This document shows, one piece after another, positions 1 through 64,000 of a stretch of 64,000 bases of DNA. The stretch is taken from NCBI GenBank assembly GCA_965222155.1, contig CBDCTH010000012.1, forward strand, positions 1,760,001-1,824,000, in the 5' to 3' direction. The notes under the pieces are model-generated. The model saw only the letters and a list, made by a program, of their open reading frames with translations. It made no database searches and was not told the DNA's origin. The translations under genes were made by a program, and so were the position numbers. The stretch is from Gammaproteobacteria bacterium (lineage in GTDB: Bacteria > Pseudomonadota > Gammaproteobacteria > Eutrophobiales > Eutrophobiaceae). The stretch's first letter is position 1; every line of letters begins with the position of its first letter.

Positions 1-849
1 GGCAAACTTGAAGCGCCCGCTGATACCGAAACTGCGATTAAAGTTCTTAACCGCCTTCTGGAACATGCAAAAACACTACCTGTGCCGGACCTCAGGTCTG
101 TCCCGAAATGGGTTCGTGCTTTCTTTCACCCTCAGACACTCAAAGAGGTATTCCGTCTCAGTGAATTTCTCAGCAACGAACGGCATCATTTCCTGCTGGC
201 GTCCCTGCTTGGTATTCTGCACCATCAAAGACCTGGATTTCTGTCGTTTCCCAGCAGTCACCTCGTTCCATATCTTCGGTCAAAAAAATACCCCAGGGAT
301 AGCTATCCTGAACTTTATCAATACCGCTCCGTTGCCGAGCGCCTGCAAGCTAAGGTAAAGCGCGCACTGAAACGCCCACCAACACGGTCATTAAATAAAT
401 TTGTCGATGACATCAGCAGGTCCTCTGTGGAATCCGTTAACCTCCCTGACGATATCGATTGTGTTATCACAAGCCCCCCTTATATGAACGCGCTGGATTA
501 CAGCCGTGATAATCGTTTGCGTCTCTGGTTTCTCGGTGAAACCCACCTGGAAGCACCAGATCGCGCGTTAGCGAGTCTTCATGCTTTCAGGAAATTAATC
601 AGTTCACTGTTGAAACAATTGCAACAAAAGATGCGCTTGGGCGGTCATTGCGTCTTTGTCATAGGCGAACAGACCTTTCGGGGTGGAGGACGATTTCCAT
701 CCGAAGAGTTAACAAGGATTTTTTTATCACCCCCTTCAACATTTCAGCTATGCGATGTTGTCAGCGACATCATCCCTGACGTTCGCCGTTCGCGGAAATA
801 TTTTGTCGGGGTAAAACGGGAGAATATTCTTGTATTCAGGAAGTTTTGA
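1..849 (+). CDS. DNA amino-methyltransferase (m4C/m6A type), 5' end outside window
   Basis: Frame 1 is open from base 1 (GKLEAPADT...). Catalytic motif IV DCVITSPPY followed by GGHCVFVIGE. Motif I is not visible and presumably lies upstream of the window. Confidence 0.85.
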   Translation, partial: GKLEAPADTETAIKVLNRLLEHAKTLPVPDLRSVPKWVRAFFHPQTLKEVFRLSEFLSNERHHFLLASLLGILHHQRPGFLSFPSSHLVPYLRSKKYPRDSYPELYQYRSVAERLQAKVKRALKRPPTRSLNKFVDDISRSSVESVNLPDDIDCVITSPPYMNALDYSRDNRLRLWFLGETHLEAPDRALASLHAFRKLISSLLKQLQQKMRLGGHCVFVIGEQTFRGGGRFPSEELTRIFLSPPSTFQLCDVVSDIIPDVRRSRKYFVGVKRENILVFRKF

Positions 850-851
850 AT

Positions 852-3342
852 ATGCGTAGAAATCTTCCTCCAAAAGAATTATTTCTTGGAAAAACGATTG
901 GAAGATTTCCAAACCATGTAATTCAAGAGCATGTCAATTCAGGCAATAATGGTCATTTGTTTCTGGCCTTCGATCAATCAACAGAAAGCAAACTCGCGTT
1001 TAAAGTTGTTCCATCTGACAATCTGCCGGATGATGAAGATGAACAACAAATCTATTTAATTGAGGCAAAAAAGGCCAATATTTTACAGCACCCCTCCGTT
1101 GTCCAATACATTGATGTTTTTCCATATCATGTTCCCGATACACTGGTGAAGTGTGTGATTTTTGTATGTAATTTCGTGGATGGCATAAACCTTAGAGACT
1201 ATATAAAGAAAAACCGCTCGGAGATTACAATTGTATTTCTTGCGAACAATGTTTGAGCTATTGTATGAGCTTAAACAACGCAAAATGACCCATGGTGACC
1301 TGCATGCAGGTAACGTTCTTATCTCGAAATCTGAATATGACATCTACGATAGAATTACCTTCCGTGTAACAGACTTTGGTGTAGGTGAATTAACAGGGCT
1401 TTTAGCTCACACAAATGATTATTTATATACTTCTGATACGCTCAGGCAACTGCTGGAATGTATAGAATATCAAAATTGTGAAAGTCGGGATCGATATGCC
1501 TACGAAATTCTTCGTCATGATTTTTTGGAACGGCATCTGACTGAGACAGATCCTCTGGCTGACACATTAGCAATGCAGCCGCAGAAAATGCTGGAAAAAC
1601 TGGACTCTATAGATGGAAAGTATCTGGAGAAGACAACAGGTGAAATCGTTACAACACTAGTCACACCCTTCGACTACCCTAACTGCGAGCAAATAGGAAA
1701 TTCCCATCTTTTACTCAAGAACCTCTATTCCGACCGTTTACTTGGATTATTGGAAATTAGGGCGCGATCAAATTTAATGTTAACCGGACCTCGAGGATGT
1801 GGAAAAACTACTGTTTTCCGTGCACTGAGCCTCGAATATTTGATCTCGACTGAAGATGATCAGCCAAACCGTATCAACTATATCGGCATCTATTATAGAT
1901 GCGACGATCTCTATTTCTCTTTTCCAAGATATAAGACTCCTGGACGATTTGAAGCACTGGACGTCCCCATGCATTTCTTGATCGTGACGTTGCTGGCAAC
2001 TGTACTGGAACAGATTGGCACCTGGGCAAAAAAGCATTTTCCGGATGAATTCAAAAAGAAAGAAGAAGCACTTGTTCTGGAACTTTGGAATTTATTTGAA
2101 TGGCCGTCTCTGAATAATCCAAATGCCAGGCAACTGGCTACGCTAATAAATAAATTAAAAACCAAGGAAAGAAAACGCGCTGCAAAAAAGCAAAATTTTG
2201 TTCATGTACAGACTGAACCTGTCAAAGGCTATTTTGGCCCTGGGGTTATGTTTGATGCTTGTCGTCTTATACGCGACAAGTTTTCTTTCCTTAACGACCG
2301 TCCTTTCTATTTCTTTATTGATGATTATTCTCACCCGAAAATTACTAAGGAGTTACAAGCAAACCTGAACCGATTGCTCATGCACCGCAGCTCGGATGTT
2401 TTTTTCAAACTCTCAACAGAGAGCCCTGTCTCTTTTGTACGCGAGGATGTGGACGGTAAACAGTTTGTAGAATCTCGTGAGCTTGATTTAGTAAATCTCG
2501 GACTGAGATACATCAAAGATGACAAAAATCAAGCGATTGAATTTCTTGATGACCTATTCAGCCGTCGCTTCCAAAGGGTTGATGGATATCCTGTACAAAC
2601 TCTTGAACAACTACTGGGATCAATACCACGCAATGAAAACGCCACGGCCCGTGCTTTTCGAGAGAAACAAGGGCGTCAAAACTATGCTGGCAGAGAAACT
2701 ATAGCCGCAATGTGCAGCGGCGATATTCACTATATTATTCGTCTTGTCGCGAGGATGGTGGATGATTATGGGGGGCCAGACGCTCTGGCAAACTCCCAAA
2801 CACCTTGCATACCTCCTCAACAACAACATGATTCTATCCGCGCTGCTGCAGGTTCGTTTATGGAGTCTGTACGCACTTTACCTCGTTGGGGGAAACAACT
2901 TGCAGAGGCAACGGCAACATTCGGTAGTGTTGCGCATTCTTATCTCATGTACGAAACATCAACCAACGAAGCTAATGAGCCTCCTCACCAAGCTTCCCGG
3001 ATTGAACCATACGAGACATTAAATTTATCCGAGGAAGCACAAGAAATACTTGATGAACTATTACGCTACTCAATTCTCATTGAAGATCCCCGGGGGAAAA
3101 GTCGGAGAGGAAAGGTTGTGCCAAGATTTTTTCTCAGGCGTTATTTAATCCCCCACTTCCACCTGACATTCAGCCGTAGAGACTCCCTCGAATTGGAAAA
3201 TGACCAGATCGAAACCTTATTGTGTAAGCCGCAGACATTCGAGGAACAGATGAGATTAAAATCTTTAGAAGATGCAGCGCGCCGGCGCCGAAGAGATCCA
3301 GATCAACTGCAACTCCTCGAAGAGGAGGGTCCGCGTGTTTGA
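852..3342 (+). pseudogene. Ser/Thr-type protein kinase fused to ORC/CDC6-like AAA+ ATPase, frameshifted near 1235
   Basis: ORF 846-1256 has the kinase N-lobe (SGNNG loop, LAFK, EAKK, LQHPSVV). The +1 frame ORF 1231-3342 continues with HGDLHAGN and TDFG, then Walker A GPRGCGKT, Walker B FFIDDY, FFKLSTE and SGDIH. The frameshift could be a real lesion, an assembly error or recoding. Confidence 0.75.
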
Positions 3343-4429
3343 TAAAAATATCCTAAGGACAGATGAACGATTAAGCAAGGTAGCCTGGCCTGCTTTGCAA
3401 ACAATCGATGTTCCCATAGTAGGATCTGGTGACTGTTTGTTGATATGTGCGGGATTTGAAGATCGATCTATCGAAACACTACGCCGAATACTGGATGCTA
3501 GAAAATCCGGCTTCGTTCTTGGATTAGTAAGTTATTTACCCAAGCAACCCGAGAATAGGCAAGAAGAATTACACACAATCATCCAGAATGCTGATCTTCA
3601 AGTAAGAAGATTTGTTTATGACCGTGAAAATCCAGCAGGTATAGGGAAGGAGCTAAAAAGCTTTACAGAGGGATTCGACCGCGTTTTTATTGATATTTCC
3701 GGCATGTCACGCCTGCTTATCGTTCAGTTACTGGTTGCCCTGTTGACTCGTGACAATGATTCAGTAACGCTAATCTATGGCGAGGCCGATGTATATCCAC
3801 CATCTGAAGATAAATTCGAACAAGATTACAGAGAGAATAATTCCAATCCGATCCCAGGTTACCTGTCGTCTGGAATTTTTGAAATAGCAACAACTCCTGA
3901 ATTGAGTTCTGTATCTATGTTAGGTGAAGCCCTCAGGCTGATAGCATTTCCGTCCTTTGATCCTGCACAGCTCACGAATTTGCTCCATGAATTACAACCT
4001 GCTTACACAGAATTTATTCATGGCGCACCACCAGCCCGAAAGAACAAGTGGAGAACGGAGGCAATCCGCAAACTTAACCGATCTACACTGGATGAACTTC
4101 GGGGGAAAAGGGACCATGAGACCTCCACGCTTGACTATAGGGAGACACTACATAAGTTGCTTAAGATATATGCAGAACGCAGTATGTTTGATCGCCTTGT
4201 AGTTGCTCCGACCGGTAGTAAGATGCAAGCAGTAGCTGTGGGTTTATTCCGCGCGGCGTTGTATGACGTTCAAATCGTTTATCCAACTCCACAGGTTTTT
4301 ACGACACCGAAAGAACATACTTTAGGGCTGCGTCAACTGTATCAACTAGATATACCTGCCGAAGCTTTTATTAATGTCATCGGGAACTCCAGGGACGATT
4401 TCAGCGATACGCTCGAAACACATCCATGA
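3335..4429 (+). CDS. Hypothetical protein with two tandem CARF-like Rossmann repeats
   Basis: GTG at 3335 with RBS GAGGAGG (3322-3328), overlapping the upstream stop. Repeat 1: CAGFEDRS...VFIDISGMSR...LIY. Repeat 2: FPSFD...VVAPTGSKMQ...IVYP. Confidence 0.6.
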   Translation: MFDKNILRTDERLSKVAWPALQTIDVPIVGSGDCLLICAGFEDRSIETLRRILDARKSGFVLGLVSYLPKQPENRQEELHTIIQNADLQVRRFVYDRENPAGIGKELKSFTEGFDRVFIDISGMSRLLIVQLLVALLTRDNDSVTLIYGEADVYPPSEDKFEQDYRENNSNPIPGYLSSGIFEIATTPELSSVSMLGEALRLIAFPSFDPAQLTNLLHELQPAYTEFIHGAPPARKNKWRTEAIRKLNRSTLDELRGKRDHETSTLDYRETLHKLLKIYAERSMFDRLVVAPTGSKMQAVAVGLFRAALYDVQIVYPTPQVFTTPKEHTLGLRQLYQLDIPAEAFINVIGNSRDDFSDTLETHP

Positions 4430-4580
4430 TTCCAAAGGAGTGTAAACGTCTGGCGGAGGTGGATTTTCCAATCATTTTGGTATCCAGATACACAGGCCAT
4501 TAGAAATCTATCCGGCATGGGCATCCTTCTACGCTTTAACACCCTTCAAAAACTCGTATGAACCTATGAAAAAATTGAAG

Positions 4581-5871
4581 GGAACCTCTAATAATTGACG
4601 ATTTCCGTTACTATCGCTATCTATGCGGGCAAGCCGGGTTCTTTTACATATAAATGTATTCGGCCAGTGGCGAAATGACCCCGTGCTCGCCTTCATCGAC
4701 CCCTTAATCGGGCCGTTTTATTGCCTTCGGGTGTCGGTTTGACACCAGCCGGGCGTTGTCTCCGTCAAGCAGGCGCGCTGACCCCTTCCAGGTAACACAG
4801 TCGTCGCATGTTATACCCCAGGTTCAGCATCCCTATGGCCAACTCACTGCGCGCCAGCCCGATACAGCGTATCAGCTTGGCCCGGGTCGCACACTGCGCC
4901 CCGAACACGTGCTCCACCCGCACCCGCACCTTGGCCCGCGTGCGGTTGCCCTGCTGCGCCCACGCCGTCAACGGCTTGTTGCGGCGCCCCTTGCGCTGAA
5001 TGTGGCTGCGGTAGCGCTGGGCCTGCAAGCGTTCCTCCTGCTCCCTGGAACGGTAGGCGCGGTCCGCCCATATCGCCTTGCTGCTGTTGTGCTCATCCAA
5101 CAACTCATCGAACAACTGCGAGTCATGCACGTTGGCCGGCGTCACCGCATACTTGCGTACCAGCTTGTGTTTGTTATCGACATTCACGTGGTTCTTGTAC
5201 CCGTAATGACTCCTGCCCCGCTGCTTCGTCCAACGAGCCTCCACGTCCTTCTGCCGCCGCTTGGATTTGGCTGCCTCATCGTCCCAGCCCGCAGGCGCCT
5301 CCCCCGCCTTAAGCGCCGCATTCTCCTCGCGCGTGTTGCGCTGCACCGGCACCAAGGAAGCATCCACCCACTGCCCCGTGCGCGCCCGATACCCCAAGTC
5401 TGCTAACTGCTCGGCAAACCGTGCAAACAGTTCCTCCGTCAATTTCAGCTCCACCAACTTCTCACGAAACGCCCAAAAGGTCTTCGCAGCCGGTGCCCGA
5501 CGCACATTATCCAACCCCATAAACCGCTGAAAACTGCGCCGGTACTCAAGCTGATATTCCAACTGCTCATCACTCAACCCGTACAAATGCTGTAACACCA
5601 ACCCCTTGAACAGCAGCACCTCATCCCGACGCGGGGCGCCCGCATTGCGCTTGCGGGTCGTGGGTCGAATACGCACCAATAGCGGACGAAACGCCTCCCA
5701 GTCCACTACCTCACCCAACCGCACCAGGGGATCCTTCAGTTTATTCAAGCGGGTGTCTTGCAAGTCAAACAACGAACCGAATATGTCTTGTGTCTTCATG
5801 AAACCACCTTGAGGAAAAAGTTGAAATAAGTCACCGCTATTATATCATTCGATTGAATAAATAGAGGTTCC
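4581..5871 (-). mobile_element. IS5-family insertion sequence, complete
   Basis: Terminal inverted repeats GGAACCTCTA (4581-4590) and TAGAGGTTCC (5862-5871). Flanking direct repeat TTGAAG at 4575-4580 and 5872-5877. Contains a transposase ORF. Confidence 0.92.
4765..5799 (-). CDS. IS5-family DDE transposase
   Basis: Motifs LYGLSDEQLE, VDASLV, HYGYKNH, TPANVHD, WADRAY and RVRVEHVFG. Confidence 0.93.
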   Translation of the reverse strand: MKTQDIFGSLFDLQDTRLNKLKDPLVRLGEVVDWEAFRPLLVRIRPTTRKRNAGAPRRDEVLLFKGLVLQHLYGLSDEQLEYQLEYRRSFQRFMGLDNVRRAPAAKTFWAFREKLVELKLTEELFARFAEQLADLGYRARTGQWVDASLVPVQRNTREENAALKAGEAPAGWDDEAAKSKRRQKDVEARWTKQRGRSHYGYKNHVNVDNKHKLVRKYAVTPANVHDSQLFDELLDEHNSSKAIWADRAYRSREQEERLQAQRYRSHIQRKGRRNKPLTAWAQQGNRTRAKVRVRVEHVFGAQCATRAKLIRCIGLARSELAIGMLNLGYNMRRLCYLEGVSAPA

Positions 5872-5914
5872 TTGAAGTTGGTAACATACATTCTGTAGTT
5901 ACTATGATAACGCT

Positions 5915-7438
5915 ATGAAAAGACGGGAATTCATAATCGGGACAACCCTGGGCCTGGCATCAGCCCAGGTTCCTTCGCCACTAGTTGCAGGGGTCAAGTT
6001 CTCCAGGAATCCGTTTACGCTGGGTGTTGCCTCCGGTGACGTCACAGAAGACTCGGTGGTGCTGTGGACACGGCTTGCGCCGGAACCGCTGGCGGTGGAC
6101 AGCGGGATAAAAGATGTCGCCATACCTGTGCATTGGGAATTATTTCAGGATGAAGCCATGCAAACGCCCATCAGGCAAGGTGAGGAATTAGCCATTCCGC
6201 AGCTTGCCCATTCTGTACATGTTGATGTACAAAACCTTGAACCCGGACAAGAGTACTGGTACCGGTTTTCAGTGGGCAAACACACCACGGAACCGGGACG
6301 TACAAAGACCCTGCCTGCTGCCGGCAGTCAACCCGCTTCCGTTCGTTTCGTCACTGTATCCTGCCAGAACTACACACACGGTTATTTCGTGGCATACGAC
6401 CATATCATTGCAGACAACCCGGACTTCGTAATTCACCTGGGTGACTATATCTATGAAACATCCTATGGCGAGACCTTCAGAAGGCACGAAACTGAAGACA
6501 TGCCGTTTACACTTGACGGTTACCGGCGACGGCATGCGTTGTATAAAACCGATGAATCCCTTAAATGGGCTCACGCCAGGCTACCTTTTTTTGCCACGCT
6601 GGATAACCACGATGCCGTGATTGATATTGATCCTGCCGGACTGGCGCGCAGAGCCGCCGCGTACCAGGCCTGGTATGAACACATGCCGACCCGCGGCTAC
6701 GGCAAGCCCGGCGACAACCGGTTTCAACTCAGCAGGACTATCCGCGCTGGGAGACTGGCACAAATCAACCTGCTGGATACCCGCCAATTCCGCGCCGAAC
6801 AGTCCCTCTGCGCTGGCGGCGATCCCGCTTATGGCTTCGGCAACTACCGGCCGCGCTGTCCTGAAATGTTCGCTGAGCAGCGCAGCATGCTGGGACAGGA
6901 GCAGGAACACCGGTTGGTGCAAAGTATACTGAACAGCACTGCGGCCTGGAACGTGTTAGCCTCATCAAGTGTCTTTTCGCCCTTTCGCCTGGAGATCGGT
7001 AAACAGATATTCCGCTATGTAGGTTCCTGGGACGCTTACCCTGCCAACAGGGACAGGGTCGTCAACGCAATCAACCGGAGCAAGACCGGCCAGGCCGTTA
7101 TCTTGAGCGGCGACATGCACTCCTTCTGGGCCATTGACGGCGCGCAGTCCATGGAAGCTGCCGAACGAATTCCGGTTGTAGAGTTTGTTACTTCTTCCAT
7201 CACGGCCAACTGGCCCGAAACAATGGCAAAACCCATTACCGATAACCTGGCTCAAAACCCCCAGATAAAACTCTACGAACCGGATAAACGCGGGTACCTG
7301 TTACATGAGATTACCGCGACGGAGTGGCAAACTACGGCCCGCGCTGTGCATAACCCCAGGGATGCACAGTCAAATGCTTTCGACCTGGCACGTTTTGTTG
7401 TCGAGAACGGTAAACCCGGTTTCAGGCAGATACTTTGA
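5915..7438 (+). CDS. phoD: Alkaline phosphatase D family metallophosphatase, Tat-exported
   Basis: Twin-arginine signal MKRREFI. Motifs FTLGVASGD, VLWTR, SCQNY, HLGDYIYE, DNHD, LDTRQFR, WDAY and SGDMH. Confidence 0.92.
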   Translation: MKRREFIIGTTLGLASAQVPSPLVAGVKFSRNPFTLGVASGDVTEDSVVLWTRLAPEPLAVDSGIKDVAIPVHWELFQDEAMQTPIRQGEELAIPQLAHSVHVDVQNLEPGQEYWYRFSVGKHTTEPGRTKTLPAAGSQPASVRFVTVSCQNYTHGYFVAYDHIIADNPDFVIHLGDYIYETSYGETFRRHETEDMPFTLDGYRRRHALYKTDESLKWAHARLPFFATLDNHDAVIDIDPAGLARRAAAYQAWYEHMPTRGYGKPGDNRFQLSRTIRAGRLAQINLLDTRQFRAEQSLCAGGDPAYGFGNYRPRCPEMFAEQRSMLGQEQEHRLVQSILNSTAAWNVLASSSVFSPFRLEIGKQIFRYVGSWDAYPANRDRVVNAINRSKTGQAVILSGDMHSFWAIDGAQSMEAAERIPVVEFVTSSITANWPETMAKPITDNLAQNPQIKLYEPDKRGYLLHEITATEWQTTARAVHNPRDAQSNAFDLARFVVENGKPGFRQIL

Positions 7439-7477
7439 TTCGTAATCCATCAATGTTATTTTCGTGACCACGTTGCC

Positions 7478-7598
7478 CGTCATTCCGGCGCAAGTCGGAA
7501 TCCAGTAAAATGGACCTTCCCTGGATTACAGCATTCCGGGATAAGCTTATAGATAAGGGAGGTTTAATAACTGGATTCCGGCTTGCGCCGGAATGACG
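7478..7598. repeat. Inverted pair of CGTC-type REP palindromes
   Basis: CGTCATTCCGGCGCAAGTCGGAATCCAGT (7478-7506) and its near reverse complement ACTGGATTCCGGCTTGCGCCGGAATGACG (7570-7598). Confidence 0.85.
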
Positions 7599-7613
7599 AC
7601 AGAGAGCGTAATT

Positions 7614-8813
7614 ATGCCTGATTTCACTTATGAAATAGAAGACATCAAACTGGCGCGGCAAGGGTTGGAGCGCATAAACTGGGTACGCGAGCGTATGCCG
7701 GTCTTACGCCAGGTCAAAGAGGACTTCAGCAGGACCAGGCCTTTTGCAGGCTTGCGTATTGGTATCTGTTTGCACGTGGAAGCAAAGACCGGTGTCTGGC
7801 TGGACGCACTGACCAGCGGCGGTGCGGAGATCGTAATCACCGGCTGGCCCGGAACCACCCAGGATGAGGTGGCTGCCGCATTGGTGGCAGAATACAACGT
7901 CCGGGTATTTGCCAAAAGAAGTGAAACCTTCGATCAGCATCTTGATTACGCGGCAAAGGTGTTATCCACCGAACCCAATCTGATTGCCGATAATGGCGCG
8001 GATTTGCATGTGCTGGCGCTTACCAATCCGGACTTTTCCAGCGCAAAAGCGAAGATTATCGGCGCTACCGAGGAGACTACCACCGGCGGTTTCCGTTTAC
8101 GCGAGGACATTGATGAACACATCTTCCCCACCCTCATTATTAATGACACTCGGGCAAAACGCATTATTGAAAACCGCTACGGCGTCGGCCAATCTGTGGT
8201 TGACGGCATCATGCGCTGTTCCAACCTGCTTATCGGCGGCAAGCGGGTAACTGTCATCGGTTATGGTTATTGTGGCCAGGGTATCGCCCGCGCCTTGCGT
8301 GGCCTGGGCGCGCGCGTGACCATAGTCGATATCGATCCCCTGACGCGATTGGAAGCGCATCTGGAGGGTTATCATACGACTGAACTGGAACAAGTCCTAC
8401 CGGTCAGCGATATCGTCATCACCGTCACGGGCAGACCGGGAGCACTCAAACGAGAACATCTGACACTGATGAAGGATGGCGCCGTATTATGCAACGCCGG
8501 TGCTTTTGAAAACGAGATCGACCTGCCCGGCCTGCGCGAACTGTCCTCTGAGCCACGCCAAATCATGCCGGATATCCAGAAATTCAAGCTGGGCAACGGT
8601 AAAATTATTTACCTGTTTGGCAAAGGTAACAGTGTTAACCTGACCGCCGGTGACGGTAATCCCATAGAAGTTATGGATCTGGGTCTGGCTCTGCAATCCC
8701 TGTCCCTGGCATACCTCGCGACTGACAGCCAATCCTTGCCTGCAGGACCACAGACAGTGCCAAAGGAAATCGAAGACGAAGTGGCCGTCAGGACCTTGCG
8801 GGCCTGGTCATAG
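7614..8813 (+). CDS. ahcY: Adenosylhomocysteinase (AhcY)-family protein, divergent active site
   Basis: Motifs CLHVEAKT, TQD, EETTTG, NRYGVGQS, GYGYCGQG and NL..GDG.P.EVMD. Start moved to ATG 7614 because ATG 7593 lies inside the REP. Confidence 0.8.
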   Translation: MPDFTYEIEDIKLARQGLERINWVRERMPVLRQVKEDFSRTRPFAGLRIGICLHVEAKTGVWLDALTSGGAEIVITGWPGTTQDEVAAALVAEYNVRVFAKRSETFDQHLDYAAKVLSTEPNLIADNGADLHVLALTNPDFSSAKAKIIGATEETTTGGFRLREDIDEHIFPTLIINDTRAKRIIENRYGVGQSVVDGIMRCSNLLIGGKRVTVIGYGYCGQGIARALRGLGARVTIVDIDPLTRLEAHLEGYHTTELEQVLPVSDIVITVTGRPGALKREHLTLMKDGAVLCNAGAFENEIDLPGLRELSSEPRQIMPDIQKFKLGNGKIIYLFGKGNSVNLTAGDGNPIEVMDLGLALQSLSLAYLATDSQSLPAGPQTVPKEIEDEVAVRTLRAWS

Positions 8814-8830
8814 GATTTAAGATAAATATT

Positions 8831-9910
8831 GTGAATGAATTTTCAGTAAACACTGCCGTTGATTATCCCCGCACGGCGAGAACAGTCCTGAGCGGTAATG
8901 AGAAATCATTGTCAAAAACATTTGAACTTATCCGTTCTGACAATAAGTTACTAACTATAGTTAAAGTAAATGATAATGAAAATACCCTCTATAGCACCCG
9001 CATCAATCTTGTTGCGGAAGAAGGCATAGGTTATTGGGAATTTCTACAACTTTCCGAAGACTTATATGTCATTGCAACTGATTGCCAATATCACAATACC
9101 CATGCTGAAACGGTTTTAGGTGAAGATTTCCTCGAATTTCATTTCAAGGTTTCCGGTGAACTGCTTATGGAATTAGGCGAGGAGGAAAAACTCAGTATCA
9201 GAGGCCCCTCCCTGTTAATCTGGAAACAACCGGCGGGATGCAATATAAAAGAATGGATTAAAGGTGGAACCCGGGAATCATCTCTGACCCTGTATTGTAA
9301 ACCAAGCTTATTTACAACAAGACTGGGAATGACGCCAGGTCAACTCCCCCGGATAGTCGAGTCGTTTATAAATGGTGAAAACAAGGCCATAGAGCATGAA
9401 GTTATTCCGCTCAATCCCGCCCTGGGATTTTCCATAACCAATTTGTTGCGTTCCGACTTTACCGATAATTTCCATCTGATACATACGAAGGCGAAAACAT
9501 ACGATTTACTATGCGATATCCTGCAATACATTTGCTCCCCGAATGTGCATAGCGGTGAAAATGCCAGGCCGTTGTCTACTTATGAAAAACAAAGACTGCA
9601 ACAGGCAAGGGATATTCTATCAACGACTTTCAGCCCACACCCCACAATAAAAGACCTGGCCAGGGAAATCGGACTTAATGAGACCAAATTCAAACGAGGC
9701 TTCAAGAAACTGTTCGGTTCAACCATTTATGAATATGGAAATTACCACCGCATGCAAAAAGCACTGGAGCTTTTACAAACAAGTGAATTATCCATATCGG
9801 ATATCGCCCAGGCGGTCGGCTACGAATATCAGACCAGCTTTACCGCTGCCGTGAAACATTTCTTTGGTGTAACACCAAAACAATTACGGGATAGTACATT
9901 AAAAAATTAG
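8831..9910 (+). CDS. AraC-family transcriptional regulator
   Basis: C-terminal double HTH: LAREIGLNETKFKRGFKKLFG and IAQAVGYEYQTSFTAAVKHFFGVTP. Confidence 0.92.
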   Translation: MNEFSVNTAVDYPRTARTVLSGNEKSLSKTFELIRSDNKLLTIVKVNDNENTLYSTRINLVAEEGIGYWEFLQLSEDLYVIATDCQYHNTHAETVLGEDFLEFHFKVSGELLMELGEEEKLSIRGPSLLIWKQPAGCNIKEWIKGGTRESSLTLYCKPSLFTTRLGMTPGQLPRIVESFINGENKAIEHEVIPLNPALGFSITNLLRSDFTDNFHLIHTKAKTYDLLCDILQYICSPNVHSGENARPLSTYEKQRLQQARDILSTTFSPHPTIKDLAREIGLNETKFKRGFKKLFGSTIYEYGNYHRMQKALELLQTSELSISDIAQAVGYEYQTSFTAAVKHFFGVTPKQLRDSTLKN

Positions 9911-9934
9911 TTTCCGGGATATCGATAGCAACTC

Positions 9935-9982
9935 CGTCGCCATTCCCGAGCAAGCGGGAATCCAGTCAGTGCCGGTATGACG
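9935..9982. repeat. Degenerate CGTC-type REP between convergent genes
   Basis: CATTCCCGAGCAAGCGGGAATCCAGT followed by a truncated right arm GCCGGTATGACG. Confidence 0.6.
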
Positions 9983-10005
9983 GGGGACATGGCAAGTTAA
10001 ACCAG

Positions 10006-12285
10006 CTATTTCCAGCGATAGCCGATACTGCCGCCGACCCAGCGCGGCGGCGCATAGGATTCGATACCATAACCGCCACCGGCGTAGGAAAGATCAAACG
10101 CGTAGACTGTGCGTTCAACATCGGTAAGGTTGTTCACGAACAAGCTTGCGTCCCAGCAGACATCCTGGCTGGTATAGGTGAGACGGGCATTGGCGACGAA
10201 ATAATCATCATCACTCAGTACAGGGTGGTTGATGGTGCTGTAGAAACGATCGTCCACATAGTTAAAATCCCCCTGTATCGCCAGTGAACCGCCAAAAGCA
10301 GGCCACTCATAGCGGGCCAACCCGTTTATGGATAATTCAGGGGCAAACGGCATTTCCTGTTTGGCCGTTCTACCGGAGGGGAGTATCACACCGCTGACTT
10401 CAGTATCAACATAGGCGAGACCCAATATGATATCCAGGCCATCAACAGGCGTTGCCTGAAATTCAACCTCACCACCATAAAGTTCGGCATCAGCATTGAA
10501 CAACACAACAGCGACACCGATAAAGTTATAGGCCTGGTAATCGTCGTAATCATAGTAAAACATACTGGCATTTAACCTTGCCCGGCCATTGGCAAAGTTT
10601 GCTTTAAAACCACCTTCATAGTTGACCAGTTCCTCGGGCTTGATCTGCAGGCTGGCCAGGCTTACGCCCGCACCGGCGCCGACTGTTGCGTTAAGCGCCC
10701 CACCCTTATTGCCACGGGTGACACCGGCATACAACAACAGGTCATCATTGGGACGATAGTTCAACTCAATCTTACCCGCCCAGTCACCATCTGAACGGCC
10801 ACCGGTAATGTGGGTATCAAAGGCAATTCCGAAGGCATCACAGGTGCCGGCAAGACCAGACGCACTGAAACCAAAGGCGTCGGTATCGAGGCACTGGTTT
10901 AACAGGTCAATTTTCTTCTCATCTTCGGTCCAGCGCAAACCACCAATTACTGACATCTGTTCGGTAAAGGCAATTTCCGCCTGCCCGAATATCGCCCAGG
11001 TTTCAGTCTCATGATTAAAATCATCAAAAAAGTTTATATCGAAAAACGGCGACTGATCGACCTGTTGGCGGGAATCACTGTCAATATTGAGATAATAACC
11101 ACCCAACACCCATTCCATGCTATCCGAGCTTCCGTTCAACCTGATTTCCTGGGATATCTGATCCGCATCCTGCTCCTGGTAGAAGGTAGTGACAGGTAAT
11201 GGAGAGCTGTCGTTATCTTCCAGATAGGCTTTGTCAATAGTCTGATAGTCGGTAATGGAGGTCAGGGTAATTGAATCGCTGATTTCCCAGGTGATGGTCC
11301 CGCTGAAACCAAACATCTCTCTGTCAAAGAAACCAATGGTATCCGGTGATACGCTGAAGACATCACCGGTTTCAGTATTGCCGTAACAATCCGAACCCCC
11401 CGGTGGAGTGACAGTAGGGAATCCATTGAAACCGGAGCAGAAACCATCCAGTAATGCCCGGTTGGTGTCTGTAATTTTTTCACTTAAGCCATCGTTGTCA
11501 AAATTCGGCGCCGAACCTATCTGATGATAGACGCCAGCATTGGTATTATCCGTATTGCTGTAGCGTGCGCTCAGCAACACATTTACCTGATCGCTGATAT
11601 CCACATCCAACTGGCCGCGTACATTGATGGTGGCATTTTCCACGATATCCTCACCACCGGTATTTTCATAATAGCCGTCATGATGTTCGGATGAGAAAGA
11701 CAGACGTCCACGTACGCTATTGGAGAACGGGCCACTAATTGCCGCCTCTGAACGGATCTTGTCATATTCGGCATATGTCAGATCGGCAAAGGCTTCAAAC
11801 TCATACGTTGGTTTTTTTGTCACCAGGTGAATCAGGCCACCAGTGGCGTTTCGTCCAAATAAAGTACCCTGTGGGCCGCGTAACACTTCCACTCGCTCAA
11901 GATCAAACATGGAGACATTCACGCCACCGATGAAACTGACATAGGCGCCGTCGACATAAACGGCATTCGGTGATTCCTGGTGATCGGCAAAATCCAGTTG
12001 TGCAACTCCCCGGAGATTGAGTGTCGTGGCTGCACCTGCTCCCCCGTACTCGCCGATCAGTAAACCGGGCGTCTGGTTTTCCAGGTCGGTGGTGTCTTCT
12101 ACCCCCAAGGCACGTAGTTGAGCACCACTGAATGCAGTAACTGAAATCCCCACGTCCTGCATGTTCTGCTCTCGTTTTTGTGCGGTAACAACGATTTCTT
12201 CCAGTAATTGGGCATTGGCTATCAGTGGCAATGCCAAAACAGCTAACGTTAACAATGAAGATGAAAATATTTTATAAATGCGCAT
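10006..12285 (-). CDS. TonB-dependent receptor
   Basis: Signal peptide, TonB box EEIVVTAQKRE, plug motif ERVEVLRGPQGTLFGRNATGG, C-terminal aromatic residue. Confidence 0.95.
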   Translation of the reverse strand: MRIYKIFSSSLLTLAVLALPLIANAQLLEEIVVTAQKREQNMQDVGISVTAFSGAQLRALGVEDTTDLENQTPGLLIGEYGGAGAATTLNLRGVAQLDFADHQESPNAVYVDGAYVSFIGGVNVSMFDLERVEVLRGPQGTLFGRNATGGLIHLVTKKPTYEFEAFADLTYAEYDKIRSEAAISGPFSNSVRGRLSFSSEHHDGYYENTGGEDIVENATINVRGQLDVDISDQVNVLLSARYSNTDNTNAGVYHQIGSAPNFDNDGLSEKITDTNRALLDGFCSGFNGFPTVTPPGGSDCYGNTETGDVFSVSPDTIGFFDREMFGFSGTITWEISDSITLTSITDYQTIDKAYLEDNDSSPLPVTTFYQEQDADQISQEIRLNGSSDSMEWVLGGYYLNIDSDSRQQVDQSPFFDINFFDDFNHETETWAIFGQAEIAFTEQMSVIGGLRWTEDEKKIDLLNQCLDTDAFGFSASGLAGTCDAFGIAFDTHITGGRSDGDWAGKIELNYRPNDDLLLYAGVTRGNKGGALNATVGAGAGVSLASLQIKPEELVNYEGGFKANFANGRARLNASMFYYDYDDYQAYNFIGVAVVLFNADAELYGGEVEFQATPVDGLDIILGLAYVDTEVSGVILPSGRTAKQEMPFAPELSINGLARYEWPAFGGSLAIQGDFNYVDDRFYSTINHPVLSDDDYFVANARLTYTSQDVCWDASLFVNNLTDVERTVYAFDLSYAGGGYGIESYAPPRWVGGSIGYRWK

Positions 12286-12635
12286 AATTATAGATCCCCC
12301 ATTGGTACAGCAAGAATATAATCGTTTTGAATAAAACTGGGCAACGCTAACACGTGGGGCAACAAGATTGATTAGGAAAATGGGAGTATTTTTTACTTGT
12401 AAGGTTCAATATTGATATGTGTTGTCAAAATTCAACTTTTGGATTGTCGTGAGTGCCGTTTTAGCTCCAGGCACCATCGCTGCTCCAGTGCTACTTAGTA
12501 AATTCGCGTTATCTACTATGTAGCACCTACATATGAGTGTCTACTAACCTTGTCCATTAGTGCACTTTCGGCATTAATGTCGTCCTTTAGAATATGTTCG
12601 GGAACAGCAGCAATATTTGTATCATCTGTGACAGG

Positions 12636-13838
12636 TCAGGACTGATCGGGATGGTGTATGTCTTCAACGGGTAATTGAGGCACTTTATTAGCTGATGCAT
12701 CCATGCCGGAAAGAATTTTCCCAGCCACTAATTTTTGAAAATGCAATGTCGTTGTTTCCTGAACAGGAGCAAAGGCGCCGCCCGTAAAGGCTTCAGACGT
12801 CCGGCCCCTTTGTGCCGATTCACAGATACCTATGTCCTCATTATTTACCTGGGACAACATATCCATGAGCTGTTGCCGGTCATGCTGGAGTTCAGGATTG
12901 GAAGCACAATCACCAATCAGGAACAGCTCTATGCGCTCCCTGGTTAAAATCGGCGAAACAGGCATGATGATATTAGCGAAAAAGAAGTCCGCCATGGAAA
13001 TGATGAGCAGGTTTGAAGGCAGGTACATCGATTCGCCGGTGGCAAATTCCTCAGGTTTTAAACCCGGGAAGGTCCTGAATTTCCCGGCATAGGAAACGCT
13101 CGGATTATGGCCTTTGACTCCCTGCCCGAGATAATGCCCTGCTCCGAGTATCTGGTAGTGCTCACCCATAGGATTAAATGCATTCATGGATCTATGCACC
13201 CAGGGAAGGTGGTAACTTTCCACAAAGTTTTCCACCACCAGCTTCCAGTTTGCTTCAAATTCCGGTCTTTGACCGAGATTTTTTACGTGTTCCAGCAAGG
13301 AAAGATCAATATGACTCCAACGGTCACTGAGTGGCCTGATAAAATCACTGAAATCTTCGCCATCGCCCGACAAATCTACAAATATCAACCCGGCCCATAC
13401 CCCCGAGCGGACTTCTTTCAGTCCCAATGCCGATTTTTCTATCTCATTGCATTCGTGAATACCTTCGCCACCAACATGAGGCGTTTGTTTCAGATCGCCA
13501 TCAAGATCGTAACTCCATGAATGATAGGGACATACCAGGGTTGTGCGCCTGCCCGGTTGTTCTACCAGTTGAGCGCCGCGATGGCTGCAAACATTATGAA
13601 ACACACGGATATTGGAATCCCTGGTTCGGACTACCAGCAGGGGTTGCTCAAGGATTGTGACCGGATACACGTCGCCATCGTCCTGCACATCACTGACCAG
13701 GCCGACGCATAACCATGAATCACGGAAGAAGTATTTTTTTTCTGCATCCAAGACATCAGTTGAAGTAAAAAAACGGCCGGGCATGCCTTTTGATTCGAAT
13801 ACTGTTTCTTTTAGTTCATTTGTTATCGCGTCATACAT
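12636..13838 (-). CDS. Rieske non-heme iron oxygenase alpha subunit (choline/betaine monooxygenase-like)
   Basis: Rieske ligands CSHRG and CPYH. Mononuclear iron site ENFVESYHLPWVH plus the downstream ED. Confidence 0.9.
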   Translation of the reverse strand: MYDAITNELKETVFESKGMPGRFFTSTDVLDAEKKYFFRDSWLCVGLVSDVQDDGDVYPVTILEQPLLVVRTRDSNIRVFHNVCSHRGAQLVEQPGRRTTLVCPYHSWSYDLDGDLKQTPHVGGEGIHECNEIEKSALGLKEVRSGVWAGLIFVDLSGDGEDFSDFIRPLSDRWSHIDLSLLEHVKNLGQRPEFEANWKLVVENFVESYHLPWVHRSMNAFNPMGEHYQILGAGHYLGQGVKGHNPSVSYAGKFRTFPGLKPEEFATGESMYLPSNLLIISMADFFFANIIMPVSPILTRERIELFLIGDCASNPELQHDRQQLMDMLSQVNNEDIGICESAQRGRTSEAFTGGAFAPVQETTTLHFQKLVAGKILSGMDASANKVPQLPVEDIHHPDQS

Positions 13839-13845
13839 CTGATGG

Positions 13846-16272
13846 CTACCTCATTTTTTTACCATCGGGATCATAAGGGGAGATATCAAGCAACACAGCG
13901 GGTCTGCGCTCGCCCAGAAGCGATATCTCAAATTCCCGACTATCGCCAACGAATTCTGATTTTAAGTACCCCATTGCCAGGCTCTTTTCTACCGTATGCC
14001 CATATCCACCCGATGTAGCAAACCCAGCCGGCAGGTCGCCGGACCATATTGGTTCATAGCCACCCACATCCGTATCGACAGCATCAATTTCGAAGCTTAC
14101 CAGTTTATGATCCGGCTTCGTATCCCTGTCCCGTAGTACTGCGTCACGGCCGATGAAGTCCGACTTGTCGTAATCAACAAACATATCAAGACCACACATT
14201 TTTGGTGTGTAATCCGGACTGAATTCCCGCGACCATATACCATAAGACTTTTCCAACCTCAGGGAAAGTAAAGCATAAATACCGTAGTCACGTAGTTTAT
14301 AACCAGCGTCATTTGCTATTGATTTCAATTGCTTATACACAGAGACAATATCAACGGGCGACAGGTAAATTTCATAACCCAGTTCGCCTGTAAATGAGAT
14401 ACGCGCTATGGTGGACGGGCAACCACCGATCTCTGCAGTTCGTACAGACAGGAATTTGAACTCATCATTCTCCAGCGATGTGTCTGTAATTCCCTGGAGT
14501 ATTTCCCTGGAAAATGGGCCTGCAAGAGACAAGCCACAAAGTGTATCTGTTTGATTTTGGATATTTACTCTTTCTCCATTCAGGTGGTTTTGAAACCAAC
14601 GGGTGTGGAATCTTTGCAAAGAACCCGAACCCATCAGCATAAAGCGATCATCAGCCAGACGCATTGCAGTGAGATCGCCCATCAGTCGGCCATTCTCCGC
14701 AAGTATGGGCGCCAGACGTGCCCGACCCACGCCTGGTAGTTTGGAGGTGACTATTTTATCCAGCCATTGTTCAGCATCAGGACCTGATATTTCATATTTG
14801 GCATAGCCGGAGATATCGAGCACACCTGCATTACTGCGGACCGCTCGACATTCCGCCGCCACTGTTTCAAAGGCATTGGACCGGCGCAGGCTTGGGGTTT
14901 CAATAGCATATTCGTCCGGAGGGGCAAAATAAAGTGGCATTTCCAATCCATCGCTTACACCAAATACAGCATTTTCCTGTTTAAAACTATCGTACAAGGG
15001 CGTTGTAAGAGCGGGACGGCCAGCCGGCCAGAATTCATTGGGACAGGTCATGCGCATACGTCGCTCGTAAAACTCCGTAGCCCTGGCCAATGTATAATCT
15101 TTGTTTGCATAGTCGCCAAAACGAGCGATATCCATCCCAAACACATCACCGTCCGGCTGGCCATCAATCATCCATTGCGCCAGAGTCAGGCCAATGCCGC
15201 CTCCCTGTGCAAATCCCGCCATCACAGCGCAAGCAACCCAGTAATTTTGAACACCGTTAACAGGTCCCACCAATGGATTACCATCCGGTGAAAAGGTAAA
15301 TGGGCCATTGACCACACGTTTGATTCCTGCCTCGGATACCTCCGGGAAACGTTTAAAACCTTTTTCCAGCGCACCATACAAACGTTCGAGATCATTCGGA
15401 AGCAGGTCGCTTTCACCATAATCCCATGATGTGCCCCCAACGGCCCAGGGAGTCGCCGGGGTTTCATAGACACCTAAAAGCACGCCATCGCGCTCCTGGC
15501 GCAGATACATCTCCCCGTCAAGATCTACGATGGTGGCGATCTCCTGTTCACGACTTATCAGGCTTGGAAGCCCTTCAGTAATCAAATAATGATGCTCAAA
15601 TGGGTGTAAGGGTAGTTGCAGACCCACCATCTCCCCTACTTCCCTGGCCCACAGACCTGCAGCATTTACTACATGTTCTGTCTTTATGGCCCCTTTATCC
15701 GTAATGACATCCCAACTGCCATCCATTTGCGGGTTTAGTTCTACAACCCTGGTATGCCGGTAAACTTTTGCTCCTTGCTGCTGTGCGGCCCTGGCATAGC
15801 CGTGAGTAATGCTATAGGGATCAATATGTCCCTCGTCTACCATGAATATGCCGCCCTTAAGATCGGAAACGTCAACAATGGGGCACAGTTCCTGTATTTC
15901 TGCGGGGCTGATCAGTTCCGATTCAATCCCCATGACTTTATGCCGTGCAGCTTCATTTTTCAGCATGTCCCACCAGGTATCGGTTGCCGCGAGGTTTATG
16001 CCGCCGGTTAAATGCATACCGACGGAAGCACCGGTGATCTTTTCAATCTCGTGGTAGAGATCGATCGTGTATTTCTGCAATCGGGCGACATTCGGATCGC
16101 CGTTGAGGGTGTGGAAACCACCAGCTGCATGCCAGGTTGAACCGGCGGTAAGCTCTTTTCTTTCCAGCAGCACTACGTCTGACCAACCCAGTTTAGTGAG
16201 ATGGTAGAGAATGCTGCAGCCGACCACCCCGCCGCCGATGACCACAACTTGTGTATGTGTTTTCAAATGCAC
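13846..16272 (-). CDS. GcvT-domain FAD-dependent oxidoreductase (dimethylglycine/sarcosine dehydrogenase-like)
   Basis: GGGVVG FAD motif, GSTWHAAG, NGPFTFSPDG, and C-terminal GcvT motifs RISFTGELGYE and SLRLEK. Confidence 0.9.
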   Translation of the reverse strand: MHLKTHTQVVVIGGGVVGCSILYHLTKLGWSDVVLLERKELTAGSTWHAAGGFHTLNGDPNVARLQKYTIDLYHEIEKITGASVGMHLTGGINLAATDTWWDMLKNEAARHKVMGIESELISPAEIQELCPIVDVSDLKGGIFMVDEGHIDPYSITHGYARAAQQQGAKVYRHTRVVELNPQMDGSWDVITDKGAIKTEHVVNAAGLWAREVGEMVGLQLPLHPFEHHYLITEGLPSLISREQEIATIVDLDGEMYLRQERDGVLLGVYETPATPWAVGGTSWDYGESDLLPNDLERLYGALEKGFKRFPEVSEAGIKRVVNGPFTFSPDGNPLVGPVNGVQNYWVACAVMAGFAQGGGIGLTLAQWMIDGQPDGDVFGMDIARFGDYANKDYTLARATEFYERRMRMTCPNEFWPAGRPALTTPLYDSFKQENAVFGVSDGLEMPLYFAPPDEYAIETPSLRRSNAFETVAAECRAVRSNAGVLDISGYAKYEISGPDAEQWLDKIVTSKLPGVGRARLAPILAENGRLMGDLTAMRLADDRFMLMGSGSLQRFHTRWFQNHLNGERVNIQNQTDTLCGLSLAGPFSREILQGITDTSLENDEFKFLSVRTAEIGGCPSTIARISFTGELGYEIYLSPVDIVSVYKQLKSIANDAGYKLRDYGIYALLSLRLEKSYGIWSREFSPDYTPKMCGLDMFVDYDKSDFIGRDAVLRDRDTKPDHKLVSFEIDAVDTDVGGYEPIWSGDLPAGFATSGGYGHTVEKSLAMGYLKSEFVGDSREFEISLLGERRPAVLLDISPYDPDGKKMR

Positions 16273-16380
16273 AAACCAATGCTGATTATGATGATTTGAG
16301 ATTAATGCAGTTAATTGCAGAAAAAATACTCAAATAGTTCTGATTTTGCGGAGATGAGTAATATTTGAGGGTAATGCTGA

Positions 16381-16584
16381 AAACGCTGCCGCTTCCAATA
16401 TACCCCCTTCGATAACCTGGTCGAGAAAACCCAGCGCTGGCAGAGTTTTACCGAAGCCTCCTGGGAACTGAGTGATGCTGTGACGCTCAGCACTGAATTC
16501 CTGTACAGCGAAAGCCGAGTACCGGACTGGAAAACCATCATCGATAATCCGTTCCACGCGCACCACATCGGCCCTATGGAATAG
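16381..16584 (+). pseudogene. Internal fragment of a TonB-dependent receptor gene
   Basis: Start-less frame reading CRFQYTPFDNLVEKTQRWQSFTEASWELSDAVTLSTEFLYS..VPDWKT, resembling TBDR barrel strands (pattern recognition only). Confidence 0.5.
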
Positions 16585-16603
16585 TAATACTGGTCGGAGA
16601 TTA

Positions 16604-17734
16604 TCAGTTATTGTTATTCAAGCTGAATATCATCCGATCTTCAGCGAGAATGACGGGGCCATCATATTGCTGTTTCATGGCATGGATAAACTTGCCCCAG
16701 ATTGCGGGGCCCGGGCTCGAACCAAGATAAAGGCTGGACATCTCAATTGCCGCCGGGACGCTGGTATAGGGTGCAAGATGGTAGGCAACCAGTTTTTTCG
16801 CATTCACCTCACTGGCCAGTTGTCCTAACTGGGTCGGGCTGGTATGACCGGTCTGGGGACGCTCTTTCATCAATTCTTCCTTGTGAAAGTCCTTGAGGCT
16901 GAACTTGCCCCCGGAAGTCATACCCAGATCCGGTTTGACGCATTCGTGCACCAGTATGTCCACGTCTTTTGCCAGGGCTTTCATCCCTTCGGATACAGCC
17001 GTATCGCCACTGATTGCAACGGAACCGTAATCTGAGTCAACCCGGTAACCCAGACTTTTTACCGCGGGATCGGGAAGATGCTTTGTCTCAAGACAGGAAA
17101 CCTTGAAGCGATCTGTTTCCAATACCGTGCCCGGATCGATATCATGCACCTCGTAGGGCGGCTCCTCCCGTGGACGCTTGGTCATATGTGGCGGCCAGTA
17201 CTTGAGAATAGTCCCTACGAAGTCAACATTCATGGCGTGCATATGACGGATAGCGCCTTCCGACATCTGTTCTGTCCCAACAGGACCATATACGTAAACC
17301 GTTTCTTGTCTGCCGGCAATCCAGTTTGTTATCGCGAAATAGTCATAATCGGAGATATGGTCAAAGTGCAGGTGGGTAAAGAACAGGTGATCGATCTTCA
17401 TCGGGTTTATCCCGACCAGCATCAGGTTTTCCAGTACCCGGCGGCCGCAATCGAACTGCAGCACCGTAGCGTCGATGACAACCGCACAACTGGCGCCGCC
17501 GCGCAGCGGGTCCGGCAAGGCCGAACCGGAACCGGTGATAACCAGTTGCATCCCTTTTTTATTCAGATCGACGGTCGCATTAGCAGGCTGACCCATGGAT
17601 TCTGCTTTACCGGTAGCAGCGCGGGCCTGGCGCGTTGCCAAGGCTGATACGCCCGTCAGGGCTCCACCGGCCAGTCCTGCCAGGATGTTGCGACGAATCT
17701 GATCGAATTTCCTGAACCTGTTATACATTGACAT
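16604..17734 (-). CDS. Tat-exported metallo-beta-lactamase-fold hydrolase (RNase Z/AtsA-like)
   Basis: RRNILAG signal. Motifs GSGSALP, DCG, THLHFDH, SGDT, LVHE and GHT. Likely start ATG 17734. Confidence 0.85.
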   Translation of the reverse strand: MSMYNRFRKFDQIRRNILAGLAGGALTGVSALATRQARAATGKAESMGQPANATVDLNKKGMQLVITGSGSALPDPLRGGASCAVVIDATVLQFDCGRRVLENLMLVGINPMKIDHLFFTHLHFDHISDYDYFAITNWIAGRQETVYVYGPVGTEQMSEGAIRHMHAMNVDFVGTILKYWPPHMTKRPREEPPYEVHDIDPGTVLETDRFKVSCLETKHLPDPAVKSLGYRVDSDYGSVAISGDTAVSEGMKALAKDVDILVHECVKPDLGMTSGGKFSLKDFHKEELMKERPQTGHTSPTQLGQLASEVNAKKLVAYHLAPYTSVPAAIEMSSLYLGSSPGPAIWGKFIHAMKQQYDGPVILAEDRMIFSLNNNN

Positions 17735-17904
17735 AGCTGTTATCCGGTTAGTGACCAGAGTCGAATTTACACTGAACTCGATCGGAAGAAAACCCCGACG
17801 CTCAGTGACAGACATAAATGCCATTACCCAAACCGGCATTATTTGCGCGTTTATGTCAGACACCACCCCGTACCGAAAAATCTGCTCTAATGTGGAGGGT
17901 TGTT

Positions 17905-18110
17905 CAGGGCAAACGCATACTTTTGAATTCAGACGTTTTTACCCGATTCCGTCATTCTGGCGCAAGCCAGAATCCAGTGAATAACCCTTCATCACCATGA
18001 TCATGCGCTGTTGTTTGACTGGATGCTGGCATTCGCCAGCATGACGGGCGGCGTTTTCCGGTTGGTTTCCTGTCTTCTGCAACAGAATCCAAAAGTATGC
18101 GTTTGCCCTG
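17905..18110. mobile_element. Non-autonomous MITE with ISAs1-like ends
   Basis: 26-bp TIRs CAGGGCAAACGCATACTTTTG(A/G)ATTC with one mismatch. Perfect 10-bp direct repeat GAGGGTTGTT at 17895-17904 and 18111-18120. No transposase; internal REP pair. Confidence 0.85.
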
Positions 18111-18299
18111 GAGGGTTGTTCACCTGCTCACTGACGGGATTGGCTTACCGACCCCGATGGAGTATTATCAGCAAATTACACAGACCGCCTGATACTGGCC
18201 TGCGCCAGCACAGGCTTGTCTCATATATATTGAACCTGGACACGCCGTGGACAACATTAAACCGAGCCGCGACAATCCCGGAGACCTGATGATACGCAA

Positions 18300-19489
18300 A
18301 TGAAAATAGAATCTATTCGACTGAAGAATTTCAAAGCGTTAAAGGACGTTGAAATGAGAGATATTCCTCGTCTTTGCGTACTTGTCGGTGCTAATGGTAG
18401 CGGCAAAAGTACGCTTTTCGGTGTTTTTGGTTTTTTGCGAGAAGCTATGAATAGCAATGTCAACACAGCTTTAACTAAATTAGGCGGAAGTTGCAGTTTC
18501 AAAGAGGTTCGCAGTCGTAACCAGGAGGGGGCGATTGAAATAGAGATTAAATTCAGAAAAAAAGCTACGGGGACAGGCAATACCAATCCACTCATTACCT
18601 ATTCTCTCCAAATCAACGAGAAAAATGATCGGGTTTTCGTGGAACATGAGATTTTGAAGTATAGACGAGGAAGCAAGGGACAACCATCGCATTTCCTTAA
18701 TTTTTCTGGTGGAAGCAGAAATGCCGTCACCAATGAACTGGAGGACGTTGAAGAAGATAGTGAGCTTGAACGAGAGGAACAAACGTTGAAATCGGATGAT
18801 ATTCTGGCCATTAAAGGATTGGCCCAATTTGAACGGTTTCCCGCAGCCGTCGCCTTGGGCAATTTAATTGAACACTGGCATATTTCAGATTTCCACATCA
18901 GTAAAGCTCGACCGGAACAAGAGGCAGGATTCGCGGACCATCTTTCCCGTGAGGGCGATAACCTTTCGCTAGTGGTTGAGTATCTTCACAAGCACCATGA
19001 AGAGACATTTGACACCATTCTCCGTTGTTTGGAGAAACGGGTTCCGGGCATTACCCGGGTTGAATCCAAAACAACCGAAGAGGGACGGGTTCTGCTTAAA
19101 TTCCAGGATGGTTCTTTTGAGGATCCTTTACTGGCACGCTATGTTTCTGATGGAACCATCAAAATGCTTGCCTACCTGGTATTCCTGCTCCCCATCCTCT
19201 GCTGTGCATAGAAGAACCCGAAAATCAGCTTTATCCTCAATTACTGGAAGAGCTGGCAGAAGAATTCCGTAATTATGCCAATCGTAGTGGTCAGGTTTTT
19301 ATTTCCACTCATTCTCCTGATTTTCTTAATGCAGTGGAATTAGACGAGGTCTTCTGGCTGGAAAAAGAGCGAGGATATACACAAATAAAAAGAGCGCAGG
19401 ATGATGCACAGATCAAAACCTATATGGAAGATGGAGATAAAATGGGTTATCTGTGGAAGCAGGGATTGTTTGGCAAGGTGGCTCCTTAA
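18300..19489 (+). pseudogene. ABC/AAA_21-type ATPase, frameshifted near 19180
   Basis: Walker A GANGSGKS and SDGT. The Walker B segment LLCIEEPENQ and STHSP continue in another frame to TAA at 19487-19489. Homologous to 28171-29346. Confidence 0.85.
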
Positions 19490-20003
19490 TGACTGATCTT
19501 GTTTGTTTTCTGGAAGAGCGCAGCGCGGAAGAAATGCTAAGGGGAGTGTTGCCAAAAATACTCTGCCCTGAACAGGTTGAGGCGACAAAGTATATTCCTT
19601 TTGAGGGAAAACAGGATTTAGATAAATAAATCGAAAGGCGCTTGAGGGGGTGGCGGACTCCCAACACTAAATTTTTAATCCTCAGAGATAAAGATAGCGG
19701 TGATTGCAAGGATATTAAGCGATCCCTGTCAGATAGGGTGATTTCATCAGGGAAAAAAGACGTTACGTTGATTCGAATTGCCTGTCACGAACTGGAGAGT
19801 TTTTATTTGGGCGATTTGAAAGCAATACAGGCAGCTTTTCCCAAGATGCTTCGGACATCACAAGAGAATAACAAATATCGTAATCCGGATGTGAAGCCAA
19901 AACCTGCCTACGAATTAAGAAGACTCACCAGAGGCCATTATCAGAAAATTGCCGGGTCACGGGCGATTGCAACACATTTAACATTGGATGGCGACAATAA
20001 ATC
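19489..20003 (+). pseudogene. DUF4276-like (TOPRIM-like) protein with in-frame stop and truncated 3' end
   Basis: TAATG coupling at 19487-19491. Reads MTDLVCFLEE..., in-frame TAA at 19627-19629, then LRDKD and CHELESFY. Runs into the methionine-synthase fragment. Confidence 0.8.
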
Positions 20004-20933
20004 AGGGAGTTATGGCGCATCGAGGATGTCTATCTGCATGAGGCCCAGAATGATGCGACACGTCTGGCTATCCAGGATCAGGAAAGAGCAGGTCTTGACA
20101 TTATTTCAGATGGGGAGATCCGAAGAGAGAGTTATTCCAATCACTATGCTACGGCATTGGATGGGATTGATATTGATAACCCCGGACAAGCGCTGGATCG
20201 CAGTGGTGATCCGGTATTCGTACCACGCATCGTCGGCCCAATTCGACGTAGTCACCCTGTCGGGGTTGAAGATGTGAAGTATTTGCGGGCTAATACTTAC
20301 AAGGCCATAAAAATGACGGTGCCTGGACCTTTTACCATGTCCCAGCAGGCCCAGAATGATTATTATTCATCAGAGTTGGATTGTGCCATGGATTATGCCG
20401 CCGCAGTCAATGAAGAAATAAAGGATTTGTTTGCGGCAGGCGCAGACGTGGTCCAGATCGATGAGCCCTATATGCAGGCTCGGCCCGAAAAAGCGAAGGA
20501 ATATGGCATAGATGTATTGAACCGGGCTTTAGCGGGAGTAACAGGAAAGACTTGTGTACATATTTGTTTCGGTTACGCCGCCTTGATCCATAACCGCCCT
20601 GACGGTTATTCATTTCTGCCGGAATTTGCTGATGCAAACTGCCGGCAGGTTTCCATAGAAACGGCCCAGTCAAATCTGGCCTGTACAATACTGGAGTCCC
20701 TTCCGGATAAGGAAATTCTGCTTGGCGTCCTGAACCTGTCGACGGAAGAAATTGAGACAGTGGATATGATAAAGGACAGGGTGCGACGGGCTTTGTCGCA
20801 TGTAAATGAAGAACGCGTCATATTGGCGCCGGATTGCGGCATGAAATACCTGCCACGTGAATCCGCATTCGGAAAGTTGCAGGCAATGTGTGAAGCAGCC
20901 GGACAATTGCGGGAAGAGTTTTCGAAAAAATAA
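20004..20933 (+). pseudogene. Cobalamin-independent methionine synthase catalytic-domain (MetE-like) protein lacking its N-terminus
   Basis: The frame opens after TAA 19998-20000 with no start codon: RELWRIED...DIISDGEIRRESY, PGPFT, QIDEP, HICFG, APDCG. Confidence 0.75.
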
Positions 20934-20942
20934 CCGTCGTGA

Positions 20943-23900
20943 TCAGACAGCTCCAAACCCCCCTCCTCCCGGGGTTTTCATCACGAACAGGTCACCGGCG
21001 TTCATATCGACCTCATCGTTGCCTTTAAGTTGCACGACTTCGCCATCGGCACGCACAACATGGTTCTTACCGCATTCACCCGGCTCACCGCCTGCCAGAC
21101 CAAACGGCGGCACCACCCGGTGCGAACTCAGCATGGTCGCGGTCATGGGTTCCAGGAAACGTAACTTTCGTACGACACCGTTGCCGCCGCGGTGTCTGCC
21201 GGCGCCCCCGGAACCCTGGCGTATGGAAAATTCTTCCACTAGCACGGGAAAGCGTAATTCCAGTACTTCGGGATCGGTCATGCGGGTGTTGGTCATGTGA
21301 CTGTGTACGGCGCTGGTTCCCGGATGATCCGGGCCGGCGCCGGTGCCGCCACAGACGGTGTCGTAGTTCTGGTAACGGTCGTTTCCGTAGAAGACATTGT
21401 TCATGGTGCCTTGCGAGGCGGCCAGTACGCCGAGTGCACCGTAGAGCGCGTTGGTAATAGCCTGGGATACTTCAATATTGCCCGCCATCACTGCCGCCGG
21501 ATATTCCGGCGTGATCATCGAGCGCTTCGGCAGGATTAGTTTGATGGGCTTGAGGCAACCCTCGTTCAACGGGATATCATCGTTGACCAGGGTCCGGAAT
21601 ACGTAGAGTACTGCCGCTTTACAGACCGCTGTCGGGGCGTTGTAGTTGGTCGGATTCTGCATTGATGTGCCGCTGAAATCGATGCTTGCCTCACGCTTTT
21701 CACGATCTACCGAAATCCTGACCTTTATCACACTGCCCTCATCCATGGGATATTCGAATTCGCCGTCTTTCAACACTTCCATTACCCTTCGCACCGACTC
21801 CTCGGCATTGTCCTGAACGTGTTTCATATAGGCGTTGACCACCTCGATGCCGTAGTGTCCGACCATTTTCCGCAGTTCCATCAGGCCGGTTTCATTGGCG
21901 GCTATCTGCGCTGACAGGTCAGCCAGGTTCTGATCGATATTGCGACAGGGATATTTGCCGGAACCCAGCAATTCCCTGATTTCTTTTTCACGCAGCCGGC
22001 CGTTTTCAACCAGCAGGAAGTTGTCAATCAATATGCCCTCCTCGTCAATATGGGTACTGTCCGGGGGAGCAGAACCCGGCGTACGGCCACCAATATCGGC
22101 ATGGTGGCCCCGTGAAGCCAGGTAGAAGAGGATGTTTTCTCCTTTATCGTCGAATGCCGGCGTAATCAGGGTTACGTCGGGGAGATGGGTGCCGCCGGCG
22201 TAAGGGGCATTGAGGGCATACACGTCGCCAGGCCTGATATTGCCCTCGTCGGTTTTGATAACGGACTTGACCGATTCACCCATGGAACCCAGGTGGACGG
22301 GGATATGGGGTGCATTGGCCACCAGGTTGCCCTCGGCGTTGAACAGTGCGCAGGAAAAGTCCAGGCGCTCCTTGATGTTCACGGAATAAGCGGTATTTTG
22401 CAGGGTGACGCCCATCTGTTCGGCAATCGACATAAAGAGGTTATTGAATACCTCCAGCATGATCGGGTCGGCAGCAGTACTGATGGTTTTTCTCTGCACA
22501 AGTTCGACATAACGCGTCATTACCAGGTGGCCGCGGCTGTTGAGCGCAGCGCGCCAGCCCTGCTCCACTATGATCGTGCCTGTTGCTTCGATAATAATGG
22601 CCGGCCCGTAGACATGCTGGCCGGGGTGCAACTCTGAGCGACGATATAAAGCAGTCTCACGCCATTCGCCGGCACTGTAAACCTGTACCAAATCGTGTAC
22701 GATCGGACTTTCCCCGGAAACGGGGGGACTGATCTCCGGATCATCCGCGTGCTCCGTTACGCCGATCGCCTCTACGGATAGCGCTTCCACGACCAGGCCG
22801 CGTGCGCGGGCAACAAACCCGAAACGGCGGCGGTGCGCATCCTCAAAATCCGACTTCATCCGTACCGCGCTGCCTGCGTCAACCAGCAGGCTGGTGTCGG
22901 TGCCTTCATAACGCAGATGGACCTTGGTGACCAGGGAGATGTGTTGTTCCCCAACACCTTGCTGCTGCACTGCTCTACGGGCTGAATCGGCCAACTGCCG
23001 ATATTGCCCCGCGATCTTTTGTTCCACTGAGTCCGCTACAAAATTGAAGCCCATCTGCGCTTGACGCAACACCCTGATCTCCGCCAGGCCCATGCCGTAA
23101 GCAGACAGCACCCCGGCGAAGGGATGCAGGAAAATAGTTTCCATCCCCAACGCGTCCGCAACCGGACACGCGTGCTGGCCGGCAGCGCTGCCGAAACAGT
23201 TAAGCGTGTATTGCGTGACATCGTAACCGCGCTGCAGTGAAATTTTCTTGATCGCATTGGCCATGTTTTCAACGGCAATACACAGAAAACCTTCTGCGAC
23301 TTCTTCTACGCTGAGGGTTTTGCCCCTGGTGGCGGATACTTGTGCGGCCATTTCAGAAAACTTCCGTACCACCGTTTCACGGTCAAGTTTGTCATTACCA
23401 GCGGACCCGAAAATGGCAGGAAAGTAGTCCGGCTGGATTTTTCCCAGCATAACGTTGCAATCGGTTACCGTCAGCGGGCCGCCGCGCTGATAACAGGCCG
23501 GCCCGGGGTTGGCGCCGGCTGATTCCGGCCCTACCCTGAAGCGTGAGCCGTCAAATTGAAGTATTGAACCACCGCCGGCCGCCACGCTATGGATATGCAT
23601 CATCGGCGCTCTCATGCGGACGCCGGCTACCAATGTTTCAAAACTGCGCTCGTATTCGCCATCGTAATGTGTCACATCCGTGGAGGTGCCGCCCATATCG
23701 AAACCAATCAACTTGTGGAACCCGCTCATCGCCGCAGTGCGAGTCATGCCCACGACACCGCCGGCCGGGCCGGAAAGAATGGCGTCCTTGCCCTGGAACA
23801 GACGGGCATCGGTGAGACCGCCATTGGATTGCATAAACATGAGCCGCGGACCACCCTCGCCTTGAGTACCCAGTTCATCGGCAACCTGCTGCACATAGCG

Positions 23901-24551
23901 GCGCAGGATAGGAGACAGATAGGCGTCAACAACAGTCGTATCAGCGCGGGACACCAGCTTGACCAGGGGACTGACCTCGTGACTCAGGGATATCCGGGTA
24001 AAACCTACCTCCCTGCAAATTTCACCCACTCTAAGTTCGTGGTCGCGATATCGATAACCGTGCATAAAGGCAACAGCTACCGCCCTGATACCGGTATCAA
24101 ATACTGTCCGAAGGTCAGCCCTGATCCGATCCTCGTCAAGCGGGGATAACACTTCATCGTAGGCGTCGACGCGCTCGTCCACTTCGATCACCTGTTCATA
24201 CAGCAGACTCGGTAACACGATATTTAGATCAAACAAACGCGGACGGTTCTGGTAACCGATGCGCAATGCATCACCGAAACCCCTGGTGGTGACAAACAGG
24301 GTGCGTTCGCCTTTACGTTCAAGCAGTGCATTGGTAGCGACAGTGGTACCCATTTTGACATGTTCGATGGCGCCGGGAGGGATGGACGCGCCGCGCTCCA
24401 TGCCGAGCAGATCGCGAATGCCCTGAACTGCCGCGTCCTTGTAGCGTCCGGGATTCTCGGAAAGCAGCTTATGACTGATTAATTGACCACCAGGAGATTT
24501 TGCGACAATATCCGTAAAGGTGCCACCGCGATCAATCCAGATTTTCCACAT
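20943..24551 (-). CDS. oplA: ATP-dependent 5-oxoprolinase (fused hydantoinase A/B)
   Basis: Motifs [56 protein letters not shown] and TPGGGG. Confidence 0.92.
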
Positions 24552-24623
24552 GATTGAATGTTCTTTGCTGTCAATGAGTTACTGACAGTTTATCACTTTG
24601 TTACCATTGCAGGCCAGACTGCC

Positions 24624-24790
24624 CGTCATTCTGGTGAATACCAGAATCCAGTAGATAAACCTACCCCCCTGGATTACGACATTCCAGGGCAGGTTTATCA
24701 TTATAAGGAGCCTTTATTGACTGGATTTCCATCCTTTGGTCTGTTGACGGCACATCCATGTGCCACTACTCGGCATTCGCCGGAATGACG
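24624..24790. repeat. CGTC-type REP pair whose right arm carries an insertion
   Basis: Left arm CGTCATTCTGGTGAATACCAGAATCCAGT. Right arm ACTGGATT...CGGCATTCGCCGGAATGACG, split by about 40 bp containing the hairpin GGCACATCCATGTGCC. Confidence 0.75.
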
Positions 24791-24987
24791 ATGGGGCAGC
24801 CGCCAGAATGATAAACTCATAGTCGTAGCATTATATGTGTTTATCTGCTCTTGCAAGTATTCTGTTTGCGAGTATGCTTTTGAAGAAAATGAAAAACAGA
24901 CTGTAGCCTGGTTCAGTGGCTTACAGGGCCATGGCGCGGATCGCGTGATTTTCCGCGCTGTTGCGGTGTTATTTCGGGGGGACGATT

Positions 24988-26373
24988 ATGAGACACAAAT
25001 TTTCCATATTGATACTGTTCTGCCTCAATCTGGCCGTGTTTGCAGCGCCGGGAGACAAGCCGACTCTTGCAATAACCGGTGGTCAGCTTGTTGACGGTTA
25101 TGGCGGACAACCTCTGCAAAATGCGGTAGTGCTGGTCAGCGGCGATCGCATAATCAGCCTTGGCGACGTGAATACTGTAACCATTCCTGACGGGGTGAAA
25201 ACGCTGGATGTAAACGGCATGACGATTTTACCGGGATTATGGGAATCCCATGGGCATTTATTTCATATCGCCGAGGGAGATCCGGCGTCGTTTCCAATTA
25301 AATTTGCCCCCCAGGCAAAATCGGTGATGGCGGCCGTGGCAAAAACATCGTTATTGGCGGGTATTACTTCTTTCCGCGACACGGGCGGCCCCATCAGCCA
25401 ACAACTGGCCCTGAAAGCAGAGATTGAAGCGGGCCAACTGCCCGGACCCAGGCTGTTCCTGGCCGGCCCCATACTGCACCAGCGCAATCCCGATAAGCCC
25501 AATATCAGGAGAGATTATCTCGTTGGCTCACCCGCTGAGGCAAAGCAGGTAACGGATAGAGTCATTGCTCTGGGCGTCGATCAAGTCAAGGTATATGGCT
25601 TTTGGGACCTGGAAATACTCAAGGTGATCGTGGATACGGCGCATAAGGTCGGTCTTGGCGTGGATGCCGACGTGCGCCACATCAACGCCTACCGCACGGC
25701 AATTGAAGCCGGCGTTGACCGCATGCATCATGTATTTACGGCCGATCCCTTGTCGGATTACAGCGCCGAGGCTATTCGTCTGATGGTACGTGGAATAAAA
25801 CCCATCCCGACGGGACCCAGGGCCAATATCCTGCGCGGGCCGTATATCATACCGACTATTGAAATGCGCAATGCCTACGTGCGCGTGTTTGAGTTTCCCG
25901 AATCGCTGGACCATCCCAGGTTCAAGCAACAATATTCCGCGGAAGTGTACGCGCACCTGCTCGATTCCTGGAAAAACCCGAACGCGATACCCTGGGGCAT
26001 CGGGGCGCCGGAACGTATCAAAGTGGCGAAGCGGAAACTGAAGACGTTTATCGAAGCCGGCGGCCGGGAACAGATCGTCGCCGGAACAGACGCCGGCGCC
26101 CCCTTCAACATGCACAGTCCCCTGACCCGGGAGATGCAGCATTATCTCGATGCCGGATTAACGCCCATGGAAGTGATCCAGAGCGCAACATTACGGGCAG
26201 CACAATTGCAGGGAGTGGAAACAGACCTTGGTACGGTGACCGAAGGCAAGTTTGCCGACATGGTGATCGTGGATGGCGACCCACTTCAGGATATTACCTT
26301 GCTGCAACATAAAATTGTCTTAGTCATCAAAGGCGGGGAAGTGTATGCTCCCGAAAACAGCCTGAGGTTCTGA
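24988..26373 (+). CDS. Secreted amidohydrolase family protein
   Basis: Signal peptide MRHKFSILILFCLNLAVFA. Motifs PGLWESHGH, GTDAG and GKFADMVIVDGDPL. Confidence 0.88.
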   Translation: MRHKFSILILFCLNLAVFAAPGDKPTLAITGGQLVDGYGGQPLQNAVVLVSGDRIISLGDVNTVTIPDGVKTLDVNGMTILPGLWESHGHLFHIAEGDPASFPIKFAPQAKSVMAAVAKTSLLAGITSFRDTGGPISQQLALKAEIEAGQLPGPRLFLAGPILHQRNPDKPNIRRDYLVGSPAEAKQVTDRVIALGVDQVKVYGFWDLEILKVIVDTAHKVGLGVDADVRHINAYRTAIEAGVDRMHHVFTADPLSDYSAEAIRLMVRGIKPIPTGPRANILRGPYIIPTIEMRNAYVRVFEFPESLDHPRFKQQYSAEVYAHLLDSWKNPNAIPWGIGAPERIKVAKRKLKTFIEAGGREQIVAGTDAGAPFNMHSPLTREMQHYLDAGLTPMEVIQSATLRAAQLQGVETDLGTVTEGKFADMVIVDGDPLQDITLLQHKIVLVIKGGEVYAPENSLRF

Positions 26374-26406
26374 TTGCTTCGCTATAAATTATGAGGAGAT
26401 AAGCTG

Positions 26407-27324
26407 ATGTTGAAGATAAAACTGTCTATGCTTGCCGTCTTACTGATGTTGTTCACCGCTGTAATAAATGCGCAGGACATGTCCAAATATTATACGGTCA
26501 TGCACCCTGAGGACTTTACCATTGACTGGACCGGCTTTTATAAACGCAATAATGAACTTACGGCCCGGGTAAGAGAACACTACCTGCATTTCCTGGACCT
26601 GGCCTATGGCTCTGATCCAAAACAGGTCCTTGACCTTTATCTGCCTGAAGGCGAAGTGTCGAACGCGCCGGTGTTTTTGTTCCTGCATGGCGGCGGCTTC
26701 CGTGAAGGAGACAAGGCGCATTACGGTTCGGTCGCCGAACCTTTCGTCAATAGGGGAGTGATCACGACCGTCGCCAGTTACCGGTTGACCGGCAGCGGCG
26801 CTCACTACCCGGACCAATCCGATGATGTAAAGGGCGCCATAAAATGGTTGTTTGAAAATATTAAGGAATACGGCGGCAACCCGGAAGCTATTTTCGTGGG
26901 CGGGCACTCCGCCGGCGCCATCCTGTCTGCCGATATCGGCGTTGACCGTGCCTGGTTAGCGGATATGGGTATGCCAAAAGGGATATTAAAAGGCATCGTA
27001 CCCGTTAGCGGTCCCTACGATGTGCGCGATAGAGGACGGCCCGGGGAGTTGTATACTTATGCGCCGACCCCGGAACTACGGGAACAGGCCAGTCCGATAC
27101 TGCATATCAAAGACCCTGTACCGGCCGCACTGGTCGCCGTCGGGTCCGAAGAGGGGTACCAGGAGTCGTCCATGGCGTTTACCGAGGCATTAAAAACGGC
27201 CGGCGTTGATGCACATTACCTGCTGCTGGACGGGGAAGACCATGCCGATACGGCGCTGTCCCTGGCGAACGGGGATAGCGAACTGTTCAGACAGGTCATA
27301 GAGATGATACTGGGGCAGAAATAA
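26407..27324 (+). CDS. Secreted alpha/beta hydrolase (HSL-like esterase/arylformamidase-like)
   Basis: Signal peptide, HGGGF oxyanion motif, GHSAG nucleophile, C-terminal EDH. Confidence 0.88.
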   Translation: MLKIKLSMLAVLLMLFTAVINAQDMSKYYTVMHPEDFTIDWTGFYKRNNELTARVREHYLHFLDLAYGSDPKQVLDLYLPEGEVSNAPVFLFLHGGGFREGDKAHYGSVAEPFVNRGVITTVASYRLTGSGAHYPDQSDDVKGAIKWLFENIKEYGGNPEAIFVGGHSAGAILSADIGVDRAWLADMGMPKGILKGIVPVSGPYDVRDRGRPGELYTYAPTPELREQASPILHIKDPVPAALVAVGSEEGYQESSMAFTEALKTAGVDAHYLLLDGEDHADTALSLANGDSELFRQVIEMILGQK

Positions 27325-27364
27325 TTCCGCTCTCGCTCATTGCCCGGCATGGGAACCTGCGTAG

Positions 27365-27433
27365 TCACTGGTAGGCAGACTCCTGGCGCGGGTAGGCTTC
27401 GCCTTTGTAGATGATCGTCTCTATCTTGCGGAT
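27365..27433 (-). pseudogene. Orphan 3' fragment of an amidohydrolase gene
   Basis: Encodes IRKIETIIYKGEAYPRQESAYQ*, nearly identical to the C-terminus of 32643-34022 (IRKIETIIYKGKAYPREQFAYQ). Confidence 0.75.
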
Positions 27434-27561
27434 GGTTTGCAGCGAGACCGCCTCCATATCCATCAGAGCCACCCACCGCTCCGCCAACAACGACAGCGTC
27501 CACCTACGGGGGGAACAGTTTGAGCTTCTTGATGGCTTTGCGGTCGTATAGATCGCCGTTG

Positions 27562-28158
27562 TTAGCCGTTGTGTGCGCTCAATTGTTCTTTGACCAGATT
27601 TTGTAAGCCGCCTATCAGATGGTTAAAACTAGTTGAGGTATTCTTGTCTTTGTTCATGTGCCGGGGTACTTCCCGTGCAGCAATGCCCTTGCTGAAACCT
27701 CTGACTATCCGCTTTAATTCGTCGCTGGGTTTGCTAATGGCATCCGGATTCATGAATCTGCGTTTGTCCTTATATTTGTTGGCCCTGAATGACGGAAAAG
27801 CTTTTTCAACCGCATCAAGATCGCCGAAATACCAAGCTTCCAATTCCTGACAGACAATACGAATCAAGGGTTTATGTTTGTTATTCCGGACGCATAATAG
27901 CTTCAATTTTTGTTTCAGCTTCCTACAATCGTGGCTGTCCTGATCGTGCAGAATGATAAAAAAAGTATTTGGGGCAAGCCAGGCCCTGAGCTTAATCGGG
28001 ATTGATTTTTGCAAGTCTCCTTTTCCTTGATGAGGGATAAGCTGATAAGTTACCGACTGAAACTCGGATAATATCCGGGGCAGTAGTTCCTTGAGCAAAT
28101 GCTTGGCGGACTCTTCTTCCAGCATAAAAACCAGATTGATTGGCGCAACGTATTTCAT
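27562..28158 (-). CDS. DUF4276-like (TOPRIM-like) protein
   Basis: FMLEEES (conserved Glu), LHDQD (DxD) and CQELEAWY. Downstream of the ATPase. Confidence 0.8.
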   Translation of the reverse strand: MKYVAPINLVFMLEEESAKHLLKELLPRILSEFQSVTYQLIPHQGKGDLQKSIPIKLRAWLAPNTFFIILHDQDSHDCRKLKQKLKLLCVRNNKHKPLIRIVCQELEAWYFGDLDAVEKAFPSFRANKYKDKRRFMNPDAISKPSDELKRIVRGFSKGIAAREVPRHMNKDKNTSTSFNHLIGGLQNLVKEQLSAHNG

Positions 28159-28170
28159 TCCATGCCGCCG

Positions 28171-29346
28171 TTAAATTTCCAGTAGGTCCTGACTCCACAA
28201 CCAGCCGAGCTTATCGCCTTCTTCTATAAAACGCTTAATTTGTAGATTTTCTGCGATCGGATAAATTGCTGTTATGCCCTGTTCCTTTTTAAGAAAAAAC
28301 GCCTCGTTAATTTCCACATGATTCAGCACGTCGGGTGAGTGTGTGGAAACGAAGACCTGTCCACCATGCTCGGCGTAATTTCGCAGTTCTTCTACCAGTG
28401 CACCGAGCAATTGAGGAAAAAGTTGATTTTCCGGCTCCTCAATGCACAAAAATGGATGCGGTTTTGGGTCATGCAACAGCACTAAGTAGGCAAACATCTT
28501 GATCGTGCCGTCGGACACATAACGGGCAATGAACGGGTCCTTAAATGAACCATCTTTAAAACGTAGCAATATATGTCCGTCTTCCGTTGCAGTAGCGGTT
28601 ACCTCTGACATACCGGGAATTCTCTCCCTGAATCTTCGCAGAATCCTGTTAAATGCTTGCCGGTTATTTTGGTGCAAGTGCTGTGCAACCAGCGGCAGGT
28701 TATCCCCGGTTTCCGAGAGATGTTCGGCAACGCCGGCTTCCACCCGCTGGCGGGCTGCCATTATGTGAAAGTCCGAAACATGCCAGTTTTCAATCAAATG
28801 GCGAAATGCGCTTGCGGCTTTGAATCTTCGGAATTGCCCCAAACCCTTTATAGCAAGCATGCTGGGAGAATCCAGAGATTGATAATCTTTTGTTAACTCT
28901 TCGTCTTGTTTATTAAAATCTTCCTCGTTGCTGATTGCATATCCCTCACCATTTCTGAAGTCCAGAAAATGAAAAGGCGAACCGTATGCTCCCCGTTTGT
29001 AGCGCAAAATCTCCCGTTGTACTACGGGGATACCGCTGTCCATGATAATTTCCAGATGATAAGTGACCAATCGGTTCACATCCGAGAGCATCATCCTAAA
29101 CTGAATCTCTATCTCGATCGGCTCGTCCGCGTGACCGCGGGTTGCCACTTCCTTGTAGCCGCCCATTCTTTGCAGTGCAACGCCGACATTGTTTTTTAAG
29201 GCATCTTTGAGAAAGCCGAAGGCTTGAAACAAAGTGGATTTGCCACTACCGTTTTTGCCAACAAAAACAGCAAGCGGAGGGATATTTTTCAATTCTATGT
29301 CGTATAGTGCGCGGAAATTCTTCAGGCGAATGCGTTCAATTTTCAT
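28171..29346 (-). CDS. ABC/AAA_21-type ATPase
   Basis: Motifs IRLKNFRA, GKNGSGKS, SDGT, LCIEEPENQ and STHSP. Confidence 0.9.
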   Translation of the reverse strand: MKIERIRLKNFRALYDIELKNIPPLAVFVGKNGSGKSTLFQAFGFLKDALKNNVGVALQRMGGYKEVATRGHADEPIEIEIQFRMMLSDVNRLVTYHLEIIMDSGIPVVQREILRYKRGAYGSPFHFLDFRNGEGYAISNEEDFNKQDEELTKDYQSLDSPSMLAIKGLGQFRRFKAASAFRHLIENWHVSDFHIMAARQRVEAGVAEHLSETGDNLPLVAQHLHQNNRQAFNRILRRFRERIPGMSEVTATATEDGHILLRFKDGSFKDPFIARYVSDGTIKMFAYLVLLHDPKPHPFLCIEEPENQLFPQLLGALVEELRNYAEHGGQVFVSTHSPDVLNHVEINEAFFLKKEQGITAIYPIAENLQIKRFIEEGDKLGWLWSQDLLEI

Positions 29347-29609
29347 CTTTCTAGTCTGTCCAGCAATTTTCTGCTATTAATTTATCAAGAAATCTATACC
29401 TATCACAATTAATGATTTACGTATATTTGTAAAAGAAGTCCACGCTCCTGGTTTACTGTTTTGTCGTAGTGTTAGAGAATGATTTTATTCAGATCAAGAT
29501 CATAACCCGCCTGTTTTAGTATCCTAGCTAAAGTCAAGGAATTATGTACTTTAATCCGCAGGCATGTTGATGTTAACCAGCGTTTGCGCAGAGAATGCCA
29601 AGGAGACAA

Positions 29610-30020
29610 ATGAGATTATATCACTTCACAAACGCAGAATACGGTCTTTCCAACTTACGAGAGAAACACCTGAAAATATCCAGAATTGATCAGTTGAATG
29701 ATCCCTTTGAGTTTATGGGTGCGGATTTATCCAATGGTGACTTGCGTAAAGAAATAGAAATCTCAAAGGACCGCTATAACGAAACAATGGGCCTGCTTTG
29801 TTTCAGTAAAAACTGGGATAACCCGGTGCAATGGGGCCATTACGCCGACGGGCATAAAGGACTGTGTTTGGGGTTTGACGTTGCCGACGGAGCGATCGGC
29901 GCAAGCCCTGAGATTGCCGTGTTTAAAGGCCGCCTGCACGACCGTCGGTTTGCTATAGAAAAAAACCTGGTTTACAAGCCCTATGCACCGGGCAGCCTGC
30001 GGCACAGACGGGGAATTTAA
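29610..30020 (+). pseudogene. DUF2971-like protein, C-terminally truncated or chimeric
   Basis: RBS AGGAG at 29601. LYHFT, LNDPFE, CFS and WGHYADGHKGLCLGF, after which the family pattern stops near 29890. Confidence 0.65.
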
Positions 30021-30073
30021 GGGAATATAGGCTGGTCAATTGACCACCTATAAAGACCTTGTATAAGGTAATC

Positions 30074-30094
30074 CAGGGCAAACGCATACATTTG
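30074..30094. repeat. Solo copy of the MITE terminal repeat
   Basis: CAGGGCAAACGCATACATTTG, a 20/21 match to 17905-17925. No partner end found. Confidence 0.7.
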
Positions 30095-30209
30095 TATCTG
30101 ATAGCAAAAGACATTAATTTTCCGTGAAAACTCCGTTTCCATTCCTGCGAAAGTTTACCCCCCTGCTCAACAGCATACAGGGGCAAGCTCTGTATGCTGT
30201 TGAGCAGAG

Positions 30210-30328
30210 CCTGCCCCTGCGAAAGCAGGGGGGCAGGAATCCAGTGGATAACCAAACATTTATTAGTGGATTCCTGCTTTCGCAGTGATACTGGGGTCAA
30301 AGTAAATAATATTTACTCTGACCCCAGT
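30210..30328. repeat. Composite palindromic repeats downstream of the TBDR gene
   Basis: CCTGCGAAAGCAGG...GAATCCAG / TGGATTCCTGCTTTCGCAG REP-like pair, then the palindrome ACTGGGGTCAAAGTAAAT-ATTTACTCTGACCCCAGT (30290-30328). Confidence 0.7.
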
Positions 30329-30346
30329 GATTAAACCTGGTATTCC

Positions 30347-32629
30347 TTAAAAATCAAATGATTTGCGCACCGAGAAGGAGACCATACGCGGCCAGGGGCG
30401 GACCATCCCCGGAGGAACCCAGCCGGGCAAACCGAGCCGGGACGGCTGGTTGCCCCCGTTAAAGATATACGCCAGGGTCTCATCCTCATCCAGCACGTTG
30501 TCGATGCTCAACACCGCAGACCAGCCGTCACCGTCGACCCCGGCTCTCAGGTTGAGAATGGAATAACTGTCCATCTCACGATAAGTGATAAAGGTCGGCC
30601 TCAATTGGTTAACCTGGTCATCCACCCAGGAGAAATCGCCGCTGATGAACCCGGTCCAGTTGTTCCACCCCAGGGGCCGTTCATAACGGCCGTTCAGGTT
30701 GAAGGTGACTTCCGGCACATGGGGGATTATGTCCCCATCCATTCCGTTAGCCGGTATAGGCGCGTCCGCGGTCAGTTCCGCGTCGCTGTAGTTAAAAGTA
30801 ACCCCGAAAGACAGCCCTTCGGCAGGATAGGCCTGAGCCTGCACTTCAACCCCAATGACTTCCGCGGTGCCCCCATTCCCCCTGTACGAGAATGTAAGTC
30901 CACCTGGCGCGCTTGCCTGTTGCCGGGCCTGGATATCCGTCCAGTCAACATAGAAAAAGGAACCGTTTAAAATAAATTTGCTATCCGCCCAGGCGCTTTT
31001 GAACCCGACTTCATAACTATCCACCGAGTCGGAACCAAATCCCGCGGGGATGGTCACGCCGGCGATACTGGCTGCTGTCTGATCGTTCGGGCCGCCGGAG
31101 CGGAATCCCTGGGCAAACTGAAAGTAGGCCATGATGTCATCATTCAGATCGTAGGAAACGTTTGCCTTAAAAATGATGTCCTTTTCTCCAAATGCCAGTT
31201 GCGGGCCGGGGCCACTGCCGGGCCTCCCCGGAAAGCCGGTAACCGCTGCTGCGTTTTCCACCAGGTCAAAATCGAACCAGCGAAATCCGCCCGTCACATT
31301 CAACTGCTCGGTTACGTCCCAGGACAACTCACCGAAGAGCGCCTTCTCGTCAACCGAGGTGTCTACCGTACGATCCAATAGCGAGATGGAATCGGGAGTA
31401 ACCTTGCCGGTCACCGAATCCACGGTGATCACCTTGCTCCTGAAGAAACGTTCCTCCGACTGGCGAAAGCCGCCGATCAACAACTGGAACGGGCTGTCCC
31501 AACTGGAAGCAAAACGAATCTCGTTGGTGAATAGTTCGCGATTTTGTGGTTGAACAATAAAAGACTGGCCGCTTCCATCCGCGGGAAATGCCAGGCGAGT
31601 AATGATCTCGATTTCAGCAGAGGCATCCCGGTTAAGATCCGTGTCCCGCTGGAGCAAGGATGACGTGAAGATAACGTTACCCCACTCCGGATCGTATTCG
31701 AACTTGACGTTGTACATGTTGGTCTTGTCAAGAAAACCCGCAGCGGAAAGGTCCGTATTGTAAAACTTCGGTACCGGTCCGCCGTTCAGGGACGGGCTGA
31801 CGGGGAGATCGATTTCCTGGTCCATCCAGCCGGCGCGGCCATGGGTCTTCGAATCCTGGTGCATGCCCAGGATTGAAAATTTCAACGTATCCGTCACCTG
31901 CACAGCCAGCATGCCGCGCAGGGCTTCGGTATTGTCGTCATTGCCGTCTTCCCTGAATCGATTGTCGATATAACCTTCGTTATCGATCTTGATACCGGCA
32001 AAACGAAGCGCCACCTTGTCCTCGACAATCGGAATATTGACCATTGCATCAACCGTGTAACCCAGCCCGTCCGAGTAGCGGGTGGAACTGATGCCGGCGC
32101 CCACGTCCATAGAGGCCTGACTCATGTCGGGAGAGGCGGGGATCCACCTGATTGCCCCGGAAAGCGAACTGGACCCGAAAGTCGTGCCCTGGGGCCCTTT
32201 TAACACTTCAATACGGTCCATATCGAACAATTTGATATCAATCGAGCGCCCCCCATCCGTGGTCAGCATATTGCCTGTGACGACGATTTCATCGAAATAC
32301 AAGCCCACGGTGCCGGCGCCGGCTGAGGTAATGCCGCGTATTATGTAGCGTTTATCACCGGGGCCCTGGTCGACGACGCTTAGTCCCGGTATCTGCCGGT
32401 AATAATCGTTGAAATCAAGTGCGCCGGTTTCCCGCAGACTGTCCCCGCTGATAGCTTGAACAGACAGGGGAATATCCTGGATCAACGTATCGCCGCGTTT
32501 GGTGGCGGTAACCACGATTTCTTCGATCTGGGACTGCGCCAATTGTGCATATCCGAACAGCCCAATGAGTAGACTGCAGGGTAGAAAATAACGTATTTTG
32601 TTTATTGTGTACACAGCGATAGGTTTCAT
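30347..32629 (-). CDS. TonB-dependent receptor
   Basis: EEIVVTATKR, DRIEVLKGPQGT, C-terminal Phe. Confidence 0.95.
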   Translation of the reverse strand: MKPIAVYTINKIRYFLPCSLLIGLFGYAQLAQSQIEEIVVTATKRGDTLIQDIPLSVQAISGDSLRETGALDFNDYYRQIPGLSVVDQGPGDKRYIIRGITSAGAGTVGLYFDEIVVTGNMLTTDGGRSIDIKLFDMDRIEVLKGPQGTTFGSSSLSGAIRWIPASPDMSQASMDVGAGISSTRYSDGLGYTVDAMVNIPIVEDKVALRFAGIKIDNEGYIDNRFREDGNDDNTEALRGMLAVQVTDTLKFSILGMHQDSKTHGRAGWMDQEIDLPVSPSLNGGPVPKFYNTDLSAAGFLDKTNMYNVKFEYDPEWGNVIFTSSLLQRDTDLNRDASAEIEIITRLAFPADGSGQSFIVQPQNRELFTNEIRFASSWDSPFQLLIGGFRQSEERFFRSKVITVDSVTGKVTPDSISLLDRTVDTSVDEKALFGELSWDVTEQLNVTGGFRWFDFDLVENAAAVTGFPGRPGSGPGPQLAFGEKDIIFKANVSYDLNDDIMAYFQFAQGFRSGGPNDQTAASIAGVTIPAGFGSDSVDSYEVGFKSAWADSKFILNGSFFYVDWTDIQARQQASAPGGLTFSYRGNGGTAEVIGVEVQAQAYPAEGLSFGVTFNYSDAELTADAPIPANGMDGDIIPHVPEVTFNLNGRYERPLGWNNWTGFISGDFSWVDDQVNQLRPTFITYREMDSYSILNLRAGVDGDGWSAVLSIDNVLDEDETLAYIFNGGNQPSRLGLPGWVPPGMVRPWPRMVSFSVRKSFDF

Positions 32630-32642
32630 TGTTCTCTCCTTA

Positions 32643-34022
32643 TCAGTTAGTTGCAGCCTGGTAGGCGAATTGTTCGCGCGGGTAGGCCTTGCCTTTGTAG
32701 ATAATCGTCTCTATCTTGCGGATATTCTGAATGTCATCAAGCGGGTTGGCCGTCAGGATCAGGAGATCGGCCAGTTTGCCGGCTTCAACCGTACCCAACT
32801 GATCTTCAACGCCGATCACCTTGGCGCCGTTGCGGGTCGCCGCCACCAGGGCCTCCATCGGGGTCAATCCGGCTTGCACGAAAAGCTTGACTTCCCAGGG
32901 GAGATTGTAACCCTGGAAGTTAAAACCCACCGGTCCTCCTGCGTCGGTCCCCGTGGCGAGCACCACACCGGCCTGGTGCGCCTTCAGGATATTCTCGCGA
33001 AATATCGGGATCTTGTCCTCGGCCCATTGGTAAACCGGCATGCCGGCAACCGCCAGGAAGCGGCGGGTCTCCTCTGCCCGGTAGTCCGGATCCTGCATGT
33101 AATCCAGGAGAAAATGCGGAACGCTGTCACGCAAGATGGGATCGTCCAGGTCGGCAGCCGCCTCATCGTGGCGCAGGAATGCCTCCCACAGACTGTGGGT
33201 GGGAACAAACATCACGTTATTCTCAACCATGTCCTGCAGAATGGTATCGCCTGGCGGAATGGGGTCTTCAAGTCCGTGGACAATCGCGGTAGAGGACATT
33301 GCTACGGCCGAATGGAATTCGTCCAGGTTGATGGCGTGCGTATAGATGGGGACGTTATTCTGTTGAGCGATCTGCGAAATAGCCATCATCATCTCGTCGC
33401 TCATCCTGTTATAGGTCCCTGAAGCTCCCAACCCGTCTTCAATGATCACCTTGAATCCATCCGTACCCCGGCTGATGTAATCTCGGGCGCGCTCCAAGGC
33501 CGCGTCTGCATCGGCCAGAGCGCCGCCGTGCCGGCTGCCCCAACCGCCTTCCGGCGTGAAAGAACGCCCCATGGCATAGATCCTGGGTGACAGTAGCCGA
33601 CCCTCCCGCTCGGCCTGGCGCTGCTCGAATATCCAGTCCACTTTCGAGGATACGTTGAGGACAGTGGTGACGCCATTATAGAGAAAAGCCTTGGGAGTGT
33701 GCTCTATGACCTGGGCTTTCTCGTCGGGCGTGAGTTGAAAGACAATGGGGGCGTCCAGGTGAACGTGCGCGTCGATCAGGCCGGGGATCACGTATTTCCC
33801 GCTGCCGTCAATAGTCTCGGCATCCGGAGAAGCCGACAAGTCAGAACCAATTTTAACGATCCGGCCATCAGCTATGCGAATGTCGATTTCGGCTACCGGA
33901 TCGGCGCCGGTACCGTCGATCAGGGTGACACCCCTGATAAGCAGTTCGCTGCCTGATTCAGGCTCGCCGTCGGAGCAACCCGCCAGGCACAACAGCAGGA
34001 TAATGCATGTGAACTTCTTCAT
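32643..34022 (-). CDS. Amidohydrolase family lipoprotein
   Basis: Lipobox LAGC after MKKF. Motifs PGLIDAHVH, GFK, THA, VHG and GTDAG. Confidence 0.9.
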   Translation of the reverse strand: MKKFTCIILLLCLAGCSDGEPESGSELLIRGVTLIDGTGADPVAEIDIRIADGRIVKIGSDLSASPDAETIDGSGKYVIPGLIDAHVHLDAPIVFQLTPDEKAQVIEHTPKAFLYNGVTTVLNVSSKVDWIFEQRQAEREGRLLSPRIYAMGRSFTPEGGWGSRHGGALADADAALERARDYISRGTDGFKVIIEDGLGASGTYNRMSDEMMMAISQIAQQNNVPIYTHAINLDEFHSAVAMSSTAIVHGLEDPIPPGDTILQDMVENNVMFVPTHSLWEAFLRHDEAAADLDDPILRDSVPHFLLDYMQDPDYRAEETRRFLAVAGMPVYQWAEDKIPIFRENILKAHQAGVVLATGTDAGGPVGFNFQGYNLPWEVKLFVQAGLTPMEALVAATRNGAKVIGVEDQLGTVEAGKLADLLILTANPLDDIQNIRKIETIIYKGKAYPREQFAYQAATN

Positions 34023-34164
34023 TGTTTCCCCCCGAGAAATGACAACACCCCACAAACAACTGTCTCAAAATAATAACAGTACTGTAGCAAAAATCCAACT
34101 TATTTCTGCGGAGTAAGTACAATTCCGCTCTCTTTTTCTCATTGCTCCGGTACGGAGAACAACT

Positions 34165-35457
34165 TTACATCTGTCCCTGTTCCCCAGACGCCGGCAGGGA
34201 TTGTCTGGACGCTATTGAACAGTAACAGAGTGCGGCGGCCAGCATGGAGTCAAAGGCGGAGACAGTCGTTAAGGTGATATATCCCTTCACGCTCAAAAAA
34301 CCTACCAGGAACCCTGTTCCCCATGCCAGGAATGCAGGCAAGTTATAGGCGGGGAGTACTGAGAGTTTTTCAGGCGAGTAATTCTGCCTGTTTACATAAA
34401 AGAAATCACAGATATAAATACCGCACAGGCTAGGAATACAAATCCCCAGTACACTGATATACGGAACAAAGTATGTAACGATATCAAATATGGAAAGCAG
34501 CGTAGCAAGAATGCCGAACAGGGCAACACTGCGCCAGAATTTTACCTGTTTAAATGATGCGGCAATTGATAGACCTACTGAATACAGCATACCCACGTTG
34601 CTTGACATCGTTGAAAAGATCAGGACAACCAGCGCGCCGACGCCGACACCGAGCGAGAGCATGATCCTGATTAAGTCCTGTTCGCCTGAGAGTACACTGG
34701 GTATGGCAGTGATCGTCAATACAATGGGAAATGAGATCCCCAGGGCGAAGTATACGGCTGCCAGTGCGCGCCCGGGATGGCGGGCATAACGCAGGTAATC
34801 GGGCAAGGTCACTATGCCGCCACTGTATGCCCCGATCACAACCGAAATGGCACCACCGATCCCTAACACCCCTGTTCCGGGATTGCCGAGCACTTCAATA
34901 TTGCCTGATACGGCCGATCTGTAAGCCCCATACAACAGGATGACTGCGAGTAACGGAACCATGAATAACGCCATCCTTTGTATTGCACGAAACCCGTAAA
35001 TGGTAACGCCCACCATGATCAATCCACCCAGAACGCCAAGCCATTGTCTGGAAACGTCCATCCTGGTAACGATTGATACGACTTCCTCAGCCGCGGCGCC
35101 GAACAGGTTACAAAGGATGGCAAACCAGAAGAACATGACCAGGGCAATCAGGAAATTTGCAAACCTGTAACCGGCCGTACCGAAGGAATAGCGCAGGATC
35201 AGATAGGTAGACAGCTTGGAACGGGCGCCCACCATGCCGGCAAAAACACCAGTAATCGCCAGCACCTGACAGCCAATGATGAAGCCAATCAATCCCGGAT
35301 AAAAGCCGGCGCCGTGGCTGATATTGGATGCCATTAAAAATCCCGGTACGGCGATTGTGCCGCCGATAATTATGACGGCAATGTGATAGGCGTGTGTTCT
35401 ATCGGTTTCCGGAACCGGTTGATGGGAATAATCGTCGCCTAATTGAAAATGGGCCAT
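34165..35457 (-). CDS. NCS1/cytosine-permease family transporter
   Basis: About 12 hydrophobic segments. Motifs YSFGTAG, WF and PDYLRYAR. Confidence 0.85.
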   Translation of the reverse strand: MAHFQLGDDYSHQPVPETDRTHAYHIAVIIIGGTIAVPGFLMASNISHGAGFYPGLIGFIIGCQVLAITGVFAGMVGARSKLSTYLILRYSFGTAGYRFANFLIALVMFFWFAILCNLFGAAAEEVVSIVTRMDVSRQWLGVLGGLIMVGVTIYGFRAIQRMALFMVPLLAVILLYGAYRSAVSGNIEVLGNPGTGVLGIGGAISVVIGAYSGGIVTLPDYLRYARHPGRALAAVYFALGISFPIVLTITAIPSVLSGEQDLIRIMLSLGVGVGALVVLIFSTMSSNVGMLYSVGLSIAASFKQVKFWRSVALFGILATLLSIFDIVTYFVPYISVLGICIPSLCGIYICDFFYVNRQNYSPEKLSVLPAYNLPAFLAWGTGFLVGFLSVKGYITLTTVSAFDSMLAAALCYCSIASRQSLPASGEQGQM

Positions 35458-35526
35458 CCCCGCTACCGATACAATCTATGCGTATCCCTGTCCATAATGA
35501 CGCATATTCTATTGACATGCATCCAT

Positions 35527-37239
35527 TCAGTCTCCGCTTATTCCTCGCAATTCAGCGGTTGCCTGTTCATCGATCAACCCGTCTTTTATCACAACCCTGT
35601 AGATATTCTGCGCGGCATCTACCGAAATGTAGCCATCCAGAACGTCATTGAAAACCAGGTCAGTGTCCCGTTGTTCCGGTTTTCCGTAACCTCCTCCTCC
35701 CGCGGAAACACTGAGAACATGCTCGCCTGCCGCAACAGCAGTCCTGTGTGTACCCACTATCCTGGCTTGCTCCGTATTCGGGAACATATGAAACGCATTC
35801 GGCTGCGGCCTGTGTCCGCCTTCCAGCGCCCAGGGAGGCGTTTTACTCTTTTTGGTTATTGACAGAAAATGTCCCGGCCAGACAAATCGTATGTCCCGGT
35901 AAATTCCCAGACCACCCCTGAATTTTCCTGCGCCGCCACTGTCACAGCGCATCTCAACGCATTCAAACTTCATTCCCGTCTTCGCTTCCATGACTTCAAT
36001 AGGTGTATTACGCACCATAGTCGTTGAGACATGGTTTTGCGCGTTGGCGCCGTCATGGCCGGCCGCGGCTCCCCACCCCACCGGCTCATTATTACTGATT
36101 GCATAGGATCGCCCGCTTGCCGGCTCTTTGCCGTACATCATAAATCCCGGAACATCCCCACCGGAACAGGCTGCGATTCTATCGGGCATCGCCCCGGCCA
36201 GCGCCTTTAAAATCAATTCCAGGGCAATCATTGCCGGCCATAACGTGTACGTCGCGGCCGGGTAAACTGCATGAAACAGGTTTCCCGGCGGGGCAATAAC
36301 CTCGAGAGGACGAAAACAACCGGCATTGCTGGGATGGGTTGGAGTTGTCAGTATTTTCAGCGCCACCTTACCTATTGTCTGGGACAGGCCGAAAGGGATG
36401 TTGACCGGGCCCGTCACGGCATCAGGAGAAGCACTGAAATCTACAATAAACTTATCGTCTTCCACGGTTACCCTGACGCGCAACGGGATAATTTCATCAT
36501 CGATACCATCATCATCCACGTAGTCTTCGGCAGTCCAACTGCCGTTGGGTATTTCCTTTAACGCTTTTCTCGTTATTCTCTCTCCATAATCAAGTATGCC
36601 GGTAATTGCCTGAGCCAGCGCCTCCCCGCCAAATTTCCTGCGTACCTGTTTCAGGCGGCTGATACCCGTCTGTGTCGCTGCCACCTGCGCTTCCAGATCG
36701 CCGAAAACATTCTCCGGCATACGGGAATTAAAACGGATGATATCCAGCAGTTCCTGGTCCGGCTTGCCGCGCTTGTAGACCTTGACTGCCGGAAGTATCA
36801 GTCCTTCCTGGTGAATATCCGTCGAGTCAAGCACATAGCCGGGGTCCTTGGCGCCCAAATCCAGCCAGTGCGCGCGGATACAGGTATAGGCGAAAGGTCT
36901 GTCCTCACCGTCGTCATATACAGGAGCAAACAGGGCCACGTCGGCGGCATGGGCCGAACTCCAATACGGATAATTCAGGACGATTATGTCGCCGGGTTCC
37001 AGGTTGTCGATGCCTACGTGCTCTATCCCTTTTTTCACGGCATAATCATTGGCCCCGAGAAAGAACGCAAGGCCCGGTGCATCGGCGATTAATTCAAGAT
37101 CACTGCTGTATATGGAAATTCCGAAGTCCAGAACCTCGTAAATGACCGGGCTGAATGCAGTGCGAATCAAGGTGCGTCGCATTTCCTCCGCCGCTGAACA
37201 CAAATAACTGTGGATGACTCCGATAGTTGCGCTATCCAT
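35527..37239 (-). CDS. Hydantoinase B/oxoprolinase family subunit
   Basis: Motifs RTAFSPVIYE, NYPY..AH..D, AHWLDLG, QEG, NTPIEVME and DSGGAGKFRGGLG. Confidence 0.92.
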   Translation of the reverse strand: MDSATIGVIHSYLCSAAEEMRRTLIRTAFSPVIYEVLDFGISIYSSDLELIADAPGLAFFLGANDYAVKKGIEHVGIDNLEPGDIIVLNYPYWSSAHAADVALFAPVYDDGEDRPFAYTCIRAHWLDLGAKDPGYVLDSTDIHQEGLILPAVKVYKRGKPDQELLDIIRFNSRMPENVFGDLEAQVAATQTGISRLKQVRRKFGGEALAQAITGILDYGERITRKALKEIPNGSWTAEDYVDDDGIDDEIIPLRVRVTVEDDKFIVDFSASPDAVTGPVNIPFGLSQTIGKVALKILTTPTHPSNAGCFRPLEVIAPPGNLFHAVYPAATYTLWPAMIALELILKALAGAMPDRIAACSGGDVPGFMMYGKEPASGRSYAISNNEPVGWGAAAGHDGANAQNHVSTTMVRNTPIEVMEAKTGMKFECVEMRCDSGGAGKFRGGLGIYRDIRFVWPGHFLSITKKSKTPPWALEGGHRPQPNAFHMFPNTEQARIVGTHRTAVAAGEHVLSVSAGGGGYGKPEQRDTDLVFNDVLDGYISVDAAQNIYRVVIKDGLIDEQATAELRGISGD

Positions 37240-37255
37240 CTGAAAATCTCTAAGT

Positions 37256-39298
37256 CTAAATGCTTGTCTTTATAACCAGGTGCCCAAAATCATCAACCAG
37301 ACAGGTCTGACTCGAATATATAACCGTGGTCGAAGTTCCTTCATCTATGATAGCCGGGCCTTTAATACTAACGCCAGGGCTTATCAGTTTACGATCAATA
37401 AGCTGAAACTCTTTCAATGTCTTATCCCTGAAACAGTAGGCCATTCGGCTGGCGTCAACTTTTTCAACGCCGGCTGAAGCGCTTCTTCCAGGCTGCTTTT
37501 TCAATTCAGGTTTGGTCATACGTCCGAGACCGGTCACTCGCAGGTTAACCAGTTCCAGAGGTTGTTCTGTCCTGTGCCCATATCGAAGTTCATGCGCAGA
37601 ATCAAATAACGAGCGCAAAACTCCATATTCAGGCATACCCTCTACCTGTATTTTGAGCGTGTGTTCCTGGCCCAGGTAACGCATTTCCAGATTCCGGATC
37701 AAATCCTGTTCTTCTGCCTGCACCCCTTGTTCCGTCAGGTTAAGTGATGCCTTTTTTTCCAGAGAATGAAACAGTTCATTTACCTGGGGTAAAATTGATT
37801 CTTCAAGTTCGACAATAAACGTCCGCGAAACATCAGTTGCCATATCCGCCATCAACATTCCCCATGCCGAGAATACTGACGGTACGTTTGGGATAATCGT
37901 AGTAGGGATACCCATTTCAAGCGCCAGTAACGGCGCAACCAGGGGGCCGGCCCCTCCAAATGCAAGAATTGTGAATTCTTTAGGATCTTTACCCTGTTCC
38001 ACCGTAATCTCACGCACTGCGCCTTCTGTCTGGGCTATCAACACTGAAAAGATTCCTGCTGCGGTTTTCAGGACATCACTTTCCATGGGAGTGGCCAATT
38101 CGGTTTCCAGTCCTTTGCGCGCTCCCGCGATATCGAGCGGTATTTCCCCATTGAGAAAATTATCCGGATCAATAAAACCAAGTATCAAGGCGGCATCTGT
38201 CAGGGTCGGTTGTTCTCCACCACGGCCGTAAGCAATTGGGCCGGGTTCCGCTCCTGCGCTGTGCGGGCCAAGCCTGAGCATACCTTCTTCCATCCAGGCA
38301 ATCGACCCGCCGCCGGCGCCGATACAACGAATATCAAAGGTAGGGATTAAAACCGGCATGTGTTGCAACCGGGTTTCATGGATCACATCTGGTGCTGCAT
38401 TTTCAATGACACAGGTATCCAGGCTGGTACCGCCGAAATCCATAGTCAGCATATGTCCCAGTTGTAATTGTTGAGCCAGGTAGGAGGCGCCTATAATCCC
38501 GCCGGCAGGACCTGAAAAGACACTGTCCAACGGCCTTTGTTTTGCTGTCTGCGCCGTCATCGCGCCACCACTACTACGCATTACCAAAAATCTTCCGGTA
38601 AACCCTTTACCTTGTAACTCAAAGAAGAGATCGTCTATATATTTCTCGAAGATAGGCCGGATATAGGCGTCAAGAACAGTGGTACAGGTACGCTCGTATT
38701 CCCTATATTCACGAACAACCTGGTTGGAAATTGATAGCCATATATCGGGGAAAAGTTCGCTGGCAATGCCGGCAATTTGCTGTTCATGCTCCGGGTTTTT
38801 GTATGAGTGCAGACAGCAGATTGCAAGTGATGACACATCCTGATTATGAACCAGGAGATTAACTGCATTGATGACAGCATTATTATCCAGTGCGATATCA
38901 ACTTCACCTTTTACATTAATACGTTCAGGCACACCGACAATGCAACGCCTCTGTACTAACGGATCAGGGCGTTGGTAATGCATATCATACATATGGGTAG
39001 CAGGCAGGTCGCCTCGTCCCAGTTCCAGTATATCCCGAAAGCCCCGGGTGGTAATTACTCCAACCCTTGCGCCGCGACGCTCAAGAATGGCATTGAGCCC
39101 CAGGGTAGTACCATGAACAATTGTCTCGACTTCGCTGAGATTAATTCCCAGTTTATCTACGGCATGCAGCACGCCGGTAGACGGGTTGTGCGGAACAGTC
39201 GGCGCCTTTTCAAGCCTGGTTTCACCTGTTTCTCCGTTAAACAGGATTGCATCCACAAACGTTCCGCCGATATCAATGCCCAGGTTATATTGCCTCAT
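37256..39298 (-). CDS. Hydantoinase A/oxoprolinase family subunit
   Basis: Motifs GIDIGGTFVD, HGTT, REYER, SGPAGG, DFGGTS and AFGGAGPL. TGATG coupling with the upstream gene. Confidence 0.92.
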   Translation of the reverse strand: MRQYNLGIDIGGTFVDAILFNGETGETRLEKAPTVPHNPSTGVLHAVDKLGINLSEVETIVHGTTLGLNAILERRGARVGVITTRGFRDILELGRGDLPATHMYDMHYQRPDPLVQRRCIVGVPERINVKGEVDIALDNNAVINAVNLLVHNQDVSSLAICCLHSYKNPEHEQQIAGIASELFPDIWLSISNQVVREYREYERTCTTVLDAYIRPIFEKYIDDLFFELQGKGFTGRFLVMRSSGGAMTAQTAKQRPLDSVFSGPAGGIIGASYLAQQLQLGHMLTMDFGGTSLDTCVIENAAPDVIHETRLQHMPVLIPTFDIRCIGAGGGSIAWMEEGMLRLGPHSAGAEPGPIAYGRGGEQPTLTDAALILGFIDPDNFLNGEIPLDIAGARKGLETELATPMESDVLKTAAGIFSVLIAQTEGAVREITVEQGKDPKEFTILAFGGAGPLVAPLLALEMGIPTTIIPNVPSVFSAWGMLMADMATDVSRTFIVELEESILPQVNELFHSLEKKASLNLTEQGVQAEEQDLIRNLEMRYLGQEHTLKIQVEGMPEYGVLRSLFDSAHELRYGHRTEQPLELVNLRVTGLGRMTKPELKKQPGRSASAGVEKVDASRMAYCFRDKTLKEFQLIDRKLISPGVSIKGPAIIDEGTSTTVIYSSQTCLVDDFGHLVIKTSI

Positions 39299-40420
39299 CA
39301 ACGGTCATCCCTGATTATCTTGCCGCCTTGCATGACAAAAAATATTTCCCTCAACAGACTGATCTCCTCTAACGGGTTGCCGAATATCGCAATAAAATCG
39401 GCTTTGGCTCCAGGCCTGATTACACCCAGTTAGTCATTATCGATTAACGCGGCAGCATTGAGAGTGGCTGTCTGTATGACTTGCAGCGGGATCAAACCCG
39501 CTTCCAGACAATGTTCCATTTCACGCACTACGATTGGAGCGCCATCATCAGTGTCACCGGGGGGGATATCTGTTCCATTTACCAGGGTAACGCCTGCCTT
39601 GACGGCCGTCCTGATACTCTCAAGATGATCTGCTGCAGCAGAAACGGCTTTGCAGATTGTCCATTCTTCGAACCCATGCCTTCGCATCCAATCCTTGGAG
39701 CGGGTTACGCCAAGCGTAGGCACAATATAACCATCGGCTTCCTTGATGGCGGAGGCCGCCGTCAAATCCAGGTTATAGGTGTGTTCAAATGAACGTACCC
39801 CTGCCTTGACTCCTTTCATAATGGGATCGGAATCACCCACGTGAGCACAAACGTAGGTTCCCTTGCTGTTGGCAACCTCAACAGTAGCCCGAATTTCTTC
39901 GCCCGACATTTGTGATTCGGCAAACGTTTCATCTTTATGTGCGATACCCCCGGTCATAAAGATTTTTATATGGTTTGCTCCGGCCAGCAAATCCTCCCGG
40001 CACTTTTTCCTGAAATCGTCCGCGCCATCCGCCTCAGCCGTAAACCCGTGGCCGTGGCCACCGGTAACGGAAACGCCCAGTCCCGCAGAATATATGCGCG
40101 GGCCGCTTACCCACCCCGCGGCGATCGATTTACGCAACGCGATGTCAGCGCGATTCAATTCGCCCACTGTGCGTACGGTGGTTACCCCGGCCCGTAATGC
40201 TTCCTGTCCCCTGCTGTAAGCACGATAAGCCGATATGGCCGCGTCTTCCCCCGGGTCACTCAAGTGGAATGGAAATACGATAGTCAGGTGAGTATGACAA
40301 CTGATCAGCCCCGGCAATACATAGGCTCCCTGCATATCGATTACCTGCACACTTCCGTCCTGTTCAGCCACCCTGTCAATGGAGTGAATGTTACCGTCAC
40401 TGACAATGATTGCAGAGACA
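39298..40420 (-). pseudogene. Amidohydrolase (Xaa-Pro dipeptidase-like) with internal stop and missing 5' end
   Basis: PGLISCHTH, GGHG, CAH and GTD. In-frame TAA at 39430-39432, then LGVIRPGAKADFIAIFGNPLEEI...* ending at 39298. The 5' end is replaced by a TBDR fragment. Confidence 0.8.
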
Positions 40421-40882
40421 ACCAACATCGGCGCCGAAGTGGAATTAGCGATTCGCCCCGCAGAGGGCCTGGATCTGAACTTCGGCTTTGGTATAACCGA
40501 CACGGAAATTGATGACTTTGATGGTTCCGGAATATTTGAAGGCCACAATACGCCGCAGGTAAACGACTATTCGATTAACGCTTCGGCCCAGTACACGATA
40601 CCGATTAGCGGTGCGTGGTCTGTCACCGGACGGTTGGATTATGAGCACCGGGGTAAAGTGGATTGGGATTTGAACAATCTCGTCACTACGCCAGGCAAGG
40701 ACCACCTCAATTTATACGCCGGTATCGGGAATGGTCATTGGACTTTGTTCTTCTACGGAAAGAACGTGCTGGACGAGCAACAACCGACCGCGATGGGAAC
40801 CGATGTATTTGGTCCCGGGATTCATCTCAGGACACCAAGTAGACCCGCTTCCTACGGCGTTGGCATCAAGGCTGACTTCTGA
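40410..40882 (+). pseudogene. 3' fragment of a TonB-dependent receptor gene
   Basis: GAEVEL, RLDYEHRG, YGKNVLDE and YGVGIKADF* (C-terminal barrel strands only). Confidence 0.8.
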
Positions 40883-41007
40883 ACAGGACAGGCCAACCGC
40901 ATACCGAACAGTCCGGGGACGAATTTCAAACATGCCCCCGCATGTTGTAAGCGGGGGGCCGTCCCCCTCCCCCTTTGGCCTGCGCCGTCATGACATGCAG
41001 TTGCTCA

Positions 41008-41064
41008 TCATTCCAGCATATTACGGTAAACCTTACCGCCTTTCATCACCAGCAGGATATTGCG
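41008..41064 (-). pseudogene. 3' remnant of another amidohydrolase gene
   Basis: Encodes RNILLVMKGGKVYRNMLE*, the typical amidohydrolase C-terminal strand motif. Confidence 0.55.
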
Positions 41065-41073
41065 AGCGATATT

Positions 41074-41210
41074 TGGGCGCAACCCTACGGGCGACTGTCG
41101 CCATGCACAAATTTGCCTGGAGCTGTTGAACAGTCGAACCGCGCGAGACTGGCCCCGAAGGGGCAAAGTACAGGACGTACTTTGTAAATCGGCTATCCTG
41201 CCGATTTGTC
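41074..41210. repeat. Cluster of short hairpins (REP-like composite)
   Basis: GCCCCGAAGGGGC, AAAGTACAGGACGTACTTT and AAATCGGCTATCCTGCCGATTT. Confidence 0.55.
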
Positions 41211-41246
41211 ACCGCATCGCCTGGAAATCCGGGCTAAAAGGTTAAG

Positions 41247-41876
41247 TCAGGACTTGACCCCATTTTGACGGTATGCGGATATAACGGCGCCGGCGTCCTG
41301 CCGGATATCGGATAATGATTTTCCTTTCCGGTATATGGCAGAGCCTATTCCAAATCCGTTAATCCCCTTTTGTATATATTCGGGCATGTTTTCAATGTTA
41401 ATACCGCCTACTGCAAGCAAGCAGAACCGTGGGGGAATAACGGCTCTGATTGCTTTGACTGCAGCAGGCGAGACAACTTCAGCAGGGAACATTTTTATCG
41501 CATCGGCTCCTGCTCGCATGGCAGTCAATACTTCCGTGGGCGTGCATGCGCCGGGAATGGACGTCATGTTTAATTTTTTTGTTTCATGGATAACGTCAAC
41601 ATCTGTATTGGGTGAAACAATCAGCATCCCGCCCGCTTCCCGCACTGCCGATATGTCACTGACGTCCAAGACCGTGCCGGCGCCAATCAGTACGTCGTTC
41701 CGATAATGCTGCGCCAGGAGTTCGATTGATTCACACGGCCGCGGAGAATTCAAGGGAACCTCGATAATGCCTATCCCCTCTCCTGTAAGAACATCCGCCA
41801 CAGCGATGACTTCAGCGGGTGTAATACCACGTAATATGGCAATCAGGGGAAGCTCTTTCAGATAGTTATCCAGCAT
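41247..41876 (-). CDS. dgoA: 2-dehydro-3-deoxy-6-phosphogalactonate aldolase
   Basis: Motifs PLIAILRG, IEVPLNSP, GAGTV, IVSPN, KMFPAE and AVGGI. Confidence 0.92.
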   Translation of the reverse strand: MLDNYLKELPLIAILRGITPAEVIAVADVLTGEGIGIIEVPLNSPRPCESIELLAQHYRNDVLIGAGTVLDVSDISAVREAGGMLIVSPNTDVDVIHETKKLNMTSIPGACTPTEVLTAMRAGADAIKMFPAEVVSPAAVKAIRAVIPPRFCLLAVGGINIENMPEYIQKGINGFGIGSAIYRKGKSLSDIRQDAGAVISAYRQNGVKS

Positions 41877-42813
41877 GATTCTCATCGATAATCCGTCTGA
41901 TCCGGGCCGATGTAATCGCTATCTTCCACAAACCATTAACCGAAGCGCCATCCGACGAGATGGGTTCAACGCCGATATCGAATTCAGCAAAGGCCAGACC
42001 ATACTGGTGCAGCAGGACGCGGTTGCCAATTAACGTAATCTTGTCAATCTCCGGATAAAACGTTAATCCGGCGCTGATTTCAGCCCCGATCAATATGCCG
42101 GAAAGATAACTGGAAAAAGCGCCCTGGTCGGACTCACCCGATACCAGGCGGGACCTGACCGAAAAGATATGATGAGAGAGACCACCTGGTTGACGACTCA
42201 TCCTGATTCCTTCCTCAAATGCCGCTTTATTAAACTCGTCAATCCTGATAACCGACTGAATGGAACCGGTAGTCTTGAGCGCCGTATATAATTCACCCGT
42301 TAAAAACGTCGTAAAACCGTTAATCTGATCCCCACTGACCGAGACCCATTTACTGTGTGTGCCCGGTAGGCATATCACCGTATCAGCAAGCTGATATTTT
42401 GACTGCAAGCCGATTATCTGAGTCTCCTCGCCGCGGATGACATCCGAAAATGCAGATATACTGTTGGAGGTGATACCCGGTACGATAAAAACGGGATTGG
42501 CATGGACCTCGGGGATTTTCACCAGGCATTGACTCAGCTGCCTGACAGCCATCGGACATTTCAGGTATGTCGTCTCGACCCATCCTTGTCGGCTACCGAT
42601 CATACCGCACATGATGACCGGCAAACCTGAAGCAGAGTTAAGCCATTGGTCACATGATGCATACAGAAAGTTTGCAAAGCCGCCATCCTGTTGCCGGAAA
42701 ACGCCCCCGTTATTTTCTGTTTTTTCGATCACCGTGCCGCCTCTGTCAAGCAAATAGGCACGGAACTGACTTGAGCCCCAGTCCACTGCAATTAAACATC
42801 CCGCCTTCATCAT
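41866..42813 (-). CDS. dgoK: 2-dehydro-3-deoxygalactonokinase
   Basis: Motifs DWGSSQFRA, GMIGSRQGW, DVIRGEETQ, PGTHSKW, TGEL and LSGILIGAE. Confidence 0.92.
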   Translation of the reverse strand: MMKAGCLIAVDWGSSQFRAYLLDRGGTVIEKTENNGGVFRQQDGGFANFLYASCDQWLNSASGLPVIMCGMIGSRQGWVETTYLKCPMAVRQLSQCLVKIPEVHANPVFIVPGITSNSISAFSDVIRGEETQIIGLQSKYQLADTVICLPGTHSKWVSVSGDQINGFTTFLTGELYTALKTTGSIQSVIRIDEFNKAAFEEGIRMSRQPGGLSHHIFSVRSRLVSGESDQGAFSSYLSGILIGAEISAGLTFYPEIDKITLIGNRVLLHQYGLAFAEFDIGVEPISSDGASVNGLWKIAITSARIRRIIDENHAG

Positions 42814-44579
42814 TGCCTCTTCCAATACATCAATAGCTGCCGACCTGAAAATGCCGTAATGCCGAACAGCGCCGCTGCCGTGAGGTAATTACCGTAGATG
42901 AGCGAACCAATGAAAAACAAGGCGCCATACCCGCACAGACAGGCCATGAAAAACGCTAACAAGGCATCGGTCATATTATACCCGGCGCTTGTCAGCACTA
43001 TTTCCTCACCGGCGGCGCGGGCCTCCTCGATGACCCGGCGCCAGCCGGGGCCCCGGGGTTGTACCAGGCGGAAGAAACGGCGCAGTACCGCCGGATCGGT
43101 TTGCGGTGTCATCAACGTGACCAGCAGCCATCCGACCGTGGTGATGGCAACACCGACAACCAGTTTCTCCCAATGAGTCCAGCCGGGTAAATCCACCAGG
43201 TGAAAGCTGAAGGCCACGATGAAAGAAATAATCATGGCAGCGATCTCGCTGTAGGCATTGATGCGCCACCAGAACCAGCGCAACAAAAACAACAGACCAG
43301 TGCCGGCGCCGATAGACAATAGGATATGAAACGCCTGCATGGCGGTTTCCAGGAATAATGCCAGGACACAGGCAATGAGCATCAACACCGGGGTTACCAT
43401 ACGCCCGACCAGCACCAGTTGCCCCTCCGTCGCTTCGGGCCTGATGAAGCGCCGGTAAAAATCGTTGACAAAATAGGACGCCCCCCAGTTCAACTGGGTC
43501 GACATGGTGGACATATAAGCACAAATCAATGAGGCCATGACCAGTCCCAATAACCCGTGAGGCAGGTATGTCAACATCGCCGGATAGGCAAGATCATGCC
43601 CGATAACCTGCTCATCGACGTGGGGGAACCTTGATTGGATCGCGGCCAGGTCGGGAAACACGACCAATGAGGCCAAGGCAACCAGAATCCAGGGCCAGGG
43701 ACGCAAAGCATAGTGCACGAATTGAAATAACAGCACCGCGCCCATGGCATGATGTTCGTTTTTTGCCGCTAACATGCGCTGCGCGATGTAGCCACCGCCA
43801 CCGGGTTCCGAGCCTGGATACCATACGCTCCACCATTGCACGGCAACCGGAATGATAAAGACCGCGATGGCTGTTTCGGGCTCGGAAAAATCCGGAAAAA
43901 AAGACAATTTGTCCACTACGTTCGGGTGGCTGAGCAGGTTGTTCAACCCCCCCACTTCCGGTAAATTCACGGTGACCCAGGCCGCACATATGGAGCCGAC
44001 CATGGAGATCGTGAACAACACCAAATCTGTCAGTACCACGCCCAGAAATCCTCCCATGGCGCTGAAAACAGTCACCACGACAGCGGCGATGGCGAGAGTT
44101 TGTATCGGGGTCAAATCCAGTATCACCGCACCGATCTTGATTGCCGCCAATGTCACCAGGGCCATCACCATCACGTTGAAGAAAACACCCAGGTAAAGGG
44201 CGCGAAACGCCCGCACCGCGCTCGCGGCCTTACCGCTGTAACGAATTTCATAAAACTCGAGGTCCGTAAAAACACCGGACTGCCGCCACATCCTGGCATA
44301 AACAAAACACGTCAACATACCCGTAAGCAAAAACGCCCACCACACCCAGTTTCCCGACACGCCATCGTTCCTGACAATATCGGTAACGAGGTTGGGTGTA
44401 TCGGTGGAAAAAGTGGTAGCGACCATGGAAGTACCCAATAACCACCACGGCATATTTCGACCGGAGAGAAAAAACGAACTGCTGTCTTTACCTGCCCGCT
44501 TACTGACGCAGGCGCCAATGACGATTGCGGTAACGAAAAAGAAACCTATCAAACACCAGTCTATGAAGCTGAGTATCAT
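42810..44579 (-). CDS. Sodium:solute symporter family transporter
   Basis: Motifs FFLSGRNMPWW, SMVATTF, QRMLAAK and AYMST; multiple TM helices. Confidence 0.9.
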   Translation of the reverse strand: MILSFIDWCLIGFFFVTAIVIGACVSKRAGKDSSSFFLSGRNMPWWLLGTSMVATTFSTDTPNLVTDIVRNDGVSGNWVWWAFLLTGMLTCFVYARMWRQSGVFTDLEFYEIRYSGKAASAVRAFRALYLGVFFNVMVMALVTLAAIKIGAVILDLTPIQTLAIAAVVVTVFSAMGGFLGVVLTDLVLFTISMVGSICAAWVTVNLPEVGGLNNLLSHPNVVDKLSFFPDFSEPETAIAVFIIPVAVQWWSVWYPGSEPGGGGYIAQRMLAAKNEHHAMGAVLLFQFVHYALRPWPWILVALASLVVFPDLAAIQSRFPHVDEQVIGHDLAYPAMLTYLPHGLLGLVMASLICAYMSTMSTQLNWGASYFVNDFYRRFIRPEATEGQLVLVGRMVTPVLMLIACVLALFLETAMQAFHILLSIGAGTGLLFLLRWFWWRINAYSEIAAMIISFIVAFSFHLVDLPGWTHWEKLVVGVAITTVGWLLVTLMTPQTDPAVLRRFFRLVQPRGPGWRRVIEEARAAGEEIVLTSAGYNMTDALLAFFMACLCGYGALFFIGSLIYGNYLTAAALFGITAFSGRQLLMYWKRQ

Positions 44580-44594
44580 TTTCCTATTCTGTAT

Positions 44595-46037
44595 TTATGC
44601 AATAAACCGGCCGGGGCGTCTGCCGGTTTCTTCTCCGTTCTGCCAGGTACACTGGCCATTGACAAACACGTAATCTATCCCGGTTGCCGGTTCGCATGGA
44701 TTTTCATAGGTTGCATTATCACGAATTTTATCCGGGTCTATCACTACCAGGTCGGCAAACAGGTGGGGACGTATCGCGCCGCGGCTCGCTATCCTGAATT
44801 GTGATGCCGCCAAGCCCGTCATCTTATGAACAGCCGTCTCCAACGAGAACAGTTGCTCATCACGGGCATAATGCCCCAGCACCCGTGGAAACGTTCCCCA
44901 CAGTCGTGGATGGGGTTGGGGGTCGTTGGGCAAACCATCCGAACCGATCATGGTTGACGGATGCTTTAACACCCGGCGGACGTCATCTTCATGCATCTGA
45001 AAATAGCAGGCGCCCCCGGGCAATAAACGCTCCGCTGCCTCCTTCTGGCTACATTGCCAATCTTTGGCAACATCATGCAGGTAGCGCCCGCCCATTTCAG
45101 GGCGAGATTCAGACCAGGTGATGAGTATTTTTATCTTGCCATCCACCAGGGCGGGTTCCAACACACTCGAACCGGCAGTGTAGGGATAACAATCGATATT
45201 GACCGTCCGGGTCTGCCTGACTTCATCCAGCAATTTCAGCGTTTCTTTTGTTCCCCCCCAGTTTTGCAGACCGGCGCATTTATGGTGCGATATGATTAAG
45301 GGGGTCTGTCCCCGCTCAGCCGTGGTAAAGGCTTCCTGCATGGCCTCGATAACGTGATCATATTCATCGCGCAAATGCGCTGCATAGACTCCCTGTCGCT
45401 CGCCCGCGAGCCTGACCAGCGGCACTAATTCATCCACGTCTGCCGCCCTTCCCGGTGGATAATACACACCACTGCTGAGACCGGCAGCGCCGGCGTTGAA
45501 AGCCTCTTCCAGCAGTTTCAACATGGCATCAAGTTCAGCCGTGGAGGCTTTTTTGTTGACATCACTCATGGTGGCGAGCCGCAAGGTTGAATGCCCCACC
45601 AAAGCAACGATATTGACCGCGGGTTCTGCTTGTTCGACAGCCTCGACGTAACTTTGAAAATCAGCAAACTCGAATTCGATATGGCCGCCTAACAGATTCA
45701 GCGGCTCGACCAGCGCCGAAGCACGAAATAACGGGGCCAGGCTGATGCCACAGTTACCGACAATCACCGTCGTCACCCCCTGGCTGATTTTGGGCCGCAT
45801 GGCCGGTCTATCGATACACACGCGATCATCATGCGTATGCACGTCGATAAATCCCGGACAGATGATCTTGCCGCGGATATCCACCACCTGCTCCGCTTCG
45901 GCCTGACCGAGTCGACCCACACTCATGATCCGGTCCCCGCTGACGGCGACATCGGCGGCAAATCTCCCGGCGCCGGTACCGTCTATGACTTCACCACGGC
46001 GAAAAACCAGATCATATGTGGGTGCGCCATGCAGCAT
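44595..46037 (-). CDS. N-acyl-D-amino-acid deacylase family protein
   Basis: Motifs PGFIDVHTHDD, GNCGIS, AHLRDE, SHHK, YPYTAGS, GSDG and HPRLWGTFPRVLG. Confidence 0.92.
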   Translation of the reverse strand: MLHGAPTYDLVFRRGEVIDGTGAGRFAADVAVSGDRIMSVGRLGQAEAEQVVDIRGKIICPGFIDVHTHDDRVCIDRPAMRPKISQGVTTVIVGNCGISLAPLFRASALVEPLNLLGGHIEFEFADFQSYVEAVEQAEPAVNIVALVGHSTLRLATMSDVNKKASTAELDAMLKLLEEAFNAGAAGLSSGVYYPPGRAADVDELVPLVRLAGERQGVYAAHLRDEYDHVIEAMQEAFTTAERGQTPLIISHHKCAGLQNWGGTKETLKLLDEVRQTRTVNIDCYPYTAGSSVLEPALVDGKIKILITWSESRPEMGGRYLHDVAKDWQCSQKEAAERLLPGGACYFQMHEDDVRRVLKHPSTMIGSDGLPNDPQPHPRLWGTFPRVLGHYARDEQLFSLETAVHKMTGLAASQFRIASRGAIRPHLFADLVVIDPDKIRDNATYENPCEPATGIDYVFVNGQCTWQNGEETGRRPGRFIA

Positions 46038-46052
46038 GGATACCCGAATTAA

Positions 46053-47348
46053 TCAGAAAAACGTCCGTATACCGTCGATGACGTTATAGTCGTCATCCAC
46101 CAGCCACAATAATTGCCATTTATCAAAAGTCGTACACGGATGGGAAATACCGAGGGCAACCATATCCCCGACGGCCAGGTCCGGCTCACCGGAAAAGCGC
46201 AGGTAGGCATGTTGATCATTCAGCGCAAATATTGCCATTTCGCTGTGTGCCACTTCAGGCATTTTCATCTGCCCCGGTCGGAACCATTTTTCCACCACCG
46301 GGAGATCAACGTCATAAGAAACATCCCGTTTACCGGCTGTAAGAATAGCTAAGCCGGGTTCAGGAACGGATTGAACGTAGGCCCATACTTCGAGCGCGGG
46401 CCGAAGCCGGTCGCTGACTTTATCCGCGCATCTGGCCCGGATATTTTGAAAATGGCGTTCGTAGAAAACCGAGTCATGGGTAAGATAACAACCACTGCGG
46501 ATAATCGCTTGTACGAATCCCTGTTTTACCTGGTTGAGTACCGGTACGACAATATCAAAATACGCCGAGCCGCCGGCGCTTAACAACACACGTCGGGGAT
46601 TGGCAAACAAGTCCAGGGATTGACAACGCCGGTACGTAGCCACAACTTGTGCGAGCAGGTCGCCGATACGACGCTCATCTTCCTGTGGTTCGCTGCCGTC
46701 GATGATACCCTCATAGCACGCCACGCCATGAAGCTCGATTGATGGTTGTGCTGCGATCGCGCCGGCTACTCCGAGTGCATCGACCAGGCTGCGGCAGCCC
46801 GTGCGTCCCCCCTGGATACCGATTTCCAACAGAACTCTTATATGGACCGCTGCGCCCATCTCCGGCAGCAGGTCTTGTAAGCGCTCGGCGCCAGCAATTG
46901 AATCGACGAGACAGTAGAATTCGAACGCGTCATCCCGGGCTAATTCTGTGGCAACGTATCGGATATCATCCAGGCCCACCAGCTGGTTGGCCATGAGTAC
47001 CCGTTGTACGCCGAAACGCCGGCAGACTTGCAACTGCTGAACCGTCGCAACCGTCATTCCCCAAGCGCCGTATGTCAGTTGCAAATCAAACAACTGCGGC
47101 GCCATGGTCGTCTTTCCATGGGGCGCTATCAGGGCATTTTCTGCACTCAGAAAATCCCGCATCCAAGCGGCATTATGTTCAAGTGCACTCTGTTTTATAA
47201 CGGCGCCGGGTAGCGGGATTTGCTCTTCCAACAGGTTCCAACGTTGCCTGGCAACGTCCGCCAACAATATATTTGCGCCGTCATCGGGCAGGCCTTTCGT
47301 GCCCGCTTGCAGCGGCGTCGCCAGTAACGCGTCCAATACCAGCGCCAC
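46053..47348 (-). CDS. PLP-dependent (fold III) D-amino-acid deaminase/dehydratase, aminosugar-acid ammonia-lyase-like
   Basis: Motifs APHGKTTMAP, GRTG, YEG, SAGGSAYFD, RSGCY, GKRD, NDQH and SHPCTTFDKW. Confidence 0.88.
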   Translation of the reverse strand: MALVLDALLATPLQAGTKGLPDDGANILLADVARQRWNLLEEQIPLPGAVIKQSALEHNAAWMRDFLSAENALIAPHGKTTMAPQLFDLQLTYGAWGMTVATVQQLQVCRRFGVQRVLMANQLVGLDDIRYVATELARDDAFEFYCLVDSIAGAERLQDLLPEMGAAVHIRVLLEIGIQGGRTGCRSLVDALGVAGAIAAQPSIELHGVACYEGIIDGSEPQEDERRIGDLLAQVVATYRRCQSLDLFANPRRVLLSAGGSAYFDIVVPVLNQVKQGFVQAIIRSGCYLTHDSVFYERHFQNIRARCADKVSDRLRPALEVWAYVQSVPEPGLAILTAGKRDVSYDVDLPVVEKWFRPGQMKMPEVAHSEMAIFALNDQHAYLRFSGEPDLAVGDMVALGISHPCTTFDKWQLLWLVDDDYNVIDGIRTFF

Positions 47349-48136
47349 TAAAACGCCTCAAGCGTCAGTTCACCGGCCATGACGGCATTGCCGGCGGTTA
47401 AACCGGCGTCCACCGGTATCACCGCGCCGGTTATGCAACGGGCATCACTGGAAGCCAGGAAGCCACAAAGCGCGGCCACGTCCTGCGGTTCGGCAAAATA
47501 ACCTAAGGGATACCATTTTCTCAGCTGTTCAAAAACTTCCGGGTTTTTTGCAGTGCGTGCATCCCAGGCTGGTGTCTTAATCGTAGCCAGGTTCAACAGG
47601 TTGGCCCGGATCCCTTTGCGCCCATATTCAACTGCAAGCGATTTGGTATAGCTGATCAAACCGGCCTTGGCCGCGCTATAGGCAGGATGTCCCAGGGTAG
47701 AGAGTGAGTTGACTGAACCGATGTTGATGATCACCCCCCCAGCATGAGTCAACATCGCTTCCTTGACGATCTCCACACAGTGATACGCACCGGTTAAATT
47801 GAGATCGATGTCCTGCCGCCAGGATTGCGGAGTGACCTTGGCTAAAGCCGTCGCCGCGGCTCCGCCGGCATTGTTTACCAGGATCCCGACATGACCGGTT
47901 TTATCGACCACGGGTTGCACCGCAGCCCGCAGGGCGGACAAATCCGTCACGTCAGCTGCAACGGGCAAACAGTTCTCGCCCAATGAAACAGTCAGTCTTT
48001 GTAACTTTTCCCGATTTCTTCCAACGGCCAGTACGGTGGCGCCGCGCTCACAAAAATACCGGCACAGACCTTCACCAACGCCGCCAGCGGCGCCGGTGAC
48101 CAGGACAATTTTTTTTTCAAAGTGATACCCGTTCAT
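47348..48136 (-). CDS. SDR-family NAD(P)-dependent oxidoreductase
   Basis: Motifs TGAAGGVG, NNAG and YSAAK. Confidence 0.92.
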   Translation of the reverse strand: MNGYHFEKKIVLVTGAAGGVGEGLCRYFCERGATVLAVGRNREKLQRLTVSLGENCLPVAADVTDLSALRAAVQPVVDKTGHVGILVNNAGGAAATALAKVTPQSWRQDIDLNLTGAYHCVEIVKEAMLTHAGGVIINIGSVNSLSTLGHPAYSAAKAGLISYTKSLAVEYGRKGIRANLLNLATIKTPAWDARTAKNPEVFEQLRKWYPLGYFAEPQDVAALCGFLASSDARCITGAVIPVDAGLTAGNAVMAGELTLEAF

Positions 48137-48194
48137 CGATAAACCTTACCTTGATAACAGTCGTTCACGCTAGAAGACAACCCCCAAACCTCTG

Positions 48195-49403
48195 TTAACC
48201 CGGATATTGCACCAGTTCGTTTGGCGGGACCCCATTGCCTTGATGACTAATCGCTTGCCCCAGCCACTGCAAATTGACGGATGGCAGCATGTCATAGTGA
48301 TAAAAGGCAATATCCCGGATACCCAGTGTCTGAACACCGGCAACGGTATCCACCACCTGCTCCCGACTTTGCATATCAGGCCAACCCGGTCGCAGAATGG
48401 CGCCAAGCCGGTCAGTCCCGCCGGTTTTCCGGACGACGTATTTGCCCTCCGATATTGCCGCCTCTACCGACGGCTGATAGAGAGGCAACTCCAGTCCCTC
48501 CGCCGTATCGTACAATGCCGGCAGATCATGCCCCTCCAGGACACTGGTGGTATGCGACCGTTGGGTCGTCGAAATGATTTTCATCTTTACGGAGGAACGA
48601 ATCGCTGCCCGTATCTCCTTGACGAGCAAGGTGACGGTAGCGCAGCGCCAGCGCAGAAAGGCATTAAGCTCATCGTCTCCGAATATACCGTTTTCCGGCC
48701 AACCCGTGACTGTTTCACTGTGGGGTAAGTCGCTGTTCAGATAACCATCAATTGCCTCTCTCACACGGCGCTGTAAGGACGCGCCGTCTATACCGGTCTT
48801 AGCGGCGCCGGCAATACAGTGATCACAGAAGCATAATCCCAACCAGGCATCCAGCCGGGGGTCAGGCCGAACCTGGGCAAATTCATGATGATAGCCATGG
48901 CTGTAAGCCAGATAACCCGGGGTTTCGAGCAATAACGTATCAATGGGATAATGCCCGGCAAGGTCCTGACATAGGGTCAACGCATACTGACGGACCTCAG
49001 GATGGGCAGGGCATAAACTATAAACATAGCCATCGCCAAAGGCATTTCTAACGGTAATCTCGGGATATAGCATCCCCAGCCGGGTGTTATGCAGCAACAC
49101 GGTCCAGGCATTGACGACCAGGTCTTCGCGTTCCGCCAACAGTGCCAGAACGTCATCTTGTTCAAGCAGCCTGCTGGTCAACGGCTTGACCTTGCCGTAG
49201 CTTAAACGCGGTTTAAAGTAGACAACCCCATCCTCCGGGAAATAGACCCGATGACGATTGCTGCGCGGATGAATGAACTTGCCGGTGTGATAACTCGCCG
49301 CAAGGTTGATGCCCTGCAGTCCGGAAGAGAGAATTTCATCGACCCTTTCATCTGATTTCTCTGCTGATAAATTCCAAGGATAGGCATAGATGGAATAACT
49401 CAT
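48195..49403 (-). CDS. Hypothetical TIM-barrel protein, possible glycoside hydrolase
   Basis: YAYPW start, LCPAHPEV, LLETPG and Cys cluster CFCDHC. Position in a sugar-acid operon. Confidence 0.6.
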   Translation of the reverse strand: MSYSIYAYPWNLSAEKSDERVDEILSSGLQGINLAASYHTGKFIHPRSNRHRVYFPEDGVVYFKPRLSYGKVKPLTSRLLEQDDVLALLAEREDLVVNAWTVLLHNTRLGMLYPEITVRNAFGDGYVYSLCPAHPEVRQYALTLCQDLAGHYPIDTLLLETPGYLAYSHGYHHEFAQVRPDPRLDAWLGLCFCDHCIAGAAKTGIDGASLQRRVREAIDGYLNSDLPHSETVTGWPENGIFGDDELNAFLRWRCATVTLLVKEIRAAIRSSVKMKIISTTQRSHTTSVLEGHDLPALYDTAEGLELPLYQPSVEAAISEGKYVVRKTGGTDRLGAILRPGWPDMQSREQVVDTVAGVQTLGIRDIAFYHYDMLPSVNLQWLGQAISHQGNGVPPNELVQYPG

Positions 49404-49427
49404 GATAACCGGCCCTGGTATGTCAGA

Positions 49428-49814
49428 TCATTCGGGCTTGTAGGCTATGACGTCAATCTCGACCTTGGCATCGACCATAATCTGCGATCGAACACAGGAC
49501 CGGGCCGGCGGCGCCTCCCCAAAGTATTCCGCATAGACGCGATTAAACGCCTGGAAGTCCCGCGTATCATCCAGCCACACATTGACCTTGACGACATCGG
49601 CCAACGTGCAGCCGGCTTTGTTGAGTATTGCAATGATATTTTCCATGGTTTTATGAGCCTGCGGAACAATACCACCGGCAATGATCTCACCCTGGTCATC
49701 CATCGCGACCTGCCCGGAGACAAAGATAAACCCCCCTGCCTGCGTAGCCTGGCAGAATGGTAAACTCTGCCCGCCGCTGCCTGTTTTCATCCCACCCGTT
49801 CGCTTAATGCTCAC
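49428..49814 (-). CDS. RidA/YjgF-family enamine deaminase
   Basis: Motifs FVSGQV, VVKVNVWL, FNRVY, PPARSCV and VEID. Confidence 0.92.
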   Translation of the reverse strand: MSIKRTGGMKTGSGGQSLPFCQATQAGGFIFVSGQVAMDDQGEIIAGGIVPQAHKTMENIIAILNKAGCTLADVVKVNVWLDDTRDFQAFNRVYAEYFGEAPPARSCVRSQIMVDAKVEIDVIAYKPE

Positions 49815-49931
49815 TTGATCACACCTCCTACAAACCTGATTTGAATTTAACCCCGCGATAGCTGTTGGGCTGTTGAACCCCCCAGGGCACTTTTCACTGA
49901 CGAGAGAATCGAGCGGGTAAATATAATAAAG

Positions 49932-49985
49932 AGTAATTATACTACATAAAAATAAAATACACGAGTATTTTGCAATTTTATTACA
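49932..49985. promoter_or_regulatory. Two HexR/RpiR-like operator sites upstream of the RidA-dgoA operon
   Basis: AGTAATTATACTACA (49932-49946) and TGCAATTTTATTACA (49971-49985) resemble the TGTAAT-N3-ATTACA palindrome of HexR-type regulators. Confidence 0.5.
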
Positions 49986-50159
49986 TTAGTAATGGTCAAT
50001 ACCGACTGCCCCCCAAGTGTCGAAGTCAAATTCCCCACCTGTGGATAAAATAAGTCGTGCATCATGCGGCGCTCCCGCGTGGTGGTTGTCACTGAAGATA
50101 GTCCTCCAGTCCTGAAAGCCGCGATTGGACGTGGGGAGAGCGACCTGGCTTGCAGCGCC

Positions 50160-50310
50160 ACCCGCTGTCCTCCCCCAACGGCTGGTAGTGGCTGTCATCC
50201 AAAATCCGGGCCTGCTCTGTCTGGGGCAATTGCCTGAGTTTGGCGCCGACAATGTAATGGAAGCCAGCCTCTTCCAGGGCGGTCAGATTGGCCTCATTGA
50301 GCAAGCCCCC
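50160..50310 (-). mobile_element. Transposase remnant, IS1634-like
   Basis: Fragment GLLNEANLTALEEAGFHYIVGAKLRQLP, which resembles the segment after the second catalytic Asp of IS4-superfamily/IS1634 transposases. Confidence 0.55.
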
Positions 50311-50465
50311 GATCAGCCACGCACCCTCTGCCGCACATCGTACTTCGCCTGCAGTGATTTGACCACCGGGATGAGGCTGTGACCTTACGACGTCAAGTGT
50401 AGAGAGTAAAATTCTTAAAGTATACGGTTGCCCTGGCTTTGGGTTGACAAAACCTTCGTAACCCA

Positions 50466-50494
50466 TTGACAGCATTTTACTTTTCACTTAGGAT
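50466..50494 (+). promoter_or_regulatory. Sigma-70 promoter of the toxin-antitoxin operon
   Basis: TTGACA, 17-bp spacer, TAGGAT, about 50 bp upstream of the antitoxin ATG. Confidence 0.65.
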
Positions 50495-50544
50495 AAGCGA
50501 TTTGGTGCAATATCCGGGTTAACCCCATACAGCGAGGAAACACC

Positions 50545-50724
50545 ATGCAAGCAGCTAAACAAGAAGCACTCAACACCATTGGTCAACTGCCGGAGGATAC
50601 CGACCTGGATGAGATCATGTACCGGCTCTATGTGCTGGATAAGATCAGGAAAGGGCAGAAAGCCGTAAAACAGGGCAAGACTATTACCAGCGGTGAACTC
50701 GAGCGGGAAATCGATTCATGGTGA
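50545..50724 (+). CDS. Small antitoxin (59 aa, absent from the ORF track)
   Basis: RBS GAGGA. MQAAKQEALNTIGQLPEDTDLDEIMYRLYVLDKIRKG...W*, overlapping the toxin start. Confidence 0.85.
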   Translation: MQAAKQEALNTIGQLPEDTDLDEIMYRLYVLDKIRKGQKAVKQGKTITSGELEREIDSW

Positions 50725-51011
50725 CTTGGTCAGAACCGGCCAAGGCTGATTTGCGCTCCATCCACGATTTCATTGCCCACGATTCTCGCCACTACGCCAA
50801 GAAGGTAGCCCAAGACATCAGGGAGAAAACAGATATCTTAGACGGCTTGCCGAAGATCGGTAAGAAAGTGCCACAATTGAATGATGAGAATATCAGGGAG
50901 CTATCGCTGTATTCCTACCGGATCATCTATGAGATCAAAGATCAGGGCATCTTTGTACTGGCTGTAGTGCATAAACGGCAGAATCTAAACGTTGAGGAGA
51001 TTGAGCAGTAG
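50718..51011 (+). CDS. RelE/ParE-family type II toxin
   Basis: Motifs WSEPAKADLRSIHDFIA, GKKVP, RE, YRIIYEI and LAVVH. Confidence 0.9.
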   Translation: MVTWSEPAKADLRSIHDFIAHDSRHYAKKVAQDIREKTDILDGLPKIGKKVPQLNDENIRELSLYSYRIIYEIKDQGIFVLAVVHKRQNLNVEEIEQ

Positions 51012-51538
51012 CATTTTTCAGCATTGAATTTATCGAAGCCTCTGCATAACAGCGAATATCCTTAATAGCACCTCGCTGGTCTATACACTCAGTTACAGGG
51101 GGAGTCGAGAGTGAGCAATGAAGCTGCTTCCATCGAAACAGGCGGAAGGTGCTTTATACACACTTGCACGAGAAATTAATTCGGCGGGAAATATTGCTGA
51201 TAAATGCACGTCAACTGAATAAATAACATATTACAAAAAAATTAAAAAGTCATCGGAGTTTTGACTTTAAATTACATTTTAATCTGTTTTGTAATGTTTG
51301 CACATAATAAAAGGGGATCATCAGACAAGACTTGAATGGAAGAATTTAAAGCTTATTTCGATGCTTAATGTAGATTATTGACTGGATATACCCTGAATTT
51401 CTATGAATTTGACATATTCAACCTTTTATGAAAAATTATTTTATATGAATTTTACCACCAGCCTAGAGTAGAAAAATTTTCTTCTTGGGGTTATTGGGGT
51501 TATTATCTATCGGGAAAGAGGTAAAGGAAGATGATGCG

Positions 51539-51565
51539 ACTGGATTTCCGCTTGCACGGGAATAG
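51539..51565. repeat. Degenerate single CGTC-type REP arm
   Basis: ACTGGATTTCCGCTTGCACGGGAAT. Confidence 0.5.
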
Positions 51566-51711
51566 CTTCGGAAGCGCTGAAGCGACGGGGAAATGTCTGC
51601 TTCAAGTTGCCATCGAGCAGAGGAACCATTACTGCTCAGTAGAAAATCGTAGTGACTTTACAATCAGAGAATGATTATTTTCATATTTTATCATCTCAAA
51701 TCAGTATTGCT

Positions 51712-52632
51712 ATGGCGAAAAACTCTATAAAGTTTTCAACAAAGGATGTAAACCACGCTACGGATTTCCTTTCTGTTGTAAGGCAGGCTTACCCTACCTT
51801 AAGCAAGTCTGATAAAAAGATTGCACAATTCTTATTGGAAACACCTGAGCGCTTTGCCAATGCCAGCGTCAAGGACGTTTCCAATATAGCTGGTGTCAGT
51901 GACGCAACCGTTGTCCGGTTTGGCAGAAATCTGGGCTGTGGCGGCTTTAAAGATCTGAAAATCCTGCTGGTTAAGCACTTGGCCACAAAGCAAGCACTGG
52001 CCGATGCCGGGAATGCACCGGTGGACTTGTCAACAGGGTCGTTTGTCGACCGAATCCACCGCTCTGCTTTAACCGTGCTGGAACAAGCCGCCCGTCACAT
52101 CAAACCGGATAAACTCGATGAGGCCGCACAGATTATCCATCAGGCACGGCGGGTGTTTATCTATGGCACCGGTGGCAGCTCCGGTATTTTAGCCGCCGAG
52201 TTACACAATAGATTATTTCGCCTGAATATCATGGCCACCCCGTTCACTGATAATTATTTGCAACGCATGTCAGCATCAACACTCACTGCGGCGGATGCGA
52301 TCATCATCCTCTCTTCCACCGGCCGGCCTCGTTCCTTACAGGATAGTATGGAACTGGCACAACACTACGGCGCCAAATGCGTGGCCATCACCGACGAAAG
52401 CAGTGTCTTGTCGGTGCAAGCCGATGTCTGTATTCACGTAGAACTAAGCCAGTTCGGTGTCGCACATAATCAACCCAATCCCATGCGCTTCGCACAACTC
52501 TTTGCCATTGATTGTCTTTGTTACCAGGTCGCATCATTACTTGGTGATGAGGCCGAGAAATCCCTCCAGCGAGTGCGCGCCAGCGTCGCTTCCCTGCATG
52601 GCATCGTCCCACAACAGCCTATCGGCGATTAG
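51712..52632 (+). CDS. MurR/RpiR-family transcriptional regulator
   Basis: HTH VSDATVVRF..LG..GFKDLK and SIS domain YGTGGSS, SSTGR. Start uncertain (51652 or 51712). Confidence 0.9.
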   Translation: MAKNSIKFSTKDVNHATDFLSVVRQAYPTLSKSDKKIAQFLLETPERFANASVKDVSNIAGVSDATVVRFGRNLGCGGFKDLKILLVKHLATKQALADAGNAPVDLSTGSFVDRIHRSALTVLEQAARHIKPDKLDEAAQIIHQARRVFIYGTGGSSGILAAELHNRLFRLNIMATPFTDNYLQRMSASTLTAADAIIILSSTGRPRSLQDSMELAQHYGAKCVAITDESSVLSVQADVCIHVELSQFGVAHNQPNPMRFAQLFAIDCLCYQVASLLGDEAEKSLQRVRASVASLHGIVPQQPIGD

Positions 52633-52676
52633 CGCAAAGGGGTCAAGCTTAATGTAAAGACGATAACCTCTTAATC

Positions 52677-54368
52677 ATGGCGACACAGTTGGATAATATC
52701 GGCGAGTTACTGGTCAAGGACAGTAAGTTGCAGCAGGCTGACCTGGAACGGGCTCTGATAGTCAACAACAATAACGGTGTGGGCATCGGTTCTTTATTGG
52801 TGCGTCTGGGCTTGGTTTCAGATAAAGACTTGCTATCCACCTATGCCAAGCGATATGTGCTTCCTGTCTTGCAGGATGATGAATTTCCCGATGCGCCCGT
52901 GGATAACAGCGCCCTTTCAGTCAAGTTCTTAAAAGCAGTGAACGTGGTGCCCATCAGCGAGGAGGACGACCAGATTACTATTGCCATCACGGATCCAGAA
53001 GATCATTTTGCTATTCAGGCGGTAGAAATGGCCTGTGGCAAATCCGTGGTCATAAAACTGGCTACCATCACCCAAGTGGAACGTGCCTTGGACCAACTTT
53101 ATGGTGGGGGTAAATCCATGATGGAGGACATCGTCGAAGAAATTCAAACGGAAGACAACCGGGCGCAGGTCGATTCCATAGAACGCTTACGCGATCTGGC
53201 CGCGGAGGCGCCTATTATCCGCCTGGTGAACTTAATTATCAACCGTGCAGTGGCATTACGCGCATCCGATATTCATATCGAACCGTTTGAGAACCAGTTG
53301 AAGGTGCGTTATCGCATTGACGGCGTCCTGCAGGAGGGCGAGGCACCACCGGCACGCTCCACCGCGGCGGTCATCTCCCGCGTCAAGATCATGGCGAAAC
53401 TGAATATCGCCGAACGGCGTTTGCCCCAGGACGGCCGCATCCAGATACGGGCACAAGGCAAATTGATTGATCTGCGGGTCTCGACCGTGCCGACGTTATA
53501 CGGTGAGAGCCTGGTCTTGCGCATTTTAGACAAGGGACAGGTTGAATTAGCCCTGAGCGCGCTGGGTTTCGACAAAGCCGCGGCGCAACGTTTCCAGGAC
53601 ATTCTGGCGCTGCCGCACGGTATTATCCTGGTCACCGGGCCGACCGGCAGTGGCAAGACCACCACCTTGTATGCCGCCTTGCAGACGTTGAACACCTCCG
53701 AGAAGAAAATTCTCACGGTGGAAGACCCGGTGGAATATCAACTGGAAGGGATTAACCAGATCCAGGTAAAACCCCGGATCGGGTTGAATTTCGCCGGCGC
53801 GCTACGCGCCATTGTCCGACAAGATCCTGACATTATCATGATCGGTGAGATGCGTGATTTTGAAACAGCGCGCATTGCCGTGCAATCGGCCCTCACTGGT
53901 CACTTGGTTTTTTCTACATTACATACGAATGACGCCAGCAGCTCGATTACCCGTTTACTGGACATGGGCATGGAAGACTACCTGCTTACCTCCACCTTGA
54001 ACGGGATTCTGGCGCAACGCCTGGTGCGCACATTGTGTCATACCTGCCGGGAACCCTATGTACCACTTCCCGCGTTGCTCGATGAATTGCAACTGAAGTG
54101 CTACGGCGGTGGCGAAGTGACATTATATAAGGCGATCGGCTGCGAGACCTGCGCCAACACCGGTTATCACGGTCGTACCGTGATCAGCGAATTACTTATC
54201 CTGTCCGACTCCATACGTCAATTGATCCTCTCTCACGCGGACGGTAATAAAATCCAGGATGCAGCGATTAATGCAGGTATGGACAGCATGAAAATTGACG
54301 GGTTGAAAAAAGCGCTGCAAGGGGTTACCACGATTGAAGAGGTCTCCCGGGTGACACAAGTACAGTAA
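52677..54368 (+). CDS. gspE: Type II secretion ATPase GspE
   Basis: Motifs ASDIHIEP, GPTGSGKTTT, TVEDPVEY, RQDPD, GEMRD, LHTN and the CxxC pair. Confidence 0.95.
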   Translation: MATQLDNIGELLVKDSKLQQADLERALIVNNNNGVGIGSLLVRLGLVSDKDLLSTYAKRYVLPVLQDDEFPDAPVDNSALSVKFLKAVNVVPISEEDDQITIAITDPEDHFAIQAVEMACGKSVVIKLATITQVERALDQLYGGGKSMMEDIVEEIQTEDNRAQVDSIERLRDLAAEAPIIRLVNLIINRAVALRASDIHIEPFENQLKVRYRIDGVLQEGEAPPARSTAAVISRVKIMAKLNIAERRLPQDGRIQIRAQGKLIDLRVSTVPTLYGESLVLRILDKGQVELALSALGFDKAAAQRFQDILALPHGIILVTGPTGSGKTTTLYAALQTLNTSEKKILTVEDPVEYQLEGINQIQVKPRIGLNFAGALRAIVRQDPDIIMIGEMRDFETARIAVQSALTGHLVFSTLHTNDASSSITRLLDMGMEDYLLTSTLNGILAQRLVRTLCHTCREPYVPLPALLDELQLKCYGGGEVTLYKAIGCETCANTGYHGRTVISELLILSDSIRQLILSHADGNKIQDAAINAGMDSMKIDGLKKALQGVTTIEEVSRVTQVQ

Positions 54369-54372
54369 TAAG

Positions 54373-55599
54373 ATGCCCACATTCAGGTACAAAGCGGTGT
54401 CAGCCAAGGGAGGGGACATCCGGCAGGGGGTGATTGAGGCTCCTTCCAGGGACGTGGCTATTGCCAATTTGCAAAGTGCGGGGCACCTGCCCATCAGCGC
54501 CGATGAGATTGGCGCCGGGCGTTCGTTTGACTTCATTCGCTTCCCGGTATGGCGGCAACGGGATAAGGTAACCCAAAAAGACGTGGTGCTCATTACCCGG
54601 GAACTGGCTACGCTGGTACAGGCCGGGCTGTCTCTGGAGCAGGCGCTACGGACTATAAGTCAGCTCAACCTGGCTGCGCCCGTACGACGGTTATTACATA
54701 ATTTATTGGAAAACATACAGGGCGGCATCAGCTTATCCGCTGCCATGGCAGAGCAGGCTGGCGTATTCAGCAATTTGTATATCAACATGGTCAGGGCCGG
54801 TGAGGCCAGCGGTGCCTTGGATGTCGTGATCAGTCGCTTGGCTGACTACCTGGAACGCATGTCGGAACTACGTGCCCACGTGATTACTGCCATGATCTAT
54901 CCCGCCATCCTGCTCGGGTTCTCTATTTTATCGTTACTTGTCTTGATGATGTTTGTGGTACCTGAATTTGTGCCCCTGTTTGAAGACGCAGGGCAAACCT
55001 TACCCTGGTTAACACAAGTGGTGTTTACGCTCTCCTCGCTGTTTCAGCAGTACTGGTGGGGCCTGTTGGTCCTGTTGACTGCTGCGGTGTGGTTTATGAA
55101 CAAACACCTGTCAGAGCCTGCTTATCGTCTGCGCTTTGACTCCTGGTGTTTACGTCTGCCCTATATCGGTGATGTCATTAAACAAATGGAAATGGCTCGA
55201 TTTTCACGTACCTTGAGTACGGCGCTGGGTAACGGTGTACCCTTGCTGACCGGTATCAGACTAGTTAAGGAGGTAATCGCTAATCAGCGGATTGCCAACG
55301 TCATGGAAACCGTGTTGATCAACCTTGAGCAAGGTCAATCCATGGCAAAGCCTATGAAAGATTCCCGTGTTTGTCCTGAGCTGGCGACTCAATTAATTGG
55401 GATTGGTGAGGCGAGCGGCCAGCTGGAAGCCATGCTGACGAAAATCGCGGATATCTATGATAAAGAGGTACAAGCCAGCATAAAGCGCCTGCTGACCATC
55501 CTGGAACCGGTAATGATTCTGGGTTTGGGTGCACTGATAGCGTTTATCATTGTTTCGGTCCTGCTGGCTGTTTTCAGTTTGAATGTACTTGTGGTTTAA
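54373..55599 (+). CDS. gspF: Type II secretion inner membrane platform protein GspF
   Basis: Motifs AGEASGAL, AMIYP, GEASGQL and LEP. Confidence 0.95.
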   Translation: MPTFRYKAVSAKGGDIRQGVIEAPSRDVAIANLQSAGHLPISADEIGAGRSFDFIRFPVWRQRDKVTQKDVVLITRELATLVQAGLSLEQALRTISQLNLAAPVRRLLHNLLENIQGGISLSAAMAEQAGVFSNLYINMVRAGEASGALDVVISRLADYLERMSELRAHVITAMIYPAILLGFSILSLLVLMMFVVPEFVPLFEDAGQTLPWLTQVVFTLSSLFQQYWWGLLVLLTAAVWFMNKHLSEPAYRLRFDSWCLRLPYIGDVIKQMEMARFSRTLSTALGNGVPLLTGIRLVKEVIANQRIANVMETVLINLEQGQSMAKPMKDSRVCPELATQLIGIGEASGQLEAMLTKIADIYDKEVQASIKRLLTILEPVMILGLGALIAFIIVSVLLAVFSLNVLVV

Positions 55600-55665
55600 T
55601 ACGTATCCGTCCTCAGTGGTTAAAAAACAATGGGCAAGAGATGGCGTAAGACGAATGACTGCCTG

Positions 55666-56124
55666 ATGAAAGACAACGTAAATTTTGGGCAATCAAGGCA
55701 TTTGCATACGCTTATTAAGCAAACAGGTTTCAGTCTCATTGAGTTGTTGGTTGTGTTAACCATTATTGCCTTACTCGGCGCCGTGGTGGGGCCGCAGGTA
55801 ATGAAACACCTGGGCAAAGCCAAAGCGGACACCACCAGGATGCAGGTTGAAGACCTCGGAGCGGCCCTGGATTTGTATTACCTGGACAATGGTCGCTACC
55901 CTGATTCCCGGGACGGGCTGGTCGCCTTGATTAATGCGCCTGCCGATGCGAGCCACTGGAACGGACCTTACCTGAAGAAGAAAAAAATCCCGCCCGACGC
56001 CTGGGGTAATGATTATCACTATGCCTCACCCGGGCAAAATGGGCCTTATGATTTGTATTCCTACGGGGCTGATAACGTTGCCGATGGCGAAGGCGAGGAT
56101 AGGGATATCGTCAGTTGGGAGTAA
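55666..56124 (+). CDS. gspG: Type II secretion major pseudopilin GspG
   Basis: GFSLIELLVV, GRYP, WNGPYL and DAWG. Start uncertain (55630 or 55666). Confidence 0.93.
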   Translation: MKDNVNFGQSRHLHTLIKQTGFSLIELLVVLTIIALLGAVVGPQVMKHLGKAKADTTRMQVEDLGAALDLYYLDNGRYPDSRDGLVALINAPADASHWNGPYLKKKKIPPDAWGNDYHYASPGQNGPYDLYSYGADNVADGEGEDRDIVSWE

Positions 56125-56135
56125 GTTAATCGGCA

Positions 56136-56615
56136 ATGAAATACCGTGCCAGACATCATTCCTCTGTGTCCTTCGTAGTTGAAAACGGTGTTACCTTGAT
56201 TGAGCTGCTGGTTGTATTGGGTATTTTGGCGCTGTTATTGGTCGTCGTCCCACCTTTACTGCCTCACGTGATTGAAAATACTCAGGTAAGAAGTGCAAAA
56301 CGTGAGCTGATTTCCGTACTGCGTTTTGCCCGGAGCCGGGCCGTCAGTTCACAACAGGCTGTGACACTTACTATCAACGTGCAGGAGGGAACGGTGGCGG
56401 TTGCCGGCAAACAGCGTGATTTATCGCTACCGGACGAGGTCAAACTCACCCTGGTCACGGCACAGCAGGAACAATTGTCAGCACATGAAGGGATGATTCG
56501 GTTTTACCCGGACGGCAGTTCAACCGGGGGGCAAGTGCGCTTCAGCCGGGGTGGGCAGATTTCTTCTATCGATGTGAACTGGTTGACCGGGCGGGTCAGC
56601 AGTACCGGGCAGTAA
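56136..56615 (+). CDS. gspH: Minor pseudopilin GspH
   Basis: GVTLIELLVV, IRFYPDGSSTGG and WLTG. Confidence 0.88.
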   Translation: MKYRARHHSSVSFVVENGVTLIELLVVLGILALLLVVVPPLLPHVIENTQVRSAKRELISVLRFARSRAVSSQQAVTLTINVQEGTVAVAGKQRDLSLPDEVKLTLVTAQQEQLSAHEGMIRFYPDGSSTGGQVRFSRGGQISSIDVNWLTGRVSSTGQ

Positions 56616-56616
56616 C

Positions 56617-57009
56617 ATGGTTCGTTCCTTGCGCGGTTTTTCCTTAATTGAAGTGCTGGTGGCGTTCTCTGTCACCGCCGTATCGTTAGGGATTGTCTTT
56701 CAAATCTATGCCAAAGGCGCTACCGCAACCGTCCTTGCCGGGGAGTATGCCCAGGCCCTGGCCATAGCTGAATCGAAGCTGGCCGGTGTTGCTGTCTTTC
56801 GAGCGATTGACGGTCTTGAGATACAAGGTAGAGAACTTAAAAAATATGACTGGGAAATCCGGGTTCAGGACTACACGAATGATGAGCAAGATGAAGATTT
56901 GTCGCCATTGTATACTCTGATGTCCGTTGAAGTAAACGTGAGTTGGCGAAGTAGGGGCAAATTACACCGGGTGGAGTTGCAAACGTTGAAACCGGTCATC
57001 AGTCGATGA
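56617..57009 (+). CDS. gspI: Minor pseudopilin GspI
   Basis: GFSLIEVLVAF and AESKL; operon position. Confidence 0.88.
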   Translation: MVRSLRGFSLIEVLVAFSVTAVSLGIVFQIYAKGATATVLAGEYAQALAIAESKLAGVAVFRAIDGLEIQGRELKKYDWEIRVQDYTNDEQDEDLSPLYTLMSVEVNVSWRSRGKLHRVELQTLKPVISR

Positions 57010-57665
57010 TGCACAAACAAACAGGTTTTACTTTACTGGAACTACTGGTTGGGACCGTATTATTCGGTTTCATATTAATTATGCTTTACAGCAGCCTGTT
57101 CTCAACCGGCCACCATTGGCGAGTGAGTGCAATTCATGCGCGTCAAAATGATGATAAACGTTTAATCCTGTCATTAATACGCCGGCTGATTAAGCAGACT
57201 TCACCGATGATTCAGCGAGACTCGGAAGGAAGCCGTCTGCTGTTCCAGGGAGATGATTCCTCTTTGATATTTGTGACGCATCTACCGGCGCACCATGCCG
57301 GGAGCGGGATATACTTCCTGAAATTTGAGGTACAGGATGATGAACTGTTACTCAAATACACGGCGTTGACAAGAGACAAGGCCATGTTCGAAGAGGACAT
57401 CTTTGTTGAGGCAGAAACTATCAACCTGTTAACGCATATTGAAGGGATTAACCTGTATTATTTCGGCCAGGATGCCGCGGACACTGAACCGACCTGGCAT
57501 GATGAGTGGAACAATAAAGTACAGTTACCTGAATTGGTACGCTTTCAGGTGATCACGGATCCTGGTAATCCATGGCCGGAATTATTGATTGCACTACGGT
57601 CTCAGGCAGTCCGGGGGCAACCGCAATTGACCCTGCCAAGAGAAGAAAGAGATGTCGAGAGTTAA
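57006..57665 (+). CDS. gspJ: Minor pseudopilin GspJ
   Basis: GFTLLELLV and W..EW....LP..V; operon position. Confidence 0.88.
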   Translation: MMHKQTGFTLLELLVGTVLFGFILIMLYSSLFSTGHHWRVSAIHARQNDDKRLILSLIRRLIKQTSPMIQRDSEGSRLLFQGDDSSLIFVTHLPAHHAGSGIYFLKFEVQDDELLLKYTALTRDKAMFEEDIFVEAETINLLTHIEGINLYYFGQDAADTEPTWHDEWNNKVQLPELVRFQVITDPGNPWPELLIALRSQAVRGQPQLTLPREERDVES

Positions 57666-58566
57666 GTCCGAACAGACCGGCATGGCGTTGGTGCTGGTGC
57701 TCTGGCTGCTGACGTTACTGACTATCCTGGCCGCTGGCTACAGTCATTCCATGCGCACCGAGACACAACTGACCATCCATGGGGTTGAATTGGCCAAGGC
57801 TCGTGCCATTGCCGAAGCCGGATTATGGCTGGCCGTGGCTGATTTGTTTAAACCGCAGTTACAGAGACAGTGGTTGACCGACGGTACGCTTTATCAACTT
57901 GACTTTAGTGAAAGCCAAATCCACCTGCGCATACAGGATGAAGCCGGAAGAATTGACCTGAATACGGCTGGTCATGCGCTCCTGCTCGGCCTGCTGGAGA
58001 AAGCCACACAGCCTGGTGATGACGTGGCCTTTATATTTAACGCTATCCTGGATTGGCGCGACCCGGATAAGCTACGGCGCGACCCGGGCGCCGAGGACAG
58101 TGACTATGAACACGTCGGTTATGGCGCCAAAGATGCGCTGTTCAACAGTATTGAGGAGTTAAGGCTGGTCGCCGGCATGACTAATGAGGTATATACAAAC
58201 ATCTACCCTGCTTTGACGATTCATTCATTGCAACCGGGAATCCATGCCATGGTGGCGCCCCGGGAAGTCTTGCTGGCCCTGCCCGGCAGTGACGTTGAAC
58301 TGGTTGATGCCTTTGTGCTTGCGCGCCGGAATACAGATGAAGTTGCGGCCCCGCCAGCGGGCATGGATAGACGTTATTTCAGTGGAGTCGGAGGGGTCAC
58401 TTTTACCATCACCAGTGAAGGGATGGCAGGCCGCAGCAAATTGAAACTGGACATGGTCATTACACTGAATAAGAACGCGAGGCCGCCCTATTCGGTGCTG
58501 TCATGGCGGGAGTCCAAACCGGCATACAACCCCCGGCAATCACAATCCGTCCGCGTCAACCGTTGA
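57652..58566 (+). CDS. gspK: Minor pseudopilin GspK
   Basis: GMALVLVLW, DEAGRIDLN, ILDWRD and EELRLVAG. Confidence 0.92.
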   Translation: MSRVKSEQTGMALVLVLWLLTLLTILAAGYSHSMRTETQLTIHGVELAKARAIAEAGLWLAVADLFKPQLQRQWLTDGTLYQLDFSESQIHLRIQDEAGRIDLNTAGHALLLGLLEKATQPGDDVAFIFNAILDWRDPDKLRRDPGAEDSDYEHVGYGAKDALFNSIEELRLVAGMTNEVYTNIYPALTIHSLQPGIHAMVAPREVLLALPGSDVELVDAFVLARRNTDEVAAPPAGMDRRYFSGVGGVTFTITSEGMAGRSKLKLDMVITLNKNARPPYSVLSWRESKPAYNPRQSQSVRVNR

Positions 58567-58577
58567 GTCCTTATCCA

Positions 58578-59651
58578 ATGACCGTCAAACAGCAGATCAA
58601 AGAGTTTTCAGCGTGGTGGTTGCAAGGCTTGTTGCTGCTGTTGCCCGAACGCTGGTTGGCCCGGTTGCATCATCATCCCGATACTGTGACAGTTGAACAA
58701 TGGGATAATACGTTTATCTTCAAGCACTACGACGGCCATGCCCGACAGTTGCGTGAAGAACGTACGATTTCCCTGGATGACGAACCGGAGCAGGCAGCCA
58801 TCAACCGTTGGCTTAACCAACAGGAAAACCCGCTCCATCTCATCCTGTTGTTGCCGCCGGATAAATGTTTGCAAAAACCACTCATTTATCCCTTGTCCTC
58901 CGAAAAGGAGTTGCGCGCTATTCTAGAATTTGAGATGGACAAACAAACGCCGTTTACCAATGAAAAAGTCTGTTTTGATTATACCATCACTCAAAGAGAT
59001 ACTACCAACAACCGACTCCGCATCATCCTGTACGTGGTCTTAACAGAAGTGTTACAAAAACTCTTGGGCGCATTGAATTTCCTGGATTTCAAACCGGCAA
59101 GAGCGACTGTTGGCCAGGACGGGATGGTGACGTGCATCAATTTCATGCCGGCGCCTGACAGCAGGGTGAACGGTGCACCCGACCGACGGCGATTGACGCG
59201 CCTGGCGTGGATCATGTTTATCCTGTTTATGGTGTCGCTTTATGTGCCGTTACTCCGGCATGCTGATATAATCGAACAATTTGAGGAACAGGTGGAACAA
59301 AGCAAAGCGCAGGTTATGCAGGCCCGGATACTCAGCAACAAAAAGCAAACCATCCTGGCGCGGGTAGACTTCTTATCCTATCAAAGTCAACGCCATACTC
59401 CCACTATCCGGCTGCTCCAAGAGATTACTAAGCGCCTTCCGGACAACACCTGGATTCACCGGCTGGTCATCCGTGACGGTGAACTGCAGGTGCATGGTGA
59501 ATCGGATGTGGCCGCGTCAGTCATTCAACTTATGGAAGAATCGAACCACTTTGAACAGGTACAGTTTCGCTCACCGGTCACAAAAAATAATGCGACTGGT
59601 AAAGATCAGTTTCACCTTGCCACCAAGCTTAGCCTTGAGGAAAAGAAATGA
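58578..59651 (+). CDS. gspL: Type II secretion protein GspL (PilN-domain)
   Basis: WW..L..LLP, FEMDKQTPF, single TM, LPDNTWI and FRSP. Confidence 0.85.
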   Translation: MTVKQQIKEFSAWWLQGLLLLLPERWLARLHHHPDTVTVEQWDNTFIFKHYDGHARQLREERTISLDDEPEQAAINRWLNQQENPLHLILLLPPDKCLQKPLIYPLSSEKELRAILEFEMDKQTPFTNEKVCFDYTITQRDTTNNRLRIILYVVLTEVLQKLLGALNFLDFKPARATVGQDGMVTCINFMPAPDSRVNGAPDRRRLTRLAWIMFILFMVSLYVPLLRHADIIEQFEEQVEQSKAQVMQARILSNKKQTILARVDFLSYQSQRHTPTIRLLQEITKRLPDNTWIHRLVIRDGELQVHGESDVAASVIQLMEESNHFEQVQFRSPVTKNNATGKDQFHLATKLSLEEKK

Positions 59652-60226
59652 CCCTGACCCCATGGCAACACGCAACGCTTTCCGTCGGTCTCACGCTGGT
59701 AGTAACAGGACTGCTCTTTTTTATCCTGGTATCGCCGGCATTATCGGGGCGGGCAGCATATCAGGAACGCCTGGAAGCATTGCAGTTTCAACTGCAAAAC
59801 TTCAGTATGGCCGTCGAACAAACGTCCATCCTGGAAACAGAACTGGCCGCGCTGGCCAGTCGTGAAATCAACCAAGCCAACTTCTTGGAGCAAAAATCCC
59901 GCGCTCTTGCCGCGGCGGATTTACAACGCTTGTTGGACTTATTAATAGAAGAAACCGGGGGTATCTTAATCAGCACACAAGTGCTGCCAGACACCGGCAA
60001 TAACAGTATTTTTCCGGAAATAACCGTGAGCGTACACCTGCGGGGCGCCACCACATCATTACAAAAATTACTGTACAGGCTCGATTCAGGGCAGCCCCTG
60101 TTATTCATGGACAACCTGCTCATCCAGAAACGACGGCGGGAGGATGAGCGTGGCCGGCGCGCTGCCCACCAACTGAACATCCGTTTTGACGTGACCGCGT
60201 TCATCTATCGACCCGAAGCCTCATGA
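59648..60226 (+). CDS. gspM: Type II secretion protein GspM
   Basis: N-terminal TM, ALAAADLQ and PLLFMDNL; operon position. Confidence 0.85.
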   Translation: MTLTPWQHATLSVGLTLVVTGLLFFILVSPALSGRAAYQERLEALQFQLQNFSMAVEQTSILETELAALASREINQANFLEQKSRALAAADLQRLLDLLIEETGGILISTQVLPDTGNNSIFPEITVSVHLRGATTSLQKLLYRLDSGQPLLFMDNLLIQKRRREDERGRRAAHQLNIRFDVTAFIYRPEAS

Positions 60227-60849
60227 GCAACCTTAACCCATGGGCATTACGTTTCTTCCAAGGCATCCTGATTGCCTTGTGCGGGATATTTTCCGGTTAT
60301 ACTCTCTATGAGCTGGTCCGCCCCTATCCACTGTCTTCTTCGGCGCTGTCGATTGAACCGGATAAACAAACCGTGGTCAAAACACAAACTGTGACCAACA
60401 GCCCCGTCGCACCACTGGAGACATTTTCAGAGATTATTGAACGGCCGTTGTTCATGGAAAACCGGCGTCCCTTTGTGCCGCCTGTCTCGACAGGGTCAAA
60501 AGAATCGAAAAGACCACGCCAGGCTGAGCCGGATATCTCAACGCAGATTTCATTGTCCGCGATTGTGATCGCGGACGAAAAAGGCATAGCATTAATAGAG
60601 AACAAGAGGGACAGGAAGCTACAAAAACTCCAGCTGGGAGAGACCTACAACGGCTGGACCTTGTCCGACATTCAAGCCAACCATATTGCCATGCAAAAAG
60701 GACCGGAAACCAGACAGATAAAGCTTGTCGTGAAACCATCCCGGCCCGGCTCGCGGGCACAGCAGGAGACGAAGCCTGCGGATGCCGAAAAGCAATTCAG
60801 GATAGCCTCGCCGGAAAATGTAGCGGAAAATGGTGATGATGACGAGTAA
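60223..60849 (+). CDS. gspN: Type II secretion protein XpsN/GspC-like
   Basis: N-terminal TM, ERPLF...RRP and GETYNGWTL; lies between gspM and gspD. Confidence 0.65.
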   Translation: MSNLNPWALRFFQGILIALCGIFSGYTLYELVRPYPLSSSALSIEPDKQTVVKTQTVTNSPVAPLETFSEIIERPLFMENRRPFVPPVSTGSKESKRPRQAEPDISTQISLSAIVIADEKGIALIENKRDRKLQKLQLGETYNGWTLSDIQANHIAMQKGPETRQIKLVVKPSRPGSRAQQETKPADAEKQFRIASPENVAENGDDDE

Positions 60850-60949
60850 TCCAGACATATTCAGTGTTGTTAGTAATTTTCTTTGTTTATACCCGAATGC
60901 TTATATATACTGAATTGACGAAGACAATCAGAATGACGATGGACTTTGT

Positions 60950-63106
60950 ATGATGTGGAAGTGGCGATTAGATGTGTTATGTGTAACAGGACTATTGGTC
61001 ATGTCAGCCGGAGCCTGCAGCCAATTGCCTCTTCACATGCAGTCGGGAACAACGAGCAACGAGGCTGATACCAGTGTAACGCCAGCCACAACTGCGGAAA
61101 CCGGCGCCGCAAAAATTGTTGATCCCAGATCCCTGCCACCTCCAAGCAGTAAAGGTAAACAATATATCATCGAACTGGGCAGTAGCGAATTTGTTGCCGA
61201 TGTAGAGCCTATAAAAAAAGACCCATCCGGTCCCGGTACTATTACCCTGAATTTCCAGGATTCCGACATCCGGGAATTTATTAAAGTGGTTGTGGGTGAC
61301 GTGTTGAATAAAAATTACGTCATTGATGAAAAAGTGGTCGGAAAAGTCACGATAGCCACCGCAAAACCCGTCCGTAAAGCAATGTTAATGGCCTTACTGG
61401 AGGATATCCTTGCCATGAATGGTGCCGCGATTATAAAAGACGGTGATATCTATCGGATCGTGCCAAAAAATCAGGCCGTCAAAGGCAACCTGTCACCGGC
61501 TTTGTCAAGGCAAATCGACGAAGGTTATTCGGTCAGAATCATTCCATTGCAATTTATTGCCGCGCAGGAAATGCAGAAAATTCTGGAACCCTTTCTGACT
61601 GAAGGCAGTGAATTGCGTATCGACAAGAAAAGAAACCTGGTAATAATCGCAGGTAATCAACAGGAAATTGCCACAGTGCAAGACACCGTCGATGTGTTCG
61701 ATGTGGATTGGTTGCGCGGCATGTCGATGGGACTGTATCCTCTGGATTACGTTGAACCGGCAACGTTGAAAACCGAACTCGATTCGGTCCTGGCCGCAAT
61801 TGAAGCGGATAACAGCAGCGAATTGTTGCACGGACTCGTGCGTACGGTGCCAATCGATCGGCTCCAATCCATCCTGTTGATCAGTTCGACGCCCGCAGCG
61901 CTACGGGAGGTTGAGATTTGGATACATCGACTGGACCGACCGAGCAAGTCGTTGGATAAGCGCTTGTATGTGTATAACGTACAAAACGCCAAGGCAGATG
62001 ATTTAGGTGGAATCCTCGGGCAGATTTTCAATACTGCCGCGAAGACCGTCTCAGCACCGGTCAGAGACGTGCAACTGGCGCCGGGTTTAAGCCCGGTTGA
62101 GATTACCGCAGACGCTAACCAACCGGCCGCAACTCGAACTACTAGCGATGGTGAAGGCGGGATGGCCCTGCCTTCCGGTCAGTCGGTTGAAATTATTGCC
62201 GATGACGTTCGCAATGCGCTTGTGATACTGGCCACGCCGCAGGATTACAAGATGGTGGAAATAGCGCTGGCCAAGCTGGATGTCGTGCCGTTACAGGTAT
62301 TGATTGAAGCCAGTATTATCGAGGTCAGCCTGAAAGACGACCTGAATTACGGCATAGAGTGGTTTTTCAAGAATTCCATTGAGCGGGGAAACGTCACGGA
62401 AGGGCGGGGTACTCTGGACCTTGGTGAGCCGGGTCTGTCGGCGCTGAGCTCCTCTTTCTCTTATGCCATTGTTGATAACGCTGAACAGGTGCGAGTTGCG
62501 TTGAATGCCCTTGAGCAGGAATCGGAAGTGAACGTGTTATCTTCCCCATCCCTGATGGTGCTCGACAACCAGACGGCGTTTATTAACGTGGGGGATGAGA
62601 TCCCCGTCCCCGCCCGACAATCGGTCAGTAATATCAATCCTGACTCACCGACTGTTAACGAAATCCAGTTCAGACAGACCGGTGTGACGCTCACTGTCAC
62701 CCCACGCGTGAACAGCAGCGGTCTGGTGACGATGGAAATCAAGCAGGAAGTCAGCAACGCGGTCAATACCACTTCATCAGAGATTGATGCCCCCACCATT
62801 CAGTTGCGTCAATTGGAAAGCACTGTAGCTATTAACTCGGGGGAAACCATTGTCTTAGGTGGACTGATTCAAGACACGGAAACCAAGGCGGAGAGCGGCA
62901 TACCGATCCTACACCGTATTCCCCTCCTGGGCAAATTGTTCGGACAGACCCGGGATGAGATGCGCCGCACGGAGTTGCTGATCATGATCACGCCCCGGGT
63001 AATACGCAATCGCAACGAAGCAAAAGAGGTAACAGAAGAATTCAAACGTAAACTCCGGGGAATCTCGCCACCGGCCCGACAAAACCAGGAAGAAGTGACT
63101 TCTTGA
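60950..63106 (+). CDS. gspD: Type II secretion secretin GspD (probable lipoprotein)
   Basis: TLNFQDSDI, QVLIEASIIEV, LSSPSLMVLDN, GETIVLGGLI and IPLLGKLF; Cys-containing signal (AGAC). Confidence 0.95.
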   Translation: MMWKWRLDVLCVTGLLVMSAGACSQLPLHMQSGTTSNEADTSVTPATTAETGAAKIVDPRSLPPPSSKGKQYIIELGSSEFVADVEPIKKDPSGPGTITLNFQDSDIREFIKVVVGDVLNKNYVIDEKVVGKVTIATAKPVRKAMLMALLEDILAMNGAAIIKDGDIYRIVPKNQAVKGNLSPALSRQIDEGYSVRIIPLQFIAAQEMQKILEPFLTEGSELRIDKKRNLVIIAGNQQEIATVQDTVDVFDVDWLRGMSMGLYPLDYVEPATLKTELDSVLAAIEADNSSELLHGLVRTVPIDRLQSILLISSTPAALREVEIWIHRLDRPSKSLDKRLYVYNVQNAKADDLGGILGQIFNTAAKTVSAPVRDVQLAPGLSPVEITADANQPAATRTTSDGEGGMALPSGQSVEIIADDVRNALVILATPQDYKMVEIALAKLDVVPLQVLIEASIIEVSLKDDLNYGIEWFFKNSIERGNVTEGRGTLDLGEPGLSALSSSFSYAIVDNAEQVRVALNALEQESEVNVLSSPSLMVLDNQTAFINVGDEIPVPARQSVSNINPDSPTVNEIQFRQTGVTLTVTPRVNSSGLVTMEIKQEVSNAVNTTSSEIDAPTIQLRQLESTVAINSGETIVLGGLIQDTETKAESGIPILHRIPLLGKLFGQTRDEMRRTELLIMITPRVIRNRNEAKEVTEEFKRKLRGISPPARQNQEEVTS

Positions 63107-63329
63107 ATATTGGTACCGCAGAATATATCGAGGAGATACCGGGTACGATAGCCGCGGGGCTAACGTGGTGAGAGAGACAATATACTAATTAATAAAAGAA
63201 AAAAATTAATCTTCAAATTAGCATTCCTCACGGCCCGACCGAAAACTCCTGTAAGCCGCTTTTGCAGTAAAAGCTCGGACTACTGAAGGCGACTGCTGGT
63301 ATATAGAGAGTTTCTTTTCTTATTGATAA

Positions 63330-64000
63330 TCAAAATCGATAGCTTGCGCCTAACTGTATATTCCGGCCGAACAGGGTATATTGCCCTTGCAGGCTGTCCA
63401 ATCCGTGATAGTTATCCCTGGCTTCGTTCAGGAGACCCCATCCTTCGACGAACAAGCGGAGTTGCTTGTTGAAGTCATAGCTTACCTGGAATGACAAATC
63501 GCCTTCTCCACGGTTAACGGTGAACGCCCGCGCCGGCCGTTGCGGCCGGGTAAACTCAGACCTGTATCGATAAGACGCCCGGGCGCCAAACTTGTCGCGG
63601 TGATAGTGCAAGGTGACATTACCGATGTGTTCTGACTGCCCGTCCAGGCCGAATGTGCCGGAATTAAAGGTCTCGGACAATTCTATGTTGGAATCCGTCC
63701 AGGTATAGGTCGCGTAAATGCCCACATCTCCATAACCTTCCGGCAAGAGATCGGTAAAAGTATGTTGCACAGTGGCTTCAATCCCCAGAATTCTTCCTCC
63801 AGCGCCATTTGCGGCAATAAATGAGGTGACCCTGTCGTCTGAGGGTCCTGATTCAGTCCTGGCCTGGGTGATGAAGGTATCCATGTCCTTGTAAAAAAAG
63901 GCTAATGCCAACCCGGTGTCCCTGTCAAAATATCTCTCGAAACTCAGGTCGAACTGGTTGGCAATATACGGTCTGAGATACGGGTTTCCGCCACCGTTTG
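63330..64000 (-). CDS. TonB-dependent receptor, C-terminal part (5' end outside window)
   Basis: GNPYLRPY..NQFDL, FYKD, RASYRYRSE and C-terminal YRF. Confidence 0.88.
   Translation of the reverse strand, partial: NGGGNPYLRPYIANQFDLSFERYFDRDTGLALAFFYKDMDTFITQARTESGPSDDRVTSFIAANGAGGRILGIEATVQHTFTDLLPEGYGDVGIYATYTWTDSNIELSETFNSGTFGLDGQSEHIGNVTLHYHRDKFGARASYRYRSEFTRPQRPARAFTVNRGEGDLSFQVSYDFNKQLRLFVEGWGLLNEARDNYHGLDSLQGQYTLFGRNIQLGASYRF

Follow-up and report, generated by a model that had tools for sequence, protein, structure and literature searches.

Does the block of three genes that opens this 64,000-nucleotide stretch of gammaproteobacterial DNA (the window) encode a defence system, and is that system still capable of working here? 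The original prediction read the block as a candidate undescribed defence system made of a DNA methyltransferase, a kinase fused to an ORC/CDC6-like ATPase and a tandem CARF-like protein. We lean towards the view that what remains here is the decayed form of a three-gene cassette for conflict or defence which is horizontally mobile, and which when intact would work in the manner set out at the end of this article.

Organization and composition of the locus

The three genes are co-oriented, as had been proposed (Table 1). The methyltransferase stop codon (TGA, 847-849) is followed by an ATG at 852, and the stop codon of the ATPase gene (TGA, 3340-3342) overlaps the GTG at 3335, a start for gene 3 that is backed by alignment to 23 homologues. 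The layout stands, but the middle gene is broken here and is not a single open reading frame. Profile and fold matches bear out all of the domain calls (amino-methyltransferase, kinase, ORC/CDC6-like ATPase and CARF-like protein).

The suggested AT-richness of the second and third genes is real: the kinase-ATPase gene has 42.3% GC and the CARF gene 43.8%, against a genome mean of 52.9%, with the methyltransferase gene at 49.3%. The cassette as a whole (44.3%) falls in the lowest 3% among 4,502 genome segments of equal size.

The IS5 element said to flank the block is also genuine. Its transposase matches NF033581 (E 3.8e-80), and at least six near-full copies with 92-100% identity are present in the genome, which start matching at about 4706 and stop at about 5873-5886. 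The CARF gene is not truncated by this element, because its C-terminus aligns fully with that of a homologous locus (L002). The suggestion that further genes of the system might lie upstream of the window did not hold. The five neighbours found there, none of which recurs in related loci, encode proteins of SnoaL-like, HAD/riboflavin-kinase-like and 2Fe-2S type, an AraC regulator and a molybdopterin oxidoreductase.

Table 1. Features of the cassette and its flank, in window coordinates
Feature	Position	Strand	Remarks
Amino-methyltransferase, 3' 282 codons of 386 aa	1..849	+	ORF; PF01555 on full protein
Methyltransferase catalytic motif IV, SPPY	472..483	+	Translation checked; invariant in 20/20 aligned homologues
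Kinase-ATPase 5' fragment, kinase N-lobe, 134 aa	852..1256	+	ATP-anchoring Lys codon 1002-1004; out-of-frame tail and stop
11-nt gap relative to homologues	1236..1237	+	Frame shift within kinase domain, between hinge region and catalytic loop
Kinase-ATPase remainder, shifted frame	1231..3342	+	PF24389 ORC-CDC6-like, E 1.3e-51
Kinase catalytic loop HGD; Asn; DFG	1291-1299; 1312-1314; 1372-1380	+	Motifs checked in translation
AAA+ Walker A GPRGCGKT; Walker B FYFFIDDY	1786-1809; 2305-2328	+	Motifs checked in translation
Tandem CARF protein, 364 aa, two Rossmann-like CARF domains in one chain	3335..4429	+	Appears intact
CARF conserved loops GFEDR; DISGMSR; PTGSK	3452-3466; 3692-3712; 4208-4222	+	Conserved in 24 sequences
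IS5-family insertion sequence	4706..5873 (ends approximate)	-	Transposase 4765-5799; flanks cassette, no part of it

The methyltransferase

The first gene is cut by the window edge. Its full open reading frame starts 311 nt upstream (G000:C12:1759689) and encodes 386 residues, on which PF01555 reaches 47.4 bits (cut-off 26.7). The SAM-binding motif I (D-x-F-x-G-S-G-T) is encoded upstream of the window, towards the N-terminus, and precedes the SPPY of motif IV; both are conserved across 20 homologues. By profile the closest solved relatives are the N4-cytosine methyltransferase 8s9n, 2zie and M.MboIIA, with the order of the match permuted. Mean column identity over the 20 homologues is 57%, the inter-motif region included. 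Such full-length conservation is unusual for restriction-modification (RM) enzymes with diversifying specificity, and a non-DNA substrate is conceivable.

The kinase-ATPase and its interruption

The product of gene 2 begins with a Hanks kinase, continues as an ORC/CDC6-like AAA+ ATPase and probably ends in a winged helix. The ATPase assignment is backed by PF24389 (176.5 bits; cut-off 27), and in the longer product the AAA+ motifs are followed by a helical lid and, at the C-terminus, a winged-helix-like domain. On the 134-residue fragment PF00069 scores 29.4 bits (E 6.7e-07), slightly below its cut-off of 31.7, and the PADLOC kinase models mad6 and PD-T4-6 match at E 1e-9 to 1e-12. The kinase fold aligns with that of Staphylococcus aureus PknB (Z 18.9, 227 residues aligned), and the AF2 model of an intact homologue, P0001, has a pLDDT of 84.1. 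Across 22 homologues there is little or no variation at the Lys, HGD, Asn and DFG positions of the kinase or in Walker A and B of the ATPase.

The break in this gene was seen in a DNA alignment with four homologous loci (L002, L003, L006 and L009). P0001, a protein of 833 residues from another assembly, is 100% identical to the kinase-ATPase of the window except for extra residues at the junction, and in the 90% cluster eight further members have 825-838 residues. These two observations would also fit an assembly or consensus error in a gene that is in fact intact. We consider such an error unlikely, since the loss of 11 nt away from any homopolymer is atypical of consensus errors and the contig (3,509,455 bp, 3.5 Mb) shows the same split in its public record, into proteins of 134 and 697 residues. 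Judged from the alignments, the local effector has most likely been inactivated by an 11-nt deletion in the kinase domain. The methyltransferase and CARF genes remain open in this genome.

The tandem CARF protein and its predicted partner

No Pfam or NCBIfam family was found for the product of gene 3, and its sequence gave no match to solved CARF proteins at E<=1. The AF2 model has a pLDDT of 87.6 and a pTM of 0.90. Its best fold match in VIA-align is Can1 (6sce; Z 15.6, rmsd 3.6, 241 residues over both domains), followed by Card1, Can2, Csa3, Csm6 and SAVED proteins, the SAVED domains with Z of 8-10; the best 25 matches are all CARF or SAVED. The PADLOC CARF6 profiles agree (best E 2.8e-15). 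As in Can1 and the single-chain tandem CARF-SAVED receptors, two CARF-like halves in one polypeptide form a pseudo-dimer. Unlike the Can1-type receptors, the protein is not fused to a nuclease or protease but has its output in a separate kinase-ATPase, and among the flanking genes scanned it is not encoded beside cas or CD-NTase genes. The family comprises 1,235 representatives at E<=0.001. In rare relatives the tandem CARF is joined to either a histidine kinase (P0221) or a calcineurin-like phosphoesterase (P0185); fused forms of exactly this CARF family were not found among longer proteins, an observation that carries little weight.

Two lines of evidence link the products of genes 2 and 3. 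Firstly, a single PADLOC profile built on a fused protein (PDLC01925, 1,187 positions) is covered by both, positions 331-816 being matched by the ATPase (E 4.5e-19) and 891-1176 by the CARF protein (E 6.7e-08); a fused architecture of this kind is also on record in the literature (PMC4012209). Secondly, the model of the kinase-ATPase in complex with the CARF protein gave an ipSAE of 0.64 (0.63-0.68 between runs) compared with 0.36 for the best control; 58 of 80 solved complexes attained this mark, as did two of 110 mismatched pairs. At least 64% of contacts were common to the runs and the partner pLDDT was at least 79. In the model the contact is made by residues 353-363 of the ATPase and 180-200 of the CARF protein, and both stretches are highly conserved. 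Our model supports the idea that the CARF protein docks on the ATPase.

Distribution and genomic surroundings

That the three genes belong together is borne out by their synteny. The order methyltransferase, kinase-ATPase, CARF protein is kept on the methyltransferase side in 24 of 26 loci and on the CARF side likewise in 24 of 26; the four misses are all at contig ends, and wherever the contig reaches the genes co-occur in this order at all 26. Across 20 loci the identities of the three proteins to the copies in the window co-vary (r 0.95-0.99). These loci are mutually related, and the co-variation therefore shows only that the genes travel jointly. Record titles place the cassette in Gammaproteobacteria, Nitrospirota, Binatia, Acidobacteriota, Latescibacterota, Verrucomicrobiota, Desulfobacterota, Clostridia and two Bathyarchaeia, while just one of 60 relatives carries it (one of 22 within the same genus). 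A split four-gene variant is present on a Bradyrhizobium plasmid, where the adjoining gene carries a restriction endonuclease annotation. On plasmids the cassette was found only as one distant variant, and on phages it was not found. Comparison of these sequences indicates that the cassette is a unit that moves between distant bacteria and archaea.

Defence-island neighbours were found, many related loci lying beside or within RM, Hma or BREX-related systems. In six loci the cassette is nested within type III RM or Hma/BREX-related systems. Four of these (L006, L007, L009 and L014) have it between the type III Mod and Res genes, which match PADLOC MTase_III (4.9e-187) and REase_III (5.8e-218), and the other two (L002 and L005) have an HmaA-type helicase on one side of it and a DUF1156 methylase with a DUF499 ATPase on the other. 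Elsewhere it adjoins a DUF499 ATPase (L004), a 1,774-residue Mrr-ResIII protein and a HicB antitoxin (L003) or HsdR (L008). Nesting in Hma has served as a rule for discovery, by which seven of nine tested candidates were protective (10.1101/2024.01.29.577857).

Such surroundings, together with the finding of no nuclease or other classical killing domain within the cassette, could mean that it is not autonomous but regulates or backs up the restriction-type system around it. It might, for example, sense anti-restriction or failed restriction and deploy the kinase as a second line. We rate this dependence as doubtful. The cassette carries its own methylase, and the window and about half of the long-flank loci lack an RM-type neighbour; in those long-flank loci the neighbours are ordinary (a two-component system, BlaR1, an adhesin, IspA-Nudix, adenylosuccinate lyase). 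Moreover, the host systems vary (type III, Hma, type I), and therefore a shared landing site fits better than a shared partner.

The patchy and mobile distribution would also suit a selfish addiction module, in which the kinase-ATPase is a toxin restrained by methylation and/or the CARF protein and maintains itself by post-segregational killing, with no net benefit against phage. Pgl offers a reported precedent, a methylase toxicity balanced by other components (PMC4365076), and the kinase-ATPase is the gene broken here and frameshifted also in L007 and L024, with the methyltransferase and CARF genes single unbroken matches in all loci. The coincidence of three breaks in this, the longest gene, is not significant, because it makes up 53% of the cassette length (chance about 0.15), and MAG assemblies account for two of them. 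The strong purifying conservation seen across phyla is also compatible with defence. We judge pure addiction improbable, and note that addiction and defence are not mutually exclusive.

The likeness of the CARF protein to cA4-activated Can1, and then to other receptors for cyclic oligoadenylate (cOA), raises the question of whether the cassette is an ancillary effector of type III CRISPR or CBASS signalling, its CARF protein reading cOA made in trans and activating the kinase. PADLOC places the matched profiles in CRISPR-associated CARF classes, and the genome of the window encodes both a Cmr2-type Cas10 (C12:560210-562132, 247 bits) and a Csm1-type Cas10 (C12:568700-571339, 697 bits). These genes are, however, about 1.2 Mb from the cassette, and no cas gene was found among 28 Pfam-scanned neighbours or among the 25 most frequent of the 247 PADLOC families matched by 119 flanking ORFs. 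The cassette itself contains no ligand-making enzyme. Of the 22 genomes that carry it, six had Cas10 over cut-off, five a SMODS cyclase and ten one or the other; neither was detected in the remaining 12, which include two complete chromosomes, although many of the genomes are incomplete MAGs. Such an ancillary role has little probability in our estimation. Least probable is a housekeeping epigenetic or cell-cycle module unrelated to conflict, to which the part played by ORC/Cdc6 ATPases and orphan methylases in replication control and a methylase with no sign of diversifying specificity would point, but which sits poorly with the rarity of the cassette among relatives, its atypical GC content, its breakage here with no evident loss and its nesting within RM/Hma loci.

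Comparison with known systems

The description of the system as undescribed needs to be qualified. No named system was matched in the profile checks, but a related fused kinase-AAA+-CARF architecture has been in print since 2014, and genes 2 and 3 match the existing PADLOC profiles 'CARF6--CARF_STK_AAA' and 'CARF_CARF_CARF'. A 2020 article by Makarova and co-workers (NAR 48:8828) may contain an earlier account of this neighbourhood.

The 2014 paper by Makarova and co-workers describes proteins in which a Zn ribbon, a Ser-Thr-Tyr kinase, an AAA+ domain with Arg in its P-loop, CARF and wHTH are fused (PMC4012209). The domain set is alike, including the unusual Arg inside Walker A (GPRGCGKT). Here, in contrast, CARF is a separate gene, the winged helix is on the ATPase and no Zn ribbon was seen in the cassette. 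A methylase gene always precedes, whereas the 2014 text does not contain the word 'methyltransferase', and its single passage on a 'methylase' concerns REase-containing CARF proteins, a different family (PMC4012209). The fused family is there called small, compared with the size of the CARF family found here.

Pgl/BREX type 2 comprises the methylase PglX, the kinase PglW, the ORC-like ATPase PglY/BrxC and PglZ. It resembles the cassette in that a single defence locus brings together a DNA methylase, a kinase of Hanks type and an ATPase of the ORC/Cdc6 clade (PMC12839542; PMC4365076). The cassette differs in having kinase and ATPase in one chain, a CARF subunit, and no PglZ, BrxC-size ATPase or NERD nuclease; its methylase, unlike PglX, is small, with motif I ahead of motif IV. 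Pgl/Brx and PDC models gave no match to it at E<=0.1, the sole Brx-named score being that of the Pfam BrxL_ATPase domain (E 0.098).

The methylation-associated defence system MADS, which has eight genes (mad1-8) to the three of the cassette, is also methylation-linked with a kinase and an ATPase, and the kinase fragment matches mad6 (9.4e-12) and the ATPase mad8 (2.7e-05). The mad8 match is, however, limited to the P-loop region, and the NCBIfam MAD6 equivalog scores 24.9 bits against a cut-off of 460. Stk2 and PD-T4-6 resemble the cassette in that a Hanks kinase is the likely effector, with PD-T4-6 models matched at E 4e-10 and weaker, but these are stand-alone kinases that lack an AAA+ module, CARF partner or methylase.

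Proposed working of the intact cassette

For an intact cassette acting in conflict or defence we propose the following. The methyltransferase, to judge from its family, would set a fixed N4-C or N6-A mark on host DNA. The kinase-ATPase would combine sensor and effector in one chain, the ORC/CDC6-type AAA+ module with its C-terminal winged helix acting as an ATP-driven switch on DNA and the N-terminal Hanks kinase, its catalytic residues conserved, probably providing the output. The tandem-CARF protein is predicted to dock on the ATPase, at the conserved insert that follows strand 2, and, given its Can1-like fold, may couple the switch to a putative small nucleotide-type ligand bound between its halves. 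On infection, unmarked DNA and/or the ligand might free the kinase which, by analogy with Stk2 and PglW, would then phosphorylate host or phage proteins and stop the growth of the phage or of the cell. The cassette is thus envisaged as a plausible methylation-linked kinase defence system, one that has decayed in this genome.

Organization of the cassette

The cassette comprises three genes on one strand that encode a methylase (gene 1), a kinase-ATPase (gene 2) and a tandem CARF protein (gene 3). Gene 1 starts 311 nt before the window and, as read from 15 kb of additional upstream sequence, its full product has 386 residues. An ATG at 852 comes right after the methylase stop codon, and a GTG at 3335, which overlaps the gene-2 stop codon (TGA 3340-3342), opens the CARF reading frame. 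The GC content of the cassette is 44.3%, against a genome mean of 52.9%, placing it within the lowest 3% of 4,502 same-size windows. An IS5-family element (4706-5873) lies beyond gene 3 and is present in at least six near-full copies of 92-100% identity on contigs C12, C4 and C6; an end piece of about 50 nt occurs at more than ten further genomic places. Since the start and stop codons, the low GC content and the transposase were all found, the original prediction was right about the gene coordinates, the AT-richness of the block and the IS5 beside it.

Coordinates of the cassette, its surroundings and related features. Plain positions refer to the window, itself G000:C12:1760001-1824000; G000 is the genome of the window and C12 a contig; L031 is the locus on a Bradyrhizobium quebecense plasmid.
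Feature	Position	Strand	Remark
Methylase gene, 3' part	1-849	+	ORF, stop TGA 847-849
Kinase-ATPase gene, first ORF	852-1256	+	134 aa
Kinase-ATPase gene, second ORF	1231-3342	+	703 aa
Tandem CARF gene	3335-4429	+	364-codon ORF
IS5-family transposase	4765-5799	-	NF033581, E 3.8e-80
S-adenosylhomocysteine hydrolase gene	7593-8813		GC host-like
Cas10, Cmr2 type	G000:C12:560210-562132		247 bits
Cas10, Csm1 type	G000:C12:568700-571339		697 bits
Four-gene variant genes	L031 (NZ_CP088025.1 64732-80360): 4807-9822		profile matches

Upstream of the methylase we find a SnoaL-like gene on the opposite strand, a HAD/CTP-dependent riboflavin-kinase-like gene, a 2Fe-2S protein, an AraC regulator and a molybdopterin oxidoreductase. 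It had been suggested that further genes of the system might lie on this side; the ORFs of the 15 kb upstream and the flanks of 26 cassette loci rule this out. Downstream, beyond the IS5, are PhoD, S-adenosylhomocysteine hydrolase and a second AraC regulator. The hydrolase gene, past both IS5 and PhoD, is probably unrelated to the cassette. Scans for promoters and terminators, before the methylase and after the CARF gene, gave nothing above shuffled sequences. In locus L001 a 2Fe-2S small-subunit-like ORF (L001:12158-12622) runs 110 nt into a fused CTP-dependent riboflavin-kinase/HAD ORF (L001:12513-13661), whose start was probably called too early.

The methylase

The gene-1 protein matches PF01555 (N6/N4 DNA methylase) with 47.4 bits against a cut-off of 26.7, and both the SAM motif I, D-x-F-x-G-S-G-T, and the catalytic SPPY are conserved. 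A profile built from 20 homologues finds the N4-cytosine methylase 8s9n, 2zie and M.MboIIA (1g60). The motif order in gene 1, I then IV, is permuted relative to these three structures, which begin with the SPPY-type motif and end with the SAM motif. Conservation extends over the whole length, including the stretch between the motifs, with a mean column identity of 57% amongst the 20 homologues. We assign gene 1 to the N6/N4 amino-methyltransferases of PF01555, with DNA as the putative substrate.

The kinase-ATPase

In the intact form of gene 2, residues 1-266 constitute a Hanks kinase; the profile matches PknB of S. aureus (4eqm, 1.9e-18), and the fold superposes on the same structure with Z 18.9 over 227 residues. 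Lys51, His151-Gly152-Asp153, Asn158 and Asp178-Phe179-Gly180 are conserved. By fold and catalytic residues the N-terminal part is a Hanks-type Ser/Thr protein kinase, which is split in the window. Residues from about 300 to 710 match PF24389 (ORC-CDC6-like) with 176.5 bits against a cut-off of 27 (E 1.3e-51). The Walker A motif GPRGCGKT, with an arginine in the loop, and the Walker B motif FYFFIDDY do not vary among 22 sequences, and the window has both. The sequence thus identifies an ORC/CDC6-like AAA+ ATPase with intact Walker motifs. Among 120 listed homologues, 113 carry kinase families together with PF24389 and seven carry PF24389 alone. An AF2 model (pLDDT 84.1) has a helix-strand-strand-helix arrangement at residues 718-800, in a predicted winged-helix-like unit (about 715-800) with a conserved basic wing, R-G-K-S-R-R-G. 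A fold search with the whole 833-residue model was taken up by kinases and so bears on the N-terminal part.

The copy in the window is broken. Gene 2 is present there as two ORFs in different frames, and its best database match, P0001 (833 residues), is 100% identical to the 703-residue ORF over the whole of that ORF and has a few extra residues precisely at the junction of the two. DNA alignment with four homologous loci shows that the window lacks 11 nt between 1236 and 1237, within the kinase domain, past the hinge region and ahead of the catalytic loop HGD (1291-1299); an intact kinase therefore cannot be made from this copy. The public record of the same 3.5-Mb contig has proteins of 134 and 697 residues called, and eight other members of the 90% cluster have 825-838 residues. 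The genome of the window holds a single copy of the gene. There may be an assembly error at 1236/1237, though one that removes 11 nt away from any homopolymer would be untypical. A programmed frameshift at 1231-1256 is rejected because the shift goes back to the 11 nt that the window lacks in comparison with four homologous loci and with the otherwise identical intact protein.

Two loci from MAGs, L007:3448-5917 and L024:1071-2941, also have a frameshifted kinase-ATPase, at about residues 223 and 325. Together with the window, three of 27 copies are broken, all in the kinase-ATPase, and the methylase and CARF genes give single unbroken matches in all loci.

The tandem CARF protein

The gene-3 protein of the window has no sequence match in Pfam, NCBIfam or the PDB, and its clusters are annotated as hypothetical in the Atlas. 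Three PADLOC CARF6--CARF_CARF_CARF profiles do match it (E 2.8e-15, 9.5e-10 and 1.1e-09), and one family member, P0261, scores 26 bits against Pfam Csa3_N, for which the cut-off is 27. An AF2 model (pLDDT 87.6, pTM 0.90) was compared with 48,161 chains by VIA-align. Can1 is the closest match, with Z 15.6 and rmsd 3.6 over 241 aligned residues from both halves, followed by Card1 (13.2), Can2 (12.8) and Csa3 (12.3), and also by Csm6, Cam1 and SAVED domains; judged by their titles, CRISPR/CBASS CARF or SAVED proteins make up at least 22 of the first 25 rows. Foldseek was unspecific except for Can1 (TMq 0.47), returning mainly tandem USP, KaiC and KCC-type Rossmann proteins with TM about 0.2. On the strength of the CARF6 matches and of the alignment of the model with Can1 across both halves, gene 3 is a single-chain tandem CARF with a Rossmann-like fold twice per chain, and the original call of a tandem CARF-like protein stands. 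In each half, the loops that follow strands one and four (GFEDR, DISGMSR, PTGSK) are conserved across 24 sequences and may bind a cyclic oligonucleotide or another nucleotide.

At E<=0.001 the family counts 1,235 representatives, and at 1e-30 still 297, out of 1.84 billion cluster representatives (50% clustering). Nearly all of 150 listed relatives have about 350 residues. The best 150 matches of an exhaustive profile search include two longer proteins, both with other domains, so that two of 150 listed relatives are fused to phospho-signalling domains. P0221 (670 residues) carries a HisKA/HATPase_c histidine kinase and P0185 (724 residues) a C-terminal calcineurin-like phosphoesterase; either may be a true fusion or a merged gene call. 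A word-index search, which counts for little as negative evidence, found no CARF-family fusions among longer proteins.

Predicted contact between ATPase and CARF protein

A single PADLOC profile, that of a fused protein and 1,187 positions long, matches both: positions 331-816 align with the ATPase and 891-1176 with the CARF protein. Modelling the complex of the CARF protein with residues 262-833 of the ATPase gave an ipSAE of 0.64 (runs 0.68, 0.64 and 0.63), compared with 0.36 for the best control. The mark applied to this score is reached by 58 of 80 solved complexes and by two of 110 mismatched pairs, a calibration that holds only roughly here since our own alignments were used as input. 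At least 64% of the contacts were common to the runs, and the pLDDT of the partners was at least 79. The predicted interface pairs an insert after strand 2 of the ATPase (353-363) with CARF residues 180-200, both nearly invariant. As a prediction, the models support binding of the CARF protein to the ATPase.

Synteny and distribution

Scanning one genome per species gave 26 loci that contain a relative of the kinase-ATPase. In 24 of these the methylase is the next gene upstream, and in 24 the CARF gene is the next one downstream; all four misses are contigs that end there. The three-gene order that the original prediction proposed to look for in other genomes is thus kept wherever the contig reaches. 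When all flanking ORFs of the 26 loci were clustered, no fourth gene was shared by more than six loci, and the small clusters were shadow ORFs on the opposite strand. Identity to the proteins of the window co-varies among the three genes (r 0.95-0.99, n=20), which, the loci being kin, shows only that the genes travel jointly.

By their titles, the cassette records come from nine or more bacterial phyla or classes and include two Bathyarchaeia. Only one of 60 relatives of the window's genome has the gene (one of 22 in the genus, none of 38 outside it). The phage collection gave no match to the cassette, nor did complete E. coli genomes when queried with the copy from an Enterobacteriaceae MAG.

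A distant four-gene variant is carried by plasmid pBq66S1MBc of Bradyrhizobium quebecense, in the order methylase, separate genes for the kinase (246 residues) and the ATPase (652 residues), and CARF gene. The profiles match with E-values of 9e-135 (methylase), 4e-34 (kinase), 1.5e-85 (ATPase) and 1.5e-71 (CARF); RefSeq names these products 'DNA methyltransferase' and, three times, 'hypothetical protein'. ThyX, a flavin-dependent thymidylate synthase, is encoded directly downstream of this variant, and another ThyX directly upstream of the cassette in an unrelated locus (L022:5695-6678). The recurrence of this unusual neighbour may be chance, or ThyX may be an accessory nucleotide-metabolism gene.

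Defence context and ligand source

In four loci (L006, L007, L009 and L014) Pfam places the cassette between type III mod and type III res, and PADLOC recognizes the flanks as MTase_III (4.9e-187) and REase_III (5.8e-218), four members each. The block of mod, cassette and res, five genes in all, is common to these loci from different phyla, with a TPR protein between mod and cassette in L014. This suggests that the whole block moves together. In L002 and L005 the cassette sits between an HmaA-type SNF2 helicase and a DUF1156 methylase, followed by a DUF499 ATPase, a set described as the Hma, or a DUF499-centred BREX-related, system (PMC12839542; 10.64898/2026.09.23.753747). Further neighbours are a DUF499 ATPase (L004), a 1,774-residue Mrr-ResIII protein and a HicB antitoxin (L003), HsdR (L008) and an IS30-type integrase (L022). 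Elsewhere they are ordinary: a two-component system, BlaR1, an adhesin, IspA-Nudix, adenylosuccinate lyase and a matrixin-like protease. The defence-island neighbours called for by the original prediction are therefore seen as RM or Hma nesting in six loci, but about half of the loci have ordinary surroundings.

Payne and colleagues used nesting in Hma as a discovery rule, and seven of their nine tested candidates protected (10.1101/2024.01.29.577857). The cassette qualifies under such guilt by embedding, in Hma twice and in type III RM four times. It does not correspond to any of HEC-01 to HEC-09 as the accessible part of that report describes them, and PDC models gave no match to it.

A Pfam scan of 28 neighbours found no cas family, and none is among the 25 commonest of the 247 PADLOC families that 119 flanking ORFs matched. 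A type III CRISPR ancillary module would be adjacent to cas genes and have Cas10 in the genome, and the cassette does not fit that description. There is no cyclase within the cassette itself. Of 22 cassette-bearing genomes, six have Cas10 over the cut-off, five SMODS and ten either; 12, including two complete chromosomes, have neither, although many are incomplete MAGs, so that absence is weak evidence. The counts give no support to an obligate link with known cyclases. The genome of the window has two Cas10 genes, separated by about 8 kb and some 1.2 Mb away from the cassette, and type III CRISPR signalling is therefore present in the organism.

Relation to described systems

The MAD6 kinase equivalog of MADS scores 24.9 bits against a cut-off of 460 and, whereas MADS is an eight-gene set, only three genes are conserved around the ATPase here. 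For BREX type 2/Pgl, PADLOC gave no PglZ, PglX or BrxC match to the four ORFs at E<=0.1, and no extra gene is conserved across the 26 cassette loci. Membership of MADS, Pgl/BREX, PD-T4-6 or Mokosh is rejected, the matches being to generic kinases or P-loops only. The initial impression that the combination belongs to no named system agrees with the PADLOC and NCBIfam models, none of which gave a named-system match. Its parts are already catalogued, the fused architecture by Makarova et al. in 2014 and the PADLOC CARF6 profiles. Full-text literature searches, supplements aside, turned up no paper that names or tests the three-gene set; candidate lists in supplements may bear on priority, and the neighbourhood may already have been described. 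We regard the cassette as a putative new variant of methylation-plus-ATPase/kinase defence.

Interpretation

The best-supported reading is a mobile, methylation-linked defence or conflict cassette that would confer protection. The methylase would mark self, presumably on DNA. The ORC-like ATPase-kinase would combine switch and effector, responding to a putative trigger and acting on putative kinase targets, and the tandem CARF would be a docked sensor of a candidate ligand through the predicted contact. For this reading we have the domain identities, the conserved catalytic motifs, strict synteny across phyla, the patchy distribution and the nesting in RM and Hma systems. Against it weigh the lack of a nuclease, the uniformity of the methylase, the missing ligand source and the ordinary neighbours in about half of the loci.

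A more ambitious proposal, which we hold only tentatively and consider rather unlikely, is a widespread autonomous immune module of new design, in which an ORC/Cdc6-type DNA switch fused to a Hanks kinase is gated by a docked tandem-CARF receptor, with the methylase marking self and the signal coming not from Cas10 or a CD-NTase but from, for example, a phage- or damage-derived nucleotide. Were it true, a protein kinase under CARF control and a CARF pathway with its own epigenetic self-mark would each be a first.

The significance is modest where only this genome is concerned, that of a decaying island beside an active IS5. The family, in turn, is not rare and spans the bacterial-archaeal divide. 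Since a cultured Bradyrhizobium strain carries a variant on a plasmid, a role in defence can be tested directly. CARF receptors are readers of CRISPR and CBASS second messengers, with nucleases, proteases and transcription as outputs. The cassette joins its CARF pair to a protein kinase and an ORC-like ATPase, invariably accompanied by a methylase but by no cyclase. Should it prove to be defensive, it would raise the question of which ligand a cyclase-less CARF reads, add phosphorylation to the outputs of CARF signalling and link epigenetic self-marking to nucleotide sensing.
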